The translations under genes and the position numbers were made by a program. Source: Octopus vulgaris (taxonomy: Eukaryota). Taken from it: a stretch of 64,000 nucleotides of DNA. This document shows, piece by piece, positions 1-64,000 of the stretch. How positions within the stretch are numbered: position 1 is the first letter of the stretch; each line of letters starts with the position of its first letter. The notes under the pieces are model-generated. The model saw nothing but the letters and a program-made list of their open reading frames with translations. It did no database searches and was not told the origin of the DNA. Where the stretch lies: the NCBI GenBank assembly GCA_951406725.2, contig OX597822.1, positions 1,922,001-1,986,000 of the forward strand, given 5' to 3'.

Positions 1-67
1 TGAACATAAAATATTTCAATTATGATACTTACAGGCAAAAATGTTTGAGATTTTTCTATAGCAGACG

Positions 68-199
68 TGGGCGTAACTGTGTTGTAAGAGGTTTGCTTTC
101 TAATCACATGGTTCCGGGTTCATACCAACTGCATGGCATTTGGGAAGGTGTCTTCTATTATGTAAATAGCCTTGGGTCAACCAAAGCCTCATGAGTAGA

Positions 200-200
<1 letters not shown>
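68..200 (+). mobile_element. SINE family A, 5' fragment (tRNA-derived)
   Basis: Matches the head of the full copies at 1393 and 49646 (catggttccgggttca...ggcatttgggaaggtgtcttcta); ends in (TA)n. Confidence 0.8.
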
Positions 201-287
<87 letters not shown>

Positions 288-291
<4 letters not shown>

Positions 292-654
292 TGCACCCAC
301 ACACCTACACATGCGCATATGCACACGTCAAGGTCACCAGCCCCTATCAACACGCATATTCACACACGCGCACCTTCGTTTTGGGATCACCACATCTTTT
401 TATCTCCCTTTCTCCCTAGTTCTCCTGACTGACCACCTCTGTACGGCATTCACTATGATTGATCGCTAACCACTAAACCTTAATTTTTATTTTCTCTCTC
501 TGCTTATTTCTGTGTTCCCGTTCTGTTGAAGAACATAGGCTCGAAACGCAAAAAACTTTCTCACTTCCCGAGCGCTAAACTAAAACTAATATATCTGTTT
601 GTTGTTTACACACCTGCCTTCGTATTTTGTTTTGTTATTTTGTAAATTCCAACT
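288..654 (+). mobile_element. Non-autonomous PLE-like element, family H1 (longest copy)
   Basis: Shares ctgtNgaagagcgtaggctcgaaacg...atacatctgtttg...cacctgccttcgt with 1795, 2965, 10250 and 63876; flanked by (TA)n. Confidence 0.7.
521..555 (+). ncRNA. Degenerate minimal hammerhead motif, H1 copy
   Basis: CTGTTGA-A-GAAC-ATAG-GCTC-GAAAC-GCA; homologous to the better copy at 10319. Confidence 0.45.
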
Positions 655-669
655 ATATATATATATATA

Positions 670-1116
670 GTCCGTTGTCCGTCTTTCTTTTCTTCACTTT
701 TCCTCACGTGACCAGCTTTATTTTCTTTCAGGGCTGTCCTAGAGGCTGGACGTATCCCATCTCAATTCTGTCTTTTCTCTTGTCAAAAAGAAAAACAAAA
801 ATATTGCTCCAGCGTTCGCTATTTTAACCTAGTTCTGGTCTAACGACCCTCCATGTTCGTTTACGTTCAATTTCCTTGTATATCTCCACTGTGCTCATTG
901 TGTTCCAAACTTTCGTCCTCCATAAATCACAAATTTTATTTTGGTATTTGTAGGAGTAACTAACTACCTTCAAAGATTCATATTGATATTTGATTCTCGA
1001 AACAAGGAGTATCGAGGCAGCCAACAACTGATAAAGTGTCATTCTTTAGCTTACTTGTCCCCTTTTCAATTTCTTTCTCTCGTTGTTTACTATTTGTGTC
1101 GTCCTGTATCCATATT

Positions 1117-1120
<4 letters not shown>
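670..1120 (+). mobile_element. Repeat family X, (TA)n-flanked and PLE-like
   Basis: Homologous to 60350-60970 (gttctggtctaacgaccctcc...tttccttgtatNtctccactgt...ctcgaaa...acaactgatRa). Confidence 0.65.
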
Positions 1121-1207
<87 letters not shown>

Positions 1208-1209
<2 letters not shown>

Positions 1210-1330
1210 GACGGGCTCATTTCAGTTTCTGTCTACCAAATCCACTCACAAGAATTTGGTCGGCCCGAAGCTATTGTAGAAGTCAGTTGCCCAAGCCGCC
1301 ACGCAGTGGGACTGAACCCGGCCACATTGA
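1208..1330 (-). mobile_element. SINE family A fragment
   Basis: Reverse complement of the SINE A 5' half. Confidence 0.85.
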
Positions 1331-1356
1331 ACGCTACGCATCTATTTCCAAGAAAG

Positions 1357-1392
<36 letters not shown>

Positions 1393-1394
<2 letters not shown>

Positions 1395-1761
1395 CGCAGG
1401 AGTGGCTGTGTGGTAAGTAGCTAGTTTACCAACCACATGGTTCCGGGTTCAGTCCCACTGCGTGGCACCTTGGGCAAGTGTCTTCTACTATAGCCTCGGG
1501 CCGATCAAAGTCTTGTGAATGGATTTGGTAGACGGAAACTGAAAGAAACACGTCGTATATATGTATATATATGTGTGTTTGTGTGTCTGTGCTTGTCCCC
1601 CTAGCATTGCTTGACAACCGATGCTGGTGTGTTTATGTCCCCGTCTCTTAGTAAGTACTGGGCTTACAAAGAATAAGTCCCTGGGTCGAGTTGCTCGATT
1701 AAAGGCGGTGCTCCAGCATGGCCGCAGTCAAATGACTGAAACAAGTAAAAGAGTAAAAGAG
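1393..1761 (+). mobile_element. SINE family A, near full length
   Basis: tRNA-like head ggcgcaggagtggctgtgtggtaag...gggttcagtccc, internal (TA)/(TG) tract, tail ccagcatggccgcagtcaaatgactgaaacaag(taaaagag)n. Confidence 0.9.
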
Positions 1762-1794
1762 TATATATATATATATATATACACACATACACAC

Positions 1795-1976
1795 TCTCCT
1801 TTTTTTCTCTTTTTGTTTCTCTCCTTGTTTTTTCTGTGTACCTTTCTGTAAAAGAGCGTAGGCTCGAAACGTAAAAGAGTTTTTTTCTATTTCTGAGCGT
1901 TATACTAATACATCTGTTTGTTTTGTACACCACCTACCTGTCTTCATCTTTTGTTTTTTTCGCAAACTCTCCCTTT
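1795..1976 (+). mobile_element. Family H1 copy with HHR motif at 1842-1877
   Basis: cttt-CTGTAAA-A-GAGC-GTAG-GCTC-GAAAC-GTA-aaag, then the shared tail and (TA)n. Confidence 0.7.
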
Positions 1977-2039
<63 letters not shown>

Positions 2040-2040
<1 letters not shown>

Positions 2041-2270
2041 GTGTGTGATTGTATGTGTCTGTGCGTGTGTGTTTGTCTTCCTCACCGCTTAACAACCAGT
2101 GCTGATTTGTTTACATCCCCGTAACTTACTGGTACAGTGAAGTGACTGATAGTACGAGTACGAGGCTTTAAAAGACATGTCTTCAGGTCGGTTCATTCGA
2201 CAAAAAACCCTTTGAGGCGGTGTTCCAGCATTACCACATTCTAATGAAACTGAAACAAGTAAAAGATAAA
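2040..2270 (+). mobile_element. SINE family A, diverged 3' half
   Basis: accgcttaacaaccagtgctg...ggcggtgttccagcat...actgaaacaagtaaaaga. Confidence 0.7.
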
Positions 2271-2964
2271 ATTTACATAAATAGATACCATTTTTTTGCC
2301 GAGCCATTATAGAATTAAAATTAGAGCATTTTCATCTATATGTAACTAATATGTAACTAGTATCATACAGCTAACAAACAGGTAATAATGCAAGCACCTG
2401 CAAGGCTGCATATTATGTGTTGTATTATAATTGGTTTTTAGTTACGTAGTTCTATATCCTTACCTCACATACCTGTGTTTTATGCTGCAAAGTAGCTACG
2501 CGTATTGGATACGTAGATAAAGTATATTTCTGTGTAGTGTTATTTATTATTCATAAAACATTTTAGAGTTAATCATATAGGCATTTATGCATATACACAT
2601 AGCTTATTATATGTTTGTATGCACGTTCACACTCACACACAAATTCATGTATGTATTCATGTATGTATGAATGTATGTATGCGTACATGTATGTATATAT
2701 GTATGTATGTATGCATGTATGTATGCGCGTATGTATGTACAAGAGGGTGTTGATAGATGTCAGTCGATTAATTAAAGGCAAAATTTATGTCTTCATGGCC
2801 CCAGGGATTTTTAAAGTAGGGCATTTCGGTAAACTAGCCCAAGTGCAAGTACATACACATTCACAAGCACAAATAGACATATATACATTGACACACACAT
2901 ATCATCATCTACATATACCTACATATATATATGTATATATAAATAAATAAATATATATATATAT

Positions 2965-3068
2965 ATATTCTTTTTTCTATTTTTTCTATTCCTGAGCGTT
3001 ATACTAATACATCTGTTTGTTTTGTACACCACCCGTCTTCGTCATTTGTTTTTTTCGTAAACTCTCCC

Positions 3069-3071
<3 letters not shown>
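2965..3071 (+). mobile_element. Family H1 3' fragment
   Basis: ctgagcgttatactaatacatctgtttgttttgtacaccacc...aaactctccct, between (TA)n tracts. Confidence 0.7.
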
Positions 3072-3115
<44 letters not shown>

Positions 3116-3156
3116 TATCGACAAAAGATAGAAAAAAAAAGGAAACAAGGAGAGAA

Positions 3157-3226
<70 letters not shown>

Positions 3227-3273
3227 CGTATATATATTATATATATATGGTTGTGTGTGTGTGTGTGTAAGGG

Positions 3274-3331
<58 letters not shown>

Positions 3332-6300
3332 TATGAGTGAGAGTTAGAGTGAAGGAGTGTGCACGAGCGAGGTAGGAAGATTCAATGATACTGTATTTGG
3401 AAACTTATTCACGTAATTAGCTTTATATGCATGAATGTATACCTGCATCCATATACACGAGTACAGTTACGCATTTATATATATTTCTATATATCATTTA
3501 CGCTCATGTATGCATATATATGTATGTGTATATGTATCTACGTGCACATACATACATACACACATACATACATATATATATACATACATATGTATATATA
3601 CATATGTATATATATATATATATATATACATACATATAATTGTATCCAGCTGCGTGTATTTATGTACAATAAATAACTCTATTATATCAATCTACTTGAA
3701 TTATTCTCGACATGTATCGCAGCGTGTAAATAAAAGTTATGCAACTATATAACATTTGTAAATATCGAAAAATATAATCCTGCCGGTCATATAGCCAAGC
3801 TGGTGCCCCGTGGATAGTTTGTATGTTATTTGTACGATATTTGTCACAGCCAGATAAATCTGCTTTAACTGTCGTGAGACAAGGATCTGAAAAAATTCTC
3901 AACTGACACTGTAAAGCAATTTAAATTTATAGACGAATATTCCAGTTCACCTGTTGGCTGTTGTCCTCATTTGACTTCTTTAAGTTTCTTTCAACCATCA
4001 CGTGTTCGCCGATGTTGCAGGATCGACTACAGATTTGAATGTTCACATTTTGCATTTATTTTTTTGTTGTTTTTTTGTCTTTTTTGCATTGTGAATATGT
4101 CTCCAGCTGCAATATTTTTCATGAGATTTCAAACTTATTTGACACATCTGATTCTACGGTCAATCTCCCGATGGAAGCTGTTTTGCACTGTTCATAACCT
4201 TCTAGACATTCAGGTTTCGTAATGTTAACTGGGACAGATGCGTTTTACATTATTAAGGATAGCTGCAATGAAGAGACAACCACGCGCGCGCTCGCGAACA
4301 GACAAGCGCACGTACACGAACGCATCGGCGGCACACGCAAACAAAGAAACCAACACACAATACCAGTTACCCTTTTGAATTATCTCCCTTGAGCCATCTT
4401 TTGTGATCATACAAATTATGCTGATCTAAGTTCTTCCTAATTATTTTCCCACTTATAAAACTTCTCAGTTTTCTCAAAATTTCGTCTGTCCTTAACATGT
4501 TCCCTTGTTGTCTCCTGACATGCCAAATCATATTTTTATGACATTTAATTATTTTCCTTAAAATGTTTCCTCTTTACTTTTTGAGAAGCACCAGATATTG
4601 GTTTAGGCATTTGCTTCTGTTTTTTCTTTCTCTCTCTCTCTCTCTGTCTCTCTTTTTCTCTCTATTGGTAAAGAAATTCGGCTTTTTTTCGTTTGGGAGA
4701 GGGATGGGTCGTGCTCGTTCTAAAAATTACCTACACACAGACCTAGGTACCCCTCCACTACAACTTCATCAGGAGTTGAGAGCTCAAAGTATGGCAAGGA
4801 TAATCACATTTTCATCTTTCTTCATCGTAGATCATCCAAGTAAAATCTTTCTTTATGAGTAGCTATGAATAGGAGAAAATGCACCTTGCCAGTTTTCAAG
4901 AGAGCAGTATGTGATTTGAGGAAGATTTGGTTGCTAGTCTTGAATTAATGAGCGATCTTATAGCAGCATCACTACAAATTGTGTTGGCTTTCTCTGGATA
5001 TTCTACAAAATATTTCTAGCTTTACAGTAGATGTTATTTTCAGTTTTGCATGTTTCCATGAAGCGTCAGTTATTCCAGTGTAAGCTTTGCTGTCAATATT
5101 TTGGTGTTACGGTCAATTCCGTTTAAGTCCCATGCAGTTATTTGCATAGGTTCCAGCTTTTTTCTGTTCCTGTACGTTAGTATATATTTGAGTTTGTGTG
5201 TAAATATGTCGATGTTTGTGGTTGAAGGGAAGATTTTCTATAACAATTTATTTTACAAAATATTTCATGAGTATCAAAGTATGGAAACGCATGCACACTC
5301 ATTTCATTTCTTGCTCTTGTTTTAGTTATTCTTTTTAACTCCTTCTTATCTCTCTTTGATTTTTCATCGTCTCCACTTTTCAATAGTTATTTACTTTTAT
5401 CACGAGAATGTCACACATTTGCAAAACGGAGCGGACATATACGAATAAATTAAACCCAGATTAAGATTATTACTGATGCCTCATACAACGAATGCACTGA
5501 AATAAATGATTGACAAAGTGATGCTAGAGTCAAAAATTATAAATCAAATAAATATTTTGGCATATTGTCGTTGAAAGGTCGAAAGTAAATCTCAACAATG
5601 TAAGAACTGCAAACACCAAAGTCAATAATAGAACAGGAATGACCTGTAGCAAATTAATAAAAAAAAAAATAAAAGCACGGGAAACCCTCACTCGGGAGCG
5701 ATATGAGTAGGCTACATGTATCATGAATTCGCTAATTCATTTTTACTATGAAATCATTAGCAGCTGTCCGTTAGAGCGGAGTCTGCTGCGACTTTTAACC
5801 CCAAGAAAACATTTCCTCGAGTTTGTTATCGATGCACAGCTGCATCCGATAAAATTGCGAGCAGGGCAGCGAACCCCTACCATGTCCTAGCGACGGGACC
5901 TGTAGACCAGTCTTATTAGTGCCACGCCTGAATATTGGACACCTCATCTGGTAGAGACGATAGCAGCTCGCTTCTGCACGTAATACATATTTCAAGCGAA
6001 CATACACTCGCTGGTTTTGCAACATGCAAAAATCCAAGTTCTAAAATCTCTTTAAGAGATCAACGCATTAGTTGTACTGATAAGTAATATTGTCAGTATA
6101 ACTACAGAGAGATTTTAGAACTAGCATTTTTACTTTTATATATATATATATAAATTAAATTAGAGATAAAACCACTATTAGGCAACTCAGTGATAGACAT
6201 AAACCAAAACATTAAAAAAACGAAAAATAAATATAATTAATATAATATACAAAATATATATAAAATACAAAATTTAAAATTTAAATTATTGGAATTTGAA

Positions 6301-6454
6301 ATTTTAAAATTTATATTTATAAATTTTTATATTTTTATATTTTTAAATTTTAAATTGATAAATTTTTAAACTTTTAAACTTTTAACCTTTTTTTTAAACT
6401 AACCAAAAAGTATTAAAAAGTTTAATATAATATAATATACTTTTAATACATTTT

Positions 6455-6499
<45 letters not shown>

Positions 6500-6500
<1 letters not shown>

Positions 6501-6890
6501 TATACTGTTGTCATGGTCGTCATCGGTGTTGGCGGCCTTGTCTTGTATGCGAGTATTTATTTCCTTGCTTAACGCTTCCTTTATGGTGATATTGTTGATG
6601 ACTCTGTCGACTAATTCTTCCATAGAAGAGTCGATGGCATTGACTGTACAATAACGCTGGCAGAGGACGAGTTTGACTCTGTCGAGCCTTTCTCTCTTGT
6701 CATATAATTTCTTCCTTTTCTCTTCCGGTGGCTTCGAAAGTTTTGGTTTCGATGGTGATGGAACACCGCCACTTGGTATGGTCTCGTACTTGTATTTCAA
6801 ACAATCTAAGTTCAATTCCTGTGGCTTTCAGTGTTCCATTGATTCATATATGAAATGCTTATAGTATTGCATATTAAAAAGTGACATGTT
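6500..6890 (-). pseudogene. Orphan coding-like remnant of unknown family
   Basis: About 125 non-repetitive codons in one frame with one in-frame TGA (…QYYKHFIYESMEH*KPQELNLDCLKYKYETIPSGGVPSPSKPKLSKPPEEKRKK…NTDDDHDNS); ends in (TA)n. Confidence 0.3.
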
Positions 6891-7114
6891 ATAGACGGAT
6901 ATAGCAAAAAAAAAAAAAACATAGGACATTAACAACAAACATCCTTTTACTCTCTTTTTCTTTCATTCTCTCTTTCTTGCTCCTCTGTCTCTCTTTCTCT
7001 CTCTTTCTCCCCACATACTCAGAGATTCAGACATACGCTTACATAGAATACATATGTGTATATGCATGTAAGTATGGGTATATTTATATATGTATGTACA
7101 TATGCACGCACACA

Positions 7115-7180
<66 letters not shown>

Positions 7181-7259
7181 CGTGCTTGTGTGTGTGTGCG
7201 TGTGTGTGTGTGCGTGCGTGTGCGTGCGTGTATAGATATATGTATGTATACATAGATGT

Positions 7260-7298
<39 letters not shown>

Positions 7299-7317
7299 TA
7301 GATGAATGAATGATAAT

Positions 7318-7990
7318 AGGTGAATGTACAGATACAAATCCCTTACGGCCGTTTCTACCATGAGGCATCAGAATCTTTCAAGGCATCCTCATCACGCCAG
7401 TGATATACAGGGATGAACAAACATTGGACAGAGATAGGATAATGGTTGAGCCTCAAGGCTTCTTCACTCACAGTGTACAAATATTAGGAAAGTAACATTT
7501 GGGAAATTCAGTTAGAATAATAGAGTAGGGTAAAATAAGATACGATTGAGTAAAATATGTAAAAATAAAACAATAATGAAATGCATTGTAATAGACATGG
7601 TAAGGAAAAGTAAGAACTTCATTTATATTCCATGGTACTCCATCCTGTGGTAAGCAAAGAAAGTGACTCTCAGGAGATATATCCATAGGCTGCGATTTAC
7701 ATCGTGTTTCCATATTACTAAGGGAAATAGTTAACGATGTATGCTCTGTTGTGGGTTTAATGGTATGGTCCATGCTGCAAGGGTCAGAGGTGAGAGGCTA
7801 AACGCTATTTAATAGTTATAGTATTATGAAAGGAGTTGGCAGAAATAACTTCAATTGTACCTGTTGAAGGAAAATTAATACATAAGTACACTAATGAAAG
7901 AAAAACTGGGTAAAACCTTAATGCGATATTAATATTTGCTACTTATTGGCAGAAAACTAATCCCAGTACCCCTTTGCGTAGTAGGTGGGG
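7318..7990 (-). mobile_element. PLE-like element, family H8 (long-stem-II HHR at 7338-7470)
   Basis: Minus strand GTGAAGA-105 nt-GAAAC-GGCC-GTA; shares internal ggacagagat motif and spacing with 49481-49612; flanked by (TA)n; distal boundary uncertain. Confidence 0.5.
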
Positions 7991-8007
7991 GTCAAAGTCA
8001 ATCCTAC

Positions 8008-8327
<320 letters not shown>

Positions 8328-8397
8328 TATGTATGGATGGATCGATGGATGGATGGCTTTAAACCCAAGTTCACAATAACAAGCCAGAGAGTGTTTC

Positions 8398-8442
8398 ATT
8401 GCTGGCGAAGTCGAGTCATTACCCGAAACGGCATCGTCCAAT
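8398..8442 (+). ncRNA. Degenerate type I hammerhead-like motif (H9)
   Basis: attg-CTGGCGA-16 nt-GAAAC-ggcatc-GTC-caat; core has G at A6 and stem II is poor. Confidence 0.35.
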
Positions 8443-9269
8443 CAGACCATCTTTTATTATCTGCGATGTAGTCGTATAGACAATGCAGTTGAAATTTTTT
8501 AAATTTTAGTATCTTGTGAACACAATGAACACTAAAACATCTACTGAGGCACTTCATGTCAGAGCTTAGCATGAAAAATATTGCTAGCTATATATTACGT
8601 ACTTGATACATACATGAACACACGCGAGCGCGTGCGCATGCTCACATCTATTTGAAAATCGTGTCATATTTCAGTGAAGTGTACTATACGTCATGGCGAG
8701 ACAGTACGGTAGAAATCAATAGATAAAGAATTCATCTCATTAGTGAAGGTTCATCAATGAAGGGAAGTTCACTGGTGTTTTATAATTTTTTTTCTATTCT
8801 GTGCCAAACATGCACAACACTCGATAACAACTGAAATTTGAATGAGAGCAAAAAATAGAAAGACGGATTTTCATGTGATATGTACTATATTTCATATATA
8901 TGGCTTTGATTTCAACATTGCATGCTTTTATATTTCTAGTTTTTGCTATTGTCTATATATATAGCAATGACTAGTTTATGAATTAGACATTTTCTGTAAT
9001 ATTATTTTGAGACAAATGATCAAGATAATTATTCGTTGTAATTACAAACTTGCATTCATCTGAATGAAAACTTTTCTCCAGGAAGATTACACACCTTCAT
9101 TAAGGAAGCATCTTAATGAGGATTACAGTTTGTCAATACGGATTAATGACAATTGAATATTATAGATTGGTGACTGGTATTGAGAGTTCTTAACCCTTAT
9201 ATTCCGATAGTATCTCATATCTTCTCGAGAAGGAAATATATCTGAATCACCATTTTTTAAAAATGATAT

Positions 9270-9672
9270 TCTTTTATTCGATTCAGACATTTGACAGCGG
9301 CCTTGCTGGAGCACCGCCTTTAGTCGAACAAATCGACCCCAGGACTTATTCTTTGTAAGTCTAGTACTTATTATATCGGTCTCTTTTGCCGAACCGCTAG
9401 ATTACGGGGACGTAAACACACCAGCATCAGTTGTCAAGCGATGTGGGGGGGATACAGACACACAAACGTATACAAACGCACACACACACATATATATATA
9501 CATATATACGCCGGGCTTCTTTCAGTTTCCGTCTACCAAATCCACTCACAAGGCTTTGGTCGGCCCGAGGCTATAGTAGAAGACACTTGCCCAAGGTGCC
9601 ACGCAGTGGAACTGAACCCGGAACCATGTGGTTCGTAAGCAAGCTACTTACCACACAGCCACACCTACGCCT
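9270..9672 (-). mobile_element. SINE family A, full length
   Basis: Reverse complement of the 49646 copy across its length. Confidence 0.9.
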
Positions 9673-10039
9673 ATGATATGGTTATAAAGAACACTGATCC
9701 CATTTGAAATTAATTTTACACTAAGGTAAGATAATCGCATTGGTGAAAACAAAGTTGAAATTTTATGATGATTTACTAACGAAACTTCATAAGTAATCGC
9801 ATAATAAGTGATCGCATAATTTGTAAGAATAAAACGATAATAGAACAAGGTAGGCTTTTTAAGGACGAAGTCGAATGTCCGAATTCGGCATATTGATTTG
9901 TAAATATTAATAATTACTCTCTACCACTACCTACACATCTTTCATCATAAACACCTGAAAACATTATACGTATCTTTTAACTTTTGTCTCACTGATTGGA
10001 CTTTGTCCTAGCTGGTATACAGCCTGAAAGTTTAGTCTG

Positions 10040-10250
10040 GCAAGTCGACCCGAGTACATGTGTCTATGAGGCTAGTACTCATTCTGTCGGTCTTTTTGTC
10101 GAAACGCTATGTAACGGGGTCGTAAAGAAAGCACCATCTCTTGTCAAACATTGGGGAAACGCAAACACAAATACACCAACAGGTGTATACATATATATGA
10201 AGAGTTCCCTCACAATTGCCATCTACCAAATTCACTCAAAAGGCATTGGT
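10040..10250 (-). mobile_element. SINE family A, degenerate
   Basis: gtcgacccgag...ctagtactcattctgtcggtctttttgtcgaa...tctaccaaattcactca. Confidence 0.6.
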
Positions 10251-10448
10251 CTCCTTTTTCAATTTTTCCCATATATATATACACATCGTTAGCTACTACA
10301 CACGTTTTTTTCTGTGAATCTTTCTGTAGAAGAGCGTAGGCTCGAAACGTAAAAGACTTTTTTTTTTCTTGAGCGCTATACTAATACATCTGTTTGTTTG
10401 TTTGTACACCACCTGCCTTCGTCCTTTGTTTATTTGCGTAAACTTTCC

Positions 10449-10451
<3 letters not shown>
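10250..10451 (+). mobile_element. Family H1 copy
   Basis: Same HHR and tail as the 288 and 1795 copies; ends in (TA)n. Confidence 0.75.
10319..10356 (+). ncRNA. Minimal type I hammerhead, CUGUAGA core variant (H1)
   Basis: Stem I tcttt/aaaga; CTGTAGA-A; stem II GAGC-gtag-GCTC; GAAAC-GTA with self-complementary ACGT as stem III. Confidence 0.6.
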
Positions 10452-10479
<28 letters not shown>

Positions 10480-10628
10480 CAAATGGATGAATGAATTATC
10501 CTTTGTTTACACTTAACGTGGAAAATTCAATAAAAAGTTACCAGGGTAGCAAAATTCACGCAAGTAACAAGGATGTAGCAGCCTATTCAAAGGTAGAAAC
10601 TCCGGGTCAATGTGCAGTAATTTGTGTG

Positions 10629-10685
10629 GTATAAGTAAATAAATGGAGTTGGACGCTCCGTTCAACTCCATTTATTTACTTATAC
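10629..10685. repeat. Perfect 23-bp-arm hairpin inside a (TA)n-flanked insert
   Basis: gtataagtaaataaatggagttg / caactccatttatttacttatac with an 11-nt loop. Confidence 0.85.
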
Positions 10686-10686
10686 G

Positions 10687-10733
<47 letters not shown>

Positions 10734-10843
10734 AGATATTTATATATATCTATACAATAGATATTTACATAATATTGAGGTCTCTTTCTTTCTTTTGTTA
10801 TCTTACCGTTTTATCAATATATATATATATATATATATATATA

Positions 10844-11073
10844 CAGTTGCGGCCAAAATGTTCAGAACGACACGGTTTTTGTCAGAAAAGTAGGTATACG
10901 TTTTCATCACAGTTGTTTTATATTCTATAATTTTCACAGACAATAAATACAATATTATTTGTTATTGTCTGAGATTTTGGTGTAATGTGAGAGGATAATA
11001 CAAAAGTTATGGATGATTTAGTGATTTACCTCAAAACCCATGGCGGCCAAAATGATCATTTTCGCCGCAACTG
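10844..11073. mobile_element. Tc1-type MITE
   Basis: TIRs cagttgcggccaaaatg / cattttcgccgcaactg with TA on both sides. Confidence 0.75.
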
Positions 11074-11179
11074 TATATATATATCTTTGGGTGTGCTTGT
11101 GTGTGTAATTGTGTATGGCTGTATCTCTGAGTATCAATATATATATTAAGCATATCATATGTTTATACATACACAGACG

Positions 11180-11480
11180 GGGTTGTTTGCTTCCCAGCCA
11201 CGTGATTTAGTATCACTGCGTGGCACCTTGGGCAGCTATCTTCTACTGTAGTCATGAGCCGATTTGGTAGACAGAAACGAAAAGAAAGCCGCTATATATA
11301 TACACATATATGTGTATGTGTGTGTGCGCGTGTGTCTGTGTTTTTGACAAAAAAAACACCGATAAAGCGATCAGGCTAAAAACAAATAAATACTGGGGAC
11401 GATTCTTTCGACAATGTACTCTTAAAGGCAGTGCCCCGGCATGGCCGCAGTCCAATGGATGAAAGAAATAGCAGTTAAGA
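11180..11480 (+). mobile_element. SINE family A, diverged
   Basis: cactgcgtggcaccttgggca...gatttggtagacagaaac...gcatggccgcagtc. Confidence 0.75.
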
Positions 11481-12027
11481 AATAAAAGATATGTATATGC
11501 ATATAAGTATGTGTGCATGTATATACATATATACTAGCAGCAAATACACAGGGTTTTTTATTAAACCCAGTTTCACCACTCTCGTAGGGCCAGAAAACGA
11601 TAGAAACGTAAATCAAATCTCTTAAGGGAGGGCAGTCAACTAAAATTAATGTTTCCTCAAAATTCAAAATAGCATTTTTCATATTCTACTTTATGTGTCG
11701 TGTAACAACGTAAATATTCATTTTATTGATATCCACCTGCTTTATGTCAGAAGTGCAGGCAGCCATAAGTTATTCGCATGCTCATACATGGTTTTATGCG
11801 TAACTACATCGATGCATAGATACCCAGACGAATACAGCCATCGACAGCTATATAAGTTTCACTTGATTTCATTCTCTCTTCCCCTCACTCTGTTCAGCAT
11901 CCCCCCTTGTATACATATGTAGATAAATAGATATACCTTCTCTGATCTATTCGTAACATATATGCATATTTGTATGTCTGTGTGAAGAACGCCAAGGTAA
12001 CTCTATTTATCTACATATGTATGTATA

Positions 12028-12245
12028 CAAGGGGGTGCTGAAAAGGTCTTGGCTTTGGGTAAAAGAAAATACGGGGGGTGTCAGTTAATTATGATTCTAT
12101 TCAACATATTCCCCTCTCAGATTTATACACTTATTGCAGTGACCCTTCAGTTTTTCTAACCCCTTAAAAAGAACTTGGGAGGTTGGGTCTCCAACCAGGC
12201 CTTTCGTGATACCCTTAAAGCCAGAAACCTTTCAACACTCGCTCG
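12028..12245. mobile_element. Mariner-like MITE of ~220 bp, copy 1
   Basis: TA-flanked imperfect TIRs caagggggtgctgaaaagg... / ...cctttcaacactcgctcg; body shared with 32550 and 35513. Confidence 0.8.
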
Positions 12246-12334
12246 TATATATGTGTGTTTATGTGTCTGTGTGAAGAACGTACAGGTATATCTATTTATC
12301 GCTATGTATGTACATATATAGACATCCTTGCATA

Positions 12335-12585
12335 TACATAATTTACATTATTTATATTTGACGGATATTTGTCCTCATCTTGCTTGTTGTTAACTCAACG
12401 TTTCGGCTGATATACCCTCCACAGACTTCATCAGGTGTCTATGGGGAAATTTCAAACCTGGGTTCTCATTACTAAGGTATTTTTCGATGTTGTTGTTGTT
12501 GTTCAAGTTACTGCCTGGAATCGAACCCGGAATCTTGGGATTAGTAGCCTACGCTTGGAGTTTGTAGCCAGTACGCCATATGCCC
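12335..12585 (-). mobile_element. tRNA-derived SINE with a hammerhead/PLE-like tail (H2), head-complete copy
   Basis: Minus strand GGGCATATGGCGTACTGG (A box 12578-12568), GGTTCGATTCC (B box 12527-12517), (AAC)n linker, then CTGATGA...GAAACGTT (12434-12397). Confidence 0.7.
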
Positions 12586-12742
12586 AGGTTCGAAATTTCC
12601 CCCAAGACACCTGATGAAGGCTGGAGGTTATATCAGCCGAAACGTTGTGTTAACAACAAACAAGATGAGGACAAATATCGGCAATTGTAAATAATGTAAA
12701 TGATGTAGATAATTCCTCATCTCTTAAATATAGAACTGTATT
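12583..12742 (+). mobile_element. Inverted 5'-truncated duplicate of H2 with a longer 3' tail
   Basis: Inverted repeat of 12335-12462; whole unit flanked by atccttgcatat (12324-12335) / atctttgcatat (12743-12754). Confidence 0.75.
12606..12651 (+). ncRNA. Intact minimal type I hammerhead ribozyme (H2)
   Basis: Stem I gacac/gtgtt; CTGATGA-A; stem II GGCTG/CAGCC; GAAAC-GTT with palindromic AACGTT. Confidence 0.8.
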
Positions 12743-15700
12743 ATCTTTGCATATGTAATACTATTAATATAGAAATTTATATTTATGTATATAAACAATT
12801 TTGAACTAAGTGAGGCTAGATTCAATAGTATTCGTTTTCATACGGCGCTCGCTGTTACCGTCAATGAGGTCGATTTTGTCGTTCATTCTTAAAAATCTAC
12901 ACATTTAAGGTACGCAATTAATGAAAACGTAAGAATGTCAGATCTCCGCATGAAGATATCTTTGTTGTTCTCTAAGGGAAGACGTGCAGGGAAGCGTCGC
13001 GGATATTGATTTCGGGCTGACCACAAATAACAAAAACAAGTTCACAAAACATTAAACAGTAACTTCGAAGTTTTGTAGACATGGTCCTTCAAATTACTTC
13101 AACTTACGGCTGACGTTTAATGCGTGCATACATGCATACGCACATACACATATATCCTATATACGTAGCCATGCATATGAATATATGAGTGTGTATGTGT
13201 GTATATATGTATATATGTGTATATATATTTATGCATGTATATACATGTATATCCACACACACACACACACACACACACATACATATATATGTTGAACTGC
13301 GCATGGCTTTAAATAAGGAGAAGAATATCAGAAAATTACATAGAACCTTATGCTGGGATCAGCGAAACCGGATTCAGGTCTCCGTTAGCCATGATTATTT
13401 TTCCTATACTCCAAACAGTAAAACAAAACTTTTAACCGCAACGCTGTGTGTGTGTGTGTGTGTGTGTGTTCGTGTGTGCGCGTGTGTATGCGTGTGTTTG
13501 CGTGAGTGCATATGTATGTATTCATTTATGTATGTATGTGTGTATGTATATGCAGATCTAGATCACATTCGTGATTCATTTATAACCAAAGTTATCCACA
13601 CCTGTACCAATGAAGCTGCTGAAAATAAAAAAATTATATATTTTGATTTTAGTCGTGGATCAGTTTCGTTCTTTGAAAACAGTCATACGAATGTTTCTGT
13701 CTCTAATCTTTATTTTAAAAATTGGTGCCTTAGCCTACGTCTAAATTGTTAAAGAATAATCTATGTTATCTGTCTAAGACGAGATCTGTAACAGAATTCT
13801 GACCAGTTCAGTGGTATACTATGTATTAAAAGCTTTCACTTACGTCATGTTTTAACTTTAAGACAAAGTGACATTTTTCAAAGTCGTGTAAATGTCTGAA
13901 TAGAACCAGTGAGCATTTTTATTTCTACTGCGACATTTCTCTCTAAACCTCCTGTGCTTATAACATTTGACCATTCACCGATTCAATCACGGAACATCGG
14001 TAAAACGAGTTCATTATGATTGGTACTTCCGAACGTGTCACTTTTCAGCTAGTTGTATGTAATCTAAGGTCCCTGGCTTAGGACTATAAAGGCTTCAGGT
14101 ATTTTTACTATGCGACACCATTTGTAATTTATATCTGTGAAATGATTTTGGTTTTAGACTGCTGAATCAAATTCAGCATTGATTTTTGCTTATCATGACA
14201 ACATACCCTCGTTTGTTCTAATATTTAGTCTACTAAATCCCGATCACAATAAAACATTCCATACCCCAGAAGATACGCCTTTTCTAGTTCATAATGAAGG
14301 CGCTAATTTCAAGCATACCAATTTTCCCTAAAACATATATATCGACTCTTTTGCTGAGATTAGTAAAAACAGTCGCGCCTTCGATTTTAGCGTCTTTGAT
14401 AATAGTAGCCTTCATATATTCCTTACAGAACGTTTTAAAATGGCCACAAATAATTAACAAACTTAAAATGAATTTTGAGAAAATCTGTACTGGGCCTGTA
14501 ATTGCAGCTCACTCCTGAAGATAGATTTTCTCGATTCTTTTTTTTTCTCCCCGCCTGGGTGATGAACAAGGTAAATAATTTCACCAGAACATTGTAACTA
14601 AGTGGTATCACCGCGAATAGTTATTAGCGATGGCGAAGAATTTTTGGTATACACACAAAAAATTGTGTGACATATTTTATGAGAGACAGTCAAACAACCG
14701 CTGAAATAGGAGCCAAGATCTTTATCAAAACCTATCTGAAAGTTATTCATTGTGAAACATTTTTCTAAAATAAAAATAATAAAATTAATTTGGTCGTGTT
14801 GCACGTCATTGGTAAAATCAATATTCTATTTGTGACGATAACATTTCTATATAGTTTGAAGAAATTCCAAAGTTACATAAATTGTGTATTTCCCAAGCTG
14901 TAGCTGGTTTACAAACATTAATATTATCTTCTTTGTAATTAGCAATAAAAAATCTATAAGAATCAATATATTGGTCTCCTGATAGAGAAAATGGGTCATT
15001 TTCTTAAAGGATCGTTAAGCTATGCCTTTGATGAGAAAAATCAAGGAAAAGTAGTACAGCTCTGAATCTCAAACAATTTAGCTGATGCTGAAAATGAGGA
15101 TCATTTATTGTAATCAATGATACAGAATACATTAAAATCGACTGGTTTTGACTCCAATGGAATTCGACTGCTTATATAACCAGCCATGAATTTCTCCAAT
15201 GAAAGAGAAAAGTACCAAAAATCAGCTCCTGCGATGCGTGTCAGACATAAAGCAGAAAAACATGAGGTACTTACTCTTTAATGGTTGCCTCTGGCATCAG
15301 AACAGAACCATCCTGAATTGAAATTATTAACTCTATAAATATCTTTAAGGGGGACTTTAGACAGTACAGGTGAGAAATTAAGTAAAAATTCTAAAACAAT
15401 GCGAATAAATAAAGATGAACAGAATATAATGTGCTACACGTCATAGGTTGTTTGATGCTTTTATTTTATTTCGAGAAATTTCACCTATATCAAAAATACT
15501 TTTGAAAATAATCCAAGATTTCTGAAGAAAAAAGTTATAATCGGCAGGCAATCTGATGTGTGGTGACTTTAATTTTTAGAAAATGTATAATTTATATTCT
15601 CGCTCGGTTTGTTTCGTGCCTCTGTTGCGATTGCATGCAAAAATAAGGAGAATGGTATATGGACTTTGTTAGTACGAATAGGTTCCGTTGATGAAGGTAG

Positions 15701-16648
15701 AACAGTGCCTGTATATATTGCACGCATCATTCTCCACATCAGTGCATCGCCAGGCAGAAACAAGTACCATTAGAGATATTTACAACATGTTGGATGTGGG
15801 ATTCTTGCTGGTAAACATTGATGATATACAGAGCATGAATAACATAGTCGATGGAATCATATTCAACTGGAACATCATATTTTGCGCTTGTCTATCCTTC
15901 GGCATGTGATAACTGCTATGACAAAGGTACAAGAAAAATGAAAACAAAAAATGAGAAAAGTGTCAGACCAAAATCACTTGGTAATAGAAATTCCAGCAGG
16001 ACCTGGAATGTATGGCAATCACTTGTTCTGTACTACAGCAGAAAGAACTACCGAAGATCGCCACCCTCTTGGAGAAAAGATCTTGGTTAATCACCTTACA
16101 ACGTAGGGGGATATAAATCTCAATAACATTTTCGTACATTATATATATATCTGTCCTGACAAATAATATCAGCCAATTGGCTATATCATTTACTTTATTT
16201 TTTGTTTTGACGAATATCACACGAACAAGAGTACATAGCATTACACGTTTGTATTTGTGAGTCTTAGGAGAAATGGAATGACTTAAGAAATATATTCGGA
16301 TAAATATAAATTCTACAACATATTTAGGACGATGATGTCATTTATTATCAAATGAAAATGAAAATGATATATTTATGTGCATAGATAGATACATTCGTCC
16401 ATATATATGAAAATATCCTGGATCATAATAGTTAGATCGCGTTGTCTAAAATCGACAGCAAGAAATAAACTGATCATCGAATTTTTTTACTGACAAAATT
16501 AAAATTCAATTATATAAGTTTTTTCAAAATTGAACAAGATCCAATTTCAAGCAATATACTGGCATGTATTGATTGGAAATTTTTCGTATAACGTCCTACT
16601 TTCGGAAAATACATCATAAGAGAAACCCTTCCCTCAAAGAGACTTGTA

Positions 16649-17760
16649 TTAAGTCGTCATGTATGAAATTTGTAGTAAGGTATATGGTAAACTTTGGCAG
16701 CTGCTCATTTTGCGCTTTATAAATCGTTTTTTGCTGTTTTTGTTTAGAGATGGATAAGTCGGAAATTCGTACAGTTTTGAAATGTGAGTTCTTTCTTGGA
16801 ATTACAGCATCACAGACAGCTCGGAATAAAAATTTCGATCTGGTAACTTTAACCTCACAAATGAGCAACGCGGTCGACAAGAAACAAAAATGGATAATGA
16901 CGAATTGAAAGCCACTATCGAGTCAGATCCATTTCAAAGTCCCCGTGAATTATTTTTGTTGCTTGGTGTTAGTAAGTAAACAATATTGACTCAATTAGCC
17001 CAAATCGGTTAAGTGAAAATTTGGATAAGTGGGTTCAACATGAACTCAATGAAAATCAGAAACAGCTACGTTTGGAAGCTACTTTTTTGTCACAAAATGA
17101 ATAATTTTTGAATCGAATTGTAACATGTGATGAGAAAAGGATCCAATACAACAACCGTAAACGTTCAGCACAATGGTTGGAGAAAACGAGCCACCAAAAC
17201 AGTCCAAAAAGCAAAATTCTTCAAAAGAAGCTGATATCGTGTATTTGGTGGTCTGGTGCAGGTTTGATCAATTATGATTTCTTTAAACCTGGCTCATCAA
17301 TCACGGCTGAAATATGCTGCAGTCAACTGGACCGAATGATGCAGCAACTTACAGAAAACAGCTTAGATTAGTCAACAGATCCACTCCTATAGTAAAACAA
17401 CGCCAGACCACACATGACAATAATGGCATTGGAGAAACTACAGGAATTGGAGGTGGAAGTTCTCCATTATTCACCATACTCACCTGATCTTGCCCCCACT
17501 GAGTACAACTTCTTCCAGAGTTTGGATAAGTTTTTGATAGCAAAAAGAATAATAATTCGGACGATTCTGTAGAACAGGTCTTCCAAGATTTGACTCTAGA
17601 TTGCCAGGCTTTTACAGTTTGGGGATGGACAATCTACCGCTTAAATGGCAAAAGTGTATTGACAACGTGGGTGCAAACTTTGATAAATAAAACTATTCCT
17701 TGTACTTATGAACATAGGAAACTTTTTTCCTTTCAACAAATTTCATACTTGATGACCTAA
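16649..17760 (+). mobile_element. Mariner element with degraded transposase (~16750-17690)
   Basis: TIRs ttaagtcgtcatgtatgaaatttg / caaatttcatacttgatgacctaa with TA TSDs; MDKSEIRTVLK, WVQHEL, IVTCDEKR and YSPDLAP motifs with stops and frameshifts. Confidence 0.92.
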
Positions 17761-18834
17761 TAATAGATTAGTAAGCATATATGTACTTGAATACTGAGAA
17801 CACAGTCGTTCTCCCCAAAATACAATAACTAGTAGCCATCTTTTTCTTTCTCCGCTTTGTATCCTGTGTTCGAGAATATGGTAGTATTTGCTCATGTCCA
17901 TGAAATGTTATGTAACAAAAGGAGCTAAGTCAACTTGTTACACAATCAATCAATAAAATAATCAATTATTCAATAAATAACACAGTACATATGTGTGTGT
18001 ATGTGTGTGTGTGTGTGTATGCGTGTGTGCAAGTGCGAATGCGGATATGTCATATTGTGAACATATGAAAGTATCTTAACAACTGACAATGATGAGTCAA
18101 TATATTTTCAATATGAATTCAATATGTATACAATACCTTTAAATATAAGCAAAAGCATGTATTAAACAGATATCATAAACAACAAGGGTGAGAGACGACA
18201 ACCTAATAAAGCAGAGAACGCATATTCTTTACAAAACACACATACATACATATATATATATATATTAGATATATATACATGTATATCTAATACTCATCAA
18301 TTCGTTGCCTAGCGTTATTTAGTTATTTCAAATGTTTACAAATTTCAAAAATTTACATATGCAGCATTTATGCTGACGCAATTTTGCTTATTTACCACGT
18401 AAATCTAAGACTGCTTTATATTATGTTTCTTTTATTGAATATTTTTCTACAGAGAGAACTTTATATGAAGCATAGCATAAAACCCATTTACAGTATTGCT
18501 GAATTCGGTTCTACTTCGCATGTGAAAATTTTCGAAATTTTTGAATTTTTATAAATCAAATTACTTTTAACATGTAACTTCTATTATCAGCATATTTTAT
18601 GCTGAAGATTCTGGAAAGATAAAGAAATGTTTAAGTTCAGACAATTTTAAATATTTTTGTAATAAAGAATGTTTATTCCCCATATTATTGCATGGAAACA
18701 TTTTGCATTGTTGTATAAAATATTTCCTTGATATATACATACGTACGTACATACATACCTACATACAAATATACATATAAAAACACACAGATAAATACAT
18801 ACATATACACAAATAAATATATGTATATGTATGT

Positions 18835-18886
18835 CGATAGATATATAGATAGATAGATAGACAGACAGATAAATAGATAGACAGAC

Positions 18887-18956
<70 letters not shown>

Positions 18957-19032
18957 GCAGACAGAAAGATAGATAGATAGACAGACAGATAGATATATAG
19001 ACAGACAGACTGATATATAGATAGACAGACAG

Positions 19033-19077
<45 letters not shown>

Positions 19078-19140
19078 TAGATAGATAGATAGATAGATAT
19101 ATAGATAGATAGACAGATAGATAGATAGATCGATAGATAG

Positions 19141-19171
<31 letters not shown>

Positions 19172-19175
19172 GATA
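18835..19175. repeat. (GATA)n/(GACA)n compound microsatellite
   Basis: Direct reading. Confidence 0.95.
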
Positions 19176-19449
19176 TGCATATATGTCTGTAAATGTGTGT
19201 TTATCTGTATGTGTGTGAACTTCCTGTATACATGTAAGTAAATATGTAATTCTAATTGACTCCAGTATACGTTTTTCAAGCTGTTGTTGCCCATGCCGCC
19301 TTTAGCATGAGTTTAGAACTGAAGGCATATGTAGTAGCACTATCTAGAATATCGTCTGCTTTCTGCATTACATCAACTGGTGTGTGCATCGAAATATATT
19401 TTGATTAGTCGTATGAAACTATACTTTCATCTATGCTTTCAACCATGGT

Positions 19450-19510
<61 letters not shown>

Positions 19511-21413
19511 TCAATCTCTCACAATGGACGGACGATAGTCATATCGGCTCCACGTAAGTTGGCCACTTTTACATGTTTAAAACTCCTTGTTGTCAAATAT
19601 TTTGTTTTAATCGTTGTGCAAGTTCATTCACTAAAAAACCTGAGAATTATTCACGTAGAATTCCGCCCCTGTATGGGCGAAATTACAAAAAAAACTTTCA
19701 AAACTTTCGTGGGTTTTTTAGCCATTTTTCATTTTGAAAATGGCAACTAGAAACCACGTGGCTAGCCCGCCAGTCATGCAGAACGGTAGCAAAACACTAT
19801 TGCTACCACTAACTACTAAACATCGCAGCGTGAACACCGCTGTCACCACCATCACCACCACCAACAACAACAAATCTAACGCCGCATTCACCATCGCCGC
19901 GACCAAAGACATTAACTTAGATTTCCCCTCACTCCCCACACCACTTGTTGATGATAAAGGGACAGAGAAAGGGATTTCAAAAATGAATACAAACGAAAAC
20001 ATGAATGCCAGCACCACCACCATCACCACCAACAACAACAACAACGAAATTGGCACAAAGCCGCCTACCAAAGACAACACCGCCAACACCAACACCACTA
20101 CTACGACGTCAAATGCTACATCCAAGCCTTCTACTGCTAATACCGCCAACACCAACACCACTACCATGACTTCAATTAACACTGCCACAATTAACACTTC
20201 TACTGCCAAATTCAAAACGAATTTTGCGGACGTAACAAAACAAAAAAGAACAATTGTAACATTCACCACACAAGAGATAAACCGCGCAAAGGCACTCTTC
20301 TCCAAAGAAGGAGACAAATTGCACCTTCACATTCCACAACACATCGTGGAAAACACCAAAAAAAAAACAATAATTTATAAAGTAATAAACAAAAAAACAA
20401 GAAGAACAGAAAATGCACCGCAGGAAAAAATCGAAAAATGCCTTCGTCCTGCATGGGACTCCAAGGAATATATCAGTTGGGGAAACAAATTTGGTACAGT
20501 CCAAGTACGTTTCCTCAACGAAAGTTTAGCAAAACGTTTTTCCACATTGGAGCTACATTCGGACGACTTGGTAATGATACCAGTCTATTTAAACAAAAGG
20601 GTCACGAAAGTCCAAATAAAAAACATACCATTTGATGTCGAAACACAATGGTTGGTCTCTGCCATCTGCTTTGAAATGTCAGAGACAATGTCAGAGACAA
20701 ACATCCTGGAAATCGCGGTTCTAGGAGAGAAAGACTATGTGGGCAAATCAATCGAATTCCTGCTTCAATTGGATGAAGCAGCAAGAGAGAAGATACCCAC
20801 CTCTATAGAACTGCCAGGAGGCTACAAACTCTATATAGTGGTTGAGGGCAGGCGACCACGCTGCTATTTGTGTGGAAGCGAAACACACTTGAAAAAGACG
20901 TGCCCAACCACTGCACACCAAGAGCAACAACAACAACCACTACCACAACCAAAGCACTCCGGAAAAAAGCTCTACTACCCACACCACCATCAACACAGAA
21001 GACGACAAGAGAAGCACACCAAGCTAATCCGTCATCAACCAAAAACCACTCAACACCTGGAAAAATACCAACACCACCAACAACAGCAAAACCCAAAGGA
21101 ACAGAAAAACAAAGAAAACACACACAAACTGATCCCCCATCCCTTATACCGCACTCAACACACACAAACACTCAACAACCAACAACAACGAAAACAACAA
21201 CACAACCACTTACACAGACATACATAGAAGCCCACAACATACCCCTACCCCCTTCTGATTCCTCAGAAATTTCGTCGGAAGACGAAACCAGTGAGGAATG
21301 GCAAATAGCTACAAAAAGAAGGAAAATAAAGAGCAGAAACACAACCAAACCAAATGCAAACACGAACAAAGCAGGGGGAAATATATCTCCCGAAGACATT
21401 TCAAAACCCAACG
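19511..21413 (+). mobile_element. 5' part of a Tx1/L1-type LINE (5' UTR plus ORF1), cut by the gap
   Basis: Starts right after (CTAT)n at 19451-19510; long ORF1-like frame with a zinc knuckle. Confidence 0.7.
19740..21413 (+). pseudogene. LINE ORF1 gag-like nucleic-acid-binding protein with one frameshift near 20910-20950
   Basis: Thr/Asn-rich N-terminus, RRM-like region (TKVQIKNIPFDV), CCHC knuckle CYLCGSETHLKKTC at 20862-20903; continues in the 20870 frame as a Pro/Thr-rich tail ending SSEDETSEEWQIATKRRK. Confidence 0.75.
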
Positions 21414-21513
21414 NNNNNNNNNNNNNNNNNNNNNNNNNNNNNNNNNNNNNNNNNNNNNNNNNNNNNNNNNNNNNNNNNNNNNNNNNNNNNNNNNNNNNNN
21501 NNNNNNNNNNNNN
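21414..21513. other. Assembly gap (100 N)
   Basis: Run of N between two different LINEs in opposite orientation. Confidence 1.
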
Positions 21514-23026
21514 TGCCGTGCAGAGGTTTCTCCTCCCACCTATCAGCCAATTGCTCGTGCGCTTTTTTCGTTGCCATTATTTTTACCTTCTTTGCAACAA
21601 TAGTTGCCGTACTTCCCTCGGGTTGTTCAGTTTGGGTATCCTGCACGAGATCCATAGCAAATCTTTTGCTTTCCTTTATGATAGAATGAAGCTTCTTTCG
21701 TCTCTCGTGATTTTCCACGTGCTTTAGCATCCAGTCATTCGATATTTTGAGATATTTGGCCAGTCCAATTGTGGTTGTTTTGTAAGCTAGTTCAAATTGG
21801 ATCAGGCCTCGACCTCCTTGGGCTCTGGGAATGTAAAGGCGATCTACGTCTGCCTTTGGGTGGTGCATCCTATTACAACTCAGTAGCTTGCGTATTTTTC
21901 TATCTATATTCTTTACTTCACTGATATTCCAGTTCAACACATTGTAGCTATAAGTAACAACTGGAACTGCTAAGGAATTTATAGCTAACACCTTGTTACG
22001 TGCATTTAGTTCAGATTTCAGGACTGCACGAACTCTCCTATAACATTCCTTCCTGGTTTTCTCTTTCATGCTTGCATGCTGAATACCAGAGCCTTCATTT
22101 ATCCCTAAATATTTGTATGTTTGTTCTTGCTCAAGCTCTCTTATGACTGTGTCAACATCTAACACGACTGAATTTGTGGTCTTCACTTTCCCTTTCTGGA
22201 AAGTGGCCTTGGCACACTTCTCAAGTCCAAACTCCATCCCGATGTCATCGCTGAATGCTTTCACGGTGCGCAATAGGCCTTCAAGTTCATTATTGTCTTT
22301 ACCATAAAGTTTTAAGTCATCCATATAAAATAGATGGCTTATTTTTTTATTGGCAATTTTATACCCATACCCTGTTCTGTTTAATTCACTTGTAAGGGGT
22401 ATTAGGGCTATGCAGAATATTAAAGGTGAAAGTGAGTCACCTTGAAAAATTCCACAGTTGATGTTTATATTTTCTGGAGGCAAGTACTCCATTAGAGTGG
22501 TATAATTGGAGATTCGTATTCCACAACGACATATTGTGTTTCAGGAAGTTTGAAATCACAGGGGAAATTTTGAAGATGTCCAGCGATCTCAAGATCCATG
22601 GATGCGGTATACTGTCGAAGGCCTTTTTGTAGTCAATCCATGCGGTGCTGAGATTTCTGCGTTTGTTGTGACAGTTCTCAAGGATCATACGATTGATTAG
22701 CAGTTGATCTTTGCATCCGTAAGAGCCTCGGCGGCACCCTTTTTGTTCAATGGGGAAAATATCGTTCTTCTCCATGAATGCATATGTTTTCTCCGCCAGG
22801 ATAGATGTTAGGATTTTATACGTGGTGGATAGACAGGTTATAGGCCGATAGTTTTTTGGAAGGTTGGTTTCGTTATTCTTTGGGAGTAGGTAAGTAATGC
22901 CACTTGCTAACCATTCAGGTGTTTTCTTTGGGTCTCTCATAATTCCATTGAGCAGCTGAACTAGCTTACCGTGTGCGCATGGGAGCGATGCGAGCCAGAA
23001 ATTCGGCACCCTATCTTTACCGGGGG
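21514..23026 (-). mobile_element. R4/Dong-type non-LTR retrotransposon RT region, 5'-truncated, one frameshift near 22480
   Basis: NYRPITCL, EQKGC, WIDYKKAFDSIPH, GIFQGDSLSP, HLFYMDDLKLY, YKYLG, RLYIPRAQGGRGL; 5' end abuts (TAA)n at 23027-23052. Confidence 0.92.
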
Positions 23027-24815
23027 TATTATTATTATTATTATTATTATTAGAGAATTATTAAAGATTTCATCCCGAGAGTTGAAACACTAAGAAAGTA
23101 TAATTATCAAAATACATTAGAATATCTTCAGAAAGCCTATATGTAGTCGTAATGTTGGAAATTAAACGTTTCTTTCTTTAATTGGATTTGATTATATTGA
23201 AGATGGTGTTACACAAGAAAATATTAAAATTTTGCGTGAAAATGTCACTTCATTTAGAAAAATATCTGTACGTGTGTGTGTGAGAGAGAACGTATTAATA
23301 TGGGGCATGATATGAATGAGAGTTGAGGAAGAAATTTTATTTGTACCGATTATTATTTTTGTGTTCATGCTGTAGAGGTAAATCTCGTATGACAGGCTTT
23401 AGATAACTGTAGGTTTAAGGGATATTTGCAGAGGCAAAAGATATAATGTATTCACAGAATATTTAAAGAGAAAGAAAAAAACAATTGTAATAGATCTTCA
23501 ATATTATATAGCAGTTCTGTCTAAATCACTCAGGAATTCTCTCTTACGATCCCCAGTTAAATACCCGTGTATCTACGGTCTCAGAGCCAAGTAAATGAAA
23601 CTAAATGCACCTACTGCTTTTCAGAAATGCTGTTGTAAATTTTGTTGCTATCATTTGTCTTCTTGTAACTAATATTAACAAATGCTTGACAATATCTAGG
23701 GTCAGTTATGTTAAACAACCATATTTTTTCTTTCAATTAATTTTTAATGTCGATCTATAAAATATTCTTGTAGAAAGTTTGAAGTTTTATAACAACATTT
23801 GTGTATACTGGCTGGAGATATGCAAATTACTGTTATCATTTATTATCATCGATTTCACTGCAATCGCCAAACTGGGACCAAGAAGTGATTCCAAGGACTA
23901 GTGAGAATAAATTACAGAATTAATTATCTTGGTAACAAAAAAAACAACAACAAAAACCAAAAAAGAAATCTCAACATGTGTGCAATTATGATTCATTTAC
24001 TCTGCTGTAAATGTCCAGTGTCCTCTTATGTAGGGGCTGCTTAGACATCAGACATTCCATGTCGAAACGTTTCCAAAATGTTCTGAGAAGCATCATGTCA
24101 TGTAAAAGAACGTTAACCGAATGAATAGAATATGAAAATGCCTGATCATGGGTCACCATTTGTTGTATATTCCGTCTCCAATGTCGTAGTACCGCCACAA
24201 TATTGTGACGGACAGTTTAGATGCACAGTACCAGTGTTGTAAGAGTCATTCGTTCCGGCTCTTTACGTTCTGCATTCAGAGCCAACCGAGTCAAATTAGC
24301 CTTTCATTTTTGGAGGGTTGACAATATAAAGTATCAAACAATTTACTGGAACGATGGCATTAGTTAACACACTTCTATTTTGGCCTTACCTCCTAATCAT
24401 ACACCGCCATTTTCGTGACATAGAAAATTAATAGCACAGCTTGCAAGTTAAGTCAGCAATCAAATTAAATATCTTATCACAAAAGTATTAGCTGGATAAA
24501 ACAGTGTAAAGTACATTTCGAGGGTAGGTTTTATGAAAATTATTTTAAAACTCACCAAAGTATATCAAGATCTAATGGCTTGATTTAACAGGTAAAAAAA
24601 TTAACGGAAAATCATCATAAAATTATGCAATCTAGTGATACGAAACATTAAATTTTACATTATATTTTAAGAAAGCCTGAGCAACGATAATATATTCAAT
24701 GTGTAAAATAGAATATGAATTTCTTGAGTAAGTAGGGCTCAACGATCCGTTTCTGTGGGATTAATTTGCACCAAGGGCTGCAATATATTTAAATGTTTCC
24801 AGTATTATATATCCT

Positions 24816-25041
24816 ATCTGTTTACTACCCACAAGGGGCTAAAGAGAGAGAGGACAAACAAGGACAAACAGATTAAGTGGATTACATCGACTCCAATGCG
24901 TAACTGGTACTTAATTTATCGACCCCGAAAGGATGAAAGGTAAAGTCGACCTCGGCGGAATTTGAACTCAGAACGTAACGACAGACGAAATACGGCTACG
25001 CATTTCGCCCGGCGTGCTAACGTTTCTGCCAGCTCGCCGCC
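24816..25041 (-). mobile_element. SINE family B, full length
   Basis: Reverse complement ggcggcgagctggcagaaacgttagc...gagttcaaattcc...cctttcatcctttcggggtcgataaattaagtaccag...agccccttgtgggtagtaaa. Confidence 0.9.
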
Positions 25042-26505
25042 ACCCTAGCTTTGCCGCTACGCATTATTTACGAAGGATTTGAAATAACAAAAACTAGTCG
25101 TACAAATCTCTCGCATCAAAATTTCGTATGTCTGTCCATGTAGTGTATAGATGGCAGCTTTTCATGATGACTAAGTAAATAGAGAAACTAAGAGGAGTTT
25201 TACAGTATGATAGAAAAAGAGCACGATTTGGTATTTAAGAAGGGTAAGGCCGGTATAATTACTTTGTTCACATAACAATGAAAACCTGACAGACTTGTGA
25301 CAATTTATCTGTCAAACGATTGTCATCAAAATGTTTATTATTTCCCATATACAATATGTTTGCCTACTTTGGGATTATATGTCGTATTCCAATAAAGAAG
25401 AAGTAATTGTGTGAGTACAGATAGGCATTGAGGTGTGCTTATATATATATACATGCACATGTACAGGCCCACTAAAAGCTGAAAGTGTTTTATTCAATGA
25501 ATAAAAGAACTGTAAATTGAGATCGAAATTAGTCATGAGGAGTCCGCTCTCCAAGGTGATTGCCCGAACCGTTGAAGCCCATAATATATGAGGAGATTAA
25601 CAAAAATAAGCAGAACATGCGCAAGGTTCAAATGTGATGATTGACAAAGAGCCACTGAAATGGGTAAGGTCATTGCAATATCGTGGAGGTACGGTAAACT
25701 TTAAGAGCACCCTTGACTGCGAAATCAATGTTAGGATGTTTGGAAAACTCTCCCATAATTTGTGGGTTGAACAACGTGCCAGTTTGAAAACTAAAATAAG
25801 TGAATAGCAATTTTGTATTTTGAGCACACTTTTATATACGGCAGAACCATGGGCTCTCTACCACAGATATATAGAGAAACTTGAAACTTTTCATATGTGC
25901 TTTCTGTTCTTCATATATGCTGTCTGTGCAATATCTACAACATAGAATAGCAAAATAAGATATCAAGTGTCGAAATCAAGAAAATGTTGCGATATCTCTA
26001 ATGTCAAAAACATTCTGCTGAGTATTCGAATAAACGATAACCGCATTCCGAAAATTATTTCGTATGATCAACAAGAAGAGTGACACCACGATAAAGGGAG
26101 ACCCGTCCTTAGGTACAAAGATAAGTTGAAGCAATCAATAAAATATCTACGGCTTAATTTAACATCTTCAGAAAGTTGTAGTGACGCCATTCTGGAAATC
26201 TTCAGCACGCATACGCAGAGTTGGATTCTTCCGGGAGGCCTGCCGGAAGTTCCCTCATGCGCATGCGCAGAAAACTAGCAGCAGCAAAATTTCCCTCGCT
26301 CGGCCTCTCGAATGCTGACAGCAGAACAGGACGGACGTGTTTTAGCAGCTCTCTCGAGCTGCACCTCGTGACGTTGCTACGCTATGCTTGAACGGACAGG
26401 ATTTGGCTCACTCCACTTGACTACTGCGACCAGCCCCTAGGCTGCCGATTCGCCCTGAAGAAGAATGTATATATATTGCGAATCAAGAAATAAGATATTT
26501 ATGCT

Positions 26506-26663
26506 TGTAAGCCATTTAAGAAACACACAAAAGCCGTTCGATTCACTTCAACATTTAAGTTTAATTTGTCAAAATATTTTCGTCGCTTTAAGACCGCGAC
26601 TTCTTCAATGACAAATATTTTGACAAATTAAACTCAAATATTGAAGTGAATCGAACGGCTTTT
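26506..26663 (-). mobile_element. 158-bp HHR-bearing inverted PLE-like insertion (H3)
   Basis: 12-bp TSD gatatttatgct (26494-26505 and 26664-26675); inverted arms ~26528-26579 / 26613-26664. Confidence 0.8.
26564..26616 (-). ncRNA. Minimal type I hammerhead motif (H3)
   Basis: Minus strand atttgtca-TTGAAGA-A-GTCGC-ggtcttaaa-GCGAC-GAAAATATTT-tgacaaat; 8-bp stem I, palindromic AATATT stem III, C3 replaced by T. Confidence 0.65.
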
Positions 26664-27179
26664 GATATTTATGCTGTTGACGTTAATCGGAAGTCTTGAC
26701 ACTTTCCTTCCATTAATATTTTAAGGTAAAGGATGAGAGCTGCATCCATCCAGTGTTACAGACCTTTTGTCTTGATACAAAGCCATTGCCGAGATCGATC
26801 TGCATGGCGTAAAATGTGTCAAAACAATTTGAGTTGCAGTAACAGGACAGTAAAAGAATTATATCCTGCAATCAACAGACACACTTGTCCAGTCCCAGAC
26901 CTAACCTAAATCATTGGTGCCCCCTTCATGACTTCATAGCAAAATCAAGTTACATTCCCGCTTCCATCACAAATCGTAAACAGATGCGGCTTCTCTTCTT
27001 TTATTTTTATAGTTGTTTTTTCTTTGTGTCACACTTTTTTCTAACTGTTTCTCCTTTAAATCACTTCCTCATACGTTGAGATCGACAGGAGTAACTGTCA
27101 TATATACGCATGTGTGTGTGTGTGTGTGCATACTTGTATGTATGTATTATGCATACGTGTGTGTATGTGTTTATTGGTG

Positions 27180-27385
27180 CATATGTTTGTGTCTGCGTTT
27201 GTGTGTATTCCCCACCACCGCTTGACAACTAATGTTGTGTATACGTCTCGGTAACTTAGCGGTTCGACAAAAACTACCGATAGTATAAGTACCAGGCTTC
27301 AAAAACTTACTTTATGGGATCTATGCTCTTGACTAAAACTCTTCAAGGTGGGACTCCAGTCTAAATAACTTTAAGACGTAAAAGA
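27180..27385 (+). mobile_element. SINE family A, 3' half
   Basis: ccaccgcttgacaac...gtaacttagcggttcgacaaaa...ataagtaccaggctt. Confidence 0.7.
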
Positions 27386-27398
27386 TAAGATATATAAA

Positions 27399-27986
27399 GG
27401 CGCAGGCGTAGCTGTGTGATAAAACGCTTCTATCCCAACCACTTGGTTCTGGGTTCAGTCCCGTTCTGTGGCAACTTCGTCAAGTGTCTTCTATTATAGC
27501 CTCGGGCCGTCTAAAGCCTTGTGAATGGTGGAGGAAAACTGAATGAAGTCCGTCGTATATATTCTTTTTTTATTATTCTTTTATTTGCTTGAGTCATTTG
27601 ACTGAGGCTATGCTGGAGCACCGCATTTAGTTCAGCAAATCGATCCTCGGACATATTCTTCGTAAGCTTAATACTTATTCTACCGGTCTTTCTTTTGCCG
27701 AACCGCTTAGTTACGAGGACGTAAGCACACCAACATCGATTGTCAATCGATGGTGGGGGTGGGAGCAAGCACAGACACACAAATACGCTCACACACACAC
27801 ACACACACAGGCATATATATATATACATATACAACGGGTTTCTTTCAGTTTCCGTTTGCCAAATCCACTTATAGAACTTTGGTCGGCTAGACCCTATAAT
27901 AGAAGACACTTGCGCAAGGTGCCATGCAGTGGGACTGAACCGGTGACCATATGGTTGGGAAGCAAGGTTCTTACCACACAGCTACT

Positions 27987-28063
<77 letters not shown>

Positions 28064-28290
28064 GTGTATTTGTGTCTGTGTTTGTCCCCCCACCAACGCT
28101 TGATAACCGCTACTGGTGTGTTTATGTCTTCCATAATTTAGCGGTTCGGTGAAAGAGACAGATACAATAAATACAAGGCTTACAAAGGATAAGTCCTGGA
28201 GTCGATTTCTTTGATTAAAACTTCTTAAAGCGCTGCTCCAGCATGACCCTATTCACATGACTGAAACGTGTAAAAGAATAAAAGAATAAA
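27399..28290 (+). mobile_element. SINE family A split by an antisense SINE A
   Basis: 5' half at 27399-27560 and 3' half at 28061-28290, with a minus-strand copy between them. Confidence 0.75.
27575..27989 (-). mobile_element. SINE family A, full length (nested)
   Basis: Reverse complement of the consensus from tail to head. Confidence 0.85.
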
Positions 28291-28545
28291 AGTTTAGTGC
28301 TGGGCCAAAACATTGAATGCCAGAAGAGAGATTCGAAATGAAGAGCCAAATGTGTCTCTGGTGCCCGAGTGGGGCGGGTACGAGACTTCGTAGCTACGAG
28401 GAATAGCAGTCATTTTATTAGTGATAGAAGGAGACGACATGCAGAGGCTGGAGAGCAGCCGTTAGTTACCTTTTTGTTCTCGATTTTATTTCAACATGCC
28501 AGTGACGGATAGAGTGGAGGCAAGCTAAAAGAACTTGAGCATTAA

Positions 28546-28782
28546 AACTAAACAATCGCATTTACTCGATGATTCAATTCAATTAAAATTTGAACGAAAG
28601 AAACTGGAACTGCACCTTATATTCGGTAAGTATTGTGATCAGTATTGGCATGTTTCGGTTTTATAAAACCTCCTCAGAACAGGATAGACTTACTACAAGT
28701 TATAAGTCTCTAGATGCCGGGTTTCGCACTCTATTGCTTGTACTCATTCGCAATAACTCGATAATTCAAATCAATTAAAATA
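28546..28782 (-). mobile_element. Retrozyme-like ~190-nt unit (H4) with partial tandem repeat
   Basis: aatcgcatttactcgatgattcaattcaattaaaat recurs ~192 bp later; carries an HHR; second copy at 29878-30090. Confidence 0.6.
28643..28681 (-). ncRNA. Minimal hammerhead motif, H4 copy 1
   Basis: Minus strand tgtt-CTGAGGA-GGTTTTATAAAACC-GAAAC-AT-GCC-aata; cleavage triplet mutated. Confidence 0.55.
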
Positions 28783-29629
28783 CTACGGGTTTTTTTTATT
28801 AACTGTGCAGCAAGTAAGGTATATAGATGGGTGTTGCCAGTGACCACTAAAGAAGTGGACGAAACAGATATACTCGGAATACAATAGCTGTTGTTCCTGT
28901 GCATTTATGTACCGCCAGTACATAAAACAATTCGCCACGAAACAGAGGAAACAAGATAGGGGAACTTATCTTATAAAGCTACGGTTTGTAACTCGAATTG
29001 GTTACCAGATTATTGGTAGAATTAAGTAAGCCTGTGACATATTGTAGGCTACAAAATTAGAAGAAATTCAATCACGGTGGTGTACAAATTAAATTTTAAT
29101 GAAGGAAGGTGTATAATGATTTAATTATTTCCCTGTACATCTGTAATATTTTAATTTAGTAAACCCTTTGATGAACGTAAAGGAAAGTTGAAGTCAGTGA
29201 AATTTGATACTTCAACGAAGAGAGCTGAATGCAAATGTGAATCTTTCTTGTCATACATCTACAACGTATGATGATGTCTTCTAAAATAATGGCATCGTGG
29301 GTTGGAAGAGTAGGATAGAGGGACGAATTTGTACGACAAAAGAAAAATGCTGTAAACAAAGGTCAACATAATTAATATAATGAGTCAAAAATATTTCCCA
29401 GTTACTTACGCAGTCATTAAATTTTTACTTGTAATTGTTAGTTGAAGTAAGACTTAGGCGAAAACACCCAAATAGAGGGGTTAGGGTTAGGGTCGCTTCC
29501 GTTGTTAGAAATATCGGTTAAACCTCCTCAAATCTCACTCTAACATCTAAAAAAGGAATGGACATGCCTCGCCTGAGATACACGCATCGTCGAATCGTTT
29601 GTAATCATAGATATGTTCAGTCAGAAAGC

Positions 29630-29858
29630 GTCGAGCTGGCAGAACCGTTAGCACGTCGGACGAATGCGTAGCCGTATTTCGTCTGCCGTTATGTTCTCAG
29701 TTCAAATTCCGCCGATGTCGACTTTCCCTTTCATCCTTTCGGGATCGATAATTTAAGTACCAGTTACGCACTGGTGTCGATGTAATCAACTTAATCCGTT
29801 TGTCTGTCCTTGTTTGTCCCCTCTGTGTTTAGCCCCTTGTGGGTAGTAAAGAAACAGA
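29630..29858 (+). mobile_element. SINE family B
   Basis: gagctggcagaaccgttagc...ttcaaattccgccg...cctttcatcctttcgggatcgataatttaagtaccag. Confidence 0.9.
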
Positions 29859-29877
29859 TATGTTCACTCAGAGTGAA

Positions 29878-30090
29878 ACAAATTAAACAATCGCAATGAC
29901 TCGATAATTCAAATAAATTAAAATATAAACACGAGTAATTGGAAGCGAGCTTATATTTGGCAAGTACTGTAATAGCTATTGACGTGTTTCGGTATTATTA
30001 AACTTCTTCAGCACAGGATAATATTACTATGACTTACAAGAACCTAGATGTTGGGTTTCGCACTGCACTGCTTTCACCCATTCAATTTAT
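29878..30090 (-). mobile_element. H4 unit, copy 2
   Basis: Colinear with 28546-28750. Confidence 0.6.
29976..30016 (-). ncRNA. Minimal hammerhead motif, H4 copy 2
   Basis: Minus strand ctgtg-CTGAAGA-AGTTTAATAATACC-GAAAC-AC-GTC-aatag; intact core and GUC, weakened stems. Confidence 0.55.
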
Positions 30091-31234
30091 AATTAATTTC
30101 GATTTCAGAATTGTCTCTCCTGTATTTTTTGACCAGAATTAGCCATTAAAGGTAGAGATTATCCCCCATCAATACTTGTGTAATTTTAATTAATTGGATA
30201 TATATTTGGTCACTATATAATGTACGTTAACTGGAACTTAACTATGTGTTTTTGTTTTTACCTTTTTGTATTTTTTTTTATTGAGAAACCACCTTTGTGT
30301 CTCCTCGCCATTTACTGTGAGAAATCATGCCACTATCAAAGTTTATTCGGTGGAACTATTTCATAAGCCTCAGTTACAAAACAACTAGAAGTTATTGGTA
30401 ATACCATGCTTAGGGGACGAGATCTGAAAAGCGCAGACCATGCTTGAGCTGATAATGTATTTGCTACAGATAACATTAACACCTCCCAACTGTTAACGTT
30501 TAATCAACTTGGATTTAAATGTTCCCTCTTTTGTTTTCCTTGACCAGCTAATTAATTTTTCTTGCCATTCTGCATGCAATTTTAATTAAATGGACATTTT
30601 CCCGTTTTTTTTCTTTACTTTAATTACAATGGCTTCTATATAACCTATTATTCATAAGATTAGCAGAAGATCACATATTTCTCTGTCGATGATAAAGATG
30701 GTAGTACTGAACTGGTATTTATCGAATTTATAAATAGATAAGTATAACTTAAACGTGACAAAATACCGCTAAAAATTTCGTCCGCTGTTTTTCCAATTCT
30801 ACCTTATTCCCCTTCATATATATCAACATATAATCCATACCACAAGATCTAGTGGAAGGTTTGTATTTTGAATCTCTAAAAGCATCTTGTTATTAGAGTG
30901 TGTAAGTATTATGCAGAAACTTAAGAAGGAAGCACATATCTTGTTATCATATATCAGGAAAAAAAATTAAGTCTTATATCACAAAAAAAAACAACAACAG
31001 TTCGTTCTATATCAAAGTTTTTGGGAACGATACAAGATAAAGACATCAAATATATAGTATGAATATTAATAACCAACCATATTCGGTCGAAATATAAGAT
31101 ATCTTACATATGGGATATCTCATCCACATACAATTTTAAGCAGAAAGTAATTAGAATTTTTGTAATATGTGCTTAGTTATTCATAGATAGAGTTTTCGGG
31201 AGTCGAGTATAATCGGTTGATAGTGGAGCAATAC

Positions 31235-31281
<47 letters not shown>

Positions 31282-31285
<4 letters not shown>

Positions 31286-31775
31286 AAACTTACTTGGGGG
31301 AAGACGCGTACGTTCAATCATATAATAACAATTTAATAAATAAAGCATATGCATACATACATACATAAATGTACATACCTACATCTATATGTATATATAC
31401 ATGCATTAATGGGTACAGGGCACCACAAAAAAGCATAGAACCGCAAACAAATTTTTATTTAATTCGCTTTGCGGGAAGGATTGTTTCAACGTAGTCGTGT
31501 TCTGCCCTTACCTTCGAAACACGCATTGAGTCGAAACAGGGGCAGCTGAAGAAGGGGAATGTTCCTTGTGTTGTATGTCTTGTACTCTATTTTTTCGTTG
31601 TTAAAAAAAAAGTCCGTTTCCTTGTTTTGTTTTTATGTTTTCGTTACTCGTTGTGTTCTACGCGTTTTGGTGGTGTCCTTTACTCATATATATATGTATA
31701 TATACATATATATGTAGGTATGTACATTTATGTATTTATGTGTGCATATGTTTTATTTATTAAATTGTTATTATA
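31282..31775. mobile_element. Inverted-duplicated (TA)n-flanked element related in layout to family X
   Basis: Arms 31321-31441 / 31655-31775; left arm has a ~39-nt extra tail; spacer contains cgaaac...ctgaagaagggg. Confidence 0.65.
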
Positions 31776-32549
31776 TATATCAATGCCATAGAATATTCTT
31801 AAAGTAGGTAACAGCAAAATTTTCAATTGCTCCCCATTCAGTCACCTGTATATATGCATAGAGGTCAATTATGTTTTCATATTTGGTTAATACGCTACCT
31901 GAGTAAAATTTAGGATCATTGAATGAATTGGGAAGATATTAACACGACACTCTCTTTTTGGAATCTGTTTTCAACTCCTTGAAACCATATATACTGCTGG
32001 GGTCTCGAATATAATGGCTTTTTATCCCCACCCGCCTTTTTTTAATCTCCTCATATAATATGGGTTTCAACCGATCGTGCAATCACACTAGAGAAAGGAC
32101 TTCCGGTGACTAATTTCGATCTCAAGTTACAGTTCTTTAATTAACTGAATCAAAGATATCTTTTAGGAGAAGGAAGCACATTTTGCAGTCCGATTTATCA
32201 GTACCACCCGGCGTATCGGTTGATGCCCAAAGCGAAAAGCATGCTGGTGCAAGCATTCAGACCAGGCTTCCATCTCCAGATTGCTGAGATCTTTCCAGGT
32301 AGAGTGACACTTTCCGCCTGATTCACGATGTAACCAAAAATATAGAATTAATCATGTAGTAAATTTCCCTCGTCTTCTCAAACATCTACGAATTTCACTA
32401 AAGACTAGAACCTACACATACCCACATAAAAACCATGTTTCTAACTTCTCTCCGACACAGAAACAACTAAACGCCTATCTACAAACACTTTCGGCACTCC
32501 AGACTACAGTTTCTATACAAATTTCTCCCTATAAGGGGATGCTTGATTA

Positions 32550-32768
32550 CGAAGGAGTGCTCAAAAGTTCATGGCTTTGAGTAAAAGAAAATACAGGAGG
32601 ATCAGTTATTTATGATTTTACGCCACATATTCCCCTCTCAGGTCCACACTCTTAATGAAGCGGTCCAAGAGTTTTTTTTTAACCCTGTAAAAGAACTCGG
32701 AAATTTGGTCCCCCAGTCAGGCCTTTTATGATACCCTTAAAGTAAGGAACTTTTCAGCATCCCCTTCG
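32550..32768. mobile_element. Mariner-like MITE, copy 2
   Basis: TA-cgaaggagtgctcaaaagttc... / ...gaacttttcagcatccccttcg-TA. Confidence 0.8.
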
Positions 32769-33463
32769 TATATACAAACTCCAATCATCATGCAACACAT
32801 CTATCTTACCTAGATAGCAGCGAACACGAATTTTCATTTGATCTGGCTGAAACCTGCGCTAAAACACTAGCAATACCCAACACCAAGCTTGCACAAGCCT
32901 CTCTGTTCTGTCCTTCAAAAAAGCATCAAATCTAGCTTGCAGCAACTATGTGCAGTGTCCCTTCTTCCAAAACCACTGAAAACAAGAACAAAAAAAAGTA
33001 TGACAGCCAGAAAGCAATATACTATTTTCTCCATGAACTGTAGACCTCATGACTTTTTCGGAAATCAATATTCTATTTACGTGTAAAATTAACTGTACAG
33101 AGCACATATATATTTACATCATATCAAGAGATTTATAATCTATAGCACTTATAAAATTATACGTAGTATAGTTCTATATATAGACTATTGTATTTATAGA
33201 CATCGGCAGACGTACGGTCTTAAGATTGTTTTCTATAAACATGTTCTGATATCTGTATGAATATTTATACATACATACTAGTTTATTATAATACCGAAAC
33301 ATACACGTATAAATATAAACCCGAATACAACACTTCTGTGTATTTGTGAATGTATGTATGTATATATGTGTGTCAGTGTGTTTCATATACATACATACAC
33401 ATATGCATACATACACACATACATACATACATATGTATGTATCACACACAAACGGCCGCACAG

Positions 33464-33517
<54 letters not shown>

Positions 33518-33630
33518 CTAGCTAGATAGATAGATAAATAGATAGACAGACAGCCGTTATGCCTACCGCGCAAACATGAGAAAAAAGAGCCCAAATCCGG
33601 TAGCAATGAAAAATTCCAAAGTAAATTGTT

Positions 33631-33780
<150 letters not shown>

Positions 33781-33946
33781 TGGCGCAAGATTTAAGTAGC
33801 TCCAGCTGCAAGTATTTAAGCGTAGCGATTGCATGGGATGACAGCGTTCTACGCTATAGAACAAAGCAAGGAAGAAATGATACTCTCGGAAGCTGCAATA
33901 CCCTGGCCAGCTCCGGCAGTCGACAGCTCCAGAAATCACTGCAAGC

Positions 33947-34003
<57 letters not shown>

Positions 34004-34139
34004 ACACCCCCCTTCCTCCTTCCTTCTTTCTTTTTTTCTTTCTTTCTCTCACGTTCTCTCACTCTCTCACTCTCTCACTCTCTCTCTTGCCGTGTGCACA
34101 TACACACATATACATATATACACACACGCACATAAATAC

Positions 34140-34178
<39 letters not shown>

Positions 34179-34180
<2 letters not shown>

Positions 34181-34325
34181 CGCAGGAGTGGTTGTGTGGT
34201 AAGTAGCTTGCTTACCAACCACATGGCTACAGGTTCAGTCCCACTGCGTGACACTATATCCTCGGGCCGAACAAAACCTTGTGAGTGGATTTGGTAGACG
34301 GAAATTGAAAGAAGCTCGTCGTATA
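34179..34325 (+). mobile_element. SINE family A, 5' half with internal deletion
   Basis: ggcgcaggagtggttgtgtggtaag...gaagctcgtcgta then (TA)(TG)n. Confidence 0.85.
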
Positions 34326-34342
34326 TATATATATGTGTGTGT

Positions 34343-34396
<54 letters not shown>

Positions 34397-35512
34397 ATGT
34401 CCGTGTGTATTTACATTTTGCTTCACGCACGCACCACTCCTTTGCACCATTACCTACGGAGTGTCTAATTTCTCTTGAAATAGTAGTTACACACCCACAC
34501 TGCAAACAAATATGCAGGATTGTCACGGCTGGAATGCCTCTGGTGATAGGTGTGGTACTGCTTCAAGACAGGCCTATTCTGTTAAGTATCAACTGCTGAT
34601 ATCACAGCCGCACCTTCACACTTGCATACAAAGTATCATGCGCTCTACATGGTCATAGTGCTGGCTAAAAATAGCAGTCAAACTTTCCGTAAATTACACA
34701 CTGCTCTCTTATTATAATGGACACATTAGGTAATATAACGTGATATAACGATCAAAGGCAGATTAGTCATCGTATGAATGTTCCATCAAAAATAACAACA
34801 ACAACAACAACAACATCAGAACCTACGTTTCTGTATGCATACCTATATAGGTAGAAATATACTTAAAACCGATGAGGATATATCCTGGATAAACGAATCG
34901 GTATCCAATGACTAAGTATTAGTCACAGAATAACTATGATATCATAGGCAAAAAATTATAAATCAGCCAGTCAAATTTCGCGTGGAAAAAGAGATAAAAA
35001 TATCGTGCCGATTTCATATCAGCCGGATATTGAAAGGAATATTATTCAATGACGTCACTAGCTTGAACAGCCAATCAAAAGTTCCCCAAAATTGTTTACA
35101 CATATTCGAGTGCAAGTGTAAATTAATAAAGAAAAATAAAAGATTTCGGAGAGAATTCGGTGTAAGCTATTGTTCACGGTGACGCATCATAGGCTTACAA
35201 GATTTTGGTGATTGGTAAACCAAAATTACATCCGGTAACGATTACATTAATTTATTCACCTTTGCAGCCGTTTTCTCTCACGTGATTTAAAAGCTATTTT
35301 ACATGTGACGTTCTCATTTAGCAAAGAAAATAAAAACAGAAACCAGAAACCCATAACTTTTGCAGACTTTTTTTTATGTTTGTAATTTTATAATAGGAAC
35401 AGCGTTTTTCGGGAGTGTGTTCCAGAGGGTATAGTTATGGGGAGAAAGGGTTAATCAAAATGGGTTTCGAAAGGGATATACAATACAGGTGATGAGTAGA
35501 GAAAAATGCATA

Positions 35513-35735
35513 CAAGGGGCTGCTGGAAAGTTCCTGGCCATGAGTAATGAAAAACACAAGAAGATCAGTTGATTATGAATTTATTCATCATATTCCCCAC
35601 TCAGATTCACACATATATTGGAGTGGCCCTTCAGTTTTTCTAAGCCCTGTGAAAGGACTCGGAATGTTGGGTCTCCAACAAGGCCTTTCGCGATACCCTT
35701 AAGGCCAGGAACTGTTCAGCCCACCCACCCCCTTG
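35513..35735. mobile_element. Mariner-like MITE, copy 3
   Basis: caaggggctgctggaaagttcctggcc / ggccaggaactgttcagccc...cccttg. Confidence 0.8.
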
Positions 35736-35824
35736 CATATGGATTAAGTCTGATTTGATGTCATGCACTGCGTACTCGTTTAGATGCATGGGGTATAGAG
35801 CGGTTTCAATATAAAGGATACCCA

Positions 35825-36045
35825 TGGCAGTGAACTGACTGAATCATTACCGAGCCGAGCAAAATGCTTAACAAGCATTTCGTCCGCCTTTACGTTTTGG
35901 GTTCAAATTCCACCCCGGTCGACGTTAACTTTTGTCCCGTCGGAGGTTGATAAAAGAAGTACCAGTTGAACACTGGGGTCGATGTAAATCAAATTACACC
36001 CTCCCTCGAAATTGCTGGCCTTGTGTCAAAATTTGAAAGTAATAT
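35825..36045 (+). mobile_element. SINE family B-related, degenerate
   Basis: ggttcaaattccacc...aagtaccagttgaacactggggtcgatgtaa. Confidence 0.65.
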
Positions 36046-36445
36046 AAAAGACACCGAGATAGATCCAAAATGCCACCGTTTGAGCAGTTGCAACCTGTTT
36101 AGCGACAGAACGTTTTCCGATGTTTTGGATGCTCCTGGCAGACATCAAGAATATGTTTTGGGCCGCACGTTCCTGTGTTCAATGCCTATCGCAACCCACA
36201 GTATCCACAGAGGCTGCACTCAATGTCTTTCCTTCTATGGGGCACCGGATATCGTGGAAAAGTTGAGTGCGTTTCTTTTTCTCTTATTCTTTTACTTGTT
36301 TCAGTCATTTGACTGCGGCCATACAGGAGCATCGCTTTGAAACATTTTTGATCGAATGCATCGACTCCCAAAACTTATAATTTTATGCCTAATACGGGGG
36401 CCTAAAGACATCAGTGAACACCTGTTGTCAAGCGGTGAAGAGGGA

Positions 36446-36494
<49 letters not shown>

Positions 36495-36853
36495 ACACAT
36501 ACACACACACACACGCACATATGCGTATATATATATAAATTTAAATAATAAGAATAAAAAATTGAATATTTATTTGATTAATATCTATTTAAACCAGTGG
36601 CCTAGCATACTGAAAAAAATCTGAAGATATCAGAAAATCTATATTACATACATATAAGAGGGGTGACCACGAAGTGGACATCCAATGAGATAGATGTATA
36701 CCCCCGCCATATGGTCTGACACCTATGAAAAAAATGTTCTCAAGAAAATTCAGCAAACGCCAGAACGCAAGACAAAAGAAATGATACAAAATATAAAGAT
36801 TAGTCACATACCAGGTTTCATTGTTACCACTTACATAATTACATACGCAATTG

Positions 36854-37111
36854 TGAATGAAGAAGGAGACCAGTGGTTCTCAGACGGTGTTCCACAGGTT
36901 GTGTCCAGGTGCGCTTGATCATACGTTTTAGAAAATACTCGCTTACGTTTTGGTGTTTGCTGAATTTTCTTGAGAATAATCTTTTCTTAGTGGTCAGGCC
37001 ATATGGGGTCTACATCTAGCATATTAGATGACCACTTAATGGTCATCCCTCTTATATATGTGAGTGTGTGTGTGTGTATGTATGTATGTAAGTGTATATA
37101 TATATATATAA

Positions 37112-37146
<35 letters not shown>

Positions 37147-37515
37147 CTCTGGGCTTTTTTCATTCTACCAAATCCATCCACAAGGCTTTGGTGGGCTCAA
37201 GGCTATAGTTAAAGACACCTGTTCAAGATGCCACGCAGTGAGACTAAATCTAGTGCCATGTGGTTGGAAATAAGATCCATACAACACAGCCACCCCTGCG
37301 CCTAGGGGAAGTTTCTTAATATATTTAAATTTCTTTTCCTTGAAACTGTTTCTTTATTGTTTCAAACTTGTCGATGATATATCAAATTCATGAATAAATT
37401 GATTTTGTAAGTCAGTCCAGTATTTAATAGGAATTTTCTAAAACGTGTGATAAAGCGCACCTAGACACTGCCTCTGGAAAACCGTCTGAGAACCACTGGT
37501 GTCCTGCTTCATTCA
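36854..37515. mobile_element. MITE-like element with ~80-bp imperfect TIRs, containing a SINE A fragment (37150-37303, minus)
   Basis: tgaatgaagaaggagaccagtggttctcagacgg...gttttagaaaat versus attttctaaaac...ccgtctgagaaccactggtgtcctgcttcattca. Confidence 0.6.
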
Positions 37516-37711
37516 AGTGGAAAGAATATATTATAAGAGGTCAGACGTGAGATATTGGGGATAAGTTTCCCATGTCCCCTTAACTAATCCTCTGTAGCGA
37601 GAGAGAAAAGGGATGAAATATAGACCATAAACTTTAGACTGAAAATTTGCAACAGAATAATACATTCTTAATGGTGTCAAGCAAGGAATCGTTATGCCTA
37701 ACAATAAAATA

Positions 37712-38272
37712 TTGGGTTGCCCGGAAAGTTCGTGACGTTTTATAGTAGCTTATATTTCGACTTATTTTAGAACATGGTTGAGTCCATAATATAGGATTTG
37801 ACTACACCTCCATTTAGAGCACAGTTTAAGCTATCTTTTCGTGAAAGAAGTTTTATGTTCCTATAACCTGTGTTAATTTTGTAACTCTTTAAAATGGAAG
37901 ATAAGAAAGTTCATTTTCGGCACTTGATGTTTTGGGAACCAGACAAAAATTGCTGCAGCTCGGCTGGGATGTGTTACCTCTCACTCCATATTCACCAGAT
38001 ATTGCTCCTTCGGATTCCACTTATTCAGGTCTCTGCAGAATAGTTTTAATGGTAAAAATTTCAATTCCTTGGATGACGTAAAAAGATACCTTGAATTCTT
38101 TGCCACGAAACCCCTTCAGTTCTGGGAAGAGGGTATTTTCAAGTTAAAGGGAAAATGGAGAAGTATTGTGCAACAAAATGTTTCATATTTGGTTGATTAA
38201 AATGTAATGGCAAGTATTTATTGACCTTTTTCTTTCCTTTAAAAATCGGCACGAACTTTCCGGACAACCCAA
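37712..38272 (+). mobile_element. Internally deleted mariner
   Basis: TIRs ttgggttgcccggaaagttcgtg / cacgaactttccggacaacccaa with TA TSD; MEDKKVHFRHLM start fused to YSPDIAPSDSHLFRSL C-terminus. Confidence 0.92.
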
Positions 38273-39142
38273 TATATAATATAAACACATCAATAATAGA
38301 TTAGATTTGAACCAATCTATTATATGGTATAAATTAAAATTAAGTTATTGGAGATAGCTGAAAATTGTGGGAGCAGCTGTGAGGAGATTTTAATATCTTT
38401 AATTAATCGATTCCTGAATTTTAATGAGAATCTTCTGGACCAATTTCCACAACCAAGACCTGTAAGCAAGGATTCAGTCTGTACATAGGGCTCGAAGAAC
38501 CAAGAAGAGGTTCGTGAATGAAAACGCACACAGCACTCTTGAACACGTAGATGATGCCCCTTGAGATAGGAGTAAAAACTGTTTTGTATTGCCTTGGAAT
38601 ATTTTCCTTTGATGCTTTGACCATCACCCATGAGATGGAAGGGATATATTCATTTCATAAGCAATGATGGTTAATGGCACGCGTACGCACATACACACAC
38701 ACACAGGTACACAGGTACACACACACAGGTACACACACACAGGTACACAGACACACTGACACACACTCACATACATATATGCATACATAAATACATACAT
38801 ACATACACACAGACATACAAGAATATATAAACACCAACATTGTTTAAATCACGTGGATATCATTAAGCGAGGGCCGGTTGTTGTTGTTGTTGTTATCATC
38901 GTTATTGCTATTTACTCATTTATTTATTTAATTGATATCTAAACAGCTTAAACTCCGTGAAATGTTGGTAAAGCATGACAGACTGAGGAAGGTATAGAAT
39001 AACCTTTATACAAATAAACTAAAATTAAGATACAAAACTTGAGATAAGAGAAGAAAGAGAGAAAGTATTACTGATAACGAACGGTAAAAAATGGCTGATT
39101 GTTAGTAAGGAGAGACACACAAATAAGAAAGAAGAAAGCAAA

Positions 39143-39187
39143 GGACCACTGATGAGATCACAGAAGTGTGACGAAAGAACTCTGGCC
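39143..39187 (+). ncRNA. Minimal type I hammerhead motif (H5)
   Basis: ggacca-CTGATGA-g(a)tcaca-gaag-tgtgac-GAAA-gaa-CTC-tggcc; canonical core with all three stems present. Confidence 0.6.
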
Positions 39188-39641
39188 GAAATAAGATTAA
39201 GATTAATGTAAAAAATAAAGGTGAAGCAAATTTACACCAAATGTATAGTGCGTGTGTTTTTATTGGTTAAACAGGCAAAATGACCGTTCCTAAAAACAAC
39301 AATAAGAACAGTAAAACGTTTCCGTTAAATCTATTTGTAATCTCCATGAATTGTAACAGTTCATTACAGTTCATAGTTCATTGAAATTTAATTGCTTTCT
39401 CGAATTTAGACAAGTTTAGAAAGAAACGATCAAATATATAGTGGTACCATCGTCCCTCTGTCTGTGAGGATCTTTTAAATGACAATACCCCCGATAGCCC
39501 TGAATATATGTGATCAGTTGGAGGTCCCCCTTTGGGTGCTGTTGAGAATGCCAGTGTTAAGGGTGGGATGTAATTTTCATAGGCTGACTCTGAAGAAGTA
39601 ATTCTTGAGAAGGGAAATCTTACAAAGCCATAATGCATTTA

Positions 39642-41165
39642 CGAGTGTGAGTTGAAAAGTTCACAGGCTGACTGTGAAGAAAGGGTGCCTGAGCTATGAA
39701 ACCCTACACGCATTAATTTCATCCCTTCTTATTAATAACTGCATTGTTTCTTTCCAGGTAAACTGGCGTCTGACTGTTCAAAGAAGACTGGTAACTGGTA
39801 GCACCAGCAGATATGACGTCATCATCACTGTGAAACTGGTGTTTTTTCATGCTAGGGAAAAGAAGATAGTCAGATGAGGCTAAAAACAAAAGAAAATAGA
39901 GTGGGCGATGAAGCAGCCCAAAGACTCGGTAATGCACAGTAGCGATTGAAACCAAGGGCACGTGGCTGGAGCTTTGTTCTTATGAAACAACTCTCCTTTC
40001 GTCAGCTTTCCTGGGCGTTTGTTCTTGGTAGTCTTTCGTAACTGCCACAGCAGGTTGGCATTCTACCATCCTTTGATAGTCTGGCATTTCGAAGTTAGAC
40101 ATTAAACACGGTGGCGTTTGCATCCTAAAATCGGAAGTCATCGCCTTCTCTGCAGATGAAACGATCCTAGCCCCTTTTTTTTTGGAGCAGGTGCGGAGGG
40201 GTGTTTCCACTGCATAGATTGTTGCTTTGGCTTTGGAAACGTACCAGGAAACCCGAGGGATCTGTCTCAAACTTTAGATCAGGCACTCACCAAGCAGAAA
40301 ACTTGTGCAGAATATTCTAATAGCATTGGCTATTTCCTTTATAGTTAATCACCTGTCATCTTTTCATTCTTTTATATGTTTCAGTTATTTGGCCGCGGGC
40401 ATGCTGGAGCACCACCTTTAGTCGAGCAAATCGATCCCATGACTTATTCTTTGTAAGCCTAGTACTTACTTTGTCGGTCACTTTTGCCGAACAGCTAAGT
40501 TACGTGGGGGTAAACACACCAGCATCGGTTGTCAAGCGATGGTGGGGGGACATACACAGATACACCAACATACACAGACACACACAGACACACACACATA
40601 TACACACATACACACACACACATACACACACACACACACATATATATATATACGACGGGCTTCTTTCAGTTTCCTAAATCCACTCAAAAGGCTTTGGTCA
40701 ACCCGAGGCTATAGTAGAAAACACTTGCCCAAGGTGCCACGCAGTGGGACTGCATCCAGAATCATGTGGTTGGTAAGCAAGCTACTTACCACACAACCAC
40801 TCAATGGTGACAATTGCAGGATGTCTAGACCATGGGTCATCTTCAAGACTCTTCCTTCCTCTGCTTAATTTAGGTGCTCACTTTTGCACTGAGAAGTCAG
40901 GAGCATCATCCCATAATGTAGCATCCGATCAGCATCAATGCTCTTGGGGGCTAAACCCATTTACTGCAGGTACTAGCACCACGATGCCAAGTTCTGTTCA
41001 TTTTCAGTTACTTTTGGAGTATTCTATAAACAGCTAAATATCAGTTTACCTGGAGCGAGACACTGCCACTATTAATATGAAAACTTGAAATTAATGCCTA
41101 CCAAATTTCATACCTCTAGCATCATTCCTTCATAATCAGCTTATGAACCTTTCAACCTACCCTAG
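39642..41165 (-). mobile_element. Degraded mariner-like element interrupted by SINE A
   Basis: TA-cgagtgtgagttgaaaagttcacaggctga / tcagcttatgaacctttcaacctaccctag-TA; the interior is only weakly recognisable. Confidence 0.6.
40362..40800 (-). mobile_element. SINE family A, near full length
   Basis: Reverse complement of the consensus. Confidence 0.88.
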
Positions 41166-41604
41166 TAGTTACTTAATATCTAAAAATAAAAACAAAAGTG
41201 AATAGAAAACTATGCCTGATTGCAGATGTTATAACAATGCTCTATAATTATTTACCGGGGGCTAAGCAACTATATCGATAATCCTTGTGGTCTGGCACGT
41301 AAATATTTCTTTCTATCTCTCTTTCTCACTTTCTCACTCTCTCTCACTTTCTCACTCTCACTCTCTCTCTCTCACTTTCTCACACTCTCTCTCTCTCTCC
41401 CTGTCTCTCAGTTTCTTCTGGTCACTGCTCTCTGCTCTCGCGAGGCCTCAGGCGATACAATATGGAAAGTTATCACGAAGATATTGCGATGAGAGCCTGT
41501 GCATATGGATATCATGAAATTTACATTCTCAGAAATATTACCATACTAGTAACTAGTTCTTCTATTACGGCTACTTGGAAATGATAATGATATTAATAAT
41601 AATG

Positions 41605-41800
41605 GTTTCAAATTTGGACACAAGGCCAGCAATTTCGAAGGTAAGGAGTAAGATCAACCCCAGTGCTTAATTGGTACTTATTTTATCAACCTTTAAAGGG
41701 ATGAAGGGCAAAGTCCACCTTGACAGAATTTAATTTCAGAACGTACAGACGGACGAAATACCCTAAAGCCTTATGCCCGATGCGGTAACTTTTCTGTTAG
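41605..41800 (-). mobile_element. SINE family B-related, degenerate
   Basis: accccagtgcttaattggtacttattttatcaacc...atgaagggcaaagtc. Confidence 0.65.
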
Positions 41801-42123
41801 ATTTCTTTCATTAGCCGCAGGAGCAATCGATGGGGGTGGGGACATCAGAAGGACAATCAGCAATTTGTGTGGGGATTTACACAAAAGATACGGAGAAAGA
41901 AATGGAAAAGACGGTAAAATGTGATAAAAGTAGTCATGGTATACAAAGCATATTATTAGGTGAGTGATGCAGTGTTCGTGATACAAGAAAAACTTGTGCC
42001 TATCAAGGAATGCCACATGACCAGGATTACTCTGACCAGCAAAGCAAAGGCTCTCTCCTAACTGTTGCTCTCCTATCTATAGGCGCATGAATAGAATGGG
42101 GGGGGGCATTTACTAACCATTTT

Positions 42124-42156
<33 letters not shown>

Positions 42157-42157
42157 G

Positions 42158-42245
42158 CATCACAACAAATCACAGCACATACCTAAGGCACACAGAGCTG
42201 CGCTCGGTAGTGAAGTGAAAGCACGCTATAAAAATAAAACTACTA
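42158..42245 (+). mobile_element. Short insert in (TAA)n, possible R4/Dong 3' end
   Basis: Unique ~85 bp between two (TAA)n tracts; gcacacag motif resembles the end of the 46386-46880 R4 fragment. Confidence 0.4.
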
Positions 42246-42272
42246 AAAAAAAAAAATAATAATAATAATAAT

Positions 42273-42307
<35 letters not shown>

Positions 42308-42309
42308 TG

Positions 42310-42373
<64 letters not shown>

Positions 42374-42932
42374 TAAATGCCATAATGCAGTACCAGACAT
42401 TGGCTCTCATGCCTTCTGATCTTAACTGACTGGAAGTGTTATCCTGTGCATTGTTTTGTCTTGGTATAAAGGATGGGCTACAGCAAATATTCTGCTCAAT
42501 ATCACAGATTTGCTTGTCAGTTGTTTGACCTTAACCAGTTGATCATGTCCCTTAGTGGCTGACGGTATGTGCATCTCTGATCCCGAGCAGAAATAGTGGG
42601 GGAGCATCATAGCCATGTGTTGAGAGGGATTCTTTGGGGCTTGAATAATTCACTTCTGGAAACATGGGTGTTTCATTCAACAACCTTAAACAACCCTTAT
42701 TCATGGATCTTTTGAGCGGGATGGGTTACTCGACGATAAGAAAATTCTAACTGGGCCCCACCTACAAGGTCATGCGCTGTTTATCTTGATATAAGATCAC
42801 CATATCACGCACATATTGTTGTGATGCATGTGCCTGGTGTACCCTTATCAGACGGATTGTCATGTTTGGTATACTGGGCTTCATATATTTTACCCCAGTG
42901 TCGCTCTGATGGCATGTACAGCTCTCTTACTC
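42374..42932 (+). mobile_element. Non-coding ~550-bp element in (TAA)n, copy 1
   Basis: Colinear with 45767-46291; both begin taaatgccc..atgcagtaccag and end in (AAT)n. Confidence 0.8.
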
Positions 42933-42948
42933 AATAATAATAATAATA

Positions 42949-42983
<35 letters not shown>

Positions 42984-43131
42984 AGTAATAATAATAATAA
43001 TAATCTTAATACTATCTTTTATTGGTCATGGGGGACCAAAACATAGAGGACAATATCAAAGGACGCAATAACACACACAAACGCATATGCAAATATCCAC
43101 AAACATACACACACGCACACACGCACACACT

Positions 43132-43177
<46 letters not shown>

Positions 43178-43417
43178 CTTCCATTGATGAGAAGAGACAC
43201 GAATATCTGCTCGTTTAGTTGGGACCAGGGATTAACAAAGACAACCGAAAAACTAAAACAACAAAAGCCACAGCGAAAACAGCAACAAAAATGACCATTA
43301 GGTATTACTGCTAGAGTGAGTTATACCAATTTGACTACCATACCATCTAAGAAACTGTTACTACTACTACTACTACTACTACCACTACCACTAATAATAA
43401 TAATAATAATGATAATT

Positions 43418-43645
43418 TTTTTATTGTCCACAAGGGGCTGAACATAGAGGGGACAATCAAGGAAAGACAAAGGGATTAAGTCGATTACATCGACTCCAGT
43501 GCGTAACTGGTACTTAATTTATCGACCCCGAAAGGATGAACGGCAAAGTCGACCTCGGCGGAATTTGAACTCAGAACGCAGCAGCGGACGAAATAACACA
43601 AAGCATTTCGCCCTGCGTGCTAACGTTTCTGCCAGTTCCCCCGCC
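43418..43645 (-). mobile_element. SINE family B
   Basis: Reverse complement of the consensus. Confidence 0.9.
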
Positions 43646-44159
43646 TTATTAATAATAATAATAACACTGCTGGTGCCGCTGTTGCTGCTGCTACTGCCAT
43701 TTCTGCTGCTATCGCTGCTGCTGCTGCTGCTGATGCTACGGTGGTAGCGATCCTTTAGATTGTCACTTTATCCTTCCCTATATGCCATATATCAGCCAAA
43801 TTTCTCCAAAATCTCTCTCTCTCTCTCTCTCTCACGCGTACATTAACACACACACACACACAAACAAACACACACGCACACGCTGACGCGCATATTCTTG
43901 CACACTCTGCCGACACGATTTTGCGTGCGCTGTTTCTTTAAAAAAGCAGACCTATAAACACAGCGGATCGAAAATAATACATAAATGCCACGGCTGGAAC
44001 GCCTTTGATAGCGATCGTGTTCGATGAAAATGTAAACAACAAACACTACTACTACTACTACTACTGTTCCTGCAGATGCTGTTGCTTTTATTGCTCTTAC
44101 TACAACTCCAGCTACAACTGGTGATGCGAGTGCGACTCTAACAGTTACTCTACGAAATC

Positions 44160-44380
44160 GGCGGCGAGCTGGCAGAGACGGTAGCGCGCCGGGTGAAAGG
44201 CTTAGTGGTATTTCGTGTGTCGTTACGTTCTGAGTTCAAATTCCGCCGAGGTCGACTTTGCCTTTCATCCTTTCGGGGTCGATAAATAAAGTACCAGTTT
44301 CGCACTGGGGTCGATGTAATCGACTTAATCTCTTTGTCCTTGTTTGTCCCCTCTGTGTTTAGCCCCTTCTGGACAATAAA
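44160..44380 (+). mobile_element. SINE family B
   Basis: ggcggcgagctggcagagacgg...gagttcaaattccgccgaggtcgac. Confidence 0.9.
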
Positions 44381-44691
44381 TATATATACAGTTACACTAC
44401 GAACAGTTAGCTCTTCTCCGTCTAGTAGTAGTAGTAGTGCTGTGTTGGTGGTGGTGGTGGTAGTGGTATTGTGTTAATTGGAGTAGTAGCACCAGCAGCA
44501 GCTGCAGAAATTTCTATTTTCATATCTCATCAATATGATGAGTTACTCACTCATACTGCAGGGATTAGGGAAAGAGAAAAAAATTAAAGAGCAAAATAAT
44601 AATAATAATAATAATCATCCTTTCTACTATAGGTACAAGGACCGGATTTTGTGGGGAGAGGAAGAGTCGATCACATCGACTTCTCTCACTC

Positions 44692-44966
<275 letters not shown>

Positions 44967-45072
44967 CGATGAGGAAGGAAAGTGATAGTCGATTACATCG
45001 ACCCCAGTGCGTAACTGGTACTTAATTTATCGACCCCGAAAGGATGAAAGGCAAAGTCGACCTCGGCGGAAT

Positions 45073-45573
45073 GTCTCACTCTTCTGGAGCTTCACCGTTC
45101 AAACTGACAGAAAGTTAGATGCGAATAAGCCAGACATATTGAAGGACTTCAGACAAAAATCACGCCGCCTCATCGATATGACTGTCGAAATCGACCTACT
45201 AAAAACTGAACAAGTATAAATGTGGAACCTCAAGGCTAAAACTGTTGCCATACGTGTCCTAGGAATGATAGAAGAAGGGGCTGATTGTTAACTAGCTCAG
45301 ATACCAAGAAATCCAAAACGGCAGAAATTCAAAAACTAGTGCTCATGTTAATGACCATATCCTACGTAAAAATACAGTCTATGTAATCTCAAATTAAAAA
45401 ATGAAAACTTATAAGAATTTTCTTATATTTTCTTAAACATTCTCTAGAACAATACTTTGTGCAAATCCAAATATATGCACCCTAGTCATAACATCAACTT
45501 GAACTTCAACTTGAGGTCTCTGGGTGAGACTTGGAGTTAAATAGTACAAATAAAAAAGCAAAAGTCAAACATA

Positions 45574-45575
<2 letters not shown>
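45073..45575 (+). mobile_element. R4/Dong-type LINE 3' fragment (restriction-like endonuclease and 3' UTR)
   Basis: SLFWSFTVQTDRKLDANKPDI...LIDMTV; ends in (ACT)n(AAT)n; preceded by a SINE B fragment at 44985-45071 (minus). Confidence 0.75.
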
Positions 45576-45639
<64 letters not shown>

Positions 45640-45675
45640 GTAGTAGTAGTAGTAGTAGCAGTAGTAGTAGTAGTG

Positions 45676-45753
<78 letters not shown>

Positions 45754-45766
45754 ATAGTAGTAAATG

Positions 45767-46291
45767 TAAATGCCCTGATGCAGTACCAGGCAGTGATGCC
45801 TTCTGATCTTAACTGATTGAAAGTGTTATCATGTACATTTTTTGTCTTGGTATAAAAGATGGGCTACAGCAAATACCCAGATTTGCTTGTCTGTTGTTTG
45901 ACCTTAACCCGTTGAGCCTATCTCTTGGTGGCTGACGATATGTCCATCACTGAACACGAGCAGAAGTAGTGGGGGAGCCATGTGTTGAGAGGAGTTCTTT
46001 GGGGGTTTGAATAATTCACCTCTAGGGGTTTTGTTCATCATCTTTAAACAAACCTTATTCAAGGACCTTTTGAGCAGGTTGGGCTACTCCACGCGAAGAA
46101 AATTCTAACTGGGCTCCACCTGCAAGGTCATGCGTTGTTTAACTTAATATGAGGTCACCATGTCGCGCAAACATGATTGTGACGTATGTGCCTGGTGTAC
46201 CATTATCGGACGGGTAATCATGATGTGAATAGTGGGCTTCGTATATTTCACTCCAGCTTCACTTTGATAACATGTGCTAATCTCTCGCTGA
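45767..46291 (+). mobile_element. Non-coding ~550-bp element, copy 2
   Basis: Homologous to 42374-42932; sits between (TAG)n and (AAT)n. Confidence 0.8.
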
Positions 46292-46311
46292 ATAGTAATA
46301 GTAAAAATAAC

Positions 46312-46385
<74 letters not shown>

Positions 46386-46880
46386 GGATGCCGTTTCAAG
46401 TTGGCAAAGAGGATATGCCGGTTCAAACCGACGAAGAAATAAAAGCTAATCGCCCAGACGTAATAATCAAGAACTGCGGAATAAAACACCTGCTTACCGA
46501 TAGAGATTGCAGTTACATCTGTTCAAAATATCGTCCAAAATTGAGTGGAGAAATTGTTAAAGTACAAAGACCTCGACATTGAACTATTCAAGATATTGGG
46601 CTTGAAGGTTAAAACAATACCAATGCTAATAGGAGCAAAGGGCATGATAAAAAACATATGAACAAAAACGTAGGAGCTATACCTGGATCCTTTGTCTGTC
46701 CTTGTTTGTCCCCTCTGTGTTTAGCCCCTTGTGGGCAATGAAGAAATAAGAAAATAACACTACTCGGGACTATAACTTCAGTAGCAGATCATTCAGATCA
46801 TACACACATAAGCACTCATACGAACAGATTGTACACAGGGGCAAAATATTTATGTTAGTGTTACACACGAAGCACACAGT
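46386..46880 (+). mobile_element. R4/Dong-type LINE 3' fragment
   Basis: DMPVQTDEEIKANRPDVIIK and ITLLGT motifs; begins after (AAT)n; SINE B tail inserted at ~46688-46750. Confidence 0.7.
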
Positions 46881-47000
46881 ACATGCATTTCATTTATAAA
46901 CTATATAGGATATGCTTTAAACGCACTAAAATATCACCAGAAACATCGTTAAACAATTCCTACAACGAATTAAATGTGTTGCAGTGGGCATATGCATATA

Positions 47001-47310
47001 TCGGGTTGTCTGGAAAGTTCGTGCTGATTTATAGTAGCTTACCCTTCGACTTATTTTAGAACATGGTTGAGTCCATAAAATAGGATTTGACTACACCTCT
47101 ATTTATAGCACAGTTTAATCTATCGTTTCGTGGAAGGAGGTTTATGTTCCTATAACCTGTGTTAATTCTGTAACCCTTTAGAGATGGAGGATGAGAAAGC
47201 AAATTTTCGGCACTTGATGCTTTTCTTTTTCAGTAAAGGGAAAAAGGCTTCACAAGCAACCAAAGAAATATGCGCAGTTAACTGTGATGTTTCATTATCA
47301 GAAAGAAAAC
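47001..47310 (+). mobile_element. Mariner 5' fragment, same family as 37712
   Basis: tcgggttgtctggaaagttcgtgc TIR and MEDEKANFRHLMLF...KGKKASQATKEICAV. Confidence 0.85.
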
Positions 47311-47789
47311 AAACCCCCCCACACACACACATATATATATGTGTGTATGTATAGGATTTTTTCCTGTTTTGCTGCACATGTGGAAATTTTAAAATTTATA
47401 AAAACTTTTTAAAGATTTTTGTGCGTGGTTTAACGCCTTTTTAGCTATTATTGTTAGCTCATCTTATGATCACCTCATACTGCATGCTTTTAAGCATTTA
47501 ATAAGCGACAAAAAAACACGTGATGAGAAGTTTAGAAATAAATTGGCTTGTTACTATGGAAACAGACACCGATATGTCTGTGGCTTTCGATTGGCTAAAC
47601 TTTCCCAAAATTTCAAACATTGAGAGCTATTAGCTCTTTATTGATTTATGGCGAAAATCAGTTTCCTGACCATGATTACATTATAAAACTACCCAAGTAC
47701 GCCAAATATGAAATCGATTGCAATAAAAATTGAAGAAGTTGAAAAGTGACAGCCAAGTAGAAAAGATCACACACACACATATTGTTAAA

Positions 47790-48410
47790 TATTGTGTTGA
47801 GTCAAAAGTTTTACAATAATTTTCATAACGTATTTGCTTTATTCATCAAGTTACAACAAATGCAACCTACCATTCAAAGTAAAGGCCATCGTGTTACACT
47901 GTCTAAAACTGTATTTCTGCATGCTCTTTGATCCCACACTGACACCAGTTCTTAACCTTCGAGGTGCAGAATTCTTTCCCAGAAACGTCTATCTGCTCTT
48001 GGTTGATAAAGTGTCGCAAATGCAGGAACAGAGCCATGGATAGGAACAAGTGATAATACGAGTGTATAAGTCTGGACTATATGCTGGTTATGACATCAGT
48101 TCGATTCCCGTAGATTCCTGGAGTTTATTTCAGGTTATTCGAGCGGTATGAGGCGTTGCACTGTCTTGCTGCAAATAAACTCACTGTTTGTTAACCAGTG
48201 ACAGGCCTTTTTGGCTCACCATGGTATACATCCGTTCCAGCTGTTCGGACTACAGGCTGGAGTCGATGGTTCCATCGTGTTGATTGAACTCGTAATGAAC
48301 TATTTCCTCATAATTCCACCAGACTCAGATCATCGCCAGGTATTCGAAAGGCTCACGTTTGACAAGAGCTTCCGGAAGCTGCCCTTGGTTAACCACAACT
48401 TATCACGTTA
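47790..48410 (-). mobile_element. Probable degraded mariner-like 3' fragment
   Basis: Minus-strand remnants resembling the catalytic region (gcaagacagtgcaacgcctcatacc = QDSATPHT; catagtccagacttatacactcgtattatcacttgttc near YSPDL-type motif). Confidence 0.5.
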
Positions 48411-48466
48411 GGATTGCAGAAAAATATCTCCCTCGGAGTTATAGATGTATATATGTGTGTATGTAT

Positions 48467-48750
48467 GTGGCGTCGGGCTCACAATCATGAGGTAGTGGAT
48501 TCGATTCCCGGACCGAGCTGTGTGTTGTGTTCTTGAGCAACACACTTTATTTTCACTCATCTGTAGAAATGAGTTGCGACGTCACAGGTGCCAAGCTGTA
48601 TCGGCCTTTGTCTTTCCCATGGATAACACCGGTGGCGTGGATACAGGAGGCTGTTATGCATGGGCGACTGCTGGTCTTCCATAAACAACCTTGCCCGGAC
48701 TTGTACCTGGGAGGGTAACTTTTTAGGTGCAATCCCATAGTCACTCATAT
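48467..48750 (+). mobile_element. Third tRNA-derived SINE family (C)
   Basis: B-box-like gattcgattcc then tgtgttgtgttcttgagcaacacacttta, resembling the conserved CORE/Meta-type central domain. Confidence 0.65.
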
Positions 48751-48775
48751 TCATTGTTTACCGTATGTGTGTGTG

Positions 48776-48830
<55 letters not shown>

Positions 48831-49049
48831 AATATATATATATATATATATACGTTTATATATTTGTTGTGCAAGACTTTTGATGTGAAATCGTGAGTTG
48901 AAACAGATATTGTTGTATTTAGGAATGGACATTTTGCCAGTTTAGCCAATAAAAACACACGCACTATATACTTGGTGTTACTTTGCTTCAGCGTTATTTA
49001 TTTTTTACATTAATCTTAATCGGCCAGAGTTCTTTCGTCCCATCCCATA

Positions 49050-49102
<53 letters not shown>

Positions 49103-49109
49103 TATATAG

Positions 49110-49277
49110 AAGGAGTTCAAGGATATTCATTCAGAGAAATCTTCAGGAAGCTTCCTGAAGATTTCTCTTGAATGAAACAGTACTAGTCTGTAGAAGCTCC
49201 ATATAATAAATTAATTTAACTCTGCTATGTATATAGTACCTTACTTACTGTGGTTAACCCCGAATCAACCCGGGACC

Positions 49278-49280
<3 letters not shown>
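49110..49280 (+). mobile_element. Short (TA)n-flanked HHR element (H6) with an inverted head duplication
   Basis: Palindrome 49126-49176 centred on aagctt; unique tail to 49280. Confidence 0.6.
49149..49198 (+). ncRNA. Type I hammerhead-like motif (H6)
   Basis: agcttc-CTGAAGA-tttctcttgaat-GAAAC-agtacta-GTC-tgta-gaagct; stem I needs a 4-nt bulge. Confidence 0.5.
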
Positions 49281-49353
<73 letters not shown>

Positions 49354-49369
49354 TGTATATATATATAAA

Positions 49370-49820
49370 GCAAAGAACATGGAGAGGATGATTAATTAAC
49401 AGACATCAGCCTGCAAATATCAATTGATCTATTTATTAATAATAATCATAGGTATAACTAAATGAGTGAAGAATACTATACTCTTACAGTTGTTTCTAGT
49501 TCCGGGTTCAATCCTGCCAAAAGGTGGCACATCATACCAATATTATTCAGGGGTTGAACAAAGTTTGGACAGAGATTAGACAATAACTGAACCCCAAAGC
49601 TTCATCAGATTGTCCATGTGAGGAAGTAAAATAAAAATTAAAATAGGCGAAGGAGTGGCTGTGTGGTAAGTAGCTTGCTTACGAACCACATGGTTCCGGG
49701 TTCAGTCCCACTGCGTGGCAACTTGAGCAACTGTTCTCTACTATAGCCTCGGGCCGACCAAAGCCTTGTGACTGGATTTGGTAGACGGAAACTGAATGAA
49801 GCCCGTCGTATATATGTATA

Positions 49821-49875
<55 letters not shown>

Positions 49876-50460
49876 ATATGTTTGTGTGTCTGTGTTTGTC
49901 CCCTCAACATCGCTTGACAACCGATGCTGGTGTGTTTACGTCCCCGTAACTTAGCGGTTCAGTAAGAGACACCGATAGAATAAGTACTAGGCATACAAAG
50001 AATATGTCCTGGGGTCGATTTACTCGACTAAAGGCGGTACTCCAGCATGGCCGCAGTCAAATGACTGAAACAAGTAAATGAGTAAATGAGTATAATAATA
50101 AATGGTTTGATGTGCCGACTTTTGGCAGGATTGAACCCCGAACTAGAAACAACTGTAAGGGTATAGTATTATTCGCTCAATTATTCTTATTCATTTATTT
50201 ATTTACCTTTTTATTTCCTTTTTTATACCTATGATTGTAATTAATAAACAGATCCAATTGATGTTTGTTAATTAATTATCCTCTCCATTTTCTTCCTCGC
50301 CTCATAAATTTTGAGTAAAATTCTGTTTACCCGTTACTCATACTTATTCTTCCATTGCGCTATTGCTAAGCAACAGCAAGCATTTGGATGTAAATACATA
50401 GGTATGCATCCAGTAGCATATTGGATATTTATTATCCTTTAGATGCTTGTTTAACCTTTA
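49370..50460. mobile_element. Family H8 inverted duplication with SINE A inserted at the junction
   Basis: Arms ~49370-49546 / ~50096-50300; minus-strand CTGATGA (49608-49602)-105 nt-GAAAC-AACT-GTA (49496-49485); flanked by (TA)n. Confidence 0.65.
49646..50091 (+). mobile_element. SINE family A, full length
   Basis: Best-preserved copy, from ggcgaaggagtggctgtgtgg to gaaacaagtaaatgagtaaatgag. Confidence 0.92.
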
Positions 50461-50469
50461 ACTCATACA

Positions 50470-50515
<46 letters not shown>

Positions 50516-51016
50516 TGTATGCATGTGTGTATGTATGTATATATGTATGTATGTACGTATTTACATGCATGTGTTTGAGTGTATTTATAAATAAACCTTC
50601 ATATTAGTCAGCATGCATGGTACGAGATTTTCATTTTGATATGTCCAAAGGCATTACCTGTGTAACAAGTGTATGTTGTCTGTTTAAATGTGTGTTTATG
50701 CGTGTATTTGTGCTTTCTTAGTGCGTATGTTTGTGTGTGTGTGTGTGTGTGGCCTATAGAAAGAAATAATTCTTACACATGAATCTCAATGATTGTGCCT
50801 CTACATATTTGTTTAATCTGCTAAAAATAACAGCCAAATTTCCTTTTAATCAGTCCATCCCTCTGATCAGACGGGAGCTCATATTATGTAATATAATCAT
50901 CGATTCCCTATGAGTAAGTAAAGGTTGGTTGTGTCAGCTTATTAACACATTTGATCACGCGTCTTCGTTATTATTATCTTATCTCTGACTCATGTTTACT
51001 TTGAAATATTAAGCAT

Positions 51017-51055
<39 letters not shown>

Positions 51056-51209
51056 CACACATGTGTATAATATGTTTATATCTATTGTTGTATTTTATAT
51101 AAACAATTAACCTGTCATTCCTTTGCTGTGTGTGACTCATGTGGAACACTCACTCTCTAAGTCGATATATTTATCGTTACTGGATTTTCTCGTTATTGGA
51201 TTTTCCGTG

Positions 51210-51720
51210 TAAATGTATGGCTCAAGTGCGGCCCCATATTAGAGATGTTTTTTACGCAATTAATCCTAAAAACACAGACAAACTTTCAGGACTGGTACGA
51301 AAGAAATCAAAAAGTGCTGTATTTGTCTGTTTGACAAAACCCAACTCAACCGCAAACTGCAACCACTAAACGACCGACGCGATCTTCTTCCTCCTGTCAT
51401 TTCCTTCCATTTTGATTTTTACTCACGAAGGATTTTACTGCTTTCCACAAGCTAACTGTCCACCTACGACATTTGCCACACGAAGCATGCAACTCTTTTA
51501 CACATTGTTTCTTTACCAGTTTTACTTCACACGAAGTTCATTTCAAGTTCGTTCAACTTTCGTTGCTGCAGTCTTATAACAATCTGAAATTCTGCCCCTT
51601 TTCACTCAAGGCATTAGACATTTCTTACTTCACCCAAAAACGCTACTCCTGTCGCCTCTCAAAATATTTCTTCGTCCCCATATCTCGAACTAAATACTTC
51701 ACCCAATTTACCTCTTAACA
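51210..51720 (+). mobile_element. Old CR1/L2/Jockey-like LINE 3' remnant
   Basis: AQVRPH..., QLNRKLQPLNDRRDL remnants typical of the post-RT region. Confidence 0.45.
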
Positions 51721-53490
51721 GTTATGCATTCTCCACTCAAGTTCCTTATAGGTGGGGATAGACCTGAATAATTTCAACGTAATCCTCAGTCTCATTATAT
51801 TTTGAGGAACACACTAATTACTCCATATGATTCTCCCTCTCTGAGTAAATAAATTTAAACAGATTATCGTCAGAGTCGCTTTATATTATTAGTTGTCTCG
51901 TTAGCTAACCACAGTTTAGCTGATCTTTTTGAGTGACATGTTCAATGCAGAACAGGCCTACGATTTTATATTGCACAAAGTAATTGGTAAATTTAAAATT
52001 ACACCCAATATAACTTTACCACATGGTTCTCCATTGCTTTTAGCATGCTTCACTCTTACTGCAAGCATTCGGATTACAACATAAGAATAATTTAATTTTC
52101 TGTTAACTCGAAATGTACAGGATTGGCATTAACCGCGCTAATTTCAATATGTGAGAGATTCTGGGAAAAAGAAGAAAAAAAAAACCTACACACTATCTTT
52201 CTTCCTTTGATTAACTTTATAAACAAAAACTATGGCAGAACTATCGGTTACCACTGCTGGATACTTACGAAGTTCGACTGCAGCACATGACCTGGAACAA
52301 GTAAAAGATGAAAAGAATAACTTCAAAACGTTTGAAAGACAAATAATTCAACAGTATCGATTTGGAGCGATATAATATAGCAGTAAGTTATACTACATCG
52401 TTTGAAGTCATTTCACATGCCAGCGGTTCATTTGACTTCTTACTTAAATGAAACACAGATTTGGTACTTCACATGCGCAAATCTGGTGACATGCATTGGT
52501 GGTTCAACTGATGACACATCACTTTTAAGACGAGGGAATCTAAAGGTCGTGTACCCGTAATTAGGTCGTCAGCTTGTTACGGACAGTTTATCACAAATTT
52601 CACTATTACTTTTCACCTGAGATGATTCGGTTCAACGCTAGTGGTCACTTTTTGAATTAATAATTTTTCTTTTTTAGAAACTATTTACGACGGCTTTGCA
52701 GGTTCGGTTCTTTGTTGAAACCATAATACGGCTATAAGGCTTTACCCTAACATTTGTAAAATGTGAAAAGTAATCATCCCATTACTCACTTCTCTTAAAT
52801 CATTTCTGTTTTTTTTTTTTTCATGACAAGTAGTAACAGACATTGGAATTTAAACAGAAAATTACCCATTAAAACGCAATACATAATGACCCTTTTGGTT
52901 GTCAATGACCTCTGAAGAATTCATCCTCATAAAGTAATTTCATAAGGGAAAAACTAGAGTAGTTTCTGTTGTCTCTCCTAGACATATACTTCTAAATAAA
53001 TTTCAAATAGAAAGTAATTATGAATTATCTACGAACGAAACAATTCCAATAGTTTCGTGAAATAGCCGTAGACCATCTTCAAAAGCAATTATGAACGAAT
53101 TATTAGCAATTTTGTTTCTGGTGGCTTTGCAGATCTTGATTTCTCAACATCATATAGACGTCTGGGCTTTTAATACACTTGATTAAATAACATAAATAGC
53201 TAGATTTACATAGACATTTATGATAGAAATTCGTTTGAACATACATCTCTATCGTTTTAGCTTCTACATTAACCCCATTTCTGATGCAATCGTTTCTTTT
53301 ACATTATTTTTACATATGGTCTATCGGATGCAGAGATACAATTCTTTGACACATTCTAACGACAAAGAATGGATATGAAATATGAATTAAGCAACGAAAC
53401 GAACACTCAATATATTTATTTAATGGTTTTGAAGCGATGGTATGAAATAAGTTCGCTTGGGTGTTGAATAAACGATATCTTTCTTCTTCA

Positions 53491-53532
<42 letters not shown>

Positions 53533-54716
53533 CTCTCTCGCTTCTCTTTTCAATTCTAAGCGACAACAGTTACATTATTCGAAAATTTAGTAAAGGACAT
53601 AAAATTATGTAGCTATAAAAATACCTTTTCCACCTATGACTCCCGTAGGAATGAGTTTAAAACTCACCTCCACCGCTACATTTTTTGGTATTCTCTCCCA
53701 CATTAATCTGTCTTTTTATCCTTTATCTATAAACCACTAGCGGAATCTCTTTCCCTCGCTCCATCTCCATATACATACATTCAAACACACACACACACAC
53801 ACACACACACAAATACACACACACACACATACACACACAGACAGACATGCCTGAGGAATGGGTCCATACATACATATATACACATACCTACATATATAAT
53901 TCACGTATATATTTGTGTATGAACGTCTGTATGTGTGTGTATATGTGCTCCAGCTTAGCCGCAGTCAAAATAACTGAAACGAATAGACGAATAAAAGAAT
54001 GTATGTATGTATGTATGTATGTATGTATGTATGTATATACACGCGTGGCTGTGTGATAAGAAGCTTGTTTCCCTACCACATGGTTGCGGATTCAGTCCCG
54101 TCCCACACTGCGTGACACTTTGGGCAAATCTCGGGCCGACCATAGCCTTGTGAGAGGATTTGGCGATTAGACGGAAACTGAAAGAAGCCCGTTTTGTATC
54201 TCTTCCTCCCCCTCCTCCTACTACTCCTACGGTTACTGCTCAAACATTCCATTCTACCTCTGCCAGTGACCACCCCCAATCACTCTTACTTCATCCCCAT
54301 CCCACCACCACACCTCCACTAACAAACTCAAGTACCATTGCTACTACTACTATCTCGCGTAGTGTACAAAATCAACCGCTGCACCTTTCCCCCTCCCTAT
54401 TCCCCACTACCCTATTGCCATTAAAGTGAAACAATTCTAAATCTCAAACTATTCACAATCCACCCCCTCTACAACAGTCACGAGTTCAAATCGCAATCCC
54501 CAAATATACCGTCCACTCCCTACGCGAAAGGCTGTGTACAAACCGTGACTGTAATTTCACTCATCTTCGAGGAACAAGTCAAACTTTCCATTCTACCTCT
54601 GCCACTTTTGGTGGAAAAAGTAAAGGGATACGAATCTACTATGAAGATATGCACGGTGACACACTGACTCTCTCTCTTTCTCTCTCTCGCTCTCCCTCTC
54701 TCTCTCTCGCTCTCTT

Positions 54717-54826
<110 letters not shown>

Positions 54827-54849
54827 ATGTATGTATATATGTATATATA

Positions 54850-55100
54850 ATAGGTTGTCAAGAAAGTTCTTGCGGTTTTTACCCTTTAAATTCAGGTGAT
54901 CATATCTCGGCTAAAAAAACAACTTTATTAAACGAAATAAAAACTATCAGAATCAACACACTTTTGCCAACGCAAAACAAGTTTATTTATGCCAGTAGCA
55001 TAAAAATCCTGCGTTCTGCTGGCGATGAAGTCGTTGAAGGTGTGTTTGGCATCGTCTTAGTTTTTGAAGTAATTCTCACGCAGGAAGTTGTCGAGATGCT
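54850..55100 (-). mobile_element. Mariner-like 3' end fragment
   Basis: TA-ataggttgtcaagaaagttcttgcgg TIR-like end; minus strand reads FYATGINKLVLRWQKCVDSDS, like a mariner C-terminus. Confidence 0.7.
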
Positions 55101-55254
55101 TGAAAAAGTGGTAGTTGGTATGTATGTATGCACGTATGTATGTATGTATGTAATGTATGTATGTATGTATGTATGCATGTATGTATGTACTGTATGTATA
55201 TATTTCTCTGTGTATGTGTGCATGTGTGTGCTTGAGCGTGTATATGTGTGAGTG

Positions 55255-55460
55255 TGTTTGTCTCACACCATCATCTCAAAACCGATGGTGGTGTGTTTAC
55301 GTCCCCGTAACTTAGCGGTTCGGGAAAAGAGGCAATAAAATAGGTACAAGACTTACAAAAGATAAATCCTGGAGTCGATTTCTTTGACTGCAACCCTTTA
55401 AGGCGGTCCTCCAGCATGGCCTCAGTCAAAAGACTGACACAAGTAAAAGAGTAAAAGACT
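55255..55460 (+). mobile_element. SINE family A, 3' half
   Basis: gtgtgtttacgtccccgtaacttagcggttcgg...ccagcatggcctcagtcaaa. Confidence 0.85.
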
Positions 55461-55559
55461 CAAAGAATATAGAAGGTGAATAATATGTCGTCTAAATTAC
55501 GCAAAAATGAAAATAACACTGACATCTCATTTTGACAGACATATTTACCAAAATTATAT

Positions 55560-56110
55560 AATGATATCGTGAAATACTAAACAATAAATTTCTTCAATAA
55601 AATCACCATTCGCTTCAACCACGGCCTCCAGACGACTTTGGGATCTCCTGCAACTCTTCTGGACGGTCTCCTTGTTTATGTTGGTGAATGCTGCCATAAT
55701 CCTTGCCTTCAGTTCATCTTTGGTGTTAAAAGGAGTTTTGTTGGTTTCTCACTCAACTGTGCCCCAAACCTAATAATCAATGGGGTTGCAATCTGGGGAG
55801 TTAGGTGACCAGATGTTAGTGGTGACATATCGCAGAAATTGTCTGACAGCCATGACTGGGTTCTCCTGCTTCTGTGGCATGGTGCAGAGTCCTGTTGCCA
55901 GACATGGGGTCCAGAAGCCACCTTCTTCACTCAAGGCAGCACTACACCCCCAGGCACTTGATGTTGGCTTCCGTGTCGAGGCTGAGGTTGTGTGGGAAGG
56001 TGAATGGAGGCATAACGTCACCATCACTAGTGATCGCTCCAAACGCCATGATGTTGACTGGATTTTTGATTTTCACCACTCTCGATACGTGTCCTCAGAT
56101 TGTACTGCAC
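55560..56110 (-). mobile_element. Tc1/mariner-superfamily transposase remnant
   Basis: WQQDSAPCHRSRRTQSWL and WSPNSPDCNPIDY*VWG in adjacent frames. Confidence 0.8.
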
Positions 56111-56165
56111 TCACTCTGAAATGTATGCCAAGCAGTATAGCAGGTCGTTACCAAAGTGAATTGCG

Positions 56166-56232
<67 letters not shown>

Positions 56233-56247
56233 TAGATATATATAGAT

Positions 56248-56302
<55 letters not shown>

Positions 56303-56508
56303 CACGAGAGAGAGAGAGAGAGAGAGAGAGTGAGTGAGAGTCAGTTTGTTCGCATAGTAGATTAGTATCCCTTTACTTTTTCCTAAAGTCAATCAATCAA
56401 TCAGTCAAGTAAAGCATTAATCAATCTTTCTACACATTTGCCTGTATTTTATTTGTTTGTGTATGTGTTTGTGTGTGTGTGTTTGTGTGTGTATGTGTGT
56501 GTGTGTTT

Positions 56509-56552
<44 letters not shown>

Positions 56553-57583
56553 AAGTTTCTACATATCTAGTAACTACGATAGTGATTGCTTGATAAGTTT
56601 TCAGTTTTAAGTGGATTTCCGCATCCGGTATTGGAAATATTTCGGGAAGCTCTATTTAGTTTTATTGGTTTCATTCTCGATATTCAAAGTAGTTTTGTAT
56701 ATGATACCTAATGTTTGGAAATTTTAACATGTTGGTAACAAAATATTTGCATCATGTCGGAAATAATACTACTGCTATACAGATACTATACCTACACAAA
56801 CCCGCGCTCACACTCACATACGCGCATGAACACACGCACATACACTCACATATACACATATTCAAAGCCTGTCAAAATATAGCTACCGTGCAATTGCTGA
56901 TGATTCCCTCGCCAACTCATTTCGAGGTCCAACCTACACACACGCTCTCTCATCAAATGTCACTTTATGAGTGGTCATTGTTAATCTGAGCAAGCTAGTT
57001 GTATCCCCTCATTACCAAATTCTCTATAAACCTGACCTTCCTTGTGACTCACTTCCTAAACCGCTTTATGCGTCCCTCAATCAACAGTCAATGTGCCTTA
57101 TATCCCCAACTGAGTTCATCCAGTCCTCTACTTAATCTTGCCCTCATATGACTCACCTCACTATCTACTCTCCCACACACCTTTGTCAACCAGGCCTGGC
57201 TGCTCACCTATTAACATGACATTCTTTATATCTCACTTCCTGATCTGGTCCATCTGTCAAACTTTCCTTCAGTGTGCCTCACCTTCGAGCTCTGGCGATC
57301 CATTTTTATATATCACACTACTCCACCAATCACACCATGTATGAATCCAGTTGTTCGTTACCATAAGCAGTGGCCCTCTCAAATTCCTTTCTCACCCACG
57401 TTTTACCAGCTATAATTTCCCCGGCAGATTTTCAAACTAATAAAATATGTCGCATCAATAATACTAATTTGGCGGGAAAATACCCCAAAAGTTTTCCATT
57501 CCCCCCACACACACAAACACAGACACACACACACACACATACACGCACACGCACGCACGCACACGTACACATACACATACATA

Positions 57584-57800
57584 TCTATTATATAAAATCC
57601 GTTCTGTCTGTGTGTGTGTCTTCTAGGCATCCTCCATCCGATTTCACTCAAATTTTTTATGTAGATACCGATGGTATCAGGGCGTGTATAAGTCTTGAAA
57701 TAATTACAAAAATCGATTCCAGGTGAGAACGCGATCTATAAAGCCGTGGAAACGTGCAATTGTACGCGCAAGTACATCAGTCGAAATCCGTCATTTACAC
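57584..57800 (+). mobile_element. Possible non-autonomous Helitron 5' end
   Basis: a-TCtattatataaaatccgttctgtctgtgtg...ccgatttcactcaaattttt resembles invertebrate Helitron heads; no 3' hairpin or CTAG located. Confidence 0.4.
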
Positions 57801-58237
57801 TCTGCACAAAAACAGTATCGCTAAATTAATTCTATAAGTAAACCTATAACTGACACCTACATTATCTAACTAAATAGCAACATATCCCTTGAGTTCCATG
57901 CAGATAATATTCCCACCAGTCTTCCATAGTTAAGTGAAAGCTTTTATATTCTGTTCTTTCCAAAAAACAAACTCGACTGAACTTAACTAATAATACAACT
58001 GATTGAATTACGCTATTTCATAACCCAAAAAGTTAATAATTAAAACGCTCCGCACGTATTAAATATTCCTTACATGCTTTAATGTCAAACTTATAGCAGT
58101 AAATTAATAGATAATATTAAATATCATTATTAAATCAGAAGCTAATAAAAGAATACCTGTAATTAACACACACACGCACACACGCAAACACGCACACATA
58201 TACTCACACGCACACACACATATACATATTTATATAG

Positions 58238-58435
58238 TGCGAAATGCTTAGCGGTATTTCGTCTGTCGCTACGTTCTGAGTTCAAATTCCGCCGAGGTCG
58301 ACTTTGCTTTTCATCCTCTCGGGGTCGATAAATTAAGTACCAGTTTCGCACTGGGGTCGATGTAATCGACTTAATCCCTTTGTCTGTCCTTGTTTGTCCC
58401 CTCTATGCTTAACCCCTTGAGGGCAGTAAAGAAAT
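58238..58435 (+). mobile_element. SINE family B, 5'-truncated
   Basis: gcgaaatgcttagcggtatttcg...ggggtcgataaattaagtaccag. Confidence 0.9.
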
Positions 58436-59071
58436 ATATATATATTTATATAAGCCTTTATTCACAAAAAAGTCATTTTTTTCGTAAGGATGTTTTCTTT
58501 TGTAGGAATATGTTATCGAAACGGGCTCCAGTTTTGCGCTATTATCCATTGATGATACTGGATATTATTCGCGCCCTTATGTACTAATGTCCTTGGTTAG
58601 TTTGTTTTACCATTTTAGTATGATACTTTTCACTTCCGAAAGTGCAGTTGTCTCCATAGAGACTTGATTCTTTTCGATATAGGAGAAAAACATTAATAGT
58701 TTAAAGGAAATACAGAATATAGACAGAATAATGATTCGTTAATCGTAGTGCAGTCAATTATTAAGTTCTTAAAAATAAAACAACATCCAACTCACAGTTA
58801 ATCAAAAAGCTTACCATTTGGTCGGAATAAACTCTTCATTCGAGAGAAGTGGAAAAACTATATACCCAGAAAAACTATATACCCAGCCAATATACCCTGA
58901 AGCGGCCATTGTTTTATAACATCATAGTGCACTTTAAAGTTGCAAATATGAACAATAACAATTGGCCGAAACGTAACATAGGAGAAAAAAAATGTAAGAG
59001 CTTATTAATTAACTGCACTGTGATTAAAAAATGATTATTCTATGCATATTCTCCGTTTTCTACAAACTATT

Positions 59072-59159
<88 letters not shown>

Positions 59160-59191
59160 ATGTATGTATGTATGTATGTTTGTATATACAC

Positions 59192-59352
59192 AGGTGTGGT
59201 TCTGTGATAAGAAGCTTGCTTCCCATCCACGTGGATCCGGGATGAGTCCAACTGCGGGGCACCTTGGACAATTTCCTTCTACTATAGCCTCGAGTCGACC
59301 AAAGCCTTGTGAATGGATTTGCTAAACGGAAGCTGAAAGAAGCTCATCGTAC
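59192..59352 (+). mobile_element. SINE family A, 5' half
   Basis: Diverged head through gaagctcatcgta; its internal (TA)n hosts the H7 palindrome. Confidence 0.75.
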
Positions 59353-59353
59353 A

Positions 59354-59412
<59 letters not shown>

Positions 59413-59697
59413 ATAATGAAGGGTGAAATTAATTAATTTGGAATAATGATCAATTACACCAAGTAGCCTTCGGCATGTAAAAGCCCCATTCGAGGAAAAT
59501 TTAAGTAATACTAAGCAATAAAGGGTTTAGCAATGAATTGCCTTACCACAGACCGAATTTAGAAATAGCAGTCAAAGAGTTATAGCTATTTCTTCTACTA
59601 AAAGGGAGATCTCAGTAAAAACACAGCAATTGGAAGGCAGACACAAACAGGTAAGAGAGAATGAATTGACGGCAATCTATCATACAATTTTAAGTTA

Positions 59698-59797
59698 TCT
59701 ACGGACGCACGTTTCGAAATCAAGTTTTTAGGAAAGCATAAGAATTAAATATTAAATAATTCTACCTTACCCAAACTTCTTTTCTCTTCAGCGTAGA
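59698..59797 (-). ncRNA. Type I hammerhead ribozyme (H7, mirror copy)
   Basis: Reverse complement of 59808-59907. Confidence 0.8.
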
Positions 59798-59807
59798 ATA
59801 CTAGTAT

Positions 59808-59907
59808 TCTACGCTGAAGAGAAAAGAAGTTTGGGTAAGGTAGAATTATTTAATATTTAATTCTTATGCTTTCCTAAAAACTTGATTTCGAAACGTGCGT
59901 CCGTAGA
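59808..59907 (+). ncRNA. Type I hammerhead ribozyme with extended stem II (H7)
   Basis: Stem I tctacg/cgtaga; CTGAAGA 59814-20; 69-nt stem II (gaaa/tttc, aagttt/aaactt, gaatta/taattc); GAAAC-gtgc-GTC 59890-59901. Confidence 0.82.
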
Positions 59908-60097
59908 TAACTTAAAATTGTATGATAGATTGCCGTCAATTCATTCTCTCTTACCTGTTTGTGTCTGCCTTCCAATTGCTGTGTTTTTACTGAGATCTCC
60001 TTTTTAGTAGAAGAAATAGCTATAACTCTTTGACTGCTATTTCTAAATTCGGTCTGTGGTAAGGCAATTCGTTGCTAAACCCTTTATTGCTTAGTAT

Positions 60098-60147
<50 letters not shown>

Positions 60148-60163
60148 CATATATAAATATATA

Positions 60164-60203
<40 letters not shown>

Positions 60204-60349
60204 CACACATATATATATATACATACATATACATATATATATGTATGTATGTGTATATATATATATACATACATATACATATATGTATGTATGTATGTAT
60301 ATATATACATACATATACATATATGTATGTATGTATGTATATATATATA

Positions 60350-60970
60350 TTATTGAACGCCCCGCATCAATTTCCAAGTAAGGTTATCTTCATCTTTTTC
60401 ATCCCACTCTCTTCTCTATACTGTTCCGTTCTTCCGTCCTTCTCTAATCCCCTTTTTATCCTCCTCCCTCTTTCACTGATTTATTTCTCTTTCTCCCCTC
60501 TTCGTTTTTCTCTTTCTTTTGCTAACACGTGACCATTGTCCATCTTTGTTTTTCTCCGTTCACCCGCTTTTCCTGCACAGACGTTTAAAAGAACGGACGC
60601 TTTTTTTTTCTCTATCTTTTCTGTCTATTCTCATTTGAAAAAAATGTTTCTCCCAGAGTTCACTATTTTTTGCTCGTTCTGGTCTAACGACCCTCCGGCT
60701 TTGCTTTCGTCCGGTTTCCTTGTATGTCTCCACTGTCATCTTTTTTGTTCCCAGCTTTGACCTTCAATAAATCCTAAATTTTATTTTAGAATTTATGGGA
60801 GCAGCTGTCTTTGAAGACTCATATTGTTGTTGAATACTCGAAATGGGGAGTAGATAGACAGCCGACAACTGATGAAGGGTCCTTTCTCTGTGTTTACTTG
60901 TTCTGCTTTCCATTTTCCCCCATTCTTTACGCATTTCATGTTATTTGCTCCGTTGGTGTCGTCATGTACC
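60350..60970 (+). mobile_element. Repeat family X copy
   Basis: Homologous to 670-1120; flanked by TA-rich microsatellites. Confidence 0.65.
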
Positions 60971-61106
60971 CATATATGCATGTATATATATATATTATTT
61001 ATTATATAAACATATATAGTATACATATATGCATATATACATACATAGGGTGTATATATATATATATACACATACATATATATGTATATGTATATACATA
61101 TACATA

Positions 61107-61182
<76 letters not shown>

Positions 61183-61605
61183 GCTATATATGTATATCCG
61201 TGCAACATCTCTATTCCTTTCCATACCTGTCATCTCTTATGTCCCTGCCATAAGGTTTCAGTTCTACACACGCCATCTTAATTTAATTCCTCCTTAGTCG
61301 AAAGTCACCTGTTGTTAATGTCCTGTCGTTTACATTTGTGTTTGTATAACATTTCTCCGTTTTTTTCTTCTTCCTTTCTTCCAAGAAATGTAGTGTTCTT
61401 AGCTTAGATTTTCCTTGGGGCTAGTCAGATTGGAGCAGTCTAGTGTATAACCAGCCGAAACTGCAAAAATAATCTGGAACTCGACTGACGAAAGAAAACA
61501 CCGAATGACACGTCCTTGTTTTTTCACGTCCCTTTTTGAATCATCCTACTCTCTGGATGTTTTGTTATTGCCTGCCGCGTTCTTGACCCATTTTTTGTAT
61601 TCTTT

Positions 61606-61637
<32 letters not shown>

Positions 61638-61639
61638 GC

Positions 61640-61817
61640 CTTTTATTCTATAATTCCTTTGACTCAGTCATTTGACTACGGCCCTGATGGACCGCCGCTT
61701 TCTGGAGAACATAAGCCTCGTACTTATCCTATCGGTCACTTTTGTCGAACTGATAGGTTACCGGGATGTAAACACACCGACCTCGGTTCTCAAGCGATGG
61801 TGGTCACACACACACAA

Positions 61818-61867
<50 letters not shown>

Positions 61868-62034
61868 TCTCTTTTACTCTCATTTACTTGTTTCAGTCAT
61901 TTGACCGTGGTCATGCTGGAGCACCGCCTTTAGTCGAGCAAATCTCTTTTGCCGAACCGCTAAGTTACGGGGACGTAAATACACCAGCATCGGTTGTCGA
62001 GCGATGTTGGGAGCGGACAAACACAGACACACAA

Positions 62035-62086
<52 letters not shown>

Positions 62087-62250
62087 TTACATATACATAT
62101 ATACGACGGGCTTCTTTCAGTTTCCGTCTCCCGAATCCACTCACAAGGCTTTGGTTGGCCCCAGGCTATAGTAGAAGACACTTGCCCAAGATGCCACGCA
62201 GTGGGACTGAATCCAGAACCATGTAGTTGGTAAGCAAGCCACTTACGACA
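61640..62250 (-). mobile_element. Two tandem or nested SINE A copies (61640-61810 partial, 61866-62250 near full)
   Basis: Reverse complement of the consensus. Confidence 0.85.
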
Positions 62251-63060
62251 CAGAGAGAGAAAGAATGGAGAGAGAGGGGGAGGAAGGGAGGAGAGAGAGA
62301 TGAACGTGGATATCATATGTGTATGCATATGTGTCATCACTCGCATGTAATTTTTAGTGTGTGTTTGCATAATGTGTCTGCATTTGTTTGTGCATCTGTG
62401 TATATTTATCATTTCCATGATATCATTAATCGATATTTGACACAATTTGTGAGTTATTGTTTTTCAATCCACTGTCATGTGTCAGTCTATTTTATTTTCC
62501 TCGTAACGTTATATTTTCAACACCTCCGTTACAGATATAAATAACTTCAAATTGTATTTTTTGTAATCGTTATTATATATTGTATAAATTTACTGAACAA
62601 CCCAGAAAAGTTTAATTTGTCTTAAATACGTTGTGTGTTGTATTTTTAAAAACCATTTATGCTGAACGTTTTACTGACGAATATCCAGTAGCTTCTTTGT
62701 CAAAATATATCCAAAATTATCTTTTCTCTTTTTAGTGCCACAGAGGCATTGAATGTAACACAGAAGCGCACACAGGGTGGGAGTGGGGTTCTGAAAGGCA
62801 TTGTCCCCTTCAAGAAAAGAAGTAGGCCCTTCTAAATGTTATTACGCCCTTTTTCCTGGAATTGTATTTCCTTCAGACCTTGTACCTTCCCTTCAAACAT
62901 TCCTGGCACGGCGCCTGTAACATTTGCAGTTTACCAAGATAGTAGGGTGTGCTTTGAGGGATTCAGGGCTGCAATATCTTGTAGGTCGAAAGGATTTACA
63001 AAGATTTTCATCACTGAATCTTCTATAACTCAAAATTTTGTTTACAAATTAGTCTTCATA

Positions 63061-63432
63061 GGCTCAGGAGTGGCTGTGTGGTAAGTAGCTTGCTTACCAA
63101 CAACATAGTTCCGGGTTCAGTCCCATTGCGTTGCACCTTGGTCAAGCGTCTTCTAATATAGCCTCAGCCCAACCAAAGCCTTATATATGTGTGTATGTGT
63201 GTATATATGTGCGTGTGTACGTGTGTGTGTGTCTATGTTCTTCCACCACCGTCGCTTTGCAACCGATGCTGGTGTATTTACGTCCTCGTTACTTAGCTGT
63301 TCGGCAAAAGAGACTGCTAGAATAAGTACTAGGCTTACAAAGAATAAGCCCTGTGCTCGATTTGTTCGACTAAAGTCGGTGTTCCAGCATGGCCGCAGTC
63401 AAATGACTGAAACAAATTAATGAATAAAAGAA
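63061..63432 (+). mobile_element. SINE family A with internal deletion
   Basis: ggctcaggagtggctgtgtgg...ccagcatggccgcagtcaaatgactgaaac. Confidence 0.9.
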
Positions 63433-63875
63433 TATGGTTACATATCCTGTAGCGTTTCTGTTTTCAAATCCCCCAACTTCGACGTATTTCTAATTTAGTC
63501 TTTGCTGATGTATTTAAACAACTTAGTTTCCCTGTAGTCATTGCTAGATATTTTCTATAAAAAGACTTTTAGTAAGAAAATGAATAAATATATGAATTTT
63601 TGCCGTGGAAAATATATATTTACTGTTGCCCTTTGTGTGGTGGATTCTAAATATAATCATTATTTTCCCCAAGTAAACGCGATCTTTATAATCACATCAG
63701 TTGATTTTAAAACTTATAATCTTTCAGATCCACTTAGCTTTTAGTTATGGATATTTTAAATGTATATTAGTTGCAGAATATTTCAAATATTAAAAGAAAT
63801 TATCATATTTTAAGCACGTATTTAAAGATTAACCATTAATATTATAGGGAGATTCCCCCCCCCCCAAAAAAAAAA

Positions 63876-64000
63876 AAAGACGAAGATAGGTGGTGAAGAC
63901 AACAAACAGATGTATTATTATAATGCTCGGGAGGTGAAAAGGTCTTTAACGTTTCGAGCCTACACTCTTCCACGGACAGGAACACAGAAAGAAACAAGGA
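63876..64000 (-). mobile_element. Family H1 copy with HHR motif at 63943-63980; runs off the window
   Basis: Minus strand CCGTGGA-A-GAGT-GTAG-GCTC-GAAAC-GTT-aaagac plus the shared tail. Confidence 0.7.

Follow-up and report, generated by a model that had tools for sequence, protein, structure and literature searches.

A head-to-head pair of Penelope-type terminal repeats with a tRNA-derived head in the Octopus vulgaris genome

Introduction

By definition, SINEs are transcribed by Pol III and parasitise LINEs, and an autonomous retrotransposon is a Pol II unit. A 64,000-nucleotide stretch of the Octopus vulgaris genome (contig OX597822.1, positions 1,922,001 to 1,986,000; hereafter the window) contains a short inverted repeat that combines a tRNA-like head with a hammerhead ribozyme motif, and an initial annotation of the sequence had proposed that it is a Pol III SINE mobilised by a Penelope-like enzyme instead of a LINE. 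We examined whether the repeat is such a SINE or belongs to a Penelope-like element (PLE), how it was inserted, and which polymerase may have produced the RNA from which it was copied.

Results

Architecture of the window locus

The repeat consists of two arms in opposite orientation, flanked by a target site duplication (TSD) (Table 1). The tRNA-like head with its A and B boxes was recovered on the minus strand as the initial annotation had described it, and the (AAC)n linker that follows was found as (AAC)5. The head-to-head joining to an inverted, 5'-truncated copy was also confirmed: the two arms overlap by three nucleotides (CCC) at their junction and have 88.5% identity across 131 nt. 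One arm had been said to be longer at its tail by about 35 nt, and we measured 33 nt, with 3' ends at +129 and +162 from the ORF ATG; likewise, the TSD, given before as 11–12 bp with one mismatch, is 12 bp long and has the one mismatch, and the first 4 nt of its right copy also fit the element's own continuation.

Two other descriptions held only in part. The plus-arm hammerhead, which had been called fully canonical, does have the full core but belongs to the minimal Penelope type, in which stem III is a palindrome without a loop and stem II is preceded by an extra A; such minimal motifs are described as probable dimer cleavers in the review PMC6765202. The "AT-rich tail" is indeed present, but it is protein-coding sequence of a parent element. 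In the minus arm, the hammerhead core is intact, but the motif has mismatches in stems I and II and is predicted to misfold. Rfam detected no hammerhead or tRNA in the window (gathering threshold or E<=10) and ARAGORN made zero tRNA calls there; locus L227 likewise yielded no hammerhead or tRNA call.

Table 1. Coordinates of the features that make up the inverted repeat (window positions).
Feature	Position	Strand	Basis or remark
Left TSD, 12 bp	12324..12335		One mismatch to right copy; family mode 12–13 bp
Arm 1, solo terminal repeat (pLTR), tRNA +1 to short 3' end (+129 from ORF ATG)	12338..12585	-	Sequence
tRNA-derived head, 7-nt insertion relative to family majority	12504..12585	-	Nearest sampled tRNAs are tRNA-Arg
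A box	12568..12578	-	Sequence
B box	12517..12527	-	Sequence
(AAC)5 linker; family version (AAY)n, length highly variable	12489..12503	-	Sequence, family copies
ATG corresponding to the first Met in the parent ORF (835 aa)	12467..12469	-	Family majority
Minimal type I hammerhead with an intact core and damage in stems I and II	12392..12439	-	Sequence, folding
Head-to-head junction microhomology, 3 nt	12583..12585		Identical junction in loci L002 and L017
Arm 2, 5'-truncated copy spanning nt +8 to +162 of the ORF, with the long 3' end; encodes the ORF N-terminal peptide	12583..12746	+	Sequence, alignment
Minimal type I hammerhead, predicted	12606..12651	+	Stem I 12606–12610/12647–12651, core 12611–12617
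Plus-arm hammerhead details	extra A 12618; stem II 12619–12638	+	Stem III palindromic; folding
Predicted cut of plus-arm hammerhead	after 12646	+	Sequence, folding
Penelope "tail", ~33 nt, on plus arm only	12714..12746	+	Arm 3'-end comparison
Right TSD, first 4 nt overlapping element end	12743..12754		Sequence

Family size, spread and tRNA kinship

The genome searched comprised 2.8 Gb in 227 contigs. A 21-mer of the long 3' end had 6,078 exact matches, a floor on copy number, against 0 for the reversed control, and evenly spaced samples totalling 600 kb contained 10 loci, from which ~47,000 loci are estimated, with a wide error. Head and hammerhead tail were colinear as predicted: in 23 out of 30 head-anchored loci the tail followed the head on the same strand, and in the remaining 7 the unit breaks off within the head, the repeat or the linker, with no alternative tail in common. 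The family was present in sequencing runs under four organism labels, and contigs of three other-organism runs covered the head, the tail and the ORF. Contigs of run X20, which may derive from RNA though no run containing the family is recorded as such, cover the element. A one-off chimera at the window locus is ruled out by the repetition of the head-tail unit at loci across the genome, and an assembly artefact by the TSD, the diverged arms, the thousands of loci and the four organism labels.

Among 59 distinct tRNA calls sampled from part of the isotypes, the nearest to the head were genomic tRNA-Arg genes (50–52 identical bases in ~75; 67–69%). The head thereby reaches the similarity by which SINEBase recognises a tRNA-derived sequence (at least 60% over 60 nt), and the short copies have the size and number of a SINE (<1 kb, interspersed, at least 100 copies). 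ARAGORN called just one of the head copies, at a relaxed threshold. Copies were at the median 93.7% identical to the majority sequence, none of those examined was intact, and only 26 of the 74 arms spanning the hammerhead retained an intact core. The family is old and decayed, and has no evident current activity.

A coding Penelope-like element carries the head in its own pLTR

A distant reverse transcriptase (RT) fragment beside copy L020 led to the parent family (150 scored of 3,971 candidates). In 18 out of 30 RT-anchored loci the head lay on the ORF strand downstream of the RT, preceded in 17 by the same ORF-end sequence; two other loci bore the tail sequence alone at that place, and 10 had no same-strand 3' repeat. 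The majority sequence of 42 copies comprised a single open frame of 835 aa starting at an ATG inside the linker, and the head begins 30 nt after the ORF stop on the same strand. The unit runs from the ORF stop over 29 nt to the tRNA head, then through (AAY)n, the ATG, the hammerhead and the tail into the rest of the ORF. Because the frame starts at the ATG in the linker, hammerhead and tail are coding; the peptide that they encode (window 12598 onward) matches P0003 at its N-terminus, and this protein, full-length and from another source, is 57% identical. A search of PLEs for the same 3' end, as had been suggested, thus arrived at a parent in which hammerhead and tail form the N-terminus of the ORF. 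In six loci (L103, L124, L128, L252, L260 and L265) the pLTR flanked the ORF on both sides and overlapped its start.

The ORF has 1,564 homologues and is ~25–30% identical to the other PLE ORFs of this genome. P0001, P0002, P0003 and P0005 are relatives with 55–68% identity. RVT_1 matched L121 below the curated cut-off. A GIY-YIG-like motif is located at aa 727–742, and PF01541 was assigned to 3 of the 120 homologues listed, with no match of this profile on L121, P0001 or P0003; no solved structure matched. A tree built without named reference sequences separated the parent family from the L081 and L082 families with full support, and the labels Poseidon and Neptune are ones that we presume from architecture. 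The other PLE families recovered in a genome search for GIY-YIG (150 scored of 6,136 candidates) were rejected as parent, since none of 40 loci shared the hammerhead tail as its own end. One of these rejected families has many intact 781-aa frames, and a separate copy of the repeat lies near the rejected locus L098. We also sought a head-less Poseidon-type family as a control within the genome, and all 17 lower-scoring matches belonged to the parent family. Metagenome relatives (8 loci, 34–42% identical, distant and short) gave no tRNA call.

It is close to certain that the window feature is a head-to-head pLTR pair of a Penelope-type element, presumably of the Poseidon type. The short copies are solo pLTR units of this coding element and not a separate SINE family, and in this respect the initial annotation did not hold: the tRNA head belongs to the element's own pLTR. 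A LINE-derived tail is ruled out, as the coding sequence of a PLE begins in the 3' part, and the union of head and tail is not confined to the window locus; either a LINE origin or such confinement had been named beforehand as an outcome that would overturn the proposal. The short copies work like a SINE yet lack the LINE partner that SINEBase requires. They are not distinct from their partner, since the same unit is the pLTR of a coding element, and reverse transcription by a LINE is contradicted by the PLE coding start and by insertion marks of PLE type. A mobilising enzyme of Penelope type instead of a LINE, as had been proposed, is borne out by the same two features.

Insertion signature

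The tabulation of TSD lengths and inversions, another suggested check, gave a consistent pattern. Of 73 inverted pairs, 64 combined a long 3' end (+148 or beyond from the ATG) with a short one (+110 to +131), 2 had two short ends, none had two long ends and 7 were irregular; this set mixes best-hit and unbiased loci, and L250 was removed from it as a duplicate of L247. A TSD of at least 10 bp flanked 45 of the 73 pairs, compared to 2.2% of mismatched flank pairs, and the lengths peaked at 12–13 bp. A cleaner sample was obtained with 60 copies chosen solely by the long 3' end: 40 of them had an inverted partner, which ended at +117 to +129 in 36 cases, and 21 of the 40 had a TSD of at least 10 bp (1.9% of controls). 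The head-to-tail tandem arrangement of retrozymes and Sm-alpha is therefore not that of these copies. Short direct arrays occurred in a minority of loci.

Non-majority bases common to both arms numbered 46 within loci, whereas pairings between loci gave 17 ± 4 and at most 30 in 2,000 shuffles; 60 of the 73 pairs were usable, the other 13 being too short or diverged. The two window arms had 0 shared variants and 6 differences in 101 columns. The shared variants fit a single source for both arms, to which later gene conversion could have contributed. The 3' ends lay 60–95 nt past the ribozyme cut and most arms reached 5' of it, which rules out the cut as the element boundary; the hammerhead sets neither end of the insert.

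The head as a candidate Pol III promoter

In the 60-copy sample, 32 long arms ended in the tail or linker, 9 at (AAY)n, and 19 reached the head. When both arms of these copies were considered, 30 of the 36 that reached head +20 stopped at -14 to +19, a span in which the tail loss rate of ~0.45% per nt would predict ~14% stopping. Head-anchored copies stopped at -26 to +23 in 29 out of 30 cases, and 30 copies anchored at -35 continued to -40 to -780 (median ~350 nt). The head-anchored sample favours well-kept heads, and exact counts (977 upstream vs 3,681 in the head) put the share passing the boundary at ~15–25%, not 1 in 30. ORF-bearing copies with a 5' head were found 3 times among 30 loci, starting at -2 in L274 and L286 and at -182 in L271, and four loci jump from ORF sequence directly to head -6 to +32. 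Both boxes, A and B, are preserved intact in the family majority.

A run of four T is a stop signal for Pol III. The sense strand of the 2,840-nt majority sequence had 0 T4 runs and 31 A4 runs, and shuffles of the ORF gave an expectation of 2.9–4.4 T4 runs (P 0.01–0.03). Two other Penelope-type ORFs of the genome had 9 and 8 such runs, and eight distant relatives had 41 in 9,235 nt; together these PLE ORFs carry ~4 per kb. Unrelated elements are also poor in T4 (1 run in the 863 codons of L164, and 0 in ~300 codons of L154, L162 and L236), so that the absence is only suggestive as a sign of Pol III.

Against a Pol III start, a hairpin (-9.7 kcal/mol) spans the junction between the ORF end and the head, 6 of the 36 arms pass the boundary, and L271 begins well upstream of it. 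Palindromic pLTR 5' ends are reported for rotifer Penelope elements that have no tRNA head (PMC3846280), and a sharp boundary may therefore not need Pol III. From the distribution of ends and the promoter boxes, we consider that the short RNA copied at the window probably started at the head under Pol III. Transcription of the full coding unit by Pol III is possible but doubtful on the same kind of evidence. Pol III RNAs are normally untranslated and usually short, as PMC10886601 also states in part; the protein may thus come from another transcript.

Discussion

A possible mechanism

The Anolis PAc enzyme cuts and extends both DNA strands in vitro (PMC11167929). By analogy with this Anolis Poseidon element, the RT-endonuclease would bind the RNA that encodes its own N-terminus, both DNA strands would be cut with a stagger of ~12 nt, and cDNA would be started inside the RNA at two sites ~30–35 nt apart, one for each DNA end. 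The two cDNAs would be joined head-to-head through a few matching bases, a step that we infer ourselves. Because priming would be internal, a Pol III transcript would need no poly-A or defined 3' end, and a SINE-like source would arise from every pLTR whose A and B boxes still work. A Pol III promoter in the 5' pLTR would read through the T-run-free ORF and would yield a full-length template. The complete scheme, with Pol III acting on the whole 2.8-kb element, solo pLTRs serving as SINE-like sources and two cDNAs made from two fixed sites of one RNA at each cut, is put forward tentatively, and we would not expect all of it to hold. More speculatively, the head itself may owe its capture to this kind of head-to-head joining, as the 5' arm of the hairpin resembles an inverted remnant of the head.

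Alternative explanations

The main rival to a Pol III start at the head is that the short copies are ordinary pLTR stubs: a passenger tRNA was captured once in the 3' UTR, the RNA is a Pol II or read-through product, and the cDNA stops or folds back at the palindrome. The hairpin at -16 to +14 offers such a stopping place, short inverted pieces of the head without a tail occur in L034 and L228, Adineta Pen2 and Pen3a are described with palindromic pLTR 5' ends and pLTRs of ~200 bp (PMC3846280), and a LINE-like internal promoter is reported for the D. virilis pLTR (PMC2377424). However, a large number of ends lie between +1 and +8, where the hairpin could not yet have formed, the template jumps begin at the head, and both promoter boxes persist intact in a majority sequence whose sense strand is free of T4 runs; we regard this explanation as unlikely, though it is the one to be taken most seriously. 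Less probable still is that the head acts as a processing signal, at whose +1 position long Pol II transcripts are cut in the manner of RNase P, the short RNAs being then copied by the element's RT. This would sidestep the difficulty of translating a Pol III RNA, and 5' ends lie exactly at +1 in 4 of 30 copies, but 9 of the 30 bear 3–7 upstream bases, which would be lost in a cut at +1, the acceptor stem now pairs poorly (in line with the single relaxed ARAGORN call), and the missing T4 runs would be left unexplained.

In the strict form of the first proposal, tRNA-SINEs make up an independent lineage that descends from separate master genes and borrows the Penelope enzyme, and ORF-attached heads are later chimeras. 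This form fares worst and is, from the sequence comparisons, already largely refuted; we consider it very improbable. Short copies are far commoner than ORF-linked ones, as continuation past the tail into the ORF is rare (72 exact matches just past the tail vs the 6,078 at its end), and short heads are nearer to the majority (93.0% vs 89.6%), in a short set partly chosen by head similarity. These points are outweighed by the structure of the attached copies: RT-anchored copies that reach the 3' end bear the head at one fixed junction, the same junction between ORF end and head recurs in contigs from organism B and organism D (loose ends at 970), the majority base of 80 short heads agrees throughout with that of 48 ORF-attached ones and no fixed diagnostic base separates them, and many short copies retain up to 7 nt of the ORF-side flank.

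Comparison with known systems

The insertion pattern, the ribozyme and the pLTR layout are all features described for PLEs (PMC8557442, PMC4209133, PMC3846280). In Anolis PAc, the ORF is reported to start in the hammerhead and the tail to lie between two internal RT start sites (PMC11167929), and Adineta Pen2a is described with the same layout (PMC3846280). As far as their descriptions go, PAc, Pen2a and D. virilis Penelope resemble the window family in having a single ORF of ~835–840 aa with the RT ahead of a C-terminal nuclease (in the window family a putative one, marked by the GIY-YIG-like motif), a pLTR that overlaps the ORF start, a hammerhead at the ORF start, a one-sided tail of 30–40 nt matching two internal RT starts, an inverted 5'-truncated partner and a TSD. 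In contrast, the pLTR promoters described for known PLEs are Pol II-like (TATA/Inr or LINE-like internal), whereas the window family has a tRNA-derived head with A and B boxes followed by (AAY)n, and its short copies begin at this head, unlike those described for the three known elements. The TSD is also longer, 12–13 bp compared to 8–10 bp in the Adineta examples (PMC3846280).

With tRNA SINEs, as characterised in SINEBase (PMC3531059), the family shares short, interspersed copies numbering well over 100 and a head similar to a tRNA. It differs in having no partner LINE, no simple-repeat 3' tail and a PLE coding start as its 3' part, and the unit is also part of an autonomous element. The Schistosoma Sm-alpha and Sj-alpha repeats likewise combine a Pol III promoter and a hammerhead in a short repeat, but are described as tandem units freed by ribozyme cleavage, whereas the window family forms dispersed inverted pairs with ends away from the ribozyme cut and with an identified parent ORF (PMC6765202). 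Animal non-LTR retrozymes are likewise non-coding units that have PLE pLTRs as relatives and depend on PLE enzymes to move, yet form head-to-tail tandems, and the terms "tRNA" and "Pol III" are absent from the main text of their description (bioRxiv 10.64898/2026.07.22.740005). Non-autonomous Chlamys elements such as MRC1 share these ties to PLE pLTRs and enzymes, and Chlamys are reported to lack canonical hammerheads (PMC8557442). The TRIMp3 elements Cassandra, Helenus and Ajax carry a Pol III promoter derived from a small RNA inside their terminal repeat; they are non-autonomous LTR elements whose autonomous partners are argued to need Pol II, whereas here the coding element itself bears the head (PMC10886601).

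We did not find a tRNA-headed PLE in the literature searched, which was covered mostly at the level of titles and abstracts and included few subscription journals; Repbase and Dfam were outside this scope and may already name the repeat. The parts consulted of PMC13282606, PMC6962438, PMC4758252, PMC4209133 and PMC5786205 describe no such element. To judge from these partial sources, the insertion pattern, the ribozyme, the pLTR layout, non-autonomous PLE derivatives and Pol III heads in non-autonomous LTR elements are already known, and the unusual part is the tRNA-derived segment that opens the pLTR and that is likely a Pol III promoter.

The octopus SINEs OK, OR1 and OR2 were reportedly described by Ohshima and Okada in 1994, and one of them may be the window repeat under another name.

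Implications

With a tRNA head inside the terminal repeat of a coding Penelope element, the rules by which SINEs and autonomous elements are told apart become blurred, and a direct route is seen by which a PLE can give rise to tens of thousands of SINE-like copies. For annotation, this means that such copies would be classed as SINEs even though their ends are those of a PLE. The high copy number allows clean statistics on the poorly understood insertion step of PLEs, and the combination of long and short ends, the 12–13-bp stagger and the variants shared between arms make two-ended priming testable. If the full Pol III reading is true, the element would be its own SINE-LINE pair.

Other elements in the window and the genome

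Beyond the head-to-head pLTR pair, the window contained three hammerhead-like motifs, the two on the minus strand being similar to each other. The short repeats to the left of the pair may be the termini of a distinct MITE-like element. The reverse-transcriptase fragment showed no Penelope-like affinity by BLAST and is probably a piece of a LINE.

Additional features of the window
Feature	Position	Strand	Remark
Hammerhead-like motif	28600-28720	minus	not of the main family
Hammerhead-like motif	29930-30050	minus	not of the main family
Hammerhead-like motif	39120-39220	plus	not of the main family
Short inverted and direct repeats	11902-12035 and 11958-12011 / 12247-12314		directly left of the pLTR pair
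Reverse-transcriptase fragment	21401-22540	minus	RVT_1, E 3e-13

Elsewhere in the source assembly (G000), L081:1245-3587 on contig C16 belonged to another Penelope-like family, distinct from the main one, which we take to be Neptune-like. In the GIY-YIG genome search (150 of 6,136 candidates scored), many copies of it had 781-aa frames that were intact. Its 3' region (about L081:4540-4610) contains a variant hammerhead-like motif, and the family looks recently active. A separate locus (L305, G000:C12:25267077-25270148) held about ten densely clustered tRNA-Cys genes and variants within 3 kb.

Structural variation among copies of the main family

The AAT linker of five copies (L041, L042, L055, L057 and L103) was interrupted by one common repeat unrelated to the family; since the same repeat recurs within this linker, AAT microsatellites are suggested as the target of that element. 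Near the short 3' end, a 9-nt unit was present in one to five copies (e.g. L032, L040, L049). Because its number varies in long arms as well, from one to three, slippage at priming is no more than a possible source. Finally, short direct arrays at six loci (L272, L277, L279, L281, L282 and L291) had a copy of either the head or the tail placed after an ORF-start piece (+207 to +388); these arrays look like template jumps and may represent a route to pLTR partial tandems.

Follow-up and report, generated by a model that had tools for sequence, protein, structure and literature searches.

The locus described here raises a question of origin: what kind of element leaves two complete hammerhead ribozymes back to back on opposite strands, joined without a spacer, and what machinery placed it there? 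We analyzed it within the window, i.e., the whole 64-kb stretch of DNA that surrounds it, and in public runs. On balance, we favor a real and fairly young insertion of a noncoding repeat of ∼420 nt carrying a canonical, dimer-type hammerhead, which would make it a retrozyme-like, nonautonomous satellite of Penelope-type elements (PLEs). The proposal that it is a non-LTR retrozyme showing every hallmark of Penelope insertion (inversion head to head, a tail on one side, and a (TA)n target) is put forward only tentatively.

The locus consists of an inverted repeat (59504 to 59802 and 59803 to 60101) with arms of 299 nt and a spacer of 0 nt. Exactly two mismatches separate the arms (59604G/60001T and 59534T/60071G), giving a divergence of 2/299 (95% range, 0.08 to 2.4%). 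In the left arm (59504 to 59802), the sense of the element lies on the minus strand; the T of this arm at 59534, a CpG decay, is rare, and the arm continues outward into a one-sided tail of 94 nt (59410 to 59503, minus strand), the 3′ continuation of the repeat unit, present on this long arm only. The right arm (59803 to 60101, plus strand) is the 3′-shorter copy. Both copies terminate in TATTACT, a heptamer found within the long arm only at arm positions 299 and 394, which are the two outer ends; the terminus of the tail counts position 59409. The long arm has a GC content of 33.6%, its longest ATG-started frame spans 23 codons, and those of the unit's frames that were scanned with Pfam gave no match. 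In the 64-kb window, the palindrome at the 59803 axis is the sole perfect palindrome with arms of at least 25 nt centered outside (TA)n, and no copies of the unit were found besides the two arms. These observations bear out much of the sequence-only reading of this DNA, which had described a spacerless palindrome of 299-bp arms with two mismatches, an extra tail of ∼95 bp on one arm, and two back-to-back, outward-reading canonical type I hammerheads, the last recovered on both strands by the descriptor search described below.

Both flanks of the palindrome are (TA)n. On the left, a SINE-like head (59184 to 59352, plus strand; 13 other window matches by blastn) precedes the target microsatellite (59353 to 59409); on the right lies a (TA)n/(TATG)n stretch (60102 to 60350). 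A target-site duplication is not readable in such microsatellite flanks, and no empty site was seen. The host DNA is of an animal type and dense in microsatellites, and its SINEs presumably resemble those of octopus. The unit had been placed within the (TA)n of a SINE, which holds for the left side, where it follows the (TA)n of the head. The right flank is not shown to be a continuation of that SINE: a second SINE part lies within 200 nt after six of eight other SINE heads (at 1092 nt after one more, and after one not at all) and is absent within 1500 nt downstream of the palindrome.

Each arm starts 5 nt ahead of an outward-reading type I hammerhead, and the two motifs lie on opposite strands, 10 nt apart across the zero-length spacer. 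In the right copy (59808 to 59907, plus strand), a stem I of 6 bp (59808 to 59813 with 59902 to 59907) is followed by a core composed of CUGAAGA (59814 to 59820), GAAA (59890 to 59893), and a GUC cut site. Its 69-nt stem II (59821 to 59889), closed by 4 bp, folds at −15.7 kcal/mol, with 6 of 500 shuffles as good. Helix III and its loop read ACGUGCGU, and cleavage is predicted after C59901. The left copy (59698 to 59797, minus strand; core C3 at 59791) mirrors this organization. Both motifs contain CUGANGA, GAAA, an NUH site, and closed stems I and II, as is characteristic of type I, and neither has an extra nucleotide after position 9 (one is present in an unrelated motif at 12611). The 100-nt motif folds with a z score of −2.19 (4 of 200 shuffles as good), and the fold constrained to the hammerhead reaches −19.4 kcal/mol, compared to −22.1 kcal/mol for the free fold.

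Searched with our own descriptor, the 64 kb yielded these two motifs only. Among Markov controls, 1 of 20 gave one loose match, and 0 of 20 gave a match with a stem I of at least 6 and a stem II of at least 4. A broader descriptor retrieved three matches in the window, compared to none in 30 controls. The Rfam hammerhead model RF00163 aligned to both arms over its full length (1 to 45 of 45; 21.2 bits; E value, 0.021), which is under its gathering score of 34, probably owing to the long stem II insertion. At the gathering level, Rfam gave no match across the window. Matches to microRNA and small RNA models at the E-value level were rejected, as they reflect the palindrome fitting hairpin models and all lie below gathering.

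The design of helix III is predicted to be of the dimer type, as for metazoan type I hammerheads (PMC4209133; PMC6765202). As a monomer hairpin, helix III is unstable (+2.4 kcal/mol), while an intermolecular duplex over 8 nt reaches −8.8 kcal/mol. Both arms carry a minority C at 59708; with the majority letter of the repeat family at this position (54 to 94%, depending on the run), helix III becomes the perfect palindrome ACGUACGU (−9.8 kcal/mol), and the form present in the window is still fully self-paired at −8.8 kcal/mol. Full self-pairing is expected by chance in 4.6% of random A-N6-U 8-mers. No variant fell within CUGAAGA or GAAA among the 40 of 67 family variants listed, and the ribozyme appears from these sequences to be under constraint across the family. 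Since the two ribozymes of the locus lie on opposite strands, they are unable to partner each other within one transcript. The predicted pair probability of stem I is 0.07 to 0.27 in the full right arm, 0.24 to 0.96 when only arm positions 1 to 110 are folded, and 0.00 in a read-through transcript of the whole unit, a fold that supports the earlier suggestion that read-through RNA masks the ribozyme. With only 5 to 6 nt upstream of the ribozyme and a 299-bp read-through duplex that would block both ribozymes, this copy is most likely inert. The accompanying ideas of siRNA production, ADAR editing, and cruciform extrusion are generic and apply to any long palindrome.

Several other elements in the window deserve mention. 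An older head-to-head inverted repeat (12332 to 12710; 116/131 identical [89%]; 120-nt spacer) is unrelated in sequence to the palindrome and contains a PLE-type minimal hammerhead at 12611 (plus strand) with a decayed mirror copy at 12434 (minus strand). Just left of the SINE, a decayed inverted repeat (58692 to 59074; 63/80 identical, 223 nt apart) is possibly a third, older insertion of similar style. It includes a broken hammerhead-like motif at 58897 (plus strand), whose stem II is long and whose core is altered, and a perfect 17-nt tandem duplication (58852 to 58886) lies beside this decayed motif. Two repeat copies (28545 to 28749 and 29880 to 30083; 76% alike) have short inverted ends and one degenerate, minimal-hammerhead-like motif each (28677 and 30011, minus strand). 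Pyrimidine-rich repeat copies at 60640 to 60915 and 797 to 1072 (74% alike) end beside (TA)n, and the former contains CTGATGA without a recognizable second half. A 137-nt element (26528 to 26664) is self-complementary, matching its reverse complement at 86% around a short center that stays unpaired, and is MITE-like or another small palindromic insertion. Protein-coding remnants comprise a mariner-type transposase fragment (17105 to 17368; Pfam Transposase_1; E value, 6.6e−18) and a frameshifted reverse transcriptase (RT) (21404 to 23057, minus strand; Pfam RVT_1; E value of about 2e−13 in two frames). The latter was not adopted as an autonomous PLE partner, as its motifs read as LINE-like. 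ARAGORN found no tRNA in the window, and a scan with bacterial promoter and terminator models, which are unsuited to this host, found nothing.

The unit belongs to a repeat family that is both abundant and variable. Of 24 public runs listed, 20 contain the long arm at least in part; they represent 11 studies and 7 organism codes. In 15 of them, at least half of the arm's words occur, and the best share, 0.76, comes from what may be the source sample. Contigs from four runs (X1, X2, X3, and X12) were aligned to 59410 to 59830 at 80% likeness, yielding 3915, 1660, 1497, and 27 contigs, all short and, in the three large runs, mostly 90 to 99% alike. Depths were summed over contigs and do not equal copy numbers. 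No run listed as containing the unit was designated RNA; X12 is RNA by guess only and was not counted as evidence of expression. Family contigs cover the tail in all four runs. In exact-pattern searches, no match was found in the first metagenome contig search or in viral contigs, and one was found in the second metagenome search. We regard this single match as chance: its locus has 51.5% GC, CUGANGA is missing from the 150 nt upstream, and the similarity extends no further.

Comparison with the family clarifies the history of the two arms. At 59534, the family letter is C, which makes up at least 99% of depth in each of the four runs and is also the letter of the right arm; the left arm has T at this CpG. 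The other mismatch, 59604, is absent from the 40 of 67 variants listed, where absence is weak evidence, and the T at 60001 in the right arm is probably derived. If the family majority is ancestral, both mismatches (59534 and 60001) are C-to-T changes on the plus strand; with two sites, this may be chance. Both arms have G at 59551, where other letters account for >99% of depth in X1, X2, and X12 and for 77% in X3. Because the arms share letters that are rare in the family, they derive from one common source. In the tail, a family variant at 59423 to 59460 changes 59448, 59451, and 59456 together (∼10 to 16% of depth in X2 and X3 and the majority in X12); a loose end in X12 suggests that it tightens the tail hairpin.

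The family also reveals what normally lies beyond the axis (59795 to 59810, centered at 59802/59803). Native family sequence matches the window no further than 59803, and 30 contigs (18, 9, and 3 from the three large runs) continue past this point into nonmirror sequence; thus, the mirror join is not the default of the family. The native sequence opens with a hairpin, which is TAATCAT-AA-ATGATTA in X1 and X2 but CAATTAT-GA-ATAATTG in X3; the two forms, read by eye, differ by two compensatory pairs. A single X12 contig joins 59803 back to 59410 (depth, 60.6; short side, 35; the letters between are not known). It represents a diverged family member and has the greatest depth of any contig of that run there. 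Taking 394 nt from this joint and ∼25 loose-end letters from other runs, the unit would measure ∼420 nt; no tandem array was seen. Alternatively, the join could represent a partial tandem of truncated PLE ends.

That possibility leads to the reading that competes best with a retrozyme-like satellite, namely, that an autonomous, endonuclease-bearing PLE inserted here as a 5′-truncated copy reduced to its 3′ end, i.e., pseudo-LTR and tail, along with the inverted copy that usually accompanies it. Autonomous PLEs have arms joined head to head, a tail on one side only, AT-rich targets, and a short 5′ palindrome (PMC3846280; PMC8557442), and PLE hammerheads occur mostly as truncated single motifs, with some pairs on opposite strands 100 to 700 bp apart (PMC4209133). 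The hammerhead here is, however, canonical and lacks the extra nucleotide after position 9. Moreover, there is no ORF start in 393 nt, whereas the pseudo-LTR plus tail of Pen2a and PAc, as published, includes the ORF start, and one contig joins tail to head. The same three features (a canonical rather than minimal hammerhead, the lack of an ORF, and the head-to-tail contig) make the unit look more like a short noncoding retrozyme than like the pseudo-LTR of an autonomous PLE. The pseudo-LTR assignment made in the sequence-only reading is accordingly the less fitting one, and we consider an autonomous PLE end a doubtful, if serious, candidate.

An improbable alternative is that a single copy was inserted first and was later made palindromic by the host, through break-induced fold-back or replication slippage, with the unequal arms due to a 95-nt deletion between TATTACT repeats. 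The rare letters common to both arms agree with this sequence of events, as do outer ends that coincide with the only two TATTACT sites, which a microhomology deletion would leave, and the missing second SINE part on the right, which hints at local rearrangement. Yet the axis sits directly at the hammerhead's 5′ edge, which is where the boundary of an insertion would be expected, and a hammerhead family of unrelated sequence elsewhere in the window is also arranged head to head. In addition, one X1 contig contains another opposite-strand join in the same family (59447/59706).

More improbable still is an artifact of assembly or library preparation, either a fold-back chimera or a misjoin of two loci via self-complementary (TA)n. 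The family is high in copy number, (TA)n lies on both sides, no contig spans the stretch, and no second SINE part follows on the right, all of which such an error would accommodate. Depth beyond the axis (59815 to 59830) is found in X1 only (265; possibly the source sample) and is absent in X2, X3, and X12. Graph-built contigs tend to end near the center of a palindrome; therefore, missing depth is weak evidence for an artifact, and the X1 depth past the axis argues against one. So do the unequal arms with different flanks and the two transitions between the arms, particularly as the left arm alone departs from the family letter at 59534, by CpG decay, while the right arm retains it. A decayed inverted repeat of the same design in the window (89% arms and a 120-nt spacer) likewise cannot be a fresh artifact.

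We give almost no credence to use of the element by the host, as a bidirectional ribozyme switch or as a source of siRNA or edited double-stranded RNA under selection: the near-perfect 299-bp duplex in read-through RNA (predicted, −538 kcal/mol) and the very high level of hyper-editing in octopus, along with the heavy editing of Penelope in a lizard (PMC5625713), would suit such a role, but no host gene domain was detected among the 105 of 359 candidate ORFs scanned (short exons would escape), no sign of locus conservation was seen, hardly any upstream sequence belongs to the copy itself, and the T4 at 59688 to 59691 and T5 at 59725 to 59729 would presumably keep Pol III read-through of the SINE from reaching the axis.

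For the retrozyme-like insertion that we favor, no autonomous PLE was found; the architecture of the locus points to mobilization by a PLE, and formation may have proceeded as follows. Family RNA transcribed from head-to-tail copies elsewhere would pair via helix III, self-cleave, and perhaps circularize. A PLE RT/GIY-YIG protein acting in trans would nick the (TA)n target, and copying would begin at two internal sites 95 nt apart, each ending in TATTACT, which would give rise to the one-sided tail. The two copies could then be joined by either of two routes. In the first, both target strands would be nicked and extended and the two cDNAs end-joined over a 2-nt TA overlap. In the second, the cDNA would self-prime just upstream, at the native hairpin of 20 nt, whose central 18 nt would be lost later; removal of these 18 nt between two TA steps yields exactly the observed center. 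Direct zero-loop fold-back at the axis, as originally envisaged, was rejected: native sequence matches only to 59803, where 2 nt (TA) are self-complementary, and the 3′ end forms no hairpin (−0.2 kcal/mol), which makes such a fold-back unlikely. The shared TATTACT ends could represent an RT start signal that occurs twice, or else a scar left when an originally symmetric palindrome lost 95 nt by deletion. A block at 60005 to 60045 (plus strand), mirroring ∼59558 to 59599, is predicted to fold into a 9-bp hairpin. Loose contig ends accumulate at 59558 and 59599 in the runs (among the 24 of 206 ends listed, so that absence of other sites is weak evidence), and the block, which is kept in diverged relatives, is a candidate protein-recognition element.

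A PLE-type insertion, as first proposed for this locus, is therefore supported by an architecture like that described for PLEs (PMC3846280; PMC8557442), while its description as very recent was overstated. The insertion is young, with arms that differ at 2/299 positions, but it holds four family-rare letters and its arms have already diverged.

Much of this architecture has precedents. For endonuclease-bearing PLEs (Arkhipova et al. 2013, PMC3846280; Craig et al. 2021, PMC8557442; Frangieh et al. 2024, PMC11167929), head-to-head inverted copies, palindromic junctions, and a one-sided tail constitute the standard arrangement (PMC3846280; PMC8557442), and the unit shares the inverted copy, the palindromic junction, a tail on one side, and a location in (TA)n, the published targets being AT-rich or (TA)n. 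Short palindromes at the 5′ end are described for the pseudo-LTRs of Adineta (PMC3846280), and the repeat of the unit's family likewise begins with one. For PAc from anole, both target strands were nicked and extended in vitro, and two internal RT starts define the tail (PMC11167929). In contrast to these elements, the unit has no RT plus GIY-YIG ORF or ORF start, its tail is 94 to 95 nt rather than the 30 to 40 nt given for PLEs, its hammerhead is canonical and not minimal, its axis omits the native 5′ hairpin, and both of its ends finish in the same heptamer. Minimal hammerheads of metazoan PLEs also possess an extra nucleotide after position 9 (PMC4209133), which the motifs described here do not.

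Pairs of hammerheads on opposite strands, 100 to 700 bp apart, were reported in 2014 and ascribed to truncated PLEs (Cervera and de la Pena 2014, PMC4209133). The locus resembles them in having two hammerheads within 100 to 700 bp and a short, palindromic helix III that needs a dimer. The pairs described there are minimal, whereas both hammerheads here are canonical and lie 10 nt apart with zero spacer. As an arrangement, then, the double-hammerhead palindrome is known and is ordinary Penelope-type debris.

The unit's closest parallels in content are non-LTR retrozymes (Cervera and de la Pena 2020, PMC7229834; Li et al. 2026, bioRxiv 10.64898/2026.07.22.740005), which are alike in their canonical type I hammerhead, 2-bp helix III, palindromic tetraloop, noncoding sequence, GC content under 45%, and high copy number. 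Their units measure 150 to 450 bp (350 to 390 bp for mussel repeats), a range that includes the length inferred here. As described in these sources, they form head-to-tail arrays or solo monomers, while the present locus is inverted and not tandem, and they differ from the unit in stem II, which at 69 nt is also far longer than the usual short helix II. No cephalopod hammerhead repeat family was found in the literature, where supplementary data and subscription papers could contain one, and no retrozyme with an inverted head-to-head insertion and tail was found described, a point on which supplements may also bear. The family is abundant, young, and apparently undescribed.

These comparisons bear on how animal retrozymes move. 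The enzyme that mobilizes non-LTR retrozymes of animals is still a proposal drawn from co-occurrence and sequence kinship (PMC7229834; bioRxiv 10.64898/2026.07.22.740005); their PLE origin has been argued from co-occurrence and phylogeny, with the mechanism of mobilization presented as future work (bioRxiv 10.64898/2026.07.22.740005). If the unit is indeed a retrozyme with PLE hallmarks, the locus would constitute direct genomic evidence of PLE proteins mobilizing animal retrozymes. Its two ends would then be two RT start sites set by one repeated heptamer, and an RNA dimer linked by helix III would give both templates to a dimeric RT-endonuclease priming from both target strands. A family with PLE-specific junctions in its insertions would permit a direct test with genome data, by mapping end points and axes over many copies. 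The same mapping would separate fold-back from both-strand priming as the source of inverted copies, a choice left open, in their published accounts, for Adineta PLEs (PMC3846280) and PAc (PMC11167929).
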